Below are positions 1-48,062 of a DNA stretch of 48,062 nucleotides, piece by piece (position 1 is the first letter of the stretch; every line of letters begins with the position of its first letter). The position numbers and the translations under genes are program-made. The DNA lies in IMG/VR virus record IMGVR_UViG_3300049173_000036, positions 1 through 48,062 of that record. One strand, given 5' to 3'. The notes under the pieces are model-generated. The model had not been told where the DNA came from. It did no database searches and was given only the letters and a program-made list of their open reading frames with translations. The DNA is from a virus (Duplodnaviria; Caudoviricetes).

Positions 1-38
1 CGGTCAACACCCCACCCCCGGACGGGAGGACACCGCCC

Positions 39-296
39 ATGCGCGTACACCTCACCGACGGGCGGTACGAGGTCGAGATCACAGCCAAGGGCTACAGCCG
101 TAAGCAGCTCGACGACGTCGAGAACGCGGCGCTGCGCATCCTCGACGCGCTACGCAGCGAGCAGCCGACCGAGCGAGGCACGACGTTCGGGTTCACGCCC
201 GACGCCGCACTCGACAGCAGCACCGAACGAGCCGAGCCGTACGACGACGGCCGAGGCGACGAGTACGACGACCAGGACGAGGACGGCAAGGCATGA
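39..296 (+). CDS. Hypothetical phage protein with acidic C-terminus
   Basis: SD GGGAGG at 24-29; stop overlaps HNH start (ATGA). Confidence 0.75.
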   Translation: MRVHLTDGRYEVEITAKGYSRKQLDDVENAALRILDALRSEQPTERGTTFGFTPDAALDSSTERAEPYDDGRGDEYDDQDEDGKA

Positions 297-595
297 GCGG
301 CGGTTGGGCAGGCAGCAACAGACGCAGCGAGCTGCCGCCCGACTGGCAGACCGTCATACGCCCGACCGTGCTGCAGCGCGACGAGTACCGGTGCCGCAAC
401 CGCATCGACGGTCGCGTGTGCGGACGCCCCGCGAATCAGGTCGACCACATCGGCGACAAGCACGATCACCGGATCGAGATGCTGCAGGCGCTGTGCGAGG
501 ACTGCCACAACGCGAAGAGCAGCAGACAGGGCAACGCGGCTCGCTGGGCGGTTCGCAGGCAGCGACCGAAGGAACGGCACCCCGGATTGCTGTGA
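293..595 (+). CDS. HNH endonuclease, terminase-associated type
   Basis: VLQRDEYRC...C...VDHI...LQALCEDCHNAKS; sits upstream of terminase genes. The usual central Asn appears to be Met here. Confidence 0.9.
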   Translation: MSGGWAGSNRRSELPPDWQTVIRPTVLQRDEYRCRNRIDGRVCGRPANQVDHIGDKHDHRIEMLQALCEDCHNAKSSRQGNAARWAVRRQRPKERHPGLL

Positions 596-720
596 AGCCC
601 TGTACGGCGATCTGACGGCCGATCTCACCCCCTGGGGGGTGACTCCCCTCCCCGCCCCGTCTGGGCCCCGGGAGGTGCTGTGGCTGTCCGTCTGTACGGG
701 TCTGAGGAAAACGGCCGCGC
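596..720. other. Probable cos/packaging-initiation region
   Basis: Non-coding gap just after the HNH gene; palindrome TCACCCCC-TG-GGGGGTGA at 625-642. Position is typical of cos phages; the exact cut site cannot be read from sequence. Confidence 0.45.
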
Positions 721-876
721 TGCGGGGCGCGGGCGGCTCGCTGGCGGGCGAGCAGGAGTGCGGCGGGCTGATTTGATGGCGCGCGGTTGAGGGGCCGCAG
801 ATCGCCTCTCAGCCTGCCGTACTTCCGATACGAACCTGATACATGCAGGTCAGAGCGCTAAAAGCGTACGCGGCTG

Positions 877-882
877 TACCAT
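877..882 (+). promoter_or_regulatory. Putative -10 box for a leaderless transcript
   Basis: TACCAT 6 nt before ATG 889; no SD. Confidence 0.45.
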
Positions 883-888
883 GGACAC

Positions 889-1470
889 ATGACGACGAGC
901 CGCGACTGCGAGCACTGCGAGGGACCGATGCCGATCACGGCCCGGTCGCACGCGCGGTTCTGCCGGCCGGCGTGCCGCGCGGCTGCGCACCGAGCAGCGC
1001 GCACGATCCCGGCTGAGCTCACGAGTCGGCCGCGGTGGATCCGGCGCACCTCGCGGAAGGTTCCCGTCGCCGTCGACGGCTCGGTCGCGAGCAGCACCGA
1101 CCCGGCGACGTGGTCGCGGTACCGGAACGCCGCGGCGAGCGATGCCGGCGTCGGGCTCGGGTTCGTCCTCGACGGCGACGGGATCGTGTGCCTCGACCTC
1201 GATCACTGCCTCGTCGACGGCGAGCTGCTGCCGTGGGCGCAGCGCCTCGTCGACGACGCCGGCTCGACGTGGGTCGAGGTGTCGGCGAGCGGCGAGGGGC
1301 TGCACGTCTGGGGGCACGGCGCGCTGCCGCACGGCAGGCGCATCACGGTCGACGGCGGCTCGGTCGAGCTGTACGGCACCGGCCGGTACATCGCGGTCAC
1401 GGGGCGGACGTTCGGCGGCACGCCGCAGCGCCTCGGCGACCTGCAGCACGTAATCGACTCGCTGCTGTAG
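889..1470 (+). CDS. Zn-finger plus stand-alone primase/polymerase domain (NrS-1/AEP-like)
   Basis: N-terminal CxxC...CxxxC; then IPAEL..PRW, STDPATW, GLGFVL, CLDLDHC, EVSASGEGLHVW, ELY..GRYIAVTG; no helicase domain. Confidence 0.8.
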   Translation: MTTSRDCEHCEGPMPITARSHARFCRPACRAAAHRAARTIPAELTSRPRWIRRTSRKVPVAVDGSVASSTDPATWSRYRNAAASDAGVGLGFVLDGDGIVCLDLDHCLVDGELLPWAQRLVDDAGSTWVEVSASGEGLHVWGHGALPHGRRITVDGGSVELYGTGRYIAVTGRTFGGTPQRLGDLQHVIDSLL

Positions 1471-1472
1471 CG

Positions 1473-1511
1473 CCCGACACGGGTGTGCGGTGGCGCACCC
1501 GACACGGGAGG
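1473..1511 (+). repeat. Two CCCGACACGGG hairpin motifs, the second overlapping the SD
   Basis: Copies at 1473-1483 and 1498-1508, followed by AGGT; third copy at 6945-6955. Confidence 0.85.
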
Positions 1512-1519
1512 TACAGCAC

Positions 1520-2341
1520 ATGGCACGCCTGCAGATCCTGCAACTACCCGAGGGCGTCGACGACTCACGGCCGCCGTTCGCTCTGGTCGTCGACCAGTCG
1601 GCGCCGCAGCGGTGGGTACTCGGCTCGGGTAACGCCCCAGTGCGTGACGTCTGGCACGAGGTCGCCGCCGAGATCGGCGCGCGGGGCGTGATCGTGACCG
1701 CCGAGACGGTCGAGATCCCGGCGAACGAGGTGTCGCTGCCCGAGCCGGCCGAGCTCGTCGCCGAGGCTGAACTGCGCTACGAGTGCGACGAGATGCGCCG
1801 AAGCTACGAGGGCGCGTGCGGCACGATCGCGGACATGCATGCCGCGGCGACTGGCCGCGAGGGCATGGGGCCGGTTCGAGGTGTGGTCGAGGACGTCGAG
1901 GACGTGCGGAAGCGCGCCGAGGACGTCGAACGGAAGTTGTCGGAATCCGAGGCGCTCGGGCACAGGCTGCTGCAGCGTGCCGAGCTCGCCGAGGCGGTCA
2001 CGGCGCAGACGAAAGCGCTCTTGGATCGTCGCACGAGGACGCTCCGCGAGCGGGCCGAGCAGGCCGAGGCCAAGCTGCAGGCGTTCGTCGAGGCGCAGCA
2101 GCGCGAGCTCGTCGACCGCATGGACGAGATCACGGATGCACTCGGGCTCGACCGGCTGCGCGACTGGGGCGAGATCGTCGCCGCGGCCAAGAGGCAGCGG
2201 GACGGCGGGCACGAGTTCGGCGTGCCCGGCTACCTCGACCCGGAGCGCTGCGCGCAGTGCGGGCTCGACCGGGGCACGTGGTTGTTCGGCACGGACCCGC
2301 GGACATGCGCCGAGGTGCGCGTCATGAAGGGCGGCGAGTGA
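1520..2341 (+). CDS. Hypothetical coiled-coil phage protein
   Basis: ATG 1520 after SD GGGAGG (MARLQILQLPEG); E/A/R-rich helical middle; C-terminal H...CxxC...C. Confidence 0.8.
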   Translation: MARLQILQLPEGVDDSRPPFALVVDQSAPQRWVLGSGNAPVRDVWHEVAAEIGARGVIVTAETVEIPANEVSLPEPAELVAEAELRYECDEMRRSYEGACGTIADMHAAATGREGMGPVRGVVEDVEDVRKRAEDVERKLSESEALGHRLLQRAELAEAVTAQTKALLDRRTRTLRERAEQAEAKLQAFVEAQQRELVDRMDEITDALGLDRLRDWGEIVAAAKRQRDGGHEFGVPGYLDPERCAQCGLDRGTWLFGTDPRTCAEVRVMKGGE

Positions 2342-2835
2342 TGGCGGGCAACGGGCCGGCGCCGAAGGATCCGAACCGCAGGCAGCGCCGCAACAAGGAC
2401 ACCGTTCCGCAGACCGTGCTCAGGTGGGAGCGCGCCGAGGCGCCCGAGCTGCCTGACTTTCGGATCGAGCGCGACGGCGACCTCGTCGAGTTCGTGTGGC
2501 CTGAGCGCACCCGCGAGTGGTGGCAGATGTGGATCGACTCGCCGCAGGCCGAGCACTTCGGCTCGCCCGACTGGCAGTACCTGCTCGACACCGCTCTGAT
2601 TCACGCCCGGCTGTGGCGCGGCGATCTGTCGGCGGCGGCCGAGCTGCGGCTGCGTGTCGCGGCGTTCGGGGCGACGCCGGCGGACCGGGCGCGGCTGCGC
2701 ATGGTGTTTGCCGAGGCGGACGGCGCCGACCAGGGTCGCGGCGGCTCGGGGGTGCAGTCGGCGCGTGAGCGGTACGGGAACCTGCGCTCGATCAACGGCG
2801 GAAAGACCGACGGGAAGGCGGCCGGCGATGCCTGA
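2341..2835 (+). CDS. terS: Terminase small subunit
   Basis: MAGNGPAPKDP..RRN start, DWQYLLDTALIH, ELRLRVAAFGATPADRARLRM typical of actinophage TerS; upstream of TerL. Confidence 0.9.
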   Translation: MAGNGPAPKDPNRRQRRNKDTVPQTVLRWERAEAPELPDFRIERDGDLVEFVWPERTREWWQMWIDSPQAEHFGSPDWQYLLDTALIHARLWRGDLSAAAELRLRVAAFGATPADRARLRMVFAEADGADQGRGGSGVQSARERYGNLRSINGGKTDGKAAGDA

Positions 2836-2980
2836 TACGCGGACCGTCGACAGCGAAACACCGACCGCGGCCGACGTCGTCGACTGGATCGAACGACACA
2901 TGTCCGATGCCGAGTTCGCCCTCACCCACTGGCAGCGCGCGTTTCTGCTGCGCCGGTACCCGAGGCGCTCGCGGCAGTAA
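2828..2980 (+). CDS. 50-aa protein resembling the TerL N-terminus
   Basis: MPDTRTVDSETPTAADVVDWIERHMSDAEFALTHWQRAFLLRRYPRRSRQ fills the terS-terL gap and overlaps the terS end. Confidence 0.6.
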   Translation: MPDTRTVDSETPTAADVVDWIERHMSDAEFALTHWQRAFLLRRYPRRSRQ

Positions 2981-2998
2981 TCAGCGCAGGGGGTCGTC

Positions 2999-4663
2999 AT
3001 GCCGTGGCGCGGCCCGGAGTACGAGGGCGAGCGGCCGACGCTCGGCTATTACGTCCTCGACTGGATGATGCAGAACCTCGCGCAGCCCGGCCGCGACGTC
3101 GACGACCCCGCCCCGTTCCTGCCGACCGCCGAGCAAGCCGAGTTCTTGCTGCGCTTTTACGAGGTCGACCCGGTCACCGGCCGGCGGGTGATTCACCGCG
3201 GGCTGCTGTCACGGCCGCGCGGTTGGGGGAAGTCGCCGTTCGTCGGGGCGATCGCGCTCGCCGAGGCGTGCGCCGATGTGGTCGGCGCCGGGTTCGACGC
3301 GTACGGCGAGCCGGTCGGCCGGCCGTGGCACTCGATCCGTACGCCGCTCGTGCGTATCGCCGCGGTCACCGAGGCGCAGACCGACAACACGTGGCTGCCG
3401 TTGCTGGAGATGGCGCGCGGCGGGTCGCTGTCGACCGACTACGGGCTCGAATGCCTCGACACCGTGATCTATCTGCCGCGCGGCGAGATCTCCCCGATCA
3501 CGTCGAGCGCGACGTCGACGAAGGGTGACCCCGCCTGTTTCGCGTCGCTCGACCAGACCGAGACATGGACCGCTTCGAACGGCGGCACGAGGCTCGCGAA
3601 GGTGATGCGGCTCAACGCCGCCAAACTCGGCGGGTCGCTGATCGAGACGCCGAACGCGTACACGCCCGGCGAGGAATCCGTCGCCGAGACATCGGCGGCC
3701 GCCTATCAGGCGATCATCGACGGGCGATCGAGGGCGCGCGGCATCCTCGTCGACCACCGTGAGGCGCCGCCCGAGACCGATCTGACCGACGAGCAGTCCC
3801 TCGTCGACGGGCTGCGGTACGCGTACGGCGACAGCAGCGATCACCCCGACGGGTGCGTGCTGCACGACCCGCCGTGCGAGCCGGGTTGGTCACCGATCGA
3901 GCGGCTCGTCGCTGAGTTCTGGGACACCTCGAACGAGCCGCAGGATCTGCGGGGCGACCTGTTGAATCAGGTCACGCACGCGGCCGACGCGTGGCTGTCC
4001 GAGCCCGAGGTGCGGGCGGCGTCCGACCTCAACCGTGCAGTGCAGCCCGGCGATCGCATCGTGCTCGGGTTCGACGGCTCGCGGAAGCGCAACCGCAAGG
4101 TGACCGACGCGACCGCGCTGATCGGCTGCCGGCTGTCCGACGGGCACCTGTTCACGCTCGGCGTGTGGGAGCAGCCCGAGGGCAAGGCGGGCGAGTCCTG
4201 GCAGGTGCCCGTCGTCGAGGTACTCGCCGCGGTGCACGAGGCGTTCGCGACGTACGACGTCGTCGGCATGTACGCCGACCCCGCCAAGTGGGAAAGCCAC
4301 GTGGCCGATTGGGAAGCGGCGTACGGGCCGCGCCTGCAGGTGCAGGCGACCCGTAATCACCCCGTCGAGTGGTGGATGACCGGCGGCCGGTCGACGCTGA
4401 TCGTCCGCGCACTGGCGAAGTTTCACACCGCGATCACCGAGGGCGAGCTCACGCACGACGGCTCGTCGGCTCTCGTGCGGCACCTGTGCAACGCCCGCCG
4501 CCGCACGTCGCGTTCGGGCCTGCAGATCGCCAAGGCGCACCCCGACAGCCCGAAGAAGATCGACGCCGCGGTCGCTGCCGTGCTCGCGTGGCAGTGCCGC
4601 CTCGACGCGATCGCGAAGGGTGTCACGGCCGAAGAAGAAGAGATGTTCGGCGGCACGTTCTGA
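2999..4663 (+). CDS. terL: Terminase large subunit
   Basis: Walker A RPRGWGKS, Walker B-like ASLDQTE, nuclease LGFDGS...DATAL, C-terminal KKIDAAVA. Confidence 0.95.
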   Translation: MPWRGPEYEGERPTLGYYVLDWMMQNLAQPGRDVDDPAPFLPTAEQAEFLLRFYEVDPVTGRRVIHRGLLSRPRGWGKSPFVGAIALAEACADVVGAGFDAYGEPVGRPWHSIRTPLVRIAAVTEAQTDNTWLPLLEMARGGSLSTDYGLECLDTVIYLPRGEISPITSSATSTKGDPACFASLDQTETWTASNGGTRLAKVMRLNAAKLGGSLIETPNAYTPGEESVAETSAAAYQAIIDGRSRARGILVDHREAPPETDLTDEQSLVDGLRYAYGDSSDHPDGCVLHDPPCEPGWSPIERLVAEFWDTSNEPQDLRGDLLNQVTHAADAWLSEPEVRAASDLNRAVQPGDRIVLGFDGSRKRNRKVTDATALIGCRLSDGHLFTLGVWEQPEGKAGESWQVPVVEVLAAVHEAFATYDVVGMYADPAKWESHVADWEAAYGPRLQVQATRNHPVEWWMTGGRSTLIVRALAKFHTAITEGELTHDGSSALVRHLCNARRRTSRSGLQIAKAHPDSPKKIDAAVAAVLAWQCRLDAIAKGVTAEEEEMFGGTF

Positions 4664-4679
4664 CAGAGAGGGGGCGACC

Positions 4680-6107
4680 GTGCTCGACGAGACACCCGAA
4701 CTCGACAACCCCGATTACATGCTGCTGCGCCTCGGGCGCCGGCTGCGCAAGCGGCAGCGTGTGCTCGAAGGGTGGTGGCTGTACTACCGCGGCCGCCCGC
4801 CGCTGCCCGAGCTGCCGAAGAACGCCGAGGCCGCGTTCCTCGACTTCCAGCGCAAGGCGCGCACGAACTTCTGCGGGCTGATCGCGAACGCCTCGGTTCA
4901 CCGGCTGCTCGCGCTCGGCGTTACCGGCCCGGACGGCACGCCGGACGACGCCGCCTCGCGGTGGTGGCAGGCGAACCGCCTCGACTCGCGGCAGAAACTC
5001 GTATGGCGGTGCGGCATGGCGCAGTCGGTCGGGTACATGCTCGTCGGGCCGCACCCGACCCGCACCGAGGACAACGGCCGGCCGAGTCCGCTGATCACGC
5101 CCGAGCACCCGAGCGAGTGCATCGTCGAGCATCACCCCGAGACCGGCGAGCCATACGTCGGGCTCAAGGCGTTCACGAACGACATTGACGGGTACGGCTA
5201 CGCGCGCGTCATGTACGACGACCGCAGCTTTCCGTACCGCACCAAGGAACCGTGCGGTCACCGGCTGCCGTGGGGGCCGGACTCGTGGGACTACGTCGGC
5301 GACCAGGACGACGGCGAGCCGCACGACCTCGGCGGGCTGCCGCTCGTCGAGTTCGCCCGCATGCCCGACCTCGGCGAGCACCCCGAGCCCGAGTTCGCGT
5401 GCGTCATGGACACACAGGACCGAGTCAACCTCGGCGTGCTGAACCGCATGGCGGCGAGCAGGTACAGCGGGTTTCGGCAGAAGTGGGTGCGCGGGCACAA
5501 GTTCGCGCGCAAGGTCGACCAGGCGACCGGTATCAAGGTCGTCGAGCAGCCGTTCACGCCCGGACCCAACACGGTGTGGGTGTCCGAGGGTGAGAACGCA
5601 CAGTTCGGGCAGCTCGACGCGACCGACCTCACCGGGTTCTTGAAGGAACACGAGTCGGACGTGCGCGACATGCTGATCTTGTCGCAGACACCCGCGTACT
5701 ACTACGCGAGCGACCTGATCAACATCAGCGCCGACACCGTCGCCGCCCTCGACCTCATGCACGTCGCGAAGTGCCGCGAGCACATCGCATCGTTCGGCGA
5801 GGGACTCGAAGACGTGATGAGCCTCGCCGCGGCGCAGGCCGGCGTGACCGACGATTACACCGAGGCAACGGTGCGGTGGGCCGACCCGCAGTACCTGAGC
5901 CCGGCCGTAATGGCGGACGCCGCGACGAAGCTGTCGAGCATCGGCTACCCGCTCGACGTCATCGCCGAGCGGCTCGGCGAGACGCCGCAGCAGGTACGGC
6001 GGATCAGTTCGAGCGCAGCCGCGGCGAAGCTGCTCGCCGCCTCGCTGCTGCCGGCGAACCCGGCGCCGACGGCGGGCAACGTCGACGAGGGGGCGAGCGG
6101 TGGGTGA
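4680..6107 (+). CDS. Portal protein (SPP1 gp6-like)
   Basis: GTG 4680 after GAGAGGGGG; YYRG, RTNFCGLI, WWQANRLDSRQ, FRQKW, FGQL motifs; follows TerL. Confidence 0.9.
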   Translation: MLDETPELDNPDYMLLRLGRRLRKRQRVLEGWWLYYRGRPPLPELPKNAEAAFLDFQRKARTNFCGLIANASVHRLLALGVTGPDGTPDDAASRWWQANRLDSRQKLVWRCGMAQSVGYMLVGPHPTRTEDNGRPSPLITPEHPSECIVEHHPETGEPYVGLKAFTNDIDGYGYARVMYDDRSFPYRTKEPCGHRLPWGPDSWDYVGDQDDGEPHDLGGLPLVEFARMPDLGEHPEPEFACVMDTQDRVNLGVLNRMAASRYSGFRQKWVRGHKFARKVDQATGIKVVEQPFTPGPNTVWVSEGENAQFGQLDATDLTGFLKEHESDVRDMLILSQTPAYYYASDLINISADTVAALDLMHVAKCREHIASFGEGLEDVMSLAAAQAGVTDDYTEATVRWADPQYLSPAVMADAATKLSSIGYPLDVIAERLGETPQQVRRISSSAAAAKLLAASLLPANPAPTAGNVDEGASGG

Positions 6108-6903
6108 GGCGCTGCAGGCGGCGCTCACCGAGCGGTACGACGCGCTGTCGACGAGCCTGCGGGCGCGGGTGATTCAGTTCGTCCTCGACGCGTTCGACAG
6201 CCTGTCCGGGTACCGCGACGCCGACGCCGCGGCGTTCGTCGAGCAGGTGCTGCCGACCGTCCTCGCCGCGCAGGCGCAGGTCGGGCAAGTCACCGACGCG
6301 TACCTCTCGGCGATGATCGCCGACATGCTCGGCACCGCGACGCCGGCGGCGGGCGTGCAGCTCCCCGAGGCGCTGCGCGGTGTGCCGCCCGACGAGGTGT
6401 ACACGCGCCCGTTCGTCACCACGTGGACGGCGCTCAGTAAGGGCAAGGCGTATACGCAGGCTGTCGCCGAGGGGCGTACGCGGCTGCTGTCGATCACCGA
6501 GACCGACCTGCAGCTCGCCCGCACGCACGCCGCGCAACAGTCCATGGAACGCGGCGGGGCGAAGTTCTTCCGGCGCCGGCTCACCGGCACGAAGAGCTGT
6601 GCTCTGTGCACGATCGCGTCGACGCAGCGGTACCGGGTCGAGAACTTGATGCCGATTCACCCCGGCTGCGACTGCAAGGTCGAGCCGCTCGTCGGCAACA
6701 AGGATCCGGGGCAGGTGCTCGACGAGGCGACGCTGAAAGCAGCGCACGCCGCCGTCGCGAAGGGTGTCGGCGCCTCGGATGCGGGCGGCCGCGCCCCCGA
6801 CTACCGCGACGTGATCATCACGCGCCAACACGGCGAGTACGGGCCGCTGCTCGCGGTTCGCCGACAGAACTTCACGGGCCCGGACGACATCCCCGGCCCG
6901 TGA
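6100..6903 (+). CDS. Minor head/capsid maturation protein (MuF-like)
   Basis: CALCTIAS...PIHPGCDC motif; between portal and scaffold. Confidence 0.75.
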   Translation: MGEALQAALTERYDALSTSLRARVIQFVLDAFDSLSGYRDADAAAFVEQVLPTVLAAQAQVGQVTDAYLSAMIADMLGTATPAAGVQLPEALRGVPPDEVYTRPFVTTWTALSKGKAYTQAVAEGRTRLLSITETDLQLARTHAAQQSMERGGAKFFRRRLTGTKSCALCTIASTQRYRVENLMPIHPGCDCKVEPLVGNKDPGQVLDEATLKAAHAAVAKGVGASDAGGRAPDYRDVIITRQHGEYGPLLAVRRQNFTGPDDIPGP

Positions 6904-6965
6904 TTCCCGCGCCGGCACGGCGCACTGCTACAGGCTCACCTCACCCCGACACGGGAGACACCACC

Positions 6966-7736
6966 ATGCACACGCGCACTCTGCCTCGTCATGCCCGTAC
7001 CGGGCAGCTCGCCCTCGGGTGGCGCAAGGCTCGCCCGAGCCGCGGCGAGGATCCGACCGAGCTGTACCCGATTTGGCCGATCGCCGGCGGCGCCCCGGAC
7101 GGCGACGGCGGCGACGGAGACGGCGAGGGCGGCGACGAGGGCGACGGCGGCGACGGCGACCAGGACGGCAACGGCGACGGGTCCGACAAGGACGGCGGCG
7201 ACGGTACCGACTGGAAGGCCGAGGCCGAGAAATGGAAGTCGCAGGCGCGTAAGCACGAGGGCCGCGCGAAGGAGAACGCGAACGCCGCGAAGGAACTCGC
7301 GAAGATCAAGCGCGAGGGTATGCCCGAGCAAGAGCGGGCGGTCGCCGAGGCGGTCGCAAAGGCGGTCGCCGAGGAACGCTCGAAGAACGGCGCCAAGCTC
7401 GCGCGGCAGGCGTTTCTCGCCGCTGCGAAGGGGCTGATCCCGAACCCCGGCGACGTCGCCGACGACGTGAACCTGCACAGGTACGTCAACGACGACGGCG
7501 AGGTCGACGAGGAAGGGCTCGCCGAGCTCGTGAAGCGGCTCGCGCCGAAGCAGTCCGACAAGGACGAGAACGACGAGGACGACGACCGCGAGGGCGGGCG
7601 CGACACGCGCCGTCGGCGCCGCGGCGGCGGATTCGACCAGGGCACCCGCCGAGGCAAGAACGGCGGTAAGGGCGGCGTCGAGGCAGGCGCCGAGCTGTAC
7701 CGCAAGTTCCTCGGCGCGGGCGCCGACAAGAGCTGA
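6966..7736 (+). CDS. Capsid scaffolding protein
   Basis: G/D-rich linker, DWKAEAEKWKSQARKHEGRAKEN coiled coil, FDQG near C-terminus; precedes head genes. Confidence 0.85.
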   Translation: MHTRTLPRHARTGQLALGWRKARPSRGEDPTELYPIWPIAGGAPDGDGGDGDGEGGDEGDGGDGDQDGNGDGSDKDGGDGTDWKAEAEKWKSQARKHEGRAKENANAAKELAKIKREGMPEQERAVAEAVAKAVAEERSKNGAKLARQAFLAAAKGLIPNPGDVADDVNLHRYVNDDGEVDEEGLAELVKRLAPKQSDKDENDEDDDREGGRDTRRRRRGGGFDQGTRRGKNGGKGGVEAGAELYRKFLGAGADKS

Positions 7737-7755
7737 CAACACGGAGGAATCGACC

Positions 7756-8148
7756 ATGATTCTGGCTCAGACGACTGAGTCGTTCGGGTCCGATGATCAG
7801 TCGTGGCTCGGGTCCGCGCATGGCACGGACGCGACCGAGACGATCTCGCTCGACACGAGCCTGTTCACCGCAGGCACGCACTACCCCGACGGGTATTTCA
7901 AGTCGGGCATTCCGCTCGGCGAGATCACCGCGACGCCGGGCAAGTACGGCCCGTACGACAACGCCGCGACCGACGGCCGGCAGACCCTAGTCGGGTTCCT
8001 GTTCGCCGCCGTCAAGGCGCCGTCCGTCAACACGATCGACCCGTCGGCCGCGATGCTCACGCACGGCAAGGTGCGCGCGTCGCGCCTGCCCGTCGCCGTC
8101 GACGCCGCCGGTAAGGCCGACGTCGCCGGCTCGATCCGGTTCGTCTGA
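7756..8148 (+). CDS. Head decoration protein
   Basis: DQSWLGSAHG, SGIPLG, YGPYD..DGRQTLVGFL; SD GGAGG; directly before major capsid. Confidence 0.8.
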   Translation: MILAQTTESFGSDDQSWLGSAHGTDATETISLDTSLFTAGTHYPDGYFKSGIPLGEITATPGKYGPYDNAATDGRQTLVGFLFAAVKAPSVNTIDPSAAMLTHGKVRASRLPVAVDAAGKADVAGSIRFV

Positions 8149-8165
8149 GAAGGGAGTGATCTGAG

Positions 8166-9218
8166 ATGAGCTGGACTCTCGATACCGAGTTCATTGAGCC
8201 GACCGAACTCACCGGTCTCATTCGGGCGGCGCTCGCCGACCTGCAGGTGAACCGCTTCACGCTGTCGCGGTGGCTGCCGAACGTGTCCGTCGACGACATC
8301 GCGTACGAGTTCACCAAGGGTGGCGGCGGGCTCGCCGAGACCGCCTCGTTCCGCTCGTGGGACGCCGAGTCGAAGATCGGCCGCCGCGAGGGGATCGGAA
8401 AGGTCATGGGCGAACTGCCCCCGATCTCCGAAAAGATCCCGCTCAACGAGTACGACCGGCTGCGGCTGCGGAAGCTCGACCAGAACGACGAGCGCGTGCT
8501 CGCGCTGCTCGCGCGGGATGCGCAGCGCATCGCCCGCAACATCGCCGCGCGGTTCGAGGTCGTGCGCGGGCAGGTGCTCGTCAACGCGCAGGCGCCGATC
8601 ACCGAGCTGCAGCAGACCGTCGACTTCGGCCGGATCGCTGCGCACTCGGTTGTCGCCGCCGTGCTGTGGTCCGATCACACGAACGCGACGCCGCTCACCG
8701 ATCTGCGGTCGTGGGTGAACACCTACGAGGACACGAACGGCGAGACGCCGGCCGTGATCCTGGCACCGGTCGGCGTCGTGACGCACTTCGGCATGTGCCA
8801 GCAGGTGATCAGGCAGGTGTACCCGCTCGCCCCGGCCGGCACGGCGCCGATGCTGAACACGGATCAGGTGAACTCGGTTCTGCGGTCGCTCGATCTGCCG
8901 CCGTTCGAGGTGTACGACGCGCGGGTCAAGGTCGACGGCGTGTCGACCCGCATCACCCCGTCGAACGCGATCGCGCTGCTGCCCGCGGCCGGCGCGACGA
9001 GTGCGGCGCAGCCGACCGACCTCGGCGCGACGCTGCTCGGTACGACCGCCGAGGCGCTCGAATCCGAGTACGGGCTCGTCGCGAGCGAGCAGCCCGGCGT
9101 CGTCGCGGCGACGTACAAGTCGAAGGATCCGATCCGGCTGTGGACGCACGCCGCGGCGGTCGGTCTGCCGATCCTGCGCGAGCCGAACCTCACGTTCAAG
9201 GCGCAGGTGATCGCATGA
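8166..9218 (+). CDS. Major capsid protein (lambda gpE-like family)
   Basis: 350 aa, ELPPISEK, R.EVVRGQVL, VDFG, W...ATPLTDL; decoration-plus-capsid pairing. Confidence 0.9.
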   Translation: MSWTLDTEFIEPTELTGLIRAALADLQVNRFTLSRWLPNVSVDDIAYEFTKGGGGLAETASFRSWDAESKIGRREGIGKVMGELPPISEKIPLNEYDRLRLRKLDQNDERVLALLARDAQRIARNIAARFEVVRGQVLVNAQAPITELQQTVDFGRIAAHSVVAAVLWSDHTNATPLTDLRSWVNTYEDTNGETPAVILAPVGVVTHFGMCQQVIRQVYPLAPAGTAPMLNTDQVNSVLRSLDLPPFEVYDARVKVDGVSTRITPSNAIALLPAAGATSAAQPTDLGATLLGTTAEALESEYGLVASEQPGVVAATYKSKDPIRLWTHAAAVGLPILREPNLTFKAQVIA

Positions 9219-9514
9219 CTCGGCGACTGATCGCGTACGTGCACGTCGACGGCGTCGCGTACGGACCCGACAGCAAGGTACCGGCGGGCGTCGCGAAGAA
9301 GATCGGCGATCACGCGTGGGCCGACGCCGACGAGCCGGCCGTCGACGAGCAGTCGGCCGGCGACGAGGCGCCGCCCCGCTCGGGCCGCGGCTCGGGCGTC
9401 GAAGCGTGGCGGGCGTTCGCCGAGCAGCACGAGCTCGACGTCGCCCCCGACGCGAGCCGCGAGGACATCATCGCGGCCGCCGAGGCGGCCGAGCTGATCG
9501 AGCGCGAGGAGTAG
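9215..9514 (+). CDS. Small head-associated protein
   Basis: ATGA overlap; PPRSGRGSGVEAWRAFA...SREDIIAA motif common after actinophage capsid genes. Confidence 0.75.
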   Translation: MTRRLIAYVHVDGVAYGPDSKVPAGVAKKIGDHAWADADEPAVDEQSAGDEAPPRSGRGSGVEAWRAFAEQHELDVAPDASREDIIAAAEAAELIEREE

Positions 9515-9518
9515 GGCG

Positions 9519-9965
9519 GTGGCGGCGTACGCAACGGTCGAGGACTACGAGGCGCGCGCCGCCGTCACCCTCGCCGCGGGCAGCCCGAAGCGGGCGCAGG
9601 TCGCGGCGTACCTCGACGACGCGACCGCGCTCATGCAGCGTCACATTCCGACGGGCTACACGCCCGACGAGGCGACGCTGCGCGCGGTGTGCGTCGCGGT
9701 CGTCCGTAGGGTCATGGCCAATCCGGGCGGCCGCCGGCAGCGCACGATCGGGCAGTACAGCGAGACGCTCGGCGAGGACGGCGGTTTGTACCTCACCGAG
9801 GACGAAAAGGCGCAGCTACAGCCCGAGGACACGACCGACCCGGACGCCGACGCCGCGTACTCGATCGGCGTCGCCGACGAGGGGCTGCCAGGGTGGCGGC
9901 GGGATCCGTACCCGTACAGCCACTGCGACCCGACCCCCGGACTGTGGGCGGAAGGTGTGTGGTGA
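9519..9965 (+). CDS. Head-to-tail adaptor
   Basis: YATVEDYEAR, LDDATALM, RRVMANPGG..QRTIGQYS, LYLTEDE. Confidence 0.85.
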   Translation: MAAYATVEDYEARAAVTLAAGSPKRAQVAAYLDDATALMQRHIPTGYTPDEATLRAVCVAVVRRVMANPGGRRQRTIGQYSETLGEDGGLYLTEDEKAQLQPEDTTDPDADAAYSIGVADEGLPGWRRDPYPYSHCDPTPGLWAEGVW

Positions 9966-10315
9966 TCCCCGACGATCTGCTGCTGCACCTCGTCGACGTC
10001 GAGCACCCCGGTACGACGACCGACCGGTACGACAACCCGGTCGCCGACTGGTCGGCGTCGACGCACGCCGCCGTCGACGCGTGGCTGCAGCAGAACACCG
10101 GAGCCGAGGACACCGACCAGCGCGACGCGCAGATCGGCGAATGGCTCATGATCTGCAACCCATGGAAGACCGACGGCGACCCGCTCACGGTGTACGGCAA
10201 GGATCGCGTGCATTGGTCCGGGCTCGACTTCGAGGTGATCGGGCCGCCCGGTCCCGCGTACACGCCCGACGGGCTGCACCACTACGAGATCAGGCTCAAG
10301 ACAGTCGAGGGGTGA
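9962..10315 (+). CDS. Head-to-tail stopper
   Basis: DRYDNPVADW, DRV...FEVIGPP, HHYEIRLKTVEG; gene order. Confidence 0.8.
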   Translation: MIPDDLLLHLVDVEHPGTTTDRYDNPVADWSASTHAAVDAWLQQNTGAEDTDQRDAQIGEWLMICNPWKTDGDPLTVYGKDRVHWSGLDFEVIGPPGPAYTPDGLHHYEIRLKTVEG

Positions 10316-10321
10316 TCGGCC

Positions 10322-10600
10322 GTGGCAGGTTCGAGGTTCGTCCCCAACCGGCAGAACATCGCCGGGTTCTTGCGCACCCCCGAGACGCGGGCGCTGATCG
10401 AGCGCAAGCTGCGGGCCGTCGAGGCGGCCGCGAGTAGCGCCGCACGCGCCGAGGGGGCCGGCGGGCTGTTCCGGGTCGACGTCGAGACCGGCGAGCACCG
10501 CGTGCGCGGCGCCGTGATCGGCGACTACTCGACCAGCGACCCCGAGGTGTCGCGGCGTGCGCTGCTGCGCGCCCTCGACGCCGCGCGAGGGGCCGACTGA
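10322..10600 (+). CDS. Neck/tail completion protein
   Basis: Position between stopper and terminator; RALLRALDAAR ending. Confidence 0.7.
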   Translation: MAGSRFVPNRQNIAGFLRTPETRALIERKLRAVEAAASSAARAEGAGGLFRVDVETGEHRVRGAVIGDYSTSDPEVSRRALLRALDAARGAD

Positions 10601-11007
10601 TGGCGGCGCCGGTCGAGTTCCCCGACGCCGTCGACGTCGTACGCAGATACCTGCGCGAGGCGCTGCTCGCGCGCGGGCTCGACGTACCGGTGCGTACTCG
10701 CGTGCCGGATCCGCGGCCGGCGCAGTTGGTGCGGATCGAGCGGGTCGGCGGCAGCCGGCTCGACCGGATCACGGACCGGCCGCGCCTCGACTTCGAGTGC
10801 TGGGGGCCCGACGAGGGCGCCGTCGCCGACCTCGTCAAGGTCGTGCGGGCGCTCGTGTTCGCGATCCCCGGATGGCGCGGCGCCGTCGCGTACGACGTCG
10901 TCGACGTCGGCGGGCCGAACACCTCGCCCGACCCGGTGAGCGGGCAGGAACGCAGCTCGTTCGCCGTCGAGGTGTCACTGCGCGGCCGCACGCTCGCCGC
11001 CCCCTGA
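10600..11007 (+). CDS. Tail terminator
   Basis: FPDAV, VPDPRP..VRIERVGG, DRPRLDFECW, PDPVSGQER. Confidence 0.8.
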   Translation: MAAPVEFPDAVDVVRRYLREALLARGLDVPVRTRVPDPRPAQLVRIERVGGSRLDRITDRPRLDFECWGPDEGAVADLVKVVRALVFAIPGWRGAVAYDVVDVGGPNTSPDPVSGQERSSFAVEVSLRGRTLAAP

Positions 11008-11033
11008 TCGGCTCACCCGCCACCAGACATCGC

Positions 11034-11065
11034 ACCCTCGGACCGCTCGCCGGCCGGGGGTTTCT
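11034..11065 (+). terminator. Putative intrinsic terminator before the major tail gene
   Basis: Imperfect GC hairpin followed by TTTCT. Confidence 0.45.
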
Positions 11066-11079
11066 CATTGGAGGACGGC

Positions 11080-11730
11080 ATGTCAACACCGACCCCGCCC
11101 GTTCTTGAAGACGGGCTGCGCAACAACCTGATCCGCAAGCAACTGCTGCAGGTGATCTACGCGGCGGACTACTCCGCGCCGGCGATCGCGTCGCCGTTCG
11201 ACTCCGCGACGGGCGCGCTCGTCGCGCTGCCCGCGGGGTACGTGCCTGTCGGCTACACCACCGACGACGGGCTCACCTTCACGTCCGATCTGTCGATGAG
11301 CGACACGACGTCGTCGCAGTCGACCGAGCCGACCCGCTCCGACGTCGAATCCGAAGTGCTCACCGGGCAGTACGTGCCGCAGGAGACGAACGCCGCCACG
11401 GTGGCGATGTACAAGGGGCTGTCTCTGGCGGGCGCCGACGCGCTGCCCGACATCGGCGAGGCGTGGGCGATCACCCGCCCGTCGGTGCCGAAGGTGCCGT
11501 ATTACCGGCTGCTGTTCATCGGCGTCGACTATGGCGATGCGGGCGGCGAGATCTACATCGCCAAGCACTACCCGAAAGCGCGGGTCACGTCGAAGGACGA
11601 CCAGCAGTGGGCGCGCAGCTCGGAGACGCAGTGGCCGGTCACCGTGCAGGCGTACCGCGACCCGGTGCTCAAGACGGCCGAGAAGGAATGGGTCGACGGG
11701 CCCGGATGGCGCGCACTCGCCACCCCGTAA
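11080..11730 (+). CDS. Major tail protein
   Basis: ATG after GGAGG; LPAGYVPVGYTTDDGLTF, YPKARVTS, VTVQAYRD. Confidence 0.9.
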   Translation: MSTPTPPVLEDGLRNNLIRKQLLQVIYAADYSAPAIASPFDSATGALVALPAGYVPVGYTTDDGLTFTSDLSMSDTTSSQSTEPTRSDVESEVLTGQYVPQETNAATVAMYKGLSLAGADALPDIGEAWAITRPSVPKVPYYRLLFIGVDYGDAGGEIYIAKHYPKARVTSKDDQQWARSSETQWPVTVQAYRDPVLKTAEKEWVDGPGWRALATP

Positions 11731-11742
11731 CACCCCACAAGC

Positions 11743-11804
11743 GGGCGAGGGACGGCGGTTCTGGGTGAGCCCCGACCGTCCCTCGCCCTTTCGCATGCTC
11801 ACCC
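11743..11804 (+). promoter_or_regulatory. Predicted H-type RNA pseudoknot before the tail chaperone gene
   Basis: 13-bp stem 11743-11755/11776-11788; loop GGGTGAGC (11763-11770) is complementary to GCTCACCC (11797-11804). Confidence 0.55.
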
Positions 11805-11834
11805 GCTGCTCGCCCGAGAAAGAGAGACCCGATC

Positions 11835-12167
11835 ATGAGCAAGCCCAACGGCAAGCGGTACCGCCTCGAATCGGTGCGCCGCTCGTACTCCGACGCGGTC
11901 GGCGGCGAGCGCGTCGAGTTCGAGGTCGGGCCCGAGGACGCCCCGCAGGTGTTCAGCTTCCCGCACCCGATCTTTACGCCCGACGAGATGCAGGAACAGC
12001 TCAACGAGGCCAAGGGCGACCAGGCCGGCGCCCGAATCCTGCTCGGCGACCAGTTCGACGAGTTCATCGCGGCGGGCGGAGACGTCAACAGTGTGATGCT
12101 GCTGTACGTCGGCGTCCGCAACGAGGCGCAGGACAAGGTCAGCAAGGTGCGCCCTACGAAGGGGTAG
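11835..12167 (+). CDS. Tail assembly chaperone (gpG-like)
   Basis: Between major tail and tape measure; 110 aa; ARILLGDQFDEF. Confidence 0.85.
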   Translation: MSKPNGKRYRLESVRRSYSDAVGGERVEFEVGPEDAPQVFSFPHPIFTPDEMQEQLNEAKGDQAGARILLGDQFDEFIAAGGDVNSVMLLYVGVRNEAQDKVSKVRPTKG

Positions 12168-12631
12168 GCGACGGCGACGACGTCGTCGAGACCTACACGT
12201 ATGACGTGCTCGACGTCCTCGGCGAGCACCCCGAGGCGGTCGAGGCCGACCTGATCGCCCGATACCCCGGTTACGGCCGGGGCGGGCCGCTCGCCGCGTA
12301 CTGGCGCGGCGAAATCTCGCTGCGGCTGCTGCGCGTCCTGGTCGAGAACCTGCCGCCCGACAGCGCAACGACCCGCGCCATCAACGGGCACGCGTGGCAG
12401 GCGCTCGACTACGCGGCCGCCGACAGCAGAGATCTGCTCGCGCTGCTGTTCACCGCGTTCGTCAACGCCAACCGCGACCCGGACAAGCCCGCCATGCCGT
12501 GGCCCGAGCCGGGATGGCGGCCGGGCGATCCGCTGCCCGAGGACCGCGAGGCCAAAGCCAAGCAGGACCGGGCGCAAGCGCGCGCCGCGTACGAGCGCAT
12601 CAACTCGCAGGTGCTGCCCGGAAAGGGGTGA
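12164..12631 (+). CDS. Tail assembly chaperone extension (gpGT-like), probably by -1 frameshift; start approximate
   Basis: The -1 frame is open across the gpG stop; AVEADL..., LRLLRVLVENLPPDSAT motif; no clear SD. Confidence 0.75.
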   Translation, partial: VGDGDDVVETYTYDVLDVLGEHPEAVEADLIARYPGYGRGGPLAAYWRGEISLRLLRVLVENLPPDSATTRAINGHAWQALDYAAADSRDLLALLFTAFVNANRDPDKPAMPWPEPGWRPGDPLPEDREAKAKQDRAQARAAYERINSQVLPGKG

Positions 12632-12637
12632 TCTCGC

Positions 12638-15600
12638 ATGCCGGTCGAGGTCGGCGTCGGGTACGTGTCCGTCGTTCCCGAGGCACGCGGGTTCGGCCGA
12701 CTGCTCAATCAGCAGATCAGCGGCGAGTCGGCGCGGGTCGGCACGAGCGCCGGGCAGGATGCCGGCGACGGGTTCCTCGGCGGGCTCGGCGGAAAGCTGA
12801 AGGCGGGTGTCGCCGGCGTCGCGGTCGCCGGCGGCGCCCTGTTCGCTGCCGGGTTCGCCGAGGCGGTCGAGCAGGACAAGGCAACGGCCAAACTCGGCGC
12901 ATCGCTCGGGCTCAGCGAGAAGGACACGGCCCGCGCCGGAAAGATCGCGGGCTCGATCTACGCCAAGGGGTACGGCGAGTCGATCGATCAGGTCGACGCG
13001 TCACTCAAGGCGCTGCAGCAGAACGGCGTCGCCGCGCTTCGCGCCCCGAAGAAGGAACTCGCCGGGCTGTCGTCGGCGGCGCTCAACCTTGCCGAGGTGT
13101 TCGACGCCGACGTCGGCGAGTCGACGAAAGCGGCCGGGCAGCTCATCAGGACCGGGCTGGCCAAGAACGGCAAAGAGGCTTTCGACCTGTTGACGGCCGG
13201 TTTCCAGTCGGGCGCCGACAAGGCCGGCGACTTGATCGACACGGTCAACGAGTACTCGACGCAGTGGCGTAAGGCCGGGCTGTCGGGTGCGACCGCGATC
13301 GGTCTGATCAATCAGGGTCTGCAGGCGGGCGCCCGCGACGGCGACCTCGTCGCGGACTCGATCAAAGAGTTCTCGATCCGGGCTGTCGACGGCAGCAAGA
13401 CAACGGCGACCGGATTCAAGGCGCTCGGGCTCGACGCCGACGACATGGCGAGCAAGTTCGCCAAGGGCGGCAAGGCAGCGAACGGCGTTTTGCAGCTCAC
13501 CCTCGACCGGCTGCGCGGCATCAAAGACCCGGTCAAGCAGGCTCAGGCTGCGGTCGCACTTTTTGGAACTCAGAGCGAGGATCTTGGGCAGGCGTTGTAC
13601 GCCCTCGACCCTACGACCGCAGCGAAGGGGCTCGGCAAGGTTGGCGGCGCGGCCGGCAAGATGGGCAAGACGCTGCACAACACCGCCTCGAACGACATCG
13701 AGGTGTTCAAGCGGCAGGCGCTGCAGGGACTCGCCAACTTCGCGAGCAAGTACGCGCTGCCCGCGCTGCGCGACTTCGGCTCGTTCCTGACCACGTACGT
13801 ACTGCCGCCCGCACAGACCGTCGGCGGCGCGCTGCTCGACTACCTCGTGCCCGCTGTGAAGGGCGTCGGCGACGCGTTCGCCGGCGGGCTGCAGTGGGTG
13901 CAGCAGTACGGGGCGTGGCTGCTGCCGCTCGGCGTCGCGATCGGCGGTATCGCCGTCGTGGCGGGCGCCTCGGCTATCGGCACATGGGCGATGACTGCCG
14001 CGTTCACGGTGTACCGCGGCGTGATCCTCGCGACGACTGCCGTCACCCGCGGGTGGGCGATCGCGCAGGGCGTGCTCAACGCCGTGATGAGCGCGAACCC
14101 GATCGGTTTGATCATCGTCGGGATTCTCGCCCTCGGGACGGCGCTCGTCGTCGCGTACAAGAAGAGCGAGACGTTCCGGGCGATCGTGCAAGGCGCGTGG
14201 GCCGGTATCCAGGCGGCCGCGATGACCGCGTGGGTCGGGTTCATCAAGCCTGCGCTGTCGGGCATTTGGGCGGCGCTGCAGGCGGTCGGCACGGCCGCTA
14301 CGTGGCTGTGGTCGAGCGTGCTGTCGCCCGTGTTCTCGGCGATCGCCCTCGCCGCGAAAGTGCTGTTTACGGTCGTCGCGGTACTCGTGATCGCCCCGAT
14401 GGTGATCGCGTTCAGGGCACTCGGCGCGGTCGGCTCGTGGCTGTGGGCAAACGCCCTGCAGCCTGCGTTCAGCGCGATCGGCGCGGGCGCAATGTGGCTG
14501 TGGAACAACGCGGTCGCGCCCGCCGTGCATGGGATCGTCGCGCTGTTCTCGTGGTGGTGGTCGAGCGTCAGTGTGTCGTTCGGGTACTTCAAGGCTGGAG
14601 TGCGGGCGCTCGGCGCCGTCGGTATGTGGCTGTGGCGCAACGCCCTGCAGCCCGCGTTCTCTGGGATCGTCTCGATCGCCGGGCTGCTGTGGACCGGCGT
14701 CAAGATCAGTTTCGGGTACTTCAAGGCCGGCATGCAGGCGCTCGGCGCTGCCGGCTCGTGGCTGTACCGGACGGCGATCAAACCGGCGTTCGACGGGATC
14801 GGCGCGGCCGCCTCGTGGCTGTGGACCAAGGCACTAAAGCCGCAGTTCGACGCCGTGAAGACCGGGGTCAAGCTGGTCGGTAACGCGTTCGGCACGGCGA
14901 GAGATGCGATCGGCAAGGCGTTCGGCCAGATCCAAGAGATCACGAAGAAGCCGGTCAACTTCGTGATTCAGTCGGTGTACTCGAATGGGATCAAAAAGGT
15001 CTGGGACGGCGTGGCCGGGTTCGTCGGGTTGGGCAAGCTGCCCGCCGCGCCGAAGCTGCTCGCCGACGGCGGCCGCACGCGCGGCGGCGTGCCCGGTAAG
15101 GACTCGATCCCGGCGCTCATGATGGCCGATGAGTTCGTCGTCAAGCGATCGTCCGCCCGGAAGATCGGGTTCGGAACGCTGAACTACATCAACCAGTACG
15201 GCGAGCTGCCCGTGCAGCGGTTCGCCGACGGCGGCGTCGTCGGCGACGTCGCGGGGTGGCTCGGCGACAAGGCAAAGAAGATCGGCGGCGCCGTGATGGA
15301 CGGCGTCGACTTCCTCGCCAACCCCGGCAAGCTGTGGGACAAGGCGACCGGGTTCATCCGCGACAAGATCGCGCAGGTCGGGCAGAACAAGTTCGCGCAG
15401 ATGATCGGGAAAGTGCCGGTCAAGATGCTGTCGAGCCTGAAAGACAAGGTCGTCAACGCCGCGACGAGCATGTTCGGCGGCTCGTCGGGAGACATCGGCG
15501 GCTCGGGCGTCAAGCGGTGGTCGTCGGTCGTACTGCAGGCACTCAAGTTGGTCGGGCAGCCGGCGAGTCTGCTGCCGACCGTGCTGCGCAGGATGAACCA

Positions 15601-16981
15601 GGAGAGCGGCGGCAACCCGCGCGCGATCAACAACTGGGACGTCAACGCGAAGAACGGCGACCCGAGTCGCGGACTCATGCAGACGATCGGCGCGACGTTC
15701 AATGCGTACGCCGGAAAGCTGCGCGGCCGCGGCATCTATGACCCTCTCGCCAACGTCTACGCGAGCATGCGCTACGCACTCGCGAGGTACGGCTCGCTCG
15801 CCGCGGCGTACAACCGCCCCGGCGGGTATGCCAAGGGCGGCCGGCCCAAGCGGGGCGAGCTGGCGTGGGTCGGCGAGCAGGGGCCGGAACTCGTCCGTTT
15901 CGGGTCCGGCGACACGGAGGTGTTCGACCACCGCACATCGCTCGGCATGGCGGCCGGGCTCGGGGCGCTGCGCGGGTTCGCAAAGGGCACGAGCACCGCG
16001 AAGAAAGCGCGCAAAGAAGTGCCCGGCGACCTGACGGCGTTCACCAAGAGTCTCACCGGCTCGGCGAGCACGATCGCGGCGGCGTCCAAGAGCCTCGCCG
16101 ACGACCTGCGCAAGACCGGCAAGGCGGGCCGCGGGCTCGCCGCTCAAGTCGGCAAGACGTCGGGCAAGTTGCAGCTACTCGCGAAGCAGCGCGACAAGGT
16201 CGCCTCGAAGATCGCCACCGCGAAGCAGGCGGCGGCCGACCAGAAGAAGAGCGCGAGCGACTATCTGTCGCTGTCGAACCTGACCGACGTCACCAGCGTC
16301 GGCGGACTGATCTCGGGCATGCAGTCGCGGCAGCAGTCGCTCAAGTCGTTCGAGTCGCTGATCGCGACGGCTCAGAAGAAGGGAGTCTCACAGTCCGTCA
16401 TTCAGCAGCTCATCGCGGACGGCCCCGACGGCGATCTCGCACGGCTCGTCTCGGGTGCCACGGCGGGCGACATTAAGAAGATCAACAGTCTCGCCGCGAG
16501 CGGCGCCAAGTTGTCGACGTCGTACGGCAACTACATGGCGGACGCGATGTACGACAGCGGCGTCGCGGCCGGTAAGGGGTTCCTGACTGGTCTGCAGGCG
16601 CAAGAGGCAGCGCTGCAAAAGCAGATGACCAAGCTCGGCGACGTGCTCGTCGACTCGATCGAGAAGCGGCTCGACATTCACTCGCCGAGCCGCGAGACCG
16701 AACGGATCGGCGAGCTGCTCGGCGCCGGCGTCGTCGTCGGTACCGACAAGTCGCTCGCCGCCGTCCGGGCGGGCGCGGCTCGTCTCGGTTCGGCTGGGAT
16801 CCCGCCCGTCGTGCCGAATGCGGCAGTCGCCGCGCAGGCGCAGGCGGCCGGGCTGCGGGCGGGCGACACGGTCGTGCTCAAGGTCGGCGAGCGCGAGATC
16901 GTCGCCGTCCTCGACGAGCGGGTCGACGCCGGTCTCTCCGATGTACGCAAGCGCTCGCGCGCCGGATCGAAGAAGGGGTAA
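12638..16981 (+). CDS. Tape measure protein with lytic transglycosylase domain
   Basis: 1447 aa, Ala/Gly-rich with W/F-periodic repeats; DLIDTVNEYSTQW; RMNQESGGNPRAINNWD...GLMQ SLT motif; VGEQGPEL. Confidence 0.95.
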   Translation: MPVEVGVGYVSVVPEARGFGRLLNQQISGESARVGTSAGQDAGDGFLGGLGGKLKAGVAGVAVAGGALFAAGFAEAVEQDKATAKLGASLGLSEKDTARAGKIAGSIYAKGYGESIDQVDASLKALQQNGVAALRAPKKELAGLSSAALNLAEVFDADVGESTKAAGQLIRTGLAKNGKEAFDLLTAGFQSGADKAGDLIDTVNEYSTQWRKAGLSGATAIGLINQGLQAGARDGDLVADSIKEFSIRAVDGSKTTATGFKALGLDADDMASKFAKGGKAANGVLQLTLDRLRGIKDPVKQAQAAVALFGTQSEDLGQALYALDPTTAAKGLGKVGGAAGKMGKTLHNTASNDIEVFKRQALQGLANFASKYALPALRDFGSFLTTYVLPPAQTVGGALLDYLVPAVKGVGDAFAGGLQWVQQYGAWLLPLGVAIGGIAVVAGASAIGTWAMTAAFTVYRGVILATTAVTRGWAIAQGVLNAVMSANPIGLIIVGILALGTALVVAYKKSETFRAIVQGAWAGIQAAAMTAWVGFIKPALSGIWAALQAVGTAATWLWSSVLSPVFSAIALAAKVLFTVVAVLVIAPMVIAFRALGAVGSWLWANALQPAFSAIGAGAMWLWNNAVAPAVHGIVALFSWWWSSVSVSFGYFKAGVRALGAVGMWLWRNALQPAFSGIVSIAGLLWTGVKISFGYFKAGMQALGAAGSWLYRTAIKPAFDGIGAAASWLWTKALKPQFDAVKTGVKLVGNAFGTARDAIGKAFGQIQEITKKPVNFVIQSVYSNGIKKVWDGVAGFVGLGKLPAAPKLLADGGRTRGGVPGKDSIPALMMADEFVVKRSSARKIGFGTLNYINQYGELPVQRFADGGVVGDVAGWLGDKAKKIGGAVMDGVDFLANPGKLWDKATGFIRDKIAQVGQNKFAQMIGKVPVKMLSSLKDKVVNAATSMFGGSSGDIGGSGVKRWSSVVLQALKLVGQPASLLPTVLRRMNQESGGNPRAINNWDVNAKNGDPSRGLMQTIGATFNAYAGKLRGRGIYDPLANVYASMRYALARYGSLAAAYNRPGGYAKGGRPKRGELAWVGEQGPELVRFGSGDTEVFDHRTSLGMAAGLGALRGFAKGTSTAKKARKEVPGDLTAFTKSLTGSASTIAAASKSLADDLRKTGKAGRGLAAQVGKTSGKLQLLAKQRDKVASKIATAKQAAADQKKSASDYLSLSNLTDVTSVGGLISGMQSRQQSLKSFESLIATAQKKGVSQSVIQQLIADGPDGDLARLVSGATAGDIKKINSLAASGAKLSTSYGNYMADAMYDSGVAAGKGFLTGLQAQEAALQKQMTKLGDVLVDSIEKRLDIHSPSRETERIGELLGAGVVVGTDKSLAAVRAGAARLGSAGIPPVVPNAAVAAQAQAAGLRAGDTVVLKVGEREIVAVLDERVDAGLSDVRKRSRAGSKKG

Positions 16982-16985
16982 CCGC

Positions 16986-17876
16986 ATGCCGATGATCGTG
17001 GACCCGGCGGCGCCGCAGATCACGCCGCCGGATCGCATCACCTCGCCCGACGGATGGTTCGCGGCGATCGTCGACCCGCTGTGGGCGGGCGTCGTGCTGT
17101 CGGTGGACTACACCGCCGGAACCGCGCTGCCCGGTGCGGGCGACGTCATGCGGACACGGATCGTCCGGCAGGTATCGGCGGGCGCCGAGCCGGTCGCCGT
17201 GCGCAGCGGCGACACGGCGTGGGCAGTCGAGGGCGTCGGGACGGCGTACGACCACGAATCGCCCCTCGGGGTCGGCGTCGTCTACACCGCGACGCCGATC
17301 TATGCGGACGGCAGCACGGGCCCGTCGTCGAACCTCGCAGTGACCGTGCCCGCGCCCGAGCCGGGCGAGGACCGCGACCTGTGGATCAAGTCGCTCGACG
17401 AGCCGGGCCTGTCCATGCGTGCGATGGTCGTCGACTGGTCGGGCCCGACCTCGGCCGCCCGGCAGGACACGGCCGACGTCGCCGGCTCGCCGTACGTCGC
17501 GGTCGCCTACGACGAGCACGCCGCCGAGGCGGTGCAGGTCGTCGTCGACGTGCCGCCCGAGGACGTCGACCGCATGCGCGAGCTGCTGCGCTCGGGCGTG
17601 CTGCTCGCGCAGGCACGGCCTGGCTACTTGTTCCCCGACGCGTTCCACGTGCCCGCGGACATCACCGGTCCGACGCCGACCGGCAAACTCGGCTCATCCG
17701 AGGGTTACCGGTTCGGGTGGACGATCGAGCCGGTCGCCCGCCCCGACACCGCCGAGCAGCCGATGCGGCTGCCGTCCTGGTCGTGGGACAAGGTGGCCGA
17801 GCAGTTCGCGACATGGGATGCGGTCGCCGCTTCCTACCCGTCGTGGGCGTCGCTGTCGACGAACGGGGTCACCTGA
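16986..17876 (+). CDS. Minor tail protein (distal-tail-like)
   Basis: First gene after TMP; DHESPLGV..Y, LWIKS, W-spaced C-terminus. Confidence 0.75.
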   Translation: MPMIVDPAAPQITPPDRITSPDGWFAAIVDPLWAGVVLSVDYTAGTALPGAGDVMRTRIVRQVSAGAEPVAVRSGDTAWAVEGVGTAYDHESPLGVGVVYTATPIYADGSTGPSSNLAVTVPAPEPGEDRDLWIKSLDEPGLSMRAMVVDWSGPTSAARQDTADVAGSPYVAVAYDEHAAEAVQVVVDVPPEDVDRMRELLRSGVLLAQARPGYLFPDAFHVPADITGPTPTGKLGSSEGYRFGWTIEPVARPDTAEQPMRLPSWSWDKVAEQFATWDAVAASYPSWASLSTNGVT

Positions 17877-17877
17877 C

Positions 17878-19029
17878 ATGCTTCCCGTTCCCGACGCGGT
17901 GCACCGCGCCGTGCTCGGGCCGGCACGGCGACCCAAGCGGGCCGAGTGGTCGAACGACGGCGGGCAGACGTGGGTACCGGCGAAGGTCGGCGACAGCGAG
18001 GTGCGCGGCGACCGCAACGCAGAATGCCGGTACTCGGCGAGCTGCGATCTGCTCGGCGTACCGCTCGGCCGCAGCGGCGTGAACTCGATCTCGACCATGG
18101 TGAGGCTGTATCAGGGCATCGCCGGCCCGCGTATGGATGTGGCATGGATCCCGGCGGGCGTGTACGTCCTCGACGACGTCGAGCGCACGCGCCTCGGCGC
18201 CTCGGTCGAGCTGCTCGGGCTCGAAGAACCGATACGCAGTGCCAAGTTCCCGACGGCGCGCACGATCGGCCCGGACAACGCGGGCGCCCTGGTCGACCCA
18301 CTCGTCGGCGAGGCACTGCCCGGCCGAGTCGTGTCATGGCGGCCGGGCGCCAACCCGTCAACGGCCGTGCCGCAGATCGTCGTCGACGAGGACCGGTGGC
18401 AGGCGCTCAGCAACGGCACCGACAGCAGCGGCGCGGCGACCGGCATCGCGGCGGCGCTCGGCGGCGAGTTCTACGTCGACGCCCGCGGCGTGCCAACGAT
18501 GGCGCCGACCCCGACGCTCGACGCCCCGGTCGTATGGCGGATCCCTTACGGCGTCGCCCTGGTCACGCCGTCCGAGCGGCAATCGGCCGAGGGCCTCGTC
18601 AATCTGTGGGTGATCTCGGGCGACGGCGGCGACGGCAGCGCCACCGTAGGCCCTGTGTTCGTGTGGGACGACGACCCGTCGAGCCTGACGTACGCCGGAC
18701 CGGATCCGGTGAACGACCCGCTCGCGCCGCAGCGGCTCGGGCTGTCGTGGGTGCGGCTGCGCGTCGAGCGCTACGCGTCGCCGCTGATCACCTCAGACGC
18801 GCAGGCGTACACCGTCGGCAACGCGAAGTTGGCCGACAGCCTCGGCGTACAGGCGACGCTCAGCTTCACGAGCGTGTGTCACCCCGGACTCGAACCCGGC
18901 GACGTCGTCGAGGTCGAGGTGCGGCCGGGCGAGTGGCAGCGCCACATCATCGACAGCCTGTCGTACAGCCTCGGCGGCGTCTCGATGAGCTGCACGACCA
19001 GAACGACCGCACGGAGGCTGACAGCGTGA
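17878..19029 (+). CDS. Minor tail/baseplate hub protein (DUF5047-like)
   Basis: WIPAGVYVL, DEDRWQAL, YASPLITS, HPGLEPGDVVEV. Confidence 0.8.
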   Translation: MLPVPDAVHRAVLGPARRPKRAEWSNDGGQTWVPAKVGDSEVRGDRNAECRYSASCDLLGVPLGRSGVNSISTMVRLYQGIAGPRMDVAWIPAGVYVLDDVERTRLGASVELLGLEEPIRSAKFPTARTIGPDNAGALVDPLVGEALPGRVVSWRPGANPSTAVPQIVVDEDRWQALSNGTDSSGAATGIAAALGGEFYVDARGVPTMAPTPTLDAPVVWRIPYGVALVTPSERQSAEGLVNLWVISGDGGDGSATVGPVFVWDDDPSSLTYAGPDPVNDPLAPQRLGLSWVRLRVERYASPLITSDAQAYTVGNAKLADSLGVQATLSFTSVCHPGLEPGDVVEVEVRPGEWQRHIIDSLSYSLGGVSMSCTTRTTARRLTA

Positions 19030-19958
19030 CCAGTGAGGCAGCACGGGCGCTCGGCGAGGACATCGCCATTGTCAAGGGCGGCAGAGCGACCGGCGGTACG
19101 GTCTCGGCGCAGGTCATCGACGTCACCGACATCGGCGTCAACGTCGACTATGGCGGGGCGCTGCTGCTCGATGTGCCCTGCGTCGACTCCTACCGCAACC
19201 GCAAGGCAGGTGACTGGGTCGCGTTGCGGCCGGGCGCGAAACCGGTCGTGATGTGGCGGCTCGGCGAGGACCCCGGCGAACTCGACGACGCGCGGGTGCA
19301 GGCGCTCGCGAGAGACGTCGCCCTCGACGAGCAGGTGATCAGGGCGGCGACGTGGGGCACGGCGGCGCCGAGCGGTACGGGGTGGCAGACCGTGCAGACC
19401 CTGTATCTGCGCAAGAACAGCGAGGGCAAGGTCGAGCTGTACGGGCAACTCGCGAGCCAGAGCGACACCTCGCCGAGCGCGCCGGCCGCGCGAACGCCGA
19501 AGCCTGTGACGATCTCCCCCTCGGCGTACGGGACATGGCGCAACGGCCGCCCGGACGACTACGCCGATTACCCGACGCAAGGCGACTGGACCGGGCGTGG
19601 GAATCGCAGGGGCGCATGGTTCTACGGCAGCGCGATCGTCAACGCGTGCGCCGGTAAGACCGTCGCGAAGATGACCATCAAATTCACCCGCCGCCGAGGC
19701 TCGGGCGTCAACGCGAAGAGGGCGCTGCACCTGTACCTGCACGACCACAACTCGCCGCCGTCCGGGCAGCTCGACCTCGACGACGGTCCCGAGGAACTGC
19801 TGTCCCTGTCGGTCGGCGCGACCGGCACGGTCACGCTGCCGGCGCCGTGGCGCAACAAGCTCGCCTCGGGCGACGCGCGAGGACTCGCGATCTACGCGAG
19901 CGGCAGCAGCGACTACATGTCCGTGCAGGGCGGCGCGGTCACGATCACATTCAGTTAG
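19026..19958 (+). CDS. Minor tail protein
   Basis: GTGA overlap; QGDWTG...GAWFYG, LASGDARGLAIY. Confidence 0.75.
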   Translation: MTSEAARALGEDIAIVKGGRATGGTVSAQVIDVTDIGVNVDYGGALLLDVPCVDSYRNRKAGDWVALRPGAKPVVMWRLGEDPGELDDARVQALARDVALDEQVIRAATWGTAAPSGTGWQTVQTLYLRKNSEGKVELYGQLASQSDTSPSAPAARTPKPVTISPSAYGTWRNGRPDDYADYPTQGDWTGRGNRRGAWFYGSAIVNACAGKTVAKMTIKFTRRRGSGVNAKRALHLYLHDHNSPPSGQLDLDDGPEELLSLSVGATGTVTLPAPWRNKLASGDARGLAIYASGSSDYMSVQGGAVTITFS

Positions 19959-19966
19959 GGGTACCT

Positions 19967-20578
19967 ATGCCTACCGTCGGACGCGCACAGCTCCCGATTC
20001 CCGGCGGGGGTGATGCGCCGGCCGGGCCCGGTGCGCTCGCTGCGCTCGCCGCCGCGATCGACCCGCATCTGCTGCAGCACGTCGCCGACAAAGCCGAGCG
20101 CGACGCAGAGTATGCCGACGCTCCGCTGCACACGGTCGTCTCGGCCGAGAACGGGTCGCTGTGGATCAAGACGAGCGCGACGGCGAACACATGGGCCACG
20201 GTCTACGAGCCGTTGCCTGCGTGGCGGTCGATCTCGCTCGCGAGTGGCTATCAGGCCGGCGAGTTCCAACCGCAGGTGCGGCTCATGGGTCAACGGGTGC
20301 ACCTGCGCGGCCGCATCGTTCGCACCGACGGCACCGTGTTCCCCGTATCGGGAATCAAGATCGGCGACGTTCCCGCCGACTGCCAACCGGCGACCTACGC
20401 ATCGTGGGCCGGCGGGTCCGGTATCTCGGGCGACCCCGTCGTCGGCGTGGGGCGCGTCGAGGTTCTCGGCAATGTCTCGGGCTCAAGCCTCGGCGGGGTC
20501 GGCTCGATCGTCTGGTTCTCCCAAGACGGTAGCGGCGTGCCGTGGGTGGACATCAGCGGCTCGTACTGGAAGGACTGA
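19967..20578 (+). CDS. Minor tail/fibre protein
   Basis: LPIPGGGDAPAGP..LAALAAAID start; WRSISLASGY, VHLRG, beta-rich C-terminus. Confidence 0.75.
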   Translation: MPTVGRAQLPIPGGGDAPAGPGALAALAAAIDPHLLQHVADKAERDAEYADAPLHTVVSAENGSLWIKTSATANTWATVYEPLPAWRSISLASGYQAGEFQPQVRLMGQRVHLRGRIVRTDGTVFPVSGIKIGDVPADCQPATYASWAGGSGISGDPVVGVGRVEVLGNVSGSSLGGVGSIVWFSQDGSGVPWVDISGSYWKD

Positions 20579-20587
20579 CGGCACGGC

Positions 20588-22420
20588 ATGACTCTGTACA
20601 CCTACGGCGGCACGGCCGACACCGTACTGACCACAGCAACCGGCGACGTCGTGCCGGACTATCCCGTCGGCGTGCGCGTCGCCGGCACCGGGCAGTCGGT
20701 CACCGCCCTGTACGAGGCCGACGGTTCCACACCGATCAGCGAGCTACGGTCGAACCCGACCAGCAGCGAGGCGCCCGGCGCGATCCGTACGTTCATGTGC
20801 GAGTGGCCACAGATCGAGTACGTCTACAACGCGACCGGCGGCCGCACGGTGACGTGGTATCAGGCCGGTCGCGAGGTACCGATCGAGGCGCTGCAGACGG
20901 CGACGAGCGCCGCGAGCACCGCGGCGTCCGCCGACGAGGCGGCGACGGCAGCACAGTCCGCGGCGTCGAACGCCGCCGCGATCGCCGCCTCGGCGAGCAA
21001 CACGGCAGACGCCGCGCAGGACGCAGCCCAACAGGCGGCGCAGGACGCGAGCGACGCAGTGGCCGCAGTGTCCTCGCGGCTGCCGACCGCCGCGACCGTC
21101 GACACCCTGCCGAGCGTCGTCTACGACGCCCACCGCGGCGGCGCCGGCGAGGCGCCCGAGAACACGCTCGCCGCGTTGAGGGGCGCGATGCCGTGGGCAG
21201 ATGTCCTCGACCTCGACTCGCAGGTGATCGGCGACGGTACGCCCGTGCTCATGCACGACAGCACCGTCGACCGCACGACGAAAGCAGCGGGGAACGTGTC
21301 GCTGTACAACGCGGCGCAGTGGGGACTCATCCGCTCGGACCCGTCAGCATGGTTCGCCGCTTCAACGCCCGATCTGCCACTGCACACGGTCGAGCAGATC
21401 CTCGATGACCTCGGCGGCCGCCGGGTGATGACGGTCGAGGCGAAGAACTCGGCCGGGGTGACCGCCCTCGCGAACATGATCAAGGCTCGGCGCCTTGAGC
21501 GATCCGTGCTGATCAACACGAACGATCCCGCAGTTGTGCCGACGATCAAGACTGCGGGGTGTCTGGCGCACCTGTGGCGCTCGGCGTCGCAAATGGCCAC
21601 CGACAACGCCGCGACGATCAAGGCGAGCGGCGCCGATCTGCTCGACCTCGACATCGCGGGCACCGACGCGCAGATCACGGCGGCGATCGCACAGAATTAC
21701 CCGCTCGGCGTGTGGGCACACACGCTCGTACGCCGCAAGGAACGCGACCGGGCGCTCGCACTCGGCTGCCGCGGCATCATCACCGACTACCCCGGTTACG
21801 TCAGTGGCCGCGTGGCGAGGCGTACGACGAGCTCGTTCTCGTCCGGTCAGTGGGGCTACGGCTACGTCACATCGGGCGCCGCGCGCCCGGTCCTCGACGC
21901 ATCCGGACGCATCCCACTGTCGCCGCCGGCGTCGAGTGCGGCCGCCGACGCGGTCGTGCTGCTCGCCGGCGAAGTGTCGCCGGCTCCTGCCACGACCACG
22001 ATCGACGTGAAGTTCTCGTTCCCGGTCGCCGGCTCGACCGGATGGTCGTTGTTCTCCGTACACCTCGGCGCCGACGACGACGCGACCGTGCTGTCGGGAA
22101 CGTCGATCCTGCACAACGGCTACACCTGCCAAGTCTCCAACGACCGTTCCCTGCGCATCTATCGCGACGACAAAGCGGCCGGCACCTCGACGCAGCTCGC
22201 CAACACGGCGACCAGCACGGCACTTTCGGCAAACACTACGTACACGCTGCGCGTCGTGATCACCGCGACGCAGATCACGCTCTCGATCCCCGAGGTATCA
22301 GGGCTGACGACCACAGTCACCGACTCGACGTACCGAGTCCCTTGGTACCTGTTCGTCGCCCGCAACTACACCTCGACACAGACCGGGCTGATCTACGTGC
22401 AGAGCATCACCACCACCTAA
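20588..22420 (+). CDS. Tail protein with glycerophosphodiester phosphodiesterase domain and C-terminal beta-sandwich
   Basis: AHRGG...PENTLAA, DLD...DGTPVLMHD.TVDRTT, VEAK, GIITDYP; Ala-rich stalk before, Thr/Ser-rich beta domain after. Confidence 0.85.
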   Translation: MTLYTYGGTADTVLTTATGDVVPDYPVGVRVAGTGQSVTALYEADGSTPISELRSNPTSSEAPGAIRTFMCEWPQIEYVYNATGGRTVTWYQAGREVPIEALQTATSAASTAASADEAATAAQSAASNAAAIAASASNTADAAQDAAQQAAQDASDAVAAVSSRLPTAATVDTLPSVVYDAHRGGAGEAPENTLAALRGAMPWADVLDLDSQVIGDGTPVLMHDSTVDRTTKAAGNVSLYNAAQWGLIRSDPSAWFAASTPDLPLHTVEQILDDLGGRRVMTVEAKNSAGVTALANMIKARRLERSVLINTNDPAVVPTIKTAGCLAHLWRSASQMATDNAATIKASGADLLDLDIAGTDAQITAAIAQNYPLGVWAHTLVRRKERDRALALGCRGIITDYPGYVSGRVARRTTSSFSSGQWGYGYVTSGAARPVLDASGRIPLSPPASSAAADAVVLLAGEVSPAPATTTIDVKFSFPVAGSTGWSLFSVHLGADDDATVLSGTSILHNGYTCQVSNDRSLRIYRDDKAAGTSTQLANTATSTALSANTTYTLRVVITATQITLSIPEVSGLTTTVTDSTYRVPWYLFVARNYTSTQTGLIYVQSITTT

Positions 22421-22438
22421 CCCCCTCAGGAGGCAGAC

Positions 22439-22741
22439 ATGCCCGTACCTACCGTCGGTCAAGTCGTGCTCGTCCCGATGGACCAGGCCGTCAACAACGG
22501 CTCCGACGTCGCCCCGGCGATCGTCTCTCACGTGTGGTCGGAAACCTCGATCAACGTCCGCGTGATCGAGGACGGGCCGCGCATCGAATGGCGGCAGTCC
22601 CTTGAGTACATCGACGACCTCAACAGCCTCGACCGCGGCGAACTCTACTGGTGGACGTGGCCGCCGCAGCCGGCCGTCGACGACGGCAGCACGACCGAGC
22701 CGACACCGACGGACCCGGGGGCGACCGACCCCGCTGCCTGA
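22439..22741 (+). CDS. Hypothetical protein
   Basis: SD AGGAGG; PTVGQVV...PAIV..VW...NVRV..DG...WTWPP phage-type motif. Confidence 0.8.
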   Translation: MPVPTVGQVVLVPMDQAVNNGSDVAPAIVSHVWSETSINVRVIEDGPRIEWRQSLEYIDDLNSLDRGELYWWTWPPQPAVDDGSTTEPTPTDPGATDPAA

Positions 22742-22760
22742 TCACCGCTCATCATCCGAC

Positions 22761-22780
22761 GCCCCGCGAGGGGCTTTTTT
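22761..22780 (+). terminator. Intrinsic terminator
   Basis: GCCCC-GCGA-GGGGC followed by TTTTTT. Confidence 0.75.
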
Positions 22781-22805
22781 CATGCCCGAAAGGGAGGGCT
22801 CACCC

Positions 22806-23066
22806 ATGGGTGACACAGAACGGCCGACCCTCGATCGGCTCGGCGACCAGGAAGAGCAGGCGCAGCACCTCGTGCGCACTGGCAACGGGCCGACCGTCGA
22901 CGACGAGGCCGAGCTGCTCGCCGAGCAGTACGGGCCGGCAGACATGGCCGGGTTCTACAGCGGCGCCGCTGTCGCCGACGAGGACGTCGAGGCGCCCGTC
23001 GACGAGCCGGCCGACGAGGGCGACGCCCCGGCCGCGGACGCCGCCGAGGGTGGTGAGTCCGCATGA
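22806..23066 (+). CDS. Acidic small protein coupled to the endolysin
   Basis: SD GGGAGG; D/E-rich; ATGA overlap with endolysin. Confidence 0.75.
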   Translation: MGDTERPTLDRLGDQEEQAQHLVRTGNGPTVDDEAELLAEQYGPADMAGFYSGAAVADEDVEAPVDEPADEGDAPAADAAEGGESA

Positions 23067-23872
23067 GCGCCGAGGGCATGATCAAGGCGGTCGAGCGCTG
23101 GATCGGTACCGGCGAGCCGAACGAGATTCAGGCTTGGTACCGGCAGCGCAACGGCGTGCTGTACAGCGGCAACTTCGCATGGTGCGACGCCACGATCACC
23201 CGCGCCGCCGTCGAGGCGGGCGAGTACGACGCGGTGTGCTTCGGCACCGACTTCGCGTACACCGTCGCGCACGCGCAGCGGTTCAAGGAAGCCGGCGCGT
23301 GGCACGCCATGACGAACGGGATCAAGGCGAGCGGCATCCGTCGCGGCGACATCGTGTTCTTCGACTGGGCCGGTACGAGCGAGATCGGCAAGATCGATCA
23401 CGTCGGCATCGTCACGGGCGTCTCGGCCGACTACAAGTACGTGTACACCGTCGAGGGCAACACCCTCAACGTCTGCGCGAGGCGCGTGCGCGTCGTGCAC
23501 GACATCGCCGGGTTCGGCCGGCCCAAGTACAAGGCGGAGCCGAAGCCGTCGACGTCGACGGGCAGCAGCTCGTCGACGCCGAAGCGGCCGCAGGTGTCCC
23601 TCGCCAAGCTGATCAAGGCGAGCAAGACGGACCCGCCGAAGAAGGGCACGCCGGTCTCGTACCCGCTCGCTGAGCTCGTCGAGAAGGCGCTCGTCGCCGA
23701 GAAGCTGCTCGCCCCGAGCTACGCCGACGGGCATTTCGGCACGGCCACGCGCAGCGCGTACGCGCTGCTGCAGCACCGGTACGGCTACAGCGGCAAGGAC
23801 GCCGACGGCACCCCCGGTAAGGCATCGCTCACGCGGCTCGGCAAGGCGCACGGCTTCGACGTCGTCGCCTGA
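23063..23872 (+). CDS. Endolysin (CHAP domain plus peptidoglycan-binding domain)
   Basis: AWCD, GDIVFFDW, DHVGIV, TVEGNT; C-terminal DGHFG.AT...DGTPG.ASL repeats. Confidence 0.92.
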   Translation: MSAEGMIKAVERWIGTGEPNEIQAWYRQRNGVLYSGNFAWCDATITRAAVEAGEYDAVCFGTDFAYTVAHAQRFKEAGAWHAMTNGIKASGIRRGDIVFFDWAGTSEIGKIDHVGIVTGVSADYKYVYTVEGNTLNVCARRVRVVHDIAGFGRPKYKAEPKPSTSTGSSSSTPKRPQVSLAKLIKASKTDPPKKGTPVSYPLAELVEKALVAEKLLAPSYADGHFGTATRSAYALLQHRYGYSGKDADGTPGKASLTRLGKAHGFDVVA

Positions 23873-23928
23873 TTTCCACTCATCGACCGGCCCTCGCCGG
23901 TCTCTCACCACTAGGAAGGGGGCTGGCT

Positions 23929-24246
23929 ATGCCTGCCCTGTTCGTCAGTTACATGCGCACGGTCGTGCCGCTCGTCGCGGGGTATCTGCTCACCCTCGCC
24001 GTGCGCGCCGGGTTCGAGATCAACTCGGCGACCGTCGCCAGTGTCGTGACCGTCGCGGTCGCGTTCGCGTACTACGTCGTGTTCCGGCTGCTCGAATGGA
24101 TCGGCGAGCGGCTGCGCGGCACCGCCCTGCAGAACCTCGCGGGCGTGCTGCTCGGGTGGGCGCGGCCGCCGGCGTACCCGCGGTTCGAGGCGCTCGAACC
24201 GGTCGACCCGAGCGGGTACACGAGCGGCTCGTCGACCAGCGGGTGA
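23929..24246 (+). CDS. Putative holin
   Basis: RTVVPLVAG, two hydrophobic helices, YYVVFRLLE; after endolysin. Confidence 0.75.
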   Translation: MPALFVSYMRTVVPLVAGYLLTLAVRAGFEINSATVASVVTVAVAFAYYVVFRLLEWIGERLRGTALQNLAGVLLGWARPPAYPRFEALEPVDPSGYTSGSSTSG

Positions 24247-24295
24247 CGTCGGCCCTACGGCCGCTCTTATCCCCTGCACAACCCGGAGGTAGCGC

Positions 24296-24628
24296 GTGGA
24301 CGCTGCGACGCTCAGCGCGGTCGGCGTGATCGTCGTCGGGCTCGCGGCGGCCGCCGCTGCACTGGTCGGTCACCGAGGCGCGAACGCCGCCTCGCAGTCC
24401 GGCGTCGTGATCACTGGATCTCTCGGGCTCGTCAACGAGCTGCAGGAAGAGCGCAACGGGCTGCAGGTCAAGCTCGCTGAGAAAGAGCGGCTGCTCGCCG
24501 CGGCGTACGCCGAACTCGCCAGTGAGCGCGCTGACAAGGCGGCGCTGCATGAACAGATCACGGCACTGACGGCCGAGAAAGCTCGGCTGCACGAACGGAT
24601 CGTCGAGCTCGGAGGGCAACCCACGTGA
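24296..24628 (+). CDS. Membrane-anchored coiled-coil lysis-cassette protein
   Basis: N-terminal TM helix then heptad repeats; SD GGAGG. Confidence 0.75.
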
Positions 24629-25314
24629 AGCGCCGTCATGCTCAGCCGATCCTCGTGCAGCGGTGGCGGTCGCTCGCGGTCGCCGCCGTGCTGCTCGTAC
24701 TGTCGGGCGCCGTTGTCCTCGTGTGGCTGCGGGTTGACGCCGAGGTGTCCGCCCGCAAGCAGGAGACCGCGGCCGCCGTCGCCGAGGCGAACCTGCGCGG
24801 CGACGCCGTATCGGTCCTCGCCGGCGATGTGCGCGTGCTGCGCGAGCAAGTCAAGTCCGCGGGAAAGACGCCAGCCGCGCCGGATCCGTCGCAGGCGGTC
24901 GACGACCTCACGGCGCGCGCCGAGGTACCGGTGCCGATCCCCGGTCCCGCAGGACCCCGCGGGCCGCAAGGTTCGCCGGGTAGTCCCGGACCGGCCGCGA
25001 CTGGATCCCCGGGGGCGACCGGTCCGCAGGGTGAGCCCGGCGAAACGGTGACCGGCCCGCAGGGGCCCGTCGGCCCGACCGGACCCGCCGGCCCGCCCGG
25101 TCCTGCAGGGCAGGACGGTAAGGACGGCACGGACGGATCCGACGGCCGCGACGGGCAGACATGCCCGGACGGGTACTCACTGCAGGCGCCCGACTATGAC
25201 CCCGACGCCCTCGTCTGCAGGCGCGACGGCGCCCCGCAGCCGAGCGATCCGTCGCCGAGCCCGACCTCGTCAACGCTGCTCGGGCTCCCCGCCGAGCGAC
25301 GCCGCATCGCATGA
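24625..25314 (+). CDS. Membrane-anchored collagen-like protein
   Basis: TM helix, coiled coil, interrupted Gly-X-Y run, C-terminal C...C pair. Confidence 0.85.
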
Positions 25315-25319
25315 ACTCT

Positions 25320-25358
25320 GCGCCCTTGTCTGGCCTCGCGGCCGGGCAGGGGCGCTTT
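25320..25358 (+). terminator. Terminator ending the late operon
   Basis: GCGCCCTTGTCTGGCC-TCGC-GGCCGGGCAGGGGCGC then TTT. Confidence 0.75.
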
Positions 25359-25521
25359 CGTGCGTTCGGCGAGACTCGAGTATTAGCGTCAAAGTGACGA
25401 CAAACCTCGAGGTTTTTACGCGCCGAGGTAGTCGTTCCGGCGGGCAGTACGCCGGGCGGCACACGTAAGTGGCCTCGCCCCATACCCTGACAGTGTCGAG
25501 CTGTAAGGAAGGGGCAAGGCC

Positions 25522-26772
25522 ATGTCACCCGATGCTACCCCGGACCCGTACGCGGACCCGATCGCATTCGGTCAGCGTCTCAAGATCCTGCGCACCCGCC
25601 GCGGCATGACCCGCAGTCAACTCGGCGGGCTCATGGGCATGTCCGACGAGTGGGTCAAGGCATTGGAGACCGGCCGCCGCAAAGTGCCGCGCCTCGAAGT
25701 GATGTTGCGGCTCGCCGAGGCGCTGCGCGTCCGCGACCTGTCCGACCTCACCGGAGATCAATCCGTGCACGTTGCTCTCTTCACCGGCCCCGGGCACCCG
25801 CAGCTCGCCGCCGTGAAAGCCGCAGTCGACGCATTCCCCATCGCGACCGCGCGCGAGGCGCCGCCCGTCGAGCACCTCGCGGCCCGCCTCGAACACGCAT
25901 GGGCAGCCCGGCACAAGTCGCCCGAGCACCGCACCGTGCTCGGCGGGCTGCTGCCCGACCTCATCCGCGACGCGCAGCTCGCCGTGCGGCAGGCAGACCG
26001 CGCGCCCGACCGCAGAGCGGCGCAGGCGATGCTCGCCGAGGTGTACTCGCTCGCGCAGTTCTTCGTCGCCTATCAGCCCGACGCCGCGCTGCTGTGGCGT
26101 GTCGCCGAGCGTGGACTGATCGCCGCGCAAGAGTCCGAGGACCCGCACGCGATCGGCGTCGCCGCATGGCTCGCTGCACAGGCACACCGCGACAGCGGCC
26201 CGGCTCACTTCGACGCCGCCGACGCCGTGAATCTTGAGACGCTCCGCTACCTCGAACCGCTGCTGCCGGACGCCTCCGACGACCTACTCGCGATCACCGG
26301 GGCGCTCACGTTCGAGGCCGGATACACCGCCGCCCGTCGCCGCGAGACCGGTACGGCATGGCGGTACTGGGACCAGGCGCGCAAGCTCGCGAAGCGCCTG
26401 CCCGAGGACTACTACCATCCGATCACGTCGTTCTCACGCGCCATCATGGGCGCTCATGCCGTAACGGTCGCCGTCGAGCTGCACGCCGGCGGCGAGTCCG
26501 TGCGGCAGGCGGCGCAGGCGGACGCGATCACGATCAAGTCCCGGCCGCGACGAGCTCGGCACCGGATCGAAGAGGCCCGCGCCTACCAACTCGACGGGCA
26601 GCCCGACGTCGCTCTCGCCACCCTCGACAAGGCGCACGAGGCGGCGTCCGAGACGATCCGGTACAACGGCTATGCGAAACGGATAATCCTCGAAGAGGTC
26701 GAGGCACGGCACCCCGAGCGCCGGCGCCGGGCGTCCGAACTCGCCGTCAAGCTGGGACTACTCGCCCAATAA
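25522..26772 (+). CDS. XRE-family HTH regulator with large helical (TPR-like) C-terminal domain
   Basis: FGQRLKILRTRRGMTRSQLGG...WVKALETGRR..PRL; about 330 aa Ala-rich helical remainder. Confidence 0.88.
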   Translation: MSPDATPDPYADPIAFGQRLKILRTRRGMTRSQLGGLMGMSDEWVKALETGRRKVPRLEVMLRLAEALRVRDLSDLTGDQSVHVALFTGPGHPQLAAVKAAVDAFPIATAREAPPVEHLAARLEHAWAARHKSPEHRTVLGGLLPDLIRDAQLAVRQADRAPDRRAAQAMLAEVYSLAQFFVAYQPDAALLWRVAERGLIAAQESEDPHAIGVAAWLAAQAHRDSGPAHFDAADAVNLETLRYLEPLLPDASDDLLAITGALTFEAGYTAARRRETGTAWRYWDQARKLAKRLPEDYYHPITSFSRAIMGAHAVTVAVELHAGGESVRQAAQADAITIKSRPRRARHRIEEARAYQLDGQPDVALATLDKAHEAASETIRYNGYAKRIILEEVEARHPERRRRASELAVKLGLLAQ

Positions 26773-26784
26773 GGGACATAAGGT

Positions 26785-26805
26785 AGGGGTACAGACTGTA
26801 CCCCT
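26785..26805. promoter_or_regulatory. Palindromic operator candidate
   Basis: AGGGGTACAG-A-CTGTACCCCT perfect 10-bp inverted repeat with 1-nt spacer; -10-like TACGGT at 26825-26830. Confidence 0.7.
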
Positions 26806-26868
26806 GCCCCCTGCACTTCGCGCCTACGGTCGTTTCGTGAGCTGATCACGACGACGGAGGCGTTCACC

Positions 26869-26940
26869 ATGCCGCGCATCGCGCCCTTACTCCCGCAGCC
26901 CAAGCACCGCCCCGCAGACAGCGGGGGGACAGAGCGGTGA
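26869..26940 (+). CDS. 23-aa leader peptide with a TTA codon (not in ORF track)
   Basis: SD GGAGG 26856-26860; MPRIAPLLPQPKHRPADSGGTER; TTA at 26887-26889; stop overlaps next start (GTGA). Confidence 0.6.
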   Translation: MPRIAPLLPQPKHRPADSGGTER

Positions 26941-27287
26941 GCCCGGCCGCGCCCCCCGGCATGGACACCGACACCGCAGCCCTGATCGTCGAGGCGTTCG
27001 ACGCCGGGCACGCCATGCCCCCGCATGAGCGCCTCGTCGAGCTCGACAAACTGCTGCGCGCCGAGATCGATGGGCTCGTCACCTACGTACAGCGCCTCGC
27101 CGACAAGACCGCGCACCGCACCCGCGAGTGGTACGCCATGACGAACGCGATCGAGAAGGCGACCGACGCACTCGCGTTCCAACTCGGCACCGGGCCGCTC
27201 GCTGGCGCACTGCACGTCGCGGAACTCGCCCGACGGATCCGCGAGCTGCAGAACGTGCTACGGGAAGTAGGGGGCGTGCAGCCGTGA
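26937..27287 (+). CDS. Small helical protein, DUF6415-like
   Basis: L.ELDKLLRAEI..L...G.GPLAGALHVAELARR pattern recalled from Streptomyces XRE-linked genes. Confidence 0.65.
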   Translation: MSPAAPPGMDTDTAALIVEAFDAGHAMPPHERLVELDKLLRAEIDGLVTYVQRLADKTAHRTREWYAMTNAIEKATDALAFQLGTGPLAGALHVAELARRIRELQNVLREVGGVQP

Positions 27288-28015
27288 AACAGTGCACCAT
27301 CTGCGACGAGCCGATCAAGCCCGACGAGCCGTACAGACCGCACACCAGCAGCAAGCCGTCGGGGGGCATGCTGCCCGCATTCACGCACGACCGCTGTCGA
27401 CAGCGCCCGACGAGCGTGCCATTCATCGCCGCATGGTCGGCCGAGAACACCCTCGCCGCACCGACCCTCGTCTCGCGACTGACAGGCGGGATCGGCTACG
27501 TCGGCGAGGTTCCCGACGACCGCGACCGCGGCGTGTTGTGGCAGCGCTCGATCGACCTGCGCGGCCGCGGCCGCCCGGTGTACGGCGACGTGCACCCCGG
27601 CCGACAGCGCCTCGCCATGCGGCACGAGCTATGCCAGGTGTGCGGCGAGCCCGCCGACAAAGACAACCGCGGCGTGCTGTGGCTGCTCGAAGACCGGCGC
27701 ACGGACTACCGGGGGTGGCCGAATGATCTGATGACCACGCACCCGCCGATGTGTCGAGCGTGCGCTGTCATCGCGCGGGCGCAGTGCCCGCACCTGTGGG
27801 CCGGCGCTGTGGCTGTGCGGGTCGGCCGTTCTGAGGTGTGCGGCGTCGTGGGGCGGCAGTACGCCGTCGGCCCGTTCGGTCCGCGCCACGTACGCGACGA
27901 CACGGTTCTGTTCGAGGAACCGGCGATCGAGTGGACGATCGCGTCACAGCTCGTCCGCGCGTTGTACGACTGCAGGTTCGTGAGCCTCACCGAGCTAGCT
28001 GCGGCTCGCCCATGA
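27284..28015 (+). CDS. Cys/His-rich hypothetical protein with N-terminal Zn finger
   Basis: CTIC...HDRC fused to VPFIAAWSAE...DRGVLW...VHPGRQRLAM..LCQVCG...HPPMCRAC...CPHL. Confidence 0.8.
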   Translation: MKQCTICDEPIKPDEPYRPHTSSKPSGGMLPAFTHDRCRQRPTSVPFIAAWSAENTLAAPTLVSRLTGGIGYVGEVPDDRDRGVLWQRSIDLRGRGRPVYGDVHPGRQRLAMRHELCQVCGEPADKDNRGVLWLLEDRRTDYRGWPNDLMTTHPPMCRACAVIARAQCPHLWAGAVAVRVGRSEVCGVVGRQYAVGPFGPRHVRDDTVLFEEPAIEWTIASQLVRALYDCRFVSLTELAAARP

Positions 28016-28017
28016 CC

Positions 28018-28068
28018 GAGGGGTGCCCCGCGGTCGAACGCTCCCCCCTGTCCCGCCGGGCACCCCTC
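28018..28068 (+). terminator. Inverted repeat after the XRE operon
   Basis: GAGGGGTGCCC...GGGCACCCCTC, 11-bp stem with a long loop. Confidence 0.5.
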
Positions 28069-28099
28069 ACTCAGCGTTAAACAGGTCGCGCGGTATGTG

Positions 28100-28280
28100 A
28101 CAGAACCGTGTTGAAATATGCCCCCCGCACATATTCACGCAGGCCCAGGGGATGATGACTCCGCTCCAGTTTGCATATATGCGCAGGAGCGGCTCGCCGT
28201 CGCCGCTCCGTGCCCCACACTGGAGAGGCGACAGCCGCGCCCCGGTCCCCTCGTCTCCGCAAGACAGGACCGGGGCGCGG
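28100..28280 (+). ncRNA. Candidate structured RNA (multi-stem plus terminal hairpin); strand and 5' end uncertain
   Basis: Outer stem 28164-28170/28219-28225, inner 8-bp stem 28186-28193/28202-28209, 14-bp hairpin 28235-28248/28267-28280. Confidence 0.35.
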
Positions 28281-28309
28281 GCACGTCTGCACCACAGCTC
28301 GCGCCCCGC

Positions 28310-28315
28310 TAGGTT
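28310..28315 (+). promoter_or_regulatory. Putative -10 box for leaderless pirin transcript
   Basis: TAGGTT 7 nt before ATG 28323; no SD. Confidence 0.55.
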
Positions 28316-28322
28316 GTGCCGC

Positions 28323-29288
28323 ATGAGCAACCTTGACCGTGCGCCGGTACCGAGTGTCTGCGGCGGCCGCGGATTCGTCGTCGCCGAACCCGTCCGCGAG
28401 CTACTGAGTCCCCGTCACGTGAAGCTCGGCGAGTCGAGCGAGGTGCGCCGGCTGCTGCCGAACCTCGGCCGCCGCATGATCGCCGCGTGGGCATTTGTTG
28501 ATCACTATGGGCCCGATGACATCGCAGACGAGCCCGGCATGCAGGTGCCGCCGCACCCGCACATGGGCCTGCAAACCGTCAGTTGGCTGCACGAGGGCGA
28601 GGTGCTGCACCGCGACTCGACCGGCAGCCTTCAGGCGATCCGCCCGCGCGAGCTCGGGCTCATGACGTCCGGCCGCGCGATCAGCCACTCGGAAGAGAGC
28701 CCGCGCCCGCACGCCCGGTACTTGCACGGCGCGCAGCTATGGGTCGCGCTGCCCGACGCGCACCGGCACGTCGACCCGCGGTTCGAGCATCACGCCGAAC
28801 TGCCGACGGTCACGGCGCCCGGTCTCACGGCGACCGTGATTCTCGGCGACCTCGACGGCTCGACGTCGCCCGGCACGACGTACTCGCCGATCGTCGGTGC
28901 CGACCTCGCCCTCGCCCGAGGCGCCGACGTCCGGCTGCCCCTCGTACCCGACTTCGAATACGGCGTGCTCGCCATGAGTGGCGAGGTGCACGTCGACGGC
29001 GTACCGGTACTGCCCGGATCGATGCTGTATCTCGGCTGCGGCCGCAGCGAGCTGCCGCTGCGCGCCGAGTCCGACGCCGGGATCATGCTGCTCGGCGGCG
29101 AGCCGTTCGACGAGGAACTCATCATGTGGTGGAACTTCGTTGGTCGGACGCAGGCCGAGATCGAGCAGGCTCGCGCCGACTGGATGACGGGCAGCCGATT
29201 CGGCGAGGTGCACGGGTACGACGGCGCCCCGCTCGCTGCACCCGAGCTGCCGCCGACGCCACTCAAGCCGCGCGGCCGCGTGCGATAG
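28323..29288 (+). CDS. Pirin family protein (bicupin), phage-borne
   Basis: FVDHYGP, PPHPHMGLQTVSW, HRDSTG, MTSGRAISHSE, HGAQLWVALP, LLGGEPFDE...WWNFV; metal ligands HPH and HSE intact. Confidence 0.95.
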   Translation: MSNLDRAPVPSVCGGRGFVVAEPVRELLSPRHVKLGESSEVRRLLPNLGRRMIAAWAFVDHYGPDDIADEPGMQVPPHPHMGLQTVSWLHEGEVLHRDSTGSLQAIRPRELGLMTSGRAISHSEESPRPHARYLHGAQLWVALPDAHRHVDPRFEHHAELPTVTAPGLTATVILGDLDGSTSPGTTYSPIVGADLALARGADVRLPLVPDFEYGVLAMSGEVHVDGVPVLPGSMLYLGCGRSELPLRAESDAGIMLLGGEPFDEELIMWWNFVGRTQAEIEQARADWMTGSRFGEVHGYDGAPLAAPELPPTPLKPRGRVR

Positions 29289-29299
29289 CAGCTACGCGA

Positions 29300-29333
29300 A
29301 CGCCCCCGCCTGCATATCTGCAGGTGGGGGCGT
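29300..29333. terminator. Likely bidirectional terminator between pirin and integrase
   Basis: ACGCCCCCGCCTGCA-TATC-TGCAGGTGGGGGCGT. Confidence 0.75.
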
Positions 29334-29335
29334 CG

Positions 29336-29377
29336 GTGCTTTGGAGTAGTGGTCGACTGTGCACTATTCCAAAGCAC
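29336..29377. other. attP for the serine integrase
   Basis: 42-bp imperfect palindrome GTGCTTTGGAGTAGTG-GTCGACTGTG-CACTATTCCAAAGCAC (15/16 arm match), 9 bp from the int stop; central dinucleotide AC at 29356-29357. Confidence 0.8.
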
Positions 29378-29386
29378 AAACCCGAG

Positions 29387-31000
29387 CTACTCGGCAACCG
29401 GCTCGGGATCCGGCGGTGCCCACACCGGCACGACCTCGACTCGGTCGTCTGGCCACAGCTCGACCCGCCGGATAAGCGACGCCAGTGTCACCCGCTTCGA
29501 GGCGACGCTGATCGTGTCCCACTCGGCGATCAGACCGACGATCGTCTCGCGGTGCGGCACCGGGCTCGGCGGCTCGGCCGGCTGCTCGGGCCCGAGCGCG
29601 TCGAGTTCCTTCTGAGCGGTCGCGACGTCGCCGCTCAACTTGTCCCGGGTTCGCAGGTACGACTCACGCGGGATGTCTCCCATGCTGTACCCGGTCGTCG
29701 CCCGGTCGAGGGCACCCTGCAGCTTCGAGATTTTCGCTTCGAGGCGCTTCCGCTTCTTCGTGACGTCCGGCGCGATCTTCGGTTTCGGCAGGACGATGCG
29801 CCCGGACACGATCGCGTCGATCTCGTCGCGCACCTCCCCCAGCCACTCGAACACCCGCCCCTCGATCAGTACTCGGCGGATCCACACCGGCTCATGCTTG
29901 ACCAGTCCGCGCGAGCGCGGGCCGCACCGGTACGCGTACGCCCGGATGCCCTTGCAGTCGTGTGTGCGGGCCGCTGCGCGCTTCGGGTGAGTGCTGAAGC
30001 AGATACCGCACTTGGTGAGCCCGGCGAGCGGGTACACCGGGGTGAGCGCCCGCGCGGGCGTCACGCGGCGTGCCTCGCGGCGGTCGCGGTACGCGTCCCA
30101 CTCGTCGCCGGACCAGATCGATTCGTGCTCGGCGGGCCGGTAGTCGTAGTGGTCGCGCTTTTGGCACCGGCCGGGCTCGGCGCATCCGACGTCGCGTTTG
30201 TGCACGACGAGTAGGCCTGCGGGAAAGCCGCTGTCCATGTACCACTTGACGGTTTGGTCCTGCCACGGGGCGCCGCGGGTGTTGAGCAGCCCGAGGTCGT
30301 TCCACCATCGGGCGATGTTGCCGAACCCGATCTTCCCGCTGTTGTAGCGCTGTACGGCGTCGAGGGCGGGCTCGGCGTGCGGCGCGAGAACCTCGTACCG
30401 TTCCTCTTGGGTGCGCCATCCGCCCTCGCCGTCCGGGAGGACGCGCGGGTACCAGCGGTACCCGAATCGCTTCCCGCCGGTCGCCGGGAGGCCGAGGTTA
30501 CGCCGTAGCTCGTGGGTTTCTTTCCACTGCTCGCCGGCCCGGTCCGACTCGAACGCGGCGACTTCGAGCAGCATGCCGCGGGTGAAGCGGCCGACGGCTG
30601 TCTTCGCGTCGACGTCCTCGGTTGCGCTGATGAGCTCGCCGCCGACGTTCTCGATACGGGCGAGATTGATCGCGACGCCGTGCCGGTTGCGGCCGAAGCG
30701 GGAAAACTTCCACGACCACAGCTCGCGCTCGGGGCGCTCGTGGTCCTCGACGATTTCGATCGCGCGCATTACTTTACGCTTGAAGTTTCGTCCGGTTGCG
30801 TCCTCGTCGACGATCCACTCGGCGACGTAGCGGCCGCGCCGGGCGGCAGCCTCTTCGACTGCCGACTTTTGAATGTCGATGCTGATCATCTCTTCGCGCC
30901 ATGTGGATACTCGCGCGTAACCAATGACGGGAATCAGTTCCCGAGACAGGGTCACTGATTGGGGAGTCAAAGAAATCCTAGTTCCCCGGTCTATCGACAC
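29387..31000 (-). CDS. int: Large serine integrase
   Basis: GYARVS catalytic motif, SRFGRN, LISATE, recombinase domain, LAGLTKCGIC...YRC Zn ribbon, coiled coil; start GTG 31000 chosen from SD GAGGTG. Confidence 0.95.
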   Translation of the reverse strand: MSIDRGTRISLTPQSVTLSRELIPVIGYARVSTWREEMISIDIQKSAVEEAAARRGRYVAEWIVDEDATGRNFKRKVMRAIEIVEDHERPERELWSWKFSRFGRNRHGVAINLARIENVGGELISATEDVDAKTAVGRFTRGMLLEVAAFESDRAGEQWKETHELRRNLGLPATGGKRFGYRWYPRVLPDGEGGWRTQEERYEVLAPHAEPALDAVQRYNSGKIGFGNIARWWNDLGLLNTRGAPWQDQTVKWYMDSGFPAGLLVVHKRDVGCAEPGRCQKRDHYDYRPAEHESIWSGDEWDAYRDRREARRVTPARALTPVYPLAGLTKCGICFSTHPKRAAARTHDCKGIRAYAYRCGPRSRGLVKHEPVWIRRVLIEGRVFEWLGEVRDEIDAIVSGRIVLPKPKIAPDVTKKRKRLEAKISKLQGALDRATTGYSMGDIPRESYLRTRDKLSGDVATAQKELDALGPEQPAEPPSPVPHRETIVGLIAEWDTISVASKRVTLASLIRRVELWPDDRVEVVPVWAPPDPEPVAE

Positions 31001-31015
31001 TAAACCCACCTCTTT

Positions 31016-31381
31016 TTATGCGCTCCCATCTCGGCGTATAGGGGTGGCTTTCCGGGAGAGCGGAAGGCGTACGACTTGCGCGTCTTCCGCCGTCTCCGGT
31101 GCATCGTCCGCAAGCGCCTCGATCTGGGCAGCTTTGTAACCCATCTCCGCGTATCGCTGTCGTTCCTGCATGGTGAGGCGGGCCATCCTCACCTGATGCG
31201 CCATCAGCGTCTGTGTGTCCATACGGGAGGAGACATGCAGGTGAACGGATGCTGCCGCGATCAGGATGACTACGCCGCTCCTGAACGCGCCGGCCCGGTC
31301 CGTCGAGGTTCCGTACGCAGCGAGCGCGATCCCCACAACCGCGCAAGCTTTGGCCAGAACAATTACTCTGCGCTGCCGCAT
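31016..31381 (-). CDS. Two-TM membrane protein in the repressor-integrase operon
   Basis: Two hydrophobic segments then a soluble tail; abuts both repressor and int. Confidence 0.75.
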   Translation of the reverse strand: MRQRRVIVLAKACAVVGIALAAYGTSTDRAGAFRSGVVILIAAASVHLHVSSRMDTQTLMAHQVRMARLTMQERQRYAEMGYKAAQIEALADDAPETAEDAQVVRLPLSRKATPIRRDGSA

Positions 31382-31384
31382 GTC

Positions 31385-31855
31385 TTACCCCTCCGCGGCA
31401 GCACCCCCCGCAGAGCTGCCACCGTTGTCCGTGCCGCTTTTCTGCATACGTTTGAGCATGGTCGTGAACCAGGCGCGATCCTCTTCGGGAACCCCGGCAG
31501 CGATTGCAACCTCTTCGGGTGACAACCGCTTTCCGGACGATACCTCAATGTGACCGGTTTTCGACTCTGAGTGTGAGAAGTCGTCACGGTCTGCCTTACC
31601 GGTTCGAATCAATAGGTCCTGAATTGGGATACCTGTCCCCCGCGACAGGGACAACAGAGTCTCGTACGAGACCGCCTCCCCCCCGAGTAGACGCGTGATG
31701 ATTCCGCCAGACAGACCGGTGTCCTGCGCGAGTTGAGTGCGCCCGCCTCGTCGGTCTAGGTCGTAGCCCTTACCGGTCAGTACCCCTGTAAGCCATGGCA
31801 GCCACTCGCGACTGACGCCGTCGCCGCCCTCAAGATCGCCATCTCGTCTCCGCAT
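31385..31855 (-). CDS. Immunity repressor (XRE-like HTH), probably leaderless
   Basis: GGRTQLAQDTGLSGGIITRLLGG..VSYETL HTH; divergent from cro; -10 TAGCCT (31867-31862) 6 nt before ATG. Confidence 0.85.
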   Translation of the reverse strand: MRRRDGDLEGGDGVSREWLPWLTGVLTGKGYDLDRRGGRTQLAQDTGLSGGIITRLLGGEAVSYETLLSLSRGTGIPIQDLLIRTGKADRDDFSHSESKTGHIEVSSGKRLSPEEVAIAAGVPEEDRAWFTTMLKRMQKSGTDNGGSSAGGAAAEG

Positions 31856-31865
31856 GCGCGCAGGC

Positions 31866-32089
31866 TACCGCTACCGGAAGGAAGGTTAGGCAACTTTCCA
31901 GTAGTGGAACTGCAGGTCAAGCCTATTGCCGTACAACCTTTCGCCGTCGATGCACGTCGCTCCCATACTCGAACATCCGTGCGGATTCCGCAATCGGAAA
32001 GTCGATCACACTCTTTCCGGTGCTGGAACTTCCAGTGACGGAAGGAACGTGCTAGCTTCCTTCCAGCAACGGAACTTCCAGTGACGGAA
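31866..32089. promoter_or_regulatory. Operator array TTCC-N6-GGAA in the lysis/lysogeny switch
   Basis: Perfect sites at 31896, 31986, 32015, 32030, 32061, 32076; one-mismatch site at 31866; cro -10-like TAGCTT at 32053-32058. Confidence 0.88.
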
Positions 32090-32097
32090 GGAAGCCG

Positions 32098-32370
32098 ATG
32101 GAAACCATCGTGCTGAAGGTCGACGACTTCCTCGACCTGGCCAAGACCCACGGTGACACCACGTACGAGCAGATGTCGGCGACGACCGGGCTCGGCATGG
32201 CGACCCTGCACCGCATGCGCAACGGCGGGCCGGCGAGCTCGACCGCGATCGCCGCGATCTGCAACGCGTACGGCGCCGCATTCGAGGACGTGTTCAAGTT
32301 CGGCACGGTCACCCCGAGGCCGGTTCCGGCGCAGCGGCCGGCCCGACGCGTGAAGGCTGCGGCCGCATGA
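32098..32370 (+). CDS. Cro-like HTH protein
   Basis: TYEQMSATTGLGMATLHRMRNG..AS...IAAIC..YG..FEDVF; first rightward early gene. Confidence 0.85.
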   Translation: METIVLKVDDFLDLAKTHGDTTYEQMSATTGLGMATLHRMRNGGPASSTAIAAICNAYGAAFEDVFKFGTVTPRPVPAQRPARRVKAAAA

Positions 32371-32588
32371 GCGCCGCCGAGACGCCGTCGCTGATCCGCA
32401 CGCGGGCCGTACAGGCGGCCGCCGCCGCCCTGGTCGACGCCGTCGCCGAGCGCGCCGCACGCACCCCTCGCGAGGCGGCCGAAGCGGCGTACTACCCCGG
32501 TCACCCGCTCGGCTCGGTCGAGGCGATCGAGGCCGAGATCATTCGGCGCCGCGCCGCCGAGGCGGCCGAGCAGCCGCTCGCCGCGTAG
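32367..32588 (+). CDS. Hypothetical protein
   Basis: ATGA overlap with cro. Confidence 0.7.
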   Translation: MSAAETPSLIRTRAVQAAAAALVDAVAERAARTPREAAEAAYYPGHPLGSVEAIEAEIIRRRAAEAAEQPLAA

Positions 32589-32693
32589 CTCGCCCGCACA
32601 GACCAAGGGGCCGTCCCGCAACGGCCAAGCAGCGGAACGACCCCGGGGCGCACGCCCCACTCAATCCAGCTAGGAAGAAAGCGAGGCGACGCC

Positions 32694-33050
32694 GTGAGCG
32701 TCAAGCCTATCCCCCTTCACGAGCACCGCAGGCGGGTCGACGAGCAGCAGCAGCTCGACGCCGTCGAGGCGACGATCGCGTACCTCAACCTGCCTGCCGC
32801 TCGCCCGCCGGTCTACCGTGACGACGCCGTACACGTGATCGTCACGGCGCCCGACGAATTCTCGCAGTGGGTGTATCACCTCGGCGGCGACGTGCACCGC
32901 GGCGCCGAGGTCGACGGCGCCTCCCTGATGTCCCTGTGCACCGAGACGCCCGCCGGACGGGGCGGCGCTAAGGCGCCGTTGCGGGTGCACGTGCCGCTCG
33001 TGCACGGCGAGAAGGTGCTCGCCGACCTGCGCGGGGCGGCGTCGGCATGA
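32694..33050 (+). CDS. Hypothetical protein
   Basis: SD GAGG; starts a chain of overlapping genes. Confidence 0.75.
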   Translation: MSVKPIPLHEHRRRVDEQQQLDAVEATIAYLNLPAARPPVYRDDAVHVIVTAPDEFSQWVYHLGGDVHRGAEVDGASLMSLCTETPAGRGGAKAPLRVHVPLVHGEKVLADLRGAASA

Positions 33051-33550
33051 CGAACCCGAACATCCTGCGCGCCGCCCGTACGATCGCCGCCGCCGTCGTG
33101 CACGGAACGACCGACGATCCCGCGCTCGAAGCAGCGCAGCAGCTCGCCGAGTTGGGCCTGCTCGCCCCGTCGACTGACCCGTTCTCGACGCCCGGCCGCA
33201 ACCGGCCCGAGCCGAGCCCGGCCGCCGTCGCCGCCCTCGCGAAGTGCGCCGCCGCGAAGCGTGTCGCCGACACCACGCGCGCTCAGACCGACGGCATGCC
33301 GGGCGAGCCCGACGTGTCCGCGGTCGGCGGCGAGGTGCGCATCGTCGTTCACCCGAAGTCGCTCGCCGACTGGAAGCAGTGGATGCACGCGCTCGGCGTC
33401 GGCGACGCCCGCGGCGACTCGACCGGGGTCGCAATGACCGTCCGCTGCACGTACGGCGGCGTTCGCGCCCGCCTCGTCGGCGTCGGCGTGCCCGCCATGT
33501 ACGGCGAGCTGCACGGCCGCCTCGACCGCCGGACGGCGGTACGGCCGTGA
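33047..33550 (+). CDS. Hypothetical protein
   Basis: 4-nt overlaps on both ends. Confidence 0.75.
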   Translation: MTNPNILRAARTIAAAVVHGTTDDPALEAAQQLAELGLLAPSTDPFSTPGRNRPEPSPAAVAALAKCAAAKRVADTTRAQTDGMPGEPDVSAVGGEVRIVVHPKSLADWKQWMHALGVGDARGDSTGVAMTVRCTYGGVRARLVGVGVPAMYGELHGRLDRRTAVRP

Positions 33551-33660
33551 CCGACCACATCATCGCCGCCGCCACGAACGACAACTTCGTTTCCGCCCTG
33601 ATCGTCGGTTTCTCGGCGGTCGCTCTGCTGCTCGCCTCGTCTGTGAAGGGCCGCAAATGA
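33547..33660 (+). CDS. 37-aa single-TM peptide
   Basis: MTDHIIAAATNDNFVSALIVGFSAVALLLASSVKGRK; GTGA and ATGA overlaps. Confidence 0.65.
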   Translation: MTDHIIAAATNDNFVSALIVGFSAVALLLASSVKGRK

Positions 33661-34067
33661 CCAGGCAGAACACGCCCGTTGACGGGCCGTACCGCATCAC
33701 CGTTGAGCCGATCCCGACCGGCGTAACCCTCGACGTCGAGCACTTCGTATCGAAGGTTGTCGCCGACGTCGTCGAGAAGCTACTCACCGACAAGTACGCC
33801 GACCGCCTCGACGACCTGCACGAGCCGCGGCCGCGCGACCCGCACAAGATCGAGCGCCCCGCCGACCTGCGGTTCGAGCAGCTCGTCGAGGACCTCGTGA
33901 GCGAGGTGCGTACGAAGCTGCCCGTGTACGGGCTGCAGACGCTCAGGCTCGCCGGCCGGATCGAGCAGCTCGCCGCCCCGGCGATCGCCGCTCTGCAGGC
34001 CGAGGCCGAGGCGCACACGATCGCCGTCGCGTCCATTCTGCGCGGCGAGGGTGGTGCGGCAGCGTGA
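33657..34067 (+). CDS. Hypothetical protein
   Basis: Coupled overlaps on both ends. Confidence 0.75.
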   Translation: MTRQNTPVDGPYRITVEPIPTGVTLDVEHFVSKVVADVVEKLLTDKYADRLDDLHEPRPRDPHKIERPADLRFEQLVEDLVSEVRTKLPVYGLQTLRLAGRIEQLAAPAIAALQAEAEAHTIAVASILRGEGGAAA

Positions 34068-34546
34068 AGCAGACGATGCGCGACGAGTGGCGCGTGATGG
34101 TCACTCTCAAGCCGCGCCGCCCCGCCGACCTCGGACTCACCGGGCTCGACGACCTCGCCGAGTTCATCGCCCCGCCGACGCCGACGATCACGATCGCCGT
34201 ACTGCCGCGCCGCCTCGGGAAGCTCTCGGCCGGAATGTCAGTGGGCGACCAGATGGTGAGCCGTGACATCGAGGGCGACTACCGGCGCCGCTGCGAGGCG
34301 ATCGCCGACGAGCTGCGGAACCGTGCGCAGGTGGCCGAGGTGTCCGTGACGTGCACCGAAACGCACTTTTGCTCGCACTGCAACCTGCAGTGGGAGGTGC
34401 TGACCGCCGACGAGGCGGCCGACGACTCGACCAACCAGGACGAGCACAGCGTCGAGGGCGAGCCGGTGTGCTGCGAAAAGGCGATCGCCGAGTTCCGCGC
34501 CGAGCGCGGGATCCCGCAACTCGTCGAGGCGGGTGACACCGCATGA
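34064..34546 (+). CDS. Hypothetical protein with CxxC...CC motif
   Basis: CSHC...PVCCEKA; coupled overlaps. Confidence 0.75.
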   Translation: MKQTMRDEWRVMVTLKPRRPADLGLTGLDDLAEFIAPPTPTITIAVLPRRLGKLSAGMSVGDQMVSRDIEGDYRRRCEAIADELRNRAQVAEVSVTCTETHFCSHCNLQWEVLTADEAADDSTNQDEHSVEGEPVCCEKAIAEFRAERGIPQLVEAGDTA

Positions 34547-34968
34547 GCATGCGCGACGTGATCGAGCACGCCCTGCGGGTGTACTACGTCGACAGCGCCG
34601 AGCCGAACGCCATCGCCCGCGAGGTGCTCGCGCAGTACGACGACGAGCAGCACCCGGTGAACGAGACGCTCGTGAAGGCACGCAGGGCGGCCGCCGCCAT
34701 GTTCGAGGTCGAGGCCGGCGAGCGCCGCCCGATGTGGCGGGTCATCATCACCGACAGCGAGTCGCCGACCGGTGTCGCCCCGGTGTGTACCGCCGAGGGC
34801 GACGACGACCTGCACCTGTGGGCCAACTTCGGCAACGGGATCGAGCGCGTCGTCGACGGCGTGTGGGACTGCTGCCCGACGCCGCAGTTCGACACGTACT
34901 CGACTGTCCTCGCCGAGTACCTCGTCGAGCTACTCAACGCCGACACCCAGCGGGGTGAGTCGGCGTGA
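34543..34968 (+). CDS. Hypothetical protein
   Basis: WRVIITDSESPTGVAPVC...DCCP; coupled overlaps. Confidence 0.75.
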   Translation: MSMRDVIEHALRVYYVDSAEPNAIAREVLAQYDDEQHPVNETLVKARRAAAAMFEVEAGERRPMWRVIITDSESPTGVAPVCTAEGDDDLHLWANFGNGIERVVDGVWDCCPTPQFDTYSTVLAEYLVELLNADTQRGESA

Positions 34969-35294
34969 ACGCCCGCACCGAAGTGCACGCCGCCCTCATG
35001 CGGGCCGGTTACGGGGCGCCGGGCGCCGACCGGCTGCTCGACCAGATCGAGGCCGACGCCGTCACGCGTGGCCGTGAGAAGGACACCCGCGGCGGATCGC
35101 CGCAACAGGGCGAGTCCACTCACCGACACCCGCGCCCGTGCGAGTTCCCGACCGTGCTGCCGTGTACCTGTCCGCGCCCGTCGGCGCTGCCCGACGCGTC
35201 GTTCGTCCGTGCGCGGTACCGAGCCCGCATCGCCCCGTTGTTCCACGCTGCCCGCGCCGGGCACGCCGAGGTGTGGTCGGGGGTAGCGCGATGA
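34965..35294 (+). CDS. Hypothetical protein
   Basis: Coupled overlaps on both ends. Confidence 0.65.
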   Translation: MNARTEVHAALMRAGYGAPGADRLLDQIEADAVTRGREKDTRGGSPQQGESTHRHPRPCEFPTVLPCTCPRPSALPDASFVRARYRARIAPLFHAARAGHAEVWSGVAR

Positions 35295-36103
35295 CGGAGA
35301 CGACACACGTCGTGCAGTGGTCCGGCGGGATCACCAGTTGGGCGGCCGCGAAGCGCGTCGTCCAGTGGTACGGCAAGGCAAACGTGGTGCTGCTGTTCGC
35401 TGACACGTTGGCCGAGCACCCCGACCTGTACCGCTTCAACCGCGAGGCGTCGGCCGAGATCGGTCTGCCGATTACCCGAGTCTGCGACGGCCGTACGCCG
35501 ATCCAGGCCAACCGAGATGCGAAGTTCCTCGGAAGCAGCCGACTTGCCCCGTGCTCGAAGCTGCTCAAGCAGATCCCGTGCCGAAACTGGCTGACCGAGA
35601 ACTGCGACCCCGAACACACCGTTCTGTACGTCGGAATCGACGCGTGGGAGGTCGACCGGGTCGACGGCATCCGCGCCGGCTGGGCGCCGTGGCGAGTCGA
35701 CTTCCCGCTGCTCGACCCGCCGCTCGTGCCCAAGCATGTATGGGTCGAGGGGGCACGGCGTCTCGGGATCGAGGAACCGGAGATGTACCGGCTCGGGTAC
35801 CCACACAACAACTGTTACGGCGGCTGCGTCCGCGGCGGCGTCGCCTACTGGGCGCACACGTTGAAGACGTTCCCCGAGGTATACGCCGAGCACGAGCGCG
35901 CTGAGGCGGAGTTTCGCACCGACGGCGGCAACTCCGCTACGTACCTGACCGAGACTCGGGACGGCGTTAAGCGGCAGCTTCCGCTCGTGCAGTTGCGTCG
36001 CCGGATCGAGACGGCCGACCAGGACGACCCGGGACTGTTCGACCCGTACGACTGGGGCGGCTGCGGCTGCTTCACCGACACCTCGTCGGAGCGTGCGGCA
36101 TGA
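35291..36103 (+). CDS. PP-loop (PAPS-reductase-like) protein with Cys clusters
   Basis: VVQWSGGITS, LLFADT..EHPDLYRF, CSKLLK, YVGID, MYRLGYPHNNCYGGCVRGG, GGCGCF. Confidence 0.8.
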   Translation: MTETTHVVQWSGGITSWAAAKRVVQWYGKANVVLLFADTLAEHPDLYRFNREASAEIGLPITRVCDGRTPIQANRDAKFLGSSRLAPCSKLLKQIPCRNWLTENCDPEHTVLYVGIDAWEVDRVDGIRAGWAPWRVDFPLLDPPLVPKHVWVEGARRLGIEEPEMYRLGYPHNNCYGGCVRGGVAYWAHTLKTFPEVYAEHERAEAEFRTDGGNSATYLTETRDGVKRQLPLVQLRRRIETADQDDPGLFDPYDWGGCGCFTDTSSERAA

Positions 36104-36924
36104 CCGATCCGAAGTGGGCGAAGTCGACCGAGCGGGGTCGGTACTACACCGACCCCGCCGGGGGGCCGGACCTGATCAGCGTCACGAACGCGCTCGGCAG
36201 CATCGCGAAACCGGCGCTTGTGCCGTGGGCGGCCGGGATGGCTGCCGATGTCGTCATCGCCGACCCGATTGCGACCGCTCGCCGGGCGCGTACCGAGCCG
36301 ACCGCGCTGCGGAAGGAACTCGTCGCTGTCTCACGGGAGTACAGCGAGCGGGCGATGGATCTCGGGACGCGCGTGCACGTGCGGGCCGTGTCGCTCGTGC
36401 TGAACACGCCGCACGCGTACGACGAGGAAGTCGAGCCGTACGCCGTGCAGCTCGCCGCATGGTTCCGGCTGTGGCGGGTCGACTTCGACCGCGACGTGCT
36501 CGCGATCGAGACGACCGTGATGCACCGCAAGGCGGGTTACGCCGGCACGGGTGATCTGTGGATATGGCTTCCGACCGGCCGGTTCCGGCGGCGGCAGTTG
36601 TGGCTCGTCGACTACAAGACGAGCGCGAAGAAGCCGGCCGACACGGTGTACGACGAGCAACCGCTGCAGCTCGCTGCACTGCGGCACGCGCCCGAGTGGC
36701 TGCTGCCCGACGACACGAGCGAGCCCGCGCCGCGGGTGCACCGTACGGCGCTGCTGAACCTGCGACCGCGTTCGCACCGGTTCATCGAAGTTCCGTCCGG
36801 CCGGGCGCAGTTCCGCGCGTTCCTCGGCGCGATGCACACCCGCCAATACCTGAACGACGCGCCCTCGGCGTACCCCACGGTCGTACCGCCGTGGGCGCCG
36901 GGCGCCGACCGAAAGGCAGCGTGA
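36100..36924 (+). CDS. PD-(D/E)XK exonuclease (RecB/Cas4-like fold)
   Basis: SVTNAL...KPALVPWA, GTRVH, IETTV..GYAGTGD, LVDYKTS, QLAAL. Confidence 0.85.
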   Translation: MTDPKWAKSTERGRYYTDPAGGPDLISVTNALGSIAKPALVPWAAGMAADVVIADPIATARRARTEPTALRKELVAVSREYSERAMDLGTRVHVRAVSLVLNTPHAYDEEVEPYAVQLAAWFRLWRVDFDRDVLAIETTVMHRKAGYAGTGDLWIWLPTGRFRRRQLWLVDYKTSAKKPADTVYDEQPLQLAALRHAPEWLLPDDTSEPAPRVHRTALLNLRPRSHRFIEVPSGRAQFRAFLGAMHTRQYLNDAPSAYPTVVPPWAPGADRKAA

Positions 36925-36927
36925 CCC

Positions 36928-38016
36928 ATGGGTTCGCGCATCATGACCATGAAGCGGCAGGCGGCCGAGCTCGGTCGTATCCGCACCGGCTACAGCCGGC
37001 CCAACCCGAAACCGGACGGCAAGCCGATTCCGGTCAAGTCCAAGACGTTCATTCTCACCTCGCACTCGCGCGAGTACATCGCGGCCGCGGCCGAGCTGTA
37101 CGGCGGCCGGGTCGAGCAGTGGACGCCGCAGGGGCAGCCCGTCGCGCAGTGGCGGGTCGTCACCGAGGCGACCGAGCTGCGGGCGATCCTGCCCGCCGGC
37201 GACCCGCTCGACCAGGCCAACGAGAAATGGACCGGCGGCGGTTGCGAACGGCGATGCGACGGCGTCACCGAGAAACTGTCGGGCCGGCCGTGCATCTGCC
37301 TCGCGCAGTACGGCGACGACTGGCACGAGCAAAAGCCCGACAAGGTGTGCCGCCCGACCTCGCGCGTCGGCGTGTTCCTGCCCGATCTACCCGACCTCGG
37401 CGTGTGGCGGCTGGAGACAAAGTCGTACTACGCCGCCGACGCCCTCGCCGGCGGGCTCGACACCGTGCTGCAGGCGACCGGCGGCAAGGGGCTGTTGCCC
37501 GTCCGCATGTGGATCGAGCAGCGCAAGGCGGTGCGCGCCGGTAAGACGAAGCAGTTTCAGGTGATCGTCGTCGTGCCGTCGCTGCCGAAGCTGCGGCACG
37601 CGCTGTCGGGCCCGATCTCGACAGCGGCCGCCCTCGACCCGGCGAGCCTCAACCGGGCCGCAATCGAGGCGGCACCCGCCGAGCCCGTCGACTACCGGGC
37701 CGAGGCGGTCAAGTGCCGTACCGAGGCCGAGGTGTTGCAGGTCTGGCAACGGGCGCGGGCCGAGGGGCACGCCAACGACCTCGTGCTGCGCGACGACCTC
37801 AAGCAGATCGCCGACGACATCGCGGCCGGCATCGACCCGCGTACGGGTGAGCTCGGCGACCAGGACGGCGACGCCGAGGCGGACGACGAGGGCGTCGTCG
37901 ACGGCGAGTTCGTCGACGAGGGCGACGAGGACGGCGGCGAGGAACCGCCGGCCGCGCACCCGCGGGCCGCATGGCCCGAGGCGGCGGCGCCCGGATCGAA
38001 GGGTGCCGCGCGATGA
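36928..38016 (+). CDS. Recombination directionality factor-like (Gp3-like) or recombination protein
   Basis: ELGRIRTG, AELYGG, GGCERRCDG, CIC, CRPTSR, GVWRLETKSYYAA; acidic C-terminal tail. Confidence 0.65.
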   Translation: MGSRIMTMKRQAAELGRIRTGYSRPNPKPDGKPIPVKSKTFILTSHSREYIAAAAELYGGRVEQWTPQGQPVAQWRVVTEATELRAILPAGDPLDQANEKWTGGGCERRCDGVTEKLSGRPCICLAQYGDDWHEQKPDKVCRPTSRVGVFLPDLPDLGVWRLETKSYYAADALAGGLDTVLQATGGKGLLPVRMWIEQRKAVRAGKTKQFQVIVVVPSLPKLRHALSGPISTAAALDPASLNRAAIEAAPAEPVDYRAEAVKCRTEAEVLQVWQRARAEGHANDLVLRDDLKQIADDIAAGIDPRTGELGDQDGDAEADDEGVVDGEFVDEGDEDGGEEPPAAHPRAAWPEAAAPGSKGAAR

Positions 38017-38834
38017 CATGGCACCTCGGCCGATGGGCCGCGTTCGACCTTGAGACGACCGGCGTCGACGTCGAGAACGACCGGATCGTGACCGCCGCCG
38101 TACACGCCCGCGGCGGCGGCATCGAACCCGAGGCCGGCGAGTGGCTCGCCGACCCCGGCGTCGAGATCCCGGCCGAGGCGTACGACGTCCACAAGATCAG
38201 CACCGAGCATGCTCGCGAACACGGCGCCCCGGCCGAGCAGGTCGTGCGGGAAGTCGCGGCCGAACTCGCCGCGCAGATCGTCAAGGGCGGCGCTGCGGTC
38301 GTCGGACACAACGTGTCGTACGACCTCACGCTGCTCGACCGCGAGTGCCGCCGGTACGAGCTCCCGACGCTGCACGAGCGGCTCGACGGTCACCCGCTGC
38401 ACGTGATCGACACGCGGGTGCTCGATCAGCGGGCCGTGCCGTACCGCAAGCGCGTGAGCGAGGACCAGGGCGCCCGGCAGCTCATCACCCTCGCGCAGTT
38501 CTACGGCGTGCCGTGGGAGGACGACAAGGCGCACGGCTGCTCGTACGACGCGGTCGTCGCCGCGCAGGTCGCCCGCCGGATCGCGGCGCTCGCGCACATG
38601 CGTCGGGCGGACTGGCCCGAGCACGTGCGGGCCGAGCGCCGCGTGTCGTTCATCCCGTTCCGCGACCTCACGCCCGCCGAGCTGCACGCCGCACAGATCG
38701 AGTGGGCTGCCGAGCAGGCGGCCGGGCTGCAAAAGCACTTCCGCAAGACCGACCCGAACGCCGTCGTCGACGGCGCGTGGCCGCTGCGCCCGTGGGCTGC
38801 GCCGGCCGCCGAGACCGAGGGGGCACCCGCATGA
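38013..38834 (+). CDS. DnaQ-like DEDDh 3'-5' exonuclease
   Basis: FDLETTG, VGHNVSYDLTLL, IDT, AHGCSYD. Confidence 0.92.
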   Translation: MTWHLGRWAAFDLETTGVDVENDRIVTAAVHARGGGIEPEAGEWLADPGVEIPAEAYDVHKISTEHAREHGAPAEQVVREVAAELAAQIVKGGAAVVGHNVSYDLTLLDRECRRYELPTLHERLDGHPLHVIDTRVLDQRAVPYRKRVSEDQGARQLITLAQFYGVPWEDDKAHGCSYDAVVAAQVARRIAALAHMRRADWPEHVRAERRVSFIPFRDLTPAELHAAQIEWAAEQAAGLQKHFRKTDPNAVVDGAWPLRPWAAPAAETEGAPA

Positions 38835-39301
38835 GCGACCGGATCATCATCGGACTCGACGCCGGATACGACGGCGACGCCGCGATCGTGGTCGTCGTCA
38901 AGCGCGACGGCTCGTACGACGTGAGAACGAACGGCGTGTGCAAGGTGCTCGCCGCCGAGCTGCTGCGCGGTATCGCCGACCGGCTCGCCGCCGAACACGG
39001 CCCGTTCCCCTGCACCCCGCCGCCCGAGCAGCACGAGCGGCCGATCGAGTACGAGCACGCCGACCCGTACGGCGGCCGCCTCGACCGCGACCGGGGCGTG
39101 TGGCGCGACCCGCGCGGCGACTCGTTCGATCTGTCGCTCAGGTGGGCCGACTGGTTCGAGCGCGCGTGGAAGTGGGACGGCACGACCGGGCAGTTCGGCG
39201 AACCGATCCTGCGGGCCGAGGACGACGGCGAGCAGCAGCCGCTCAGTCTGCTGCGCACCATGTACGGGCCGATCAGCCCGCTGTCGGGCGGTGCGGCATG
39301 A
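38831..39301 (+). CDS. Hypothetical protein
   Basis: ATGA overlaps; C-terminal W.D...W.W...YGP phage-type domain. Confidence 0.75.
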   Translation: MSDRIIIGLDAGYDGDAAIVVVVKRDGSYDVRTNGVCKVLAAELLRGIADRLAAEHGPFPCTPPPEQHERPIEYEHADPYGGRLDRDRGVWRDPRGDSFDLSLRWADWFERAWKWDGTTGQFGEPILRAEDDGEQQPLSLLRTMYGPISPLSGGAA

Positions 39302-39927
39302 CCGAGCTCATCCCCGGACTGATCGCGGCCGACGAGGTGCCCCTCGACGACCGCTCGCCCGCCCCGACCGAGCTGCAGGTCATCGCATTCGATCTGTCGA
39401 TCACCTCGACCGGCGTCTGCCGCACCGACGGCTCGACGTTCCGGATCCGGACCCGACAGAAGGACGGGCCGCGCCGACTCACCGTGATCCGCGACCGGTT
39501 GACGATCGAGGTCGCCGAGCAGCAGCCGCAGCTCGCTGTGATCGAAGACCTGCCGATGAACGCCGGCCGCATGAGCCTTACGAACCTCAAGGCCATGTGC
39601 TGTCTTCACGGCGTTGTGCAGGCGCTGCTCGTCGACGCCGGCGTGCCGTGGGCGTACGTGAACGTCAAGACGCTCAAGAAGTTCGCGTGTGACGACGGCG
39701 GCGCCACCAAGCAGGACATGACAGCGGCGGCGTTCCTCGCGGCCGGCGCCACGTTCGACGACGACGACGGCGCCGACCAGGTCGACGCATGGTGGCTGCG
39801 CGCCGCCGCGCACGACTGGCTTGGGCTGCCCTTGTTCACCATGCCGCAGGCGCAGCGCGACGCGCTGAGCAAGGCGGATTGGCCCGACGCGTACGCGCAG
39901 CGGTACGTGATGGGGGCGGCCGCATGA
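39298..39927 (+). CDS. RuvC-like Holliday junction resolvase
   Basis: IAFDLSITSTGV, AVIED, TLKKFA...ATKQDM, DQVDAWWL. Confidence 0.85.
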   Translation: MTELIPGLIAADEVPLDDRSPAPTELQVIAFDLSITSTGVCRTDGSTFRIRTRQKDGPRRLTVIRDRLTIEVAEQQPQLAVIEDLPMNAGRMSLTNLKAMCCLHGVVQALLVDAGVPWAYVNVKTLKKFACDDGGATKQDMTAAAFLAAGATFDDDDGADQVDAWWLRAAAHDWLGLPLFTMPQAQRDALSKADWPDAYAQRYVMGAAA

Positions 39928-40646
39928 ACCGTGCCGAGATCCTCGCAATCCTCGAACGCGCACTGCGCGAGGCCGACGGGCGGCCGATCATCCTGAACCT
40001 GTACTGCTGCCAGGGAGGCAGCGCCGCCGGGTACGAGGCGGCCGGGTTCTACCCGATCGGCGTCGACATCGCACCGCAGCCGAAGTACCCGTATCCGTTC
40101 ATCCTCGCCGACGCTCTGTGGTTCCTCGCCGAGTTCGCCGAGTGGATCCGCGAGCACGTGGCGTTCGTCGACGCGTCGCCGCCCTGTCAGGCATTCACCC
40201 GCGCATGGAAGATCCAGCAGCGGGAACACCCGCGGCTGATCGCGCCGACGCGTGAACTGATGCTCGCCATTGGCCGGCCGTTCGTGATCGAGAACGTCGA
40301 GGAAGCGCGCGGCGAGCTGCTCGACCCGGTGCTGCTGTGCGGAGTCATGTTCGGCATGCAGACGTACCGGCACCGTCTGTTCGAGCCGTACGGCTGGACG
40401 CTCACCCCGCCCGAGCACCCCGCGCACGAGGCGCCGCTCGCGAAGATGGGGCGCCCCGCCCGGCCGGGCGAGTTCCGGCACTACGTCGGCAATTTCTCGG
40501 GCGTTGACGATGCGCGATCCGACATGCGTATGCCGTGGGCGAACCGCGATGGTCTGCGCGAGGCTGTGCCGCCGCAGTACACCGAGTTCCTCGGTCGGCA
40601 GGCGCTCGCGCAGCTCGCCGCCGCCCCCGAGGGGGTACCCGCGTGA
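39924..40646 (+). CDS. Short C5-cytosine DNA methyltransferase-like protein
   Basis: Motif I variant NLYCCQGG, GVDI, SPPCQ, IENV, RHRLFE, EAVPP; only 240 aa. Confidence 0.82.
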   Translation: MNRAEILAILERALREADGRPIILNLYCCQGGSAAGYEAAGFYPIGVDIAPQPKYPYPFILADALWFLAEFAEWIREHVAFVDASPPCQAFTRAWKIQQREHPRLIAPTRELMLAIGRPFVIENVEEARGELLDPVLLCGVMFGMQTYRHRLFEPYGWTLTPPEHPAHEAPLAKMGRPARPGEFRHYVGNFSGVDDARSDMRMPWANRDGLREAVPPQYTEFLGRQALAQLAAAPEGVPA

Positions 40647-41836
40647 GCACCCGAAACGCGAAGCGGCAGCCCGTACTCGACGCGCTGCCCGGCATGCCCG
40701 ACGTCCTCAAGGCCAAGCCCGTCAAGGCGGACGACGAGTCATGGAAGGCGCGAACTCTCGACGAGGCGATCGCCCGCACGTACGAGCTGCTCGACGAGGC
40801 GATCAGCAAGTACAGCACCGGTCGGGCGCTCGTGACCCGCGGCGAACGGGTCATCGACTACGGGCTGTTCGAGCTGCTCGGGTTCTACGTCCTGTACTCA
40901 GGCGGAAACGACTCGGTCGTGCTGCAGCACCTCGTGCGCAAGTACCTGCGCGAGCGCGGGATCTTCCGCCACCACTTCGGCGGCATCATCCACGTGAACA
41001 CTGGCACCGCGATTGAGCAGACGACACAGCATGTCCGCGAGACCGCCGCCGCGTGGGATTGGAAGCTGCACGAGCTGCGGCCGCGGGTGACGTACCTCGA
41101 TCTCGTGCTCGGTAACGTCCTCGCGACCCGCGGGCCGAACAAGGGGCGCCCGGTGTGGCTCGGGTTCCCGGGCCCCGGCGGCGACAGCCACAACGTGATG
41201 TATATGCGGCTGAAAGACGAGCCGCTGCAGTCGTTCCGCCGGCAGCTCGTCGGGCCGAGTGGCGGCATACGCCGCAAGGTGATCTATGTCGGCGGGATGC
41301 GGTGGGCCGAGTCGCAAAAGCGGTTCCGCACCGCGGCCGAGGTCGACCTCGACGGCGCAATCGTGTGGCTGTCGGCGCTCGTGCACTGGACGAACGAGCA
41401 CATGCGCGAGTACCGCGCCCGGTACCGCTGTCAGCAGAAGCACAAGCACTCGCCGCACCGGCTGTGCGGGCCCGAGGCGCTGCCGCTCAACGAGGTGACC
41501 GAGCACCTTCACATGTCGGGTGACTGCGCGTGCGGCGCCTACGCCAAGGAAGGCGAGAAGGAAGAGCGCCGGCTGTTCTACCCGAAGCACGGCGCCGAGA
41601 TCGACGAGTGGGAACGCATCGTCGAGGCGGCCGGGATCGCGGCGTGCAAGTGGGGGCAGCGTCCGCCGAGCAGCGTGCGACAGCCGAAGGGCGGTCGGCG
41701 GGTCAAGGAACGGCTGTGCGCGGCGTGCGCACCGCCGCTCGACGGGCAGACCGACATTCTCGACGACTGGCGCGAGCGGGGTCTGCTCACCGACGCGCAG
41801 TACGACACGTTCACGCGGGCATCGGACGCGGCGTGA
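40643..41836 (+). CDS. PAPS-reductase-family (PP-loop) protein
   Basis: VLYSGGNDS, HVNTG, GFPGP, RLK, GMRWAES..R, HMSGDCACGA, C-terminal CAAC. Confidence 0.85.
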   Translation: MSTRNAKRQPVLDALPGMPDVLKAKPVKADDESWKARTLDEAIARTYELLDEAISKYSTGRALVTRGERVIDYGLFELLGFYVLYSGGNDSVVLQHLVRKYLRERGIFRHHFGGIIHVNTGTAIEQTTQHVRETAAAWDWKLHELRPRVTYLDLVLGNVLATRGPNKGRPVWLGFPGPGGDSHNVMYMRLKDEPLQSFRRQLVGPSGGIRRKVIYVGGMRWAESQKRFRTAAEVDLDGAIVWLSALVHWTNEHMREYRARYRCQQKHKHSPHRLCGPEALPLNEVTEHLHMSGDCACGAYAKEGEKEERRLFYPKHGAEIDEWERIVEAAGIAACKWGQRPPSSVRQPKGGRRVKERLCAACAPPLDGQTDILDDWRERGLLTDAQYDTFTRASDAA

Positions 41837-42108
41837 ACGGCATCGCGCCGACGATCGGCAACCCGCACCCCGGTTACGGGTTGCGGGTCCGGCTCGACAG
41901 CAACAGGGCGAAGAGCCTCGCTTCGGCCGACTACGCGTGCCCGTGCGGACAGGCCGAGGACGCGACGGGCTACGCCGAGGTGAACGCGCTCGTCGTCCGC
42001 TACGGCCGCCACCAGCGCGACGAGTGCCCGAACCCCGAGATACGTGCAGCGGCCGCCCGCCGGTACGCGGCACTGCAGCAGTCCCTCAACAAGCGACGGA
42101 GGAAGTAG
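41833..42108 (+). CDS. Small putative Zn-binding protein
   Basis: CPC...H...C; GTGA overlap. Confidence 0.7.
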   Translation: MNGIAPTIGNPHPGYGLRVRLDSNRAKSLASADYACPCGQAEDATGYAEVNALVVRYGRHQRDECPNPEIRAAAARRYAALQQSLNKRRRK

Positions 42109-42110
42109 AC

Positions 42111-42560
42111 ATGCCCAAGCTGGACGAAGACGCAGAGGTCGAGGTCAAGCTCGACAGCGGCGCGGCGATGCTGCAGCAAGCGATCCCGGCGATCCTGCGC
42201 CGCGGGCTGTTCGAGGCGCCCGGCGCCCGGATCGTCGCGGTCGTCGAGTTCGCGAGCACGATGTACACCGGGCACGCCTCGGGCGAGGACAAAGACCCGC
42301 AGGTGAAGCTCAGGATCAAGCTCGCCGAGGTCGCAACCGAGGGCGACCAGATCAGGCAGCTTCGCGAGGTCATGCGCGCGATGTACCGGCAGCGCAAGAT
42401 GAACGGCACCCTCGACGAGCTCGGGCCCGGCTCGCACGACGTCGACGCCGCGGTCGAGCTGCTGCTCGCCGAGCACCCGACCGAGGGCGAGTTCGAGGCG
42501 CACGAGGCGCGCGAGCGGGCCGCCAAGAGCGGGCACGGCCGAGTCGAGCACTTCGGGTGA
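42111..42560 (+). CDS. Hypothetical protein
   Basis: SD GGAGG; MPKLDEDAEVEVKLD. Confidence 0.78.
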   Translation: MPKLDEDAEVEVKLDSGAAMLQQAIPAILRRGLFEAPGARIVAVVEFASTMYTGHASGEDKDPQVKLRIKLAEVATEGDQIRQLREVMRAMYRQRKMNGTLDELGPGSHDVDAAVELLLAEHPTEGEFEAHEARERAAKSGHGRVEHFG

Positions 42561-42919
42561 CCAGGCAGCCCAAGAGCAGCGGTGGCGCGCGCCGAACGCG
42601 CTGCCGCTGCGGGCGGACCGTCTATCGGCAGATCGTCGGCGCCCTCGACGTCACCGCGGACGCCGACGGGCTCACCCTCGCCGAGGCGCTGCAGCGCACC
42701 ACCCCGAACCGGCTCGCATGGTGCCTGTACCAGCGGTCGGAGTGGACCCCGCAGAACCTGCGCAGCGCTCACCCGAGCAGCCACCCCGCGGACTGCCCGC
42801 ACCCGCACCTCGTCGACCACGTGTGCACCGGCCCGCAGCAGCCCGCCGCGCCGCCCGCCCGCAAGTCACGCCAGAAGACGCCGACTGTCCACCCCGGACA
42901 GCAGCAACTCGCGCTCTGA
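42557..42919 (+). CDS. Hypothetical Cys/His protein
   Basis: CRCG...PNRLAWCL...HLVDHVC; GTGA overlap. Confidence 0.7.
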   Translation: MTRQPKSSGGARRTRCRCGRTVYRQIVGALDVTADADGLTLAEALQRTTPNRLAWCLYQRSEWTPQNLRSAHPSSHPADCPHPHLVDHVCTGPQQPAAPPARKSRQKTPTVHPGQQQLAL

Positions 42920-42936
42920 GCACAGGAGTTCAGCCG

Positions 42937-43719
42937 ATGCCATGGTTCGTCGTTGACGACAACGCCGACTCACACCCGAAGATGATCGCCGCCGGAAACG
43001 CGGCGCTCGGGCTGTGGCTCAAGGCGGGCGCGTACGCCTCACGTCATCTGACCGACGGCATCGTGCCCGGCGTCGTGGCCCGGATGTACAGCAACGGGTC
43101 GAAGACGCAGATCGCGAAGTTGGTCGCGGCCGGTCTGTGGCACGAGCACGGACACTCTTGCAGGCACCCGAAGTGCAAGCAGCCGGCCGCGGGCGACTAC
43201 GCGATTCACGACTACCTCGTTTACAACCCCTCGCGCGCCGAGGTCGAGCGCAAGCGCGAGCGGGCCGCAGAGAAGAAGCGGAAGCAGCGCGCGGTGCAGT
43301 CCAGTGATCAGCCGCTGCCCGATCCCGACGAGAACCGGCACGGCGACGACGACCAGGACGCCCCGCCCCGACCGGCGCGGCGCGACATGCACGAGCAGCG
43401 CCCGATCGCCGAGGACTGGCAGCCGAGCGACGAGGACGTGCAGGCGGCGCAACTCGCCCGCGCCGACGCCGGCCGGCCGCAGCTCACCCCGCAGCAGCTC
43501 GACGCCGTGACCCGCAAGTTCGTGCGCCGCATGGTCGACGAGGGCAAGCGGGCGGCCGCGTGGGGCGGCCGCTGGCAGCAGTGGGCCGAGACCGAGCGCA
43601 CCGAGCAGCCGGGCGTCGGCAGCAATGTCGTGCAGCTCGGCGCCATGACCAAGAGCCAGCAGCAGCGAGCCGGGCTCGACCGGCTGCGGCAGCAGATGAA
43701 CGGAGGGCACTCCGCATGA
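42937..43719 (+). CDS. Putative replication initiator
   Basis: MPWFVVDD...HPK...AALGLW..AG......LTDG.VP, LVAAGLW, IHDYL.YNPS; DnaT-like C-terminus (IAEDWQPS...W...W). Confidence 0.7.
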   Translation: MPWFVVDDNADSHPKMIAAGNAALGLWLKAGAYASRHLTDGIVPGVVARMYSNGSKTQIAKLVAAGLWHEHGHSCRHPKCKQPAAGDYAIHDYLVYNPSRAEVERKRERAAEKKRKQRAVQSSDQPLPDPDENRHGDDDQDAPPRPARRDMHEQRPIAEDWQPSDEDVQAAQLARADAGRPQLTPQQLDAVTRKFVRRMVDEGKRAAAWGGRWQQWAETERTEQPGVGSNVVQLGAMTKSQQQRAGLDRLRQQMNGGHSA

Positions 43720-44375
43720 CCCTCGACGAAACCCTCGAACTGCTCGCGCAGATCGCGCTCGTCGACGATCGCGTCGTCAAGGTCGACGAGGCTGAGCAGC
43801 GGGCGCAGCTCACGATGTGGGCCGCAGTCCTGCGCGACGTGCCGCTGCGGTTCGCCGGCGAAGCGGTCGGCCGTCACTACGCCGAGTCGGCGTGGCCGAT
43901 CATGCCGAAGGACATCGCGCAGCGGTGGCGTGACACGGTCCGGGACCGGCTGAACAGGTCGGTCGGCACGATCGAGCCGACCGATCACCCGCACCTCGAC
44001 CCCGATGACGACACGGGCGACGCGTACGTCAAAGCGCTGCGGGCGCACCGTCGCGCGATCGCCGCCGGCGACGACGAGCCGGTCGGGCTCCGCGAGTTGA
44101 TGCCTGCGGTCGGCAGCCGGCTCGGCGGCGGCCGCCTCGCCGAACTCGTGCCCGCGAACACCGAGTTCACCGAGGCCAAGCAGCAGCGTTACCCGCGCCG
44201 CGAGCAGCCGAAGGGGCCGCCCGAGCGGGCCGTGCACTGCCCCGCGTGCGGCGCCTCGCCGGGTCGGCCGTGCCGGACGACGAGCCGCGGCCGGCAGATG
44301 ACCGGCACGCACCCCTCGCGCCGCGACGTGTACGACGCCGCGCAGTCCACCGACAGCAAGGGAGATCAGTCATGA
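43716..44375 (+). CDS. Putative helicase loader/inhibitor-like protein with C-terminal Zn finger
   Basis: MT.DE..ELL...D.R...W..VL.D...AV..HY...IMP.DI; CPACGA.PG.PC...HPSR; follows initiator. Confidence 0.65.
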   Translation: MTLDETLELLAQIALVDDRVVKVDEAEQRAQLTMWAAVLRDVPLRFAGEAVGRHYAESAWPIMPKDIAQRWRDTVRDRLNRSVGTIEPTDHPHLDPDDDTGDAYVKALRAHRRAIAAGDDEPVGLRELMPAVGSRLGGGRLAELVPANTEFTEAKQQRYPRREQPKGPPERAVHCPACGASPGRPCRTTSRGRQMTGTHPSRRDVYDAAQSTDSKGDQS

Positions 44376-44584
44376 GGCAACGGCCGTTGCTCTCCGAGGC
44401 CATTCCCGACGGCACGTTCGGCGGCGCCCGCCCGCGCCGCGGCGAGCAGCAGCAGCAGCGTGTGCCGGACCCCGACGCCGCCCGTCATTGGGCCGAGCTC
44501 GGCGCCGCCGTCGCCGAGATCGACAAGTCGCGCGGTTACGGCGTGAGCAGGAAGTACCGACAGCCGACGGAGGCAGCAGCATGA
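44372..44584 (+). CDS. Hypothetical protein
   Basis: ATGA overlaps on both ends. Confidence 0.7.
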   Translation: MRQRPLLSEAIPDGTFGGARPRRGEQQQQRVPDPDAARHWAELGAAVAEIDKSRGYGVSRKYRQPTEAAA

Positions 44585-45156
44585 CCGACCAGCCGATGAC
44601 CGCCGTCGAGGCGCTGCTCGCGTTCGCCCGCCGACACGTTGACGGCGAGGCGGCGCAGGCACTCGTCGACGAGGCGACCCGCGAACTCGCCGGCCGGACC
44701 GTCGTACGGCCCGATCAGCACCTCGTACCGCTGCGGCTGCTGCTGCGCCGGCGCCAGGACGTATCCGGGATCAGCGGGCTCGGCGACGTCGCCGACGGCG
44801 TGCTGTGGCCGGACGGTACCGCCTCGGTCCGGTGGCGTGGCGAGCACCCGTCGGTCGTGTTCTGGGATCGCGGCCGCGTGTCCGTCGAGTTCATTCATGG
44901 CCACCAGGGCGCGACCGAGATCGTGTTCGTTGACCAGCCCGATGAGCTGCCCGCGCCGGTCCCGGCCGGCTCGCCGGCCGCCCCGCTCGTCGTGCGGCGC
45001 GTGCTCGAACACGCCCTGAAGAAGCCCGTTCCGTGCCCGAAGTGCGAGCGCACGTCGCAGTGCAGGTGCATCGCCGACCGCACCGAGGGGCGCATCGACG
45101 CCGTGCTCGGCGCGCTCGCCCCGTGGCTCAACTCCGGTGCGGGCGGGGCGTCATGA
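44581..45156 (+). CDS. Hypothetical phage protein
   Basis: SD GGAGG; DVSGISGLGDVADGVLWPDG...RW...HGHQGAT motif. Confidence 0.78.
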   Translation: MTDQPMTAVEALLAFARRHVDGEAAQALVDEATRELAGRTVVRPDQHLVPLRLLLRRRQDVSGISGLGDVADGVLWPDGTASVRWRGEHPSVVFWDRGRVSVEFIHGHQGATEIVFVDQPDELPAPVPAGSPAAPLVVRRVLEHALKKPVPCPKCERTSQCRCIADRTEGRIDAVLGALAPWLNSGAGGAS

Positions 45157-45362
45157 GCGCCGAGTTCGATCACGACGACCTGGCCGACCTCGACGAGGCC
45201 GACGTCGAGCAGCTCGAAGGTTTCACCGACGAGGAACTCGCGGCCGCCCTCGACGCCCTGTACGGGAACGATCCACTCGCCGGCTACGACACGCCCGTCA
45301 CGCGGCGGCGCAAGCCGAACGCGATCGGCCGCACCGTGCACGACGTGCTGCGCACCCTCTGA
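45153..45362 (+). CDS. Small acidic protein
   Basis: D/E-rich N-terminus, basic C-terminus; ATGA overlap. Confidence 0.65.
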   Translation: MSAEFDHDDLADLDEADVEQLEGFTDEELAAALDALYGNDPLAGYDTPVTRRRKPNAIGRTVHDVLRTL

Positions 45363-45395
45363 CCCGCCCGCCATCCACAGACTGTGAGAAGACCC

Positions 45396-45770
45396 GTGGA
45401 AAACTCGACCTCCCTCAACGGCCCGATCCGACAGACGCTCACGACGGCGAACGCCGCGCTGTGGGCCGAGCACGACCGCGCGAACGCCCTCGCCGCGCTG
45501 TTCGAGGACATCCGGGCATGGCGGCACCTGCAGACGCACTGCGACGCCGCCGAGTTCGCGCCCCTCGACGCGATACTCGACGCGGTCGCCCTCGGTGGCG
45601 ACGCACCACTGCTGCACCTGCAGCCAGGGGACGCAGCCGAAGCGTGCGACGCGCACCGCCGACTGATGGACGCGCGGGCGAGGGCGTTCGAAGCGCACCG
45701 GCTCGTGTGGGACCAGATCGAGGCGGCGTCGATCCGCTCGATCGCCAACCGGCCGCACGGCAACGCGTGA
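45396..45770 (+). CDS. Hypothetical protein
   Basis: Fills the gap with phage-like codon use; start uncertain (45384 or 45396). Confidence 0.65.
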   Translation: MENSTSLNGPIRQTLTTANAALWAEHDRANALAALFEDIRAWRHLQTHCDAAEFAPLDAILDAVALGGDAPLLHLQPGDAAEACDAHRRLMDARARAFEAHRLVWDQIEAASIRSIANRPHGNA

Positions 45771-45778
45771 CACGACGG

Positions 45779-45815
45779 CGGGGCGCCCCATCGCCGGCAA
45801 GCAGCGGGCGCCCCG
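45779..45815 (+). terminator. Inverted repeat, possible terminator
   Basis: CGGGGCGCCC...GGGCGCCCCG, 10-bp stem. Confidence 0.5.
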
Positions 45816-45868
45816 TCCCCTTCGCGGTGTGATCAGCCTACGCCCCACGTACCACAGGAGCGCTCACC

Positions 45869-46855
45869 ATGCAGCACGCCGCCCGCCGCAGCACTGCCGA
45901 CGACCTGCAGGTCGTCATTGACCACTGGACCCACATGCGCGACCTGATCGACACCTCGCAAGCCTCGGACACGTGGCCGCCCGCCATGGGCAAAAGCGAG
46001 TACCTGCACGACCTCGACCGCACCCGCCGCGAGTTCGAGCTCGCGATCGAGCACGCGCAGCACCTCATCACGAAGACCGACGAGCACGGCCGCCCGCAGT
46101 ACGAATGCGTTCACTGCGACTACGTCGGCGAGGGCGGGCCGCACACCCCGCGCACCGACCGCGACGGGCTCGCGCTCGGCGAGCGCCCGGTACCGCTGCG
46201 CCTGCACGTCGTCGACGCGTGCCGCGCTGTCGAGAACGCACTGTGCACGCTCGCCGACGAGGTCGCCGCCGCGGTGCAGCTCGCCCCCATGTCGCCGATG
46301 CGACCGGTCAAGCACGCCGGGTACGCCACGCTGCGCGAGGCGCAGGTCGCGGCCGCCGACCGCGCCCGCCGTGATCTGCTCGCGGCCGCGGACGCCGCGA
46401 GTCCGGCTCGCTGGTCGTTCAGGGGCGGTCGCAGCGCGGTGCGCGCCGCCGAGTGGCTGCTCGCCCGGATCGAGGGGCAGCCCGGCCCGTTCCTTCCGCT
46501 GCGCAGTCTGCACCGGGCGCACATCGCGGTCGTGGCGGCTGCGGCGGCGCGGCGGGTCGAGCGGACGATCGGCGGCAGCGTCGACCGGTATTCGGTGCCG
46601 ATGGATGAGCCGTGCCCGTACTGCGGCGGCCGGCTCACGATGCACGCGGGCGGCGGCGAGGACGACGCCGTCACGTGCTCGGGTCCGGACTGCGAGGCGC
46701 CGGTCGGCGTCGAGGGCGGCCGCCGCACGTGGTCGACGGCCGAGCAGCTCGCCGCCCTGCAGCGCGAGGTCGAGGCGGCGGCGCGGCGCCGGAAGCGTGC
46801 CGCGGATCGGGCGCGGCAGCGAGCAGCAGCTCGCGCTCGGCAGTCGGCCGCGTAG
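45869..46855 (+). CDS. Zn-ribbon protein, possible late-gene regulator
   Basis: SD AGGAG; CVHC, CPYCGG.L...CSGPDC...W; last gene of the early region. Function inferred from position only. Confidence 0.65.
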   Translation: MQHAARRSTADDLQVVIDHWTHMRDLIDTSQASDTWPPAMGKSEYLHDLDRTRREFELAIEHAQHLITKTDEHGRPQYECVHCDYVGEGGPHTPRTDRDGLALGERPVPLRLHVVDACRAVENALCTLADEVAAAVQLAPMSPMRPVKHAGYATLREAQVAAADRARRDLLAAADAASPARWSFRGGRSAVRAAEWLLARIEGQPGPFLPLRSLHRAHIAVVAAAAARRVERTIGGSVDRYSVPMDEPCPYCGGRLTMHAGGGEDDAVTCSGPDCEAPVGVEGGRRTWSTAEQLAALQREVEAAARRRKRAADRARQRAAARARQSAA

Positions 46856-46873
46856 CCGTACACCAGGACGCAA

Positions 46874-46904
46874 ACGACCCCGCCGTGATCCGCGGCGGGG
46901 TCGT
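46874..46904. terminator. Bidirectional terminator
   Basis: ACGACCCCGCCG-N7-CGGCGGGGTCGT between convergent genes. Confidence 0.75.
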
Positions 46905-46914
46905 CGTCGTTGGC

Positions 46915-47190
46915 TTACTGCTCGTCGTCGCCCTGCAGGTCGGTTCGGGCGCCGGGGCGCAGGTCGCGGTTATCCCAATAGGTGCGCACCTCGTCGAGAT
47001 CCCACTCGTCACGGGTGCTGCCGGGGCGGCGTCGAGCCGACGGGAAGTCGTCGTGCGTGCGACGCCAGTTGTGCAGCGCCTGCCGCGTTACGCCGAGTTC
47101 GGCCGCGAGAGTCGACATGTTCACGAGCCTCGGTTCCCCCTCGGCCGCATCCGTCGACTGCGGCTCTTCCCGCTCTGGCATGTCGCTCAT
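46915..47190 (-). CDS. AlpA/excisionase-like HTH protein
   Basis: LVNMSTLAAELGVTRQALHNWRR...FP...WDLDEV..YW. Confidence 0.82.
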   Translation of the reverse strand: MSDMPEREEPQSTDAAEGEPRLVNMSTLAAELGVTRQALHNWRRTHDDFPSARRRPGSTRDEWDLDEVRTYWDNRDLRPGARTDLQGDDEQ

Positions 47191-47198
47191 CCTGCCCT

Positions 47199-47235
47199 AA
47201 CCTCGTTGACACTGTAAAGCAGGTTCACGTACCGT
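47199..47235 (+). promoter_or_regulatory. Sigma70-type promoter with overlapping palindromic operator
   Basis: TTGACA (47206-47211)-N18-TACCGT (47230-47235); imperfect palindrome AACCTCGTTGACACTGTAAAGCAGGTT at 47199-47225. Confidence 0.65.
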
Positions 47236-47329
47236 CGAACCCGCACAACGGAATGCCCCGGCCGGCGCTGGCACGCCATACGGCCGGGGCGGACCGTGCC
47301 CGCAACCGTCACGAAGAGGGCTGATCCGC

Positions 47330-48062
47330 GTGGCCGATGGTAACGGCGAGCTCAATAGCTCGCCCACCAGCAAAGACCGACCCAAGTTCACCGAACTGCA
47401 GCGCCGCCTCGTCGCTGGCGTCGGGCTCGGCGCAGCCCTGATCGCCGTGATCGGATTCGTCGGCTCGTACGCTGCCGTTCGCCACCTCGCGGAAGCGAAG
47501 CATTTCGGGGCGTTCGCGATGATCTTTCCGGTCGGCGTCGACGCCGGGATTCTCGTGCTGCTCGCCCTCGATCTGCTGCTCACGTGGCTGCGCATGCCGC
47601 TCGGCATGCTGCGTCATACGGCATGGCTGCTGACCGCGGCGACGATTGCGTTCAACGGTGCGGCAGCGTGGCCCGACCCGATCGGCGTCGGCATGCACGC
47701 CGTGATCCCGATTCTGTTCGTGGTCGTCGTCGAGGCGGCACGGCACGCAATCGGGATCGCCGCGGATATCAGCGCCGCCAAGCACATGGAATCGGTACGG
47801 CTGTCACGGTGGCTGCTCGCCCCGGTCGGGACGTTCCGGCTGTGGCGGCGCATGAAGCTGTGGGAGCTGCGGTCGTACGACGAGGTGATCACCCTCGAAC
47901 AGCAGCGGCTGATCGAGCGGGCTCGGCTGCGCCGCCGGTATGGGTGGCGGTGGCGGTCGCAGGCACCCCTCGACGAGGTGCTCGCGCTGCGACTCACCCG
48001 CTACGGCCGCCCCCTCGCCCCGGTCGAGGGCGTGCTCGACGCCGCCCCCGCCCCGGCCGAGC
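47330..48062 (+). CDS. DUF2637/SpdB-like membrane protein, truncated by window end (not in ORF track)
   Basis: Manual translation: IGFVGSYAAVRHLA...FPVGVDAGILVLLALDL...TAWLLTAATIAFNGAAAWPD..GMHAVIPILF...RWLLAP..TFRLWRRMKLWELRSY; about four TM helices; SD GAGGG. Confidence 0.8.
   Translation, partial: MADGNGELNSSPTSKDRPKFTELQRRLVAGVGLGAALIAVIGFVGSYAAVRHLAEAKHFGAFAMIFPVGVDAGILVLLALDLLLTWLRMPLGMLRHTAWLLTAATIAFNGAAAWPDPIGVGMHAVIPILFVVVVEAARHAIGIAADISAAKHMESVRLSRWLLAPVGTFRLWRRMKLWELRSYDEVITLEQQRLIERARLRRRYGWRWRSQAPLDEVLALRLTRYGRPLAPVEGVLDAAPAPAE

Follow-up and report, generated by a model that had tools for sequence, protein, structure and literature searches.

A temperate Streptomyces phage predicted to integrate into a host pirin gene carries a whole pirin with an altered attachment patch

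In the stretch of phage DNA analysed here (the window; 48,062 bp, the whole virus record), an intact pirin gene lies beside the attachment site of a large serine integrase, and the question that this locus raises is whether the phage splits the pirin gene of its Streptomyces host, makes good the loss with a copy of its own, and keeps its integrase (Int) from acting on that copy. The first-pass annotation of the window had claimed all three: attB at the V-D-H-Y codons of the host orthologue, complementation by a full-length copy, and synonymous recoding of the copy. The reading preferred here, to which we would give a probability of about two in three, is that the phage integrates at Val59 of the host pirin, that the whole pirin beside attP likely replaces the split gene, and that the altered patch in this copy likely blocks Int.

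The window encodes a terminase, portal, capsid, tape measure, endolysin, repressor, and integrase, and by this gene content is a temperate tailed phage. Its integration module is ordered as lysis-side accessory genes, pirin (plus strand), hairpin, inverted repeat, and large serine integrase (minus strand). The integrase gene (29387..31009, minus strand; PF00239 and PF07508 above cut-off; phrog_95, integrase) is given as the longest open reading frame, and its true start may lie about 20 codons inside; recombination on attP and attB is predicted, as for a large serine integrase system. A phage repressor (31385..31855, minus strand; phrog_3949, transcriptional repressor) belongs to the lysogeny module. 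A contig of the probable source run spans 29019-29613 (pirin end, attP, integrase end) with 0 differences, and a 1,315-bp contig from another study covers 28267-29568 with 94 differences; because two independent contigs bridge the region, the join of pirin, attP, and integrase is real and not an assembly artefact, and near relatives exist. An A+T-richer stretch (28067-28160), upstream of the hairpin that precedes pirin, is conserved in two pirin-less relatives (L005, L006) and may contain a leftward promoter for the accessory genes.

The pirin gene (28323..29288, plus strand) encodes a full-length protein of 321 aa with both family domains, Pirin (PF02678) and Pirin_C (PF05726), and is the orthologue of a single-copy Streptomyces gene present in 332 of 401 genomes of the genus, nearly always as one copy. 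For comparison, 73 chromosomal alleles were read (the 30 best matches, 40 chosen at lower ranks among the 150 that were listed out of 335, and 3 more), a sample that leans towards alleles near that of the window; the set numbers 74 with one Gln61 host added. The window pirin is 85-92% identical to host orthologues, has 0 changes at the 162 residues that are invariant across the 73 hosts, and has a dN/dS of 0.085 against the nearest host allele; an intact coding region under purifying selection is shown by these alignments. Residues H78, H80, H122, and E124, which we take to be the pirin metal ligands (His-x-His, His-x-Glu), are invariant and align with solved pirins such as 6d0g. PHROGs includes a 321-position family matching the window pirin, so this family has already been seen, unannotated, in provirus sets. 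In host chromosomes the gene either precedes a small TPR gene in the same direction (five loci) or diverges from it (four loci). Because this orientation differs among hosts, an inversion or relocation of pirin has taken place in some of the genus; as a marker the orientation was rejected, being variable among hosts and not decisive.

In the phage the gene is enclosed by two hairpins. The upstream one (28236..28279) is a phage-family hairpin at the phage-side border of the pirin slot; it is also found upstream of the phage pirins of two lysogens, Streptomyces sp. NBC_01511 (G002) and S. aurantiacus NPDC000061 (G403), and it adjoins attP in a relative without pirin (L006/L097), so pirin was inserted into a hairpin-attP slot. 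Upstream hairpin scores were 34-48 for the phage copies, against 26 for the best host upstream sequence; traces of the phage hairpin upstream of two host pirins (G013, G122) were rejected, their score of 26 being the shuffle maximum. The sequence TAGGTT (28310..28315, plus strand, 7 nt before the ATG) is likely the host-type -10 element of a leaderless promoter, and presumably corresponds to the Streptomyces -10 box; TA(G/A)GTT stands at the same spacing in all three phage copies (window, G002, G403) and in the commonest host upstream sequences. A sigma-70 scan gave no site for the promoter region of the window pirin. Downstream, a strong G+C hairpin (29300..29333; 15-nt arms, 93% complementary; -35 kcal/mol) is a likely two-way terminator, and similar hairpins follow pirin in the G403 and G002 phages; the three phage pirins thus occupy one slot in one orientation, between the same upstream and similar downstream hairpins.

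Next to this terminator lies attP (29336..29377, minus strand; 42 bp), composed of a 20 bp arm, a GT core (29357-29356, minus strand), and a further 20 bp arm; its 16-nt inverted-repeat arms (29336-29351 and 29362-29377) are 94% complementary. Positions 29346-29357 read GTAGTGGTCGAC, the reverse complement of which translates as V-D-H-Y, is found exactly in 52 of the 74 chromosomal orthologues, and is absent from the window's own pirin. The 12-bp match stops at the centre of the inverted repeat (29356-29357), and the re-reading of these bases agrees with the annotation, which had the match end at the central dinucleotide.

The prediction of attB at the host VDHY codons was borne out in relatives: in four other records a phage arm is fused to the Streptomyces pirin orthologue within codon Val59, at its GT. 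In an IMG/VR provirus (G001, junction L017), pirin codons 1-61 are followed by an arm that is identical at 19 of 20 bases to the pirin-side attP arm of the window; in a second record (L098) the same host 5' part is joined to an arm that is likewise 19/20 identical. Both attL and attR, which the first-pass annotation had proposed to look for in split pirins, are present in G002 and G403, the integrases of which are each 66% identical to that of the window. In G002, attR is followed by codons 59-321 and attL lies 54 kb away; in G403, attL, prophage, and attR extend over three overlapping contigs, of which the prophage contig measures 55.5 kb. In L098 (5,524-5,609) the arm lies beside the integrase of that phage, which means that the pirin site was used in the opposite orientation relative to the integrase gene. 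Scans of IMG/VR with the pirin sequence, an alignment of pirins, and patterns for attR and attL returned G001 as the sole match; no integrase match was found in this record, which stops before one. Integrase searches of 398 and 401 genomes (3 candidates scored per genome) gave no additional pirin-site lysogen.

For the window phage itself, the GT of Val59 is predicted as the target: the attP core matches 12 of 12 bases of the pirin site, the core dinucleotide is GT as at the pirin junctions, and the pirin-side arm shares 19/20 bases with the arms joined to host pirin 5' halves. A different history has to be considered, in which the integrase has since switched its target, leaving the 12-bp match and the pirin as relics. 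Contig comparison revealed no junction formed by the window phage, and the closest integrase (81%, G404) targets C-E-Q-Y-G-P in an LLM oxidoreductase gene, a site whose right half resembles that of the pirin site. The complete core match, the GT in place of the LLM-type TG, and the arm identity speak against a switch, which we consider highly improbable. At position +7 both arms of the window attP and the pirin attB have C, and the LLM-specific sister has G in its arm and its target. The expectation that related prophages share the pirin site thus held for four records and failed for the closest integrase.

Further insertions illustrate the range of targets. An 81%-identical integrase in the LLM oxidoreductase gene at C-E-Q-Y-G-P is seen in a S. 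flaveolus prophage (L018, 11,580-11,620) and in L001; the LLM and pirin sites differ in the core and at base +7 and form a natural pair for the study of specificity change. No spare LLM gene was found at the far end of the prophage with the 81% integrase. Among the other related integrases with a readable junction, two target a metallophosphoesterase gene close to its start and two have other sites. The former (L160, L161; G308 and G263, respectively) are inserted at the very start of that gene, and in L161 the phage arm provides an in-frame ATG and may restore the 5' end in the classic way. Judged by these junctions, the integrase clade changes targets readily.

With Val59 as the preferred target, the window phage would, like its relatives, integrate at the GT of that codon and split the host pirin, and the host 5' part (codons 1-62) would run 17-20 codons past Tyr62 into phage DNA and then stop. 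The identity of attP to pirin ends after 12 bp (Tyr62), and the frame in the window arm closes 17 codons on; in the attL of G403 and G001 a stop is met within 3 codons of the core. Because phage DNA closes the frame shortly after Tyr62, attP does not rebuild pirin. The contrast that had been drawn with restoration by a duplicated gene end is therefore sound: attP identity ends after 12 bp, the attL frame is truncated, and a whole gene is carried. Transcription of the phage pirin would start at its own host-type promoter, proceed towards attL, and end at the hairpin 29300..29333, which would separate it from the convergent host stub; the spare pirin would then be expressed in lysogens and might complement the split gene.

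The layout expected from integration of the window phage is the one observed in G002 and G403, where a second full-length pirin lies just inside attL, inverted, in a genome whose own pirin is split; with the intact gene of the window, these two lysogens support the claim that a full-length copy is carried. The G403 copy is intact (321 aa; same protein on two contigs in the protein collection). The frame of the G002 copy is shifted by 1 bp in a run of G near codon 226, which may be a true mutation or a sequencing error. Changes at invariant residues number one in the G403 copy (His61Gln) and three in 225 codons of the G002 copy. These copies are not sisters of the pirins of their own hosts (AU p 0.021 and 5e-5), which identifies them as carried cargo; a single clade for the three phage copies has an AU p of 0.136, by which one origin is neither supported nor rejected.

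Candidates for additional phage copies were also inspected. The second pirins of G245 and G308 were rejected, their 73-74% identity marking them as paralogues, and G046, G043, and G013 were rejected as holders of hidden prophage copies, each having one copy in surroundings without similarity to the window beyond pirin. Two database proteins are possibly further prophage copies: P0145 (S. alboflavus), which shares 99% identity with the phage pirin of G403, and P0128 (S. sp. NBC_01231), 94% identical to the window pirin with the same Gly54Ala. In G404 an extra fragment matching pirin residues 265-321 (L086, G404:C18:7453-7623) lies 29 kb from the intact gene.

Carriage of pirin is optional among phages using the Val59 site. 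The copy is present in 2 of the 3 prophages at this site with a visible attL end; none was found in G001, a 53-kb record at the same site, and none beside the similar GT-core attP of L135. Nor was pirin found in the four partial virus records (12-88% complete) with L098, L001, L091, and L100. The optional copy (G001, probably L135) would agree with a pirin carried for the phage's own benefit, as a metabolic or redox gene in lytic growth or for dosage, with complementation as a side effect, and disruption of another pirin by phiC31 disturbs metabolism, which points to pirins as physiologically valuable (PMC12924846, in the text available). Against this, each of the three phages with a pirin uses the pirin site or has a match to it, no pirin was found beside attP where related integrases have another target or a free attP site, and a prophage inside the gene cannot take a whole copy by simple faulty excision. 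Own benefit as the reason for carriage is, in our view, quite unlikely.

If the copy is a replacement, it must be compatible with the integrase encoded 860 bp from its Val59 codon. Serine integrases acting on attP and attB that face each other in cis cause inversion, which is one-way without a directionality factor. In the window the GT core of the copy (28497-28498, plus strand) faces attP (minus strand) at that distance, and an intact attB in the copy would let Int flip 860 bp, splitting the copy and destroying attP. Since a working attB would invert the segment, only alleles poorly handled by Int could persist, which would account for the atypical patch in all three copies, whether captured in that state or changed later.

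The counterpart of attB in the window copy (28477..28518, plus strand) shows mismatches to the host consensus, and codons 57-65 (28491-28517) read GCA TTT GTT GAT CAC TAT GGG CCC GAT. The patch contains TTT for one of the 7 Phe codons of the gene and GAT for two of the 18 Asp codons, neither of which occurs outside it; the earlier counts of these codons were all correct on recounting. Codons ending in A/T make up 6/9 of the patch versus 43/321 of the gene (P=2.6e-4 for the place given by the junctions; P 0.04 when any 9-codon window of the gene is allowed). All 73 hosts have TTC58, His61, and TAC62, and window-type codons are found among them at GTT59 (1), GAT60 (17), GAT65 (2), and GCA57 (0). 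Host-rare codons number 5/9 in the window patch, versus 0 in 66 of the 73 hosts and a maximum of two in any host (P 7e-4). GCA57, TTT58, and TAT62 occur in 0/74 hosts, and 3 of the 12 such codons fall within the 9-codon patch (P=0.003).

Mismatches to the host consensus within 20 bp either side of the core number 9 in the window copy versus 0-7 in hosts (n=73); within 12 bp they number 6, 5, and 5 in the three phage copies versus 0-4 in the 73 hosts. Base -4 is changed in all three copies, and -1, +1, and +7 are changed in two each. The window copy retains +7 and is changed at -4, -1, +1, +4, +10, and +13; T at +1, +4, and +10, three of these changes, also occurs in half-sites used by this integrase family. 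The predicted immunity of the window patch to Int is likely, not assured.

The copies of G403 and G002 both carry His61Gln, a non-synonymous change that alters base +7 and offers a plausible route of escape from the integrase. Their patches taken alone are not significant (P 0.33 and 0.25; ranks 43/313 and 28/217, respectively), and the combined patch P of 0.011 owes most to the window and presupposes that the copies are independent (one-clade AU p 0.136). Atypical att patches also exist in two chromosomes, each allele being sister to a phage copy. G046 (L166/L203; single copy, 92% aa identity) holds the nearest chromosomal allele, sister of the window copy at 97/92; its patch, the most A/T-rich of the 73 hosts, already has GTT59, GAT60, and GAT65, that is, 3/6 of the A/T-ending patch codons of the window. 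G169 (L208; single chromosomal copy) is sister of the G403 copy at 94/88 and has the one Gln61 allele among 301 genomes; Gln61 also occurs in 3 of 14 other listed members of the G169 protein cluster and in 1 of 120 listed homologues. The alleles of G046 and G169 may have arisen in hosts as resistance to the phage or by domestication of phage copies.

The claim of synonymous recoding has to be restated in the light of these alleles. Codons 57-65 of the window copy are the most host-deviant of 314 nine-codon windows (rank 1), which is the divergence peak that had been expected; against G046, however, divergence in the patch does not exceed that elsewhere in the gene (4/9 versus 113/321 codons, P=0.4). 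The possibility that hosts carry the same AT-rich codons is realized in G046 for three codons and in none of the 74 hosts for GCA57, TTT58, and TAT62, and the other two phage copies use His61Gln instead.

Filtering without any later tuning would accommodate much of this: the phage would have captured a host allele whose patch was a poor attB from the outset, by chance or in a phage-pressured lineage, and later changes would be neutral drift to phage codon usage. The window copy does pair with G046, and the G403 copy with the sole Gln61 chromosomal allele in 301 genomes; the GC3 of the phage copies (0.87, 0.87, and 0.78) is below the host mean of 0.915 and near that of the integrase (0.86). Yet the three patch codons missing from all 74 hosts, G046 included, exceed what the gene-wide rate allows (the P of 0.003 given above), and the direction of descent may be the reverse if the G046 and G169 alleles are domesticated. 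We regard filtering alone as unlikely, although not far-fetched. The patch would most likely have arisen in two steps, by capture of an atypical host allele and then by more substitutions in the phage, and the recoding is best read as filtering plus tuning, in which a captured rescue gene was selected to escape self-recombination. A wider and more tentative proposal, to which we would give slightly less than even odds, is that this phage clade repeatedly evolved a cut-and-rescue cassette, composed of a pirin-knockout integrase and an orthologue with a selectively disabled attB, and that hosts hold resistant alleles (Gln61, A/T-rich patch) which are donors or domesticated copies.

Serine integrases have a 2-bp core only, so that the rebuilding of a split gene is difficult, and a whole spare gene with a predicted disabled att patch would be a different solution to target loss. 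The spare gene implies that a little-studied pirin matters for lysogen fitness. The natural variants (used and escaped sites, and a sister integrase differing at +7) form a ready set for mapping integrase specificity, and with the orthologue in 332/401 Streptomyces genomes, the set of integrase, attP, and spare gene is a candidate for a self-complementing integration vector.

The nearest cultured-phage matches of the window are SV1-like Streptomyces phages (SV1, Picard, Raleigh), with 65-70% DNA identity over part of the integrase gene only; they are distant relatives of the window phage, and the window pirin matched no cultured Streptomyces phage among 50,697 records. A literature search, mostly of open papers and their main texts, gave no report of an attB at Val59 or of an entire spare gene in which the att site is changed.

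The phiC31 site in pirA is, we assume, the motif E-Y-A-P-G-E-P-K-G-T-P-W-H-P-H, and we know of no spare pirin copy for phiC31. The phiC31 target is a different paralogue, about 35% identical to the window's target and central in G002, whereas the target of the window phage is the arm-located FVDHYGP orthologue; the window therefore does not fall in the phiC31 type, with attB in the pirA paralogue. The two systems are alike in the large serine integrase, the Streptomyces host, and an intragenic pirin-family target, which in phiC31 (pirA) is inactivated on integration (PMC12924846). Most Streptomyces integration systems inactivate their target, and the phiC31 insertion in pirA disturbs metabolism, according to the accessible text of the same source, which cites Tala et al. 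2018. Gene disruption by serine integrases without a spare has been described (PMC10083194, PMC5357655, PMC11357604, each as available in part); the word 'pirin' is absent from the main text of PMC10083194.

Other systems preserve the function of their target by different means. The comK, spsM, and sigK types of regulated gene integrity (active lysogeny) likewise involve intragenic serine-integrase targets, but restore the gene by excision, which would be needless with a standing spare. A duplicated gene end within attP can restore the target gene, and exceptions to this are also described (PMC10111431, PMC7380047, in the parts available); such replacement sequences (icd, tRNA genes; pSAM2, mu1/6) likewise preserve target function (PMC10111431, PMC7380047, PMC12924846); there the crossover fuses the duplicated gene end, whereas the phage pirin is a separate whole gene in opposite orientation with its att patch changed. 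The closest precedent is found in helper-embedded PICIs, in which a captured intact late-gene homologue may be a backup (PMC10111431). These elements are satellites with tyrosine integrases that insert in prophage late genes, and the accessible text of that source makes no mention of changes to the attachment site of the captured copy; the window, in contrast, is a serine-integrase phage with a chromosomal host gene as its predicted target, and its copy has an altered att patch.
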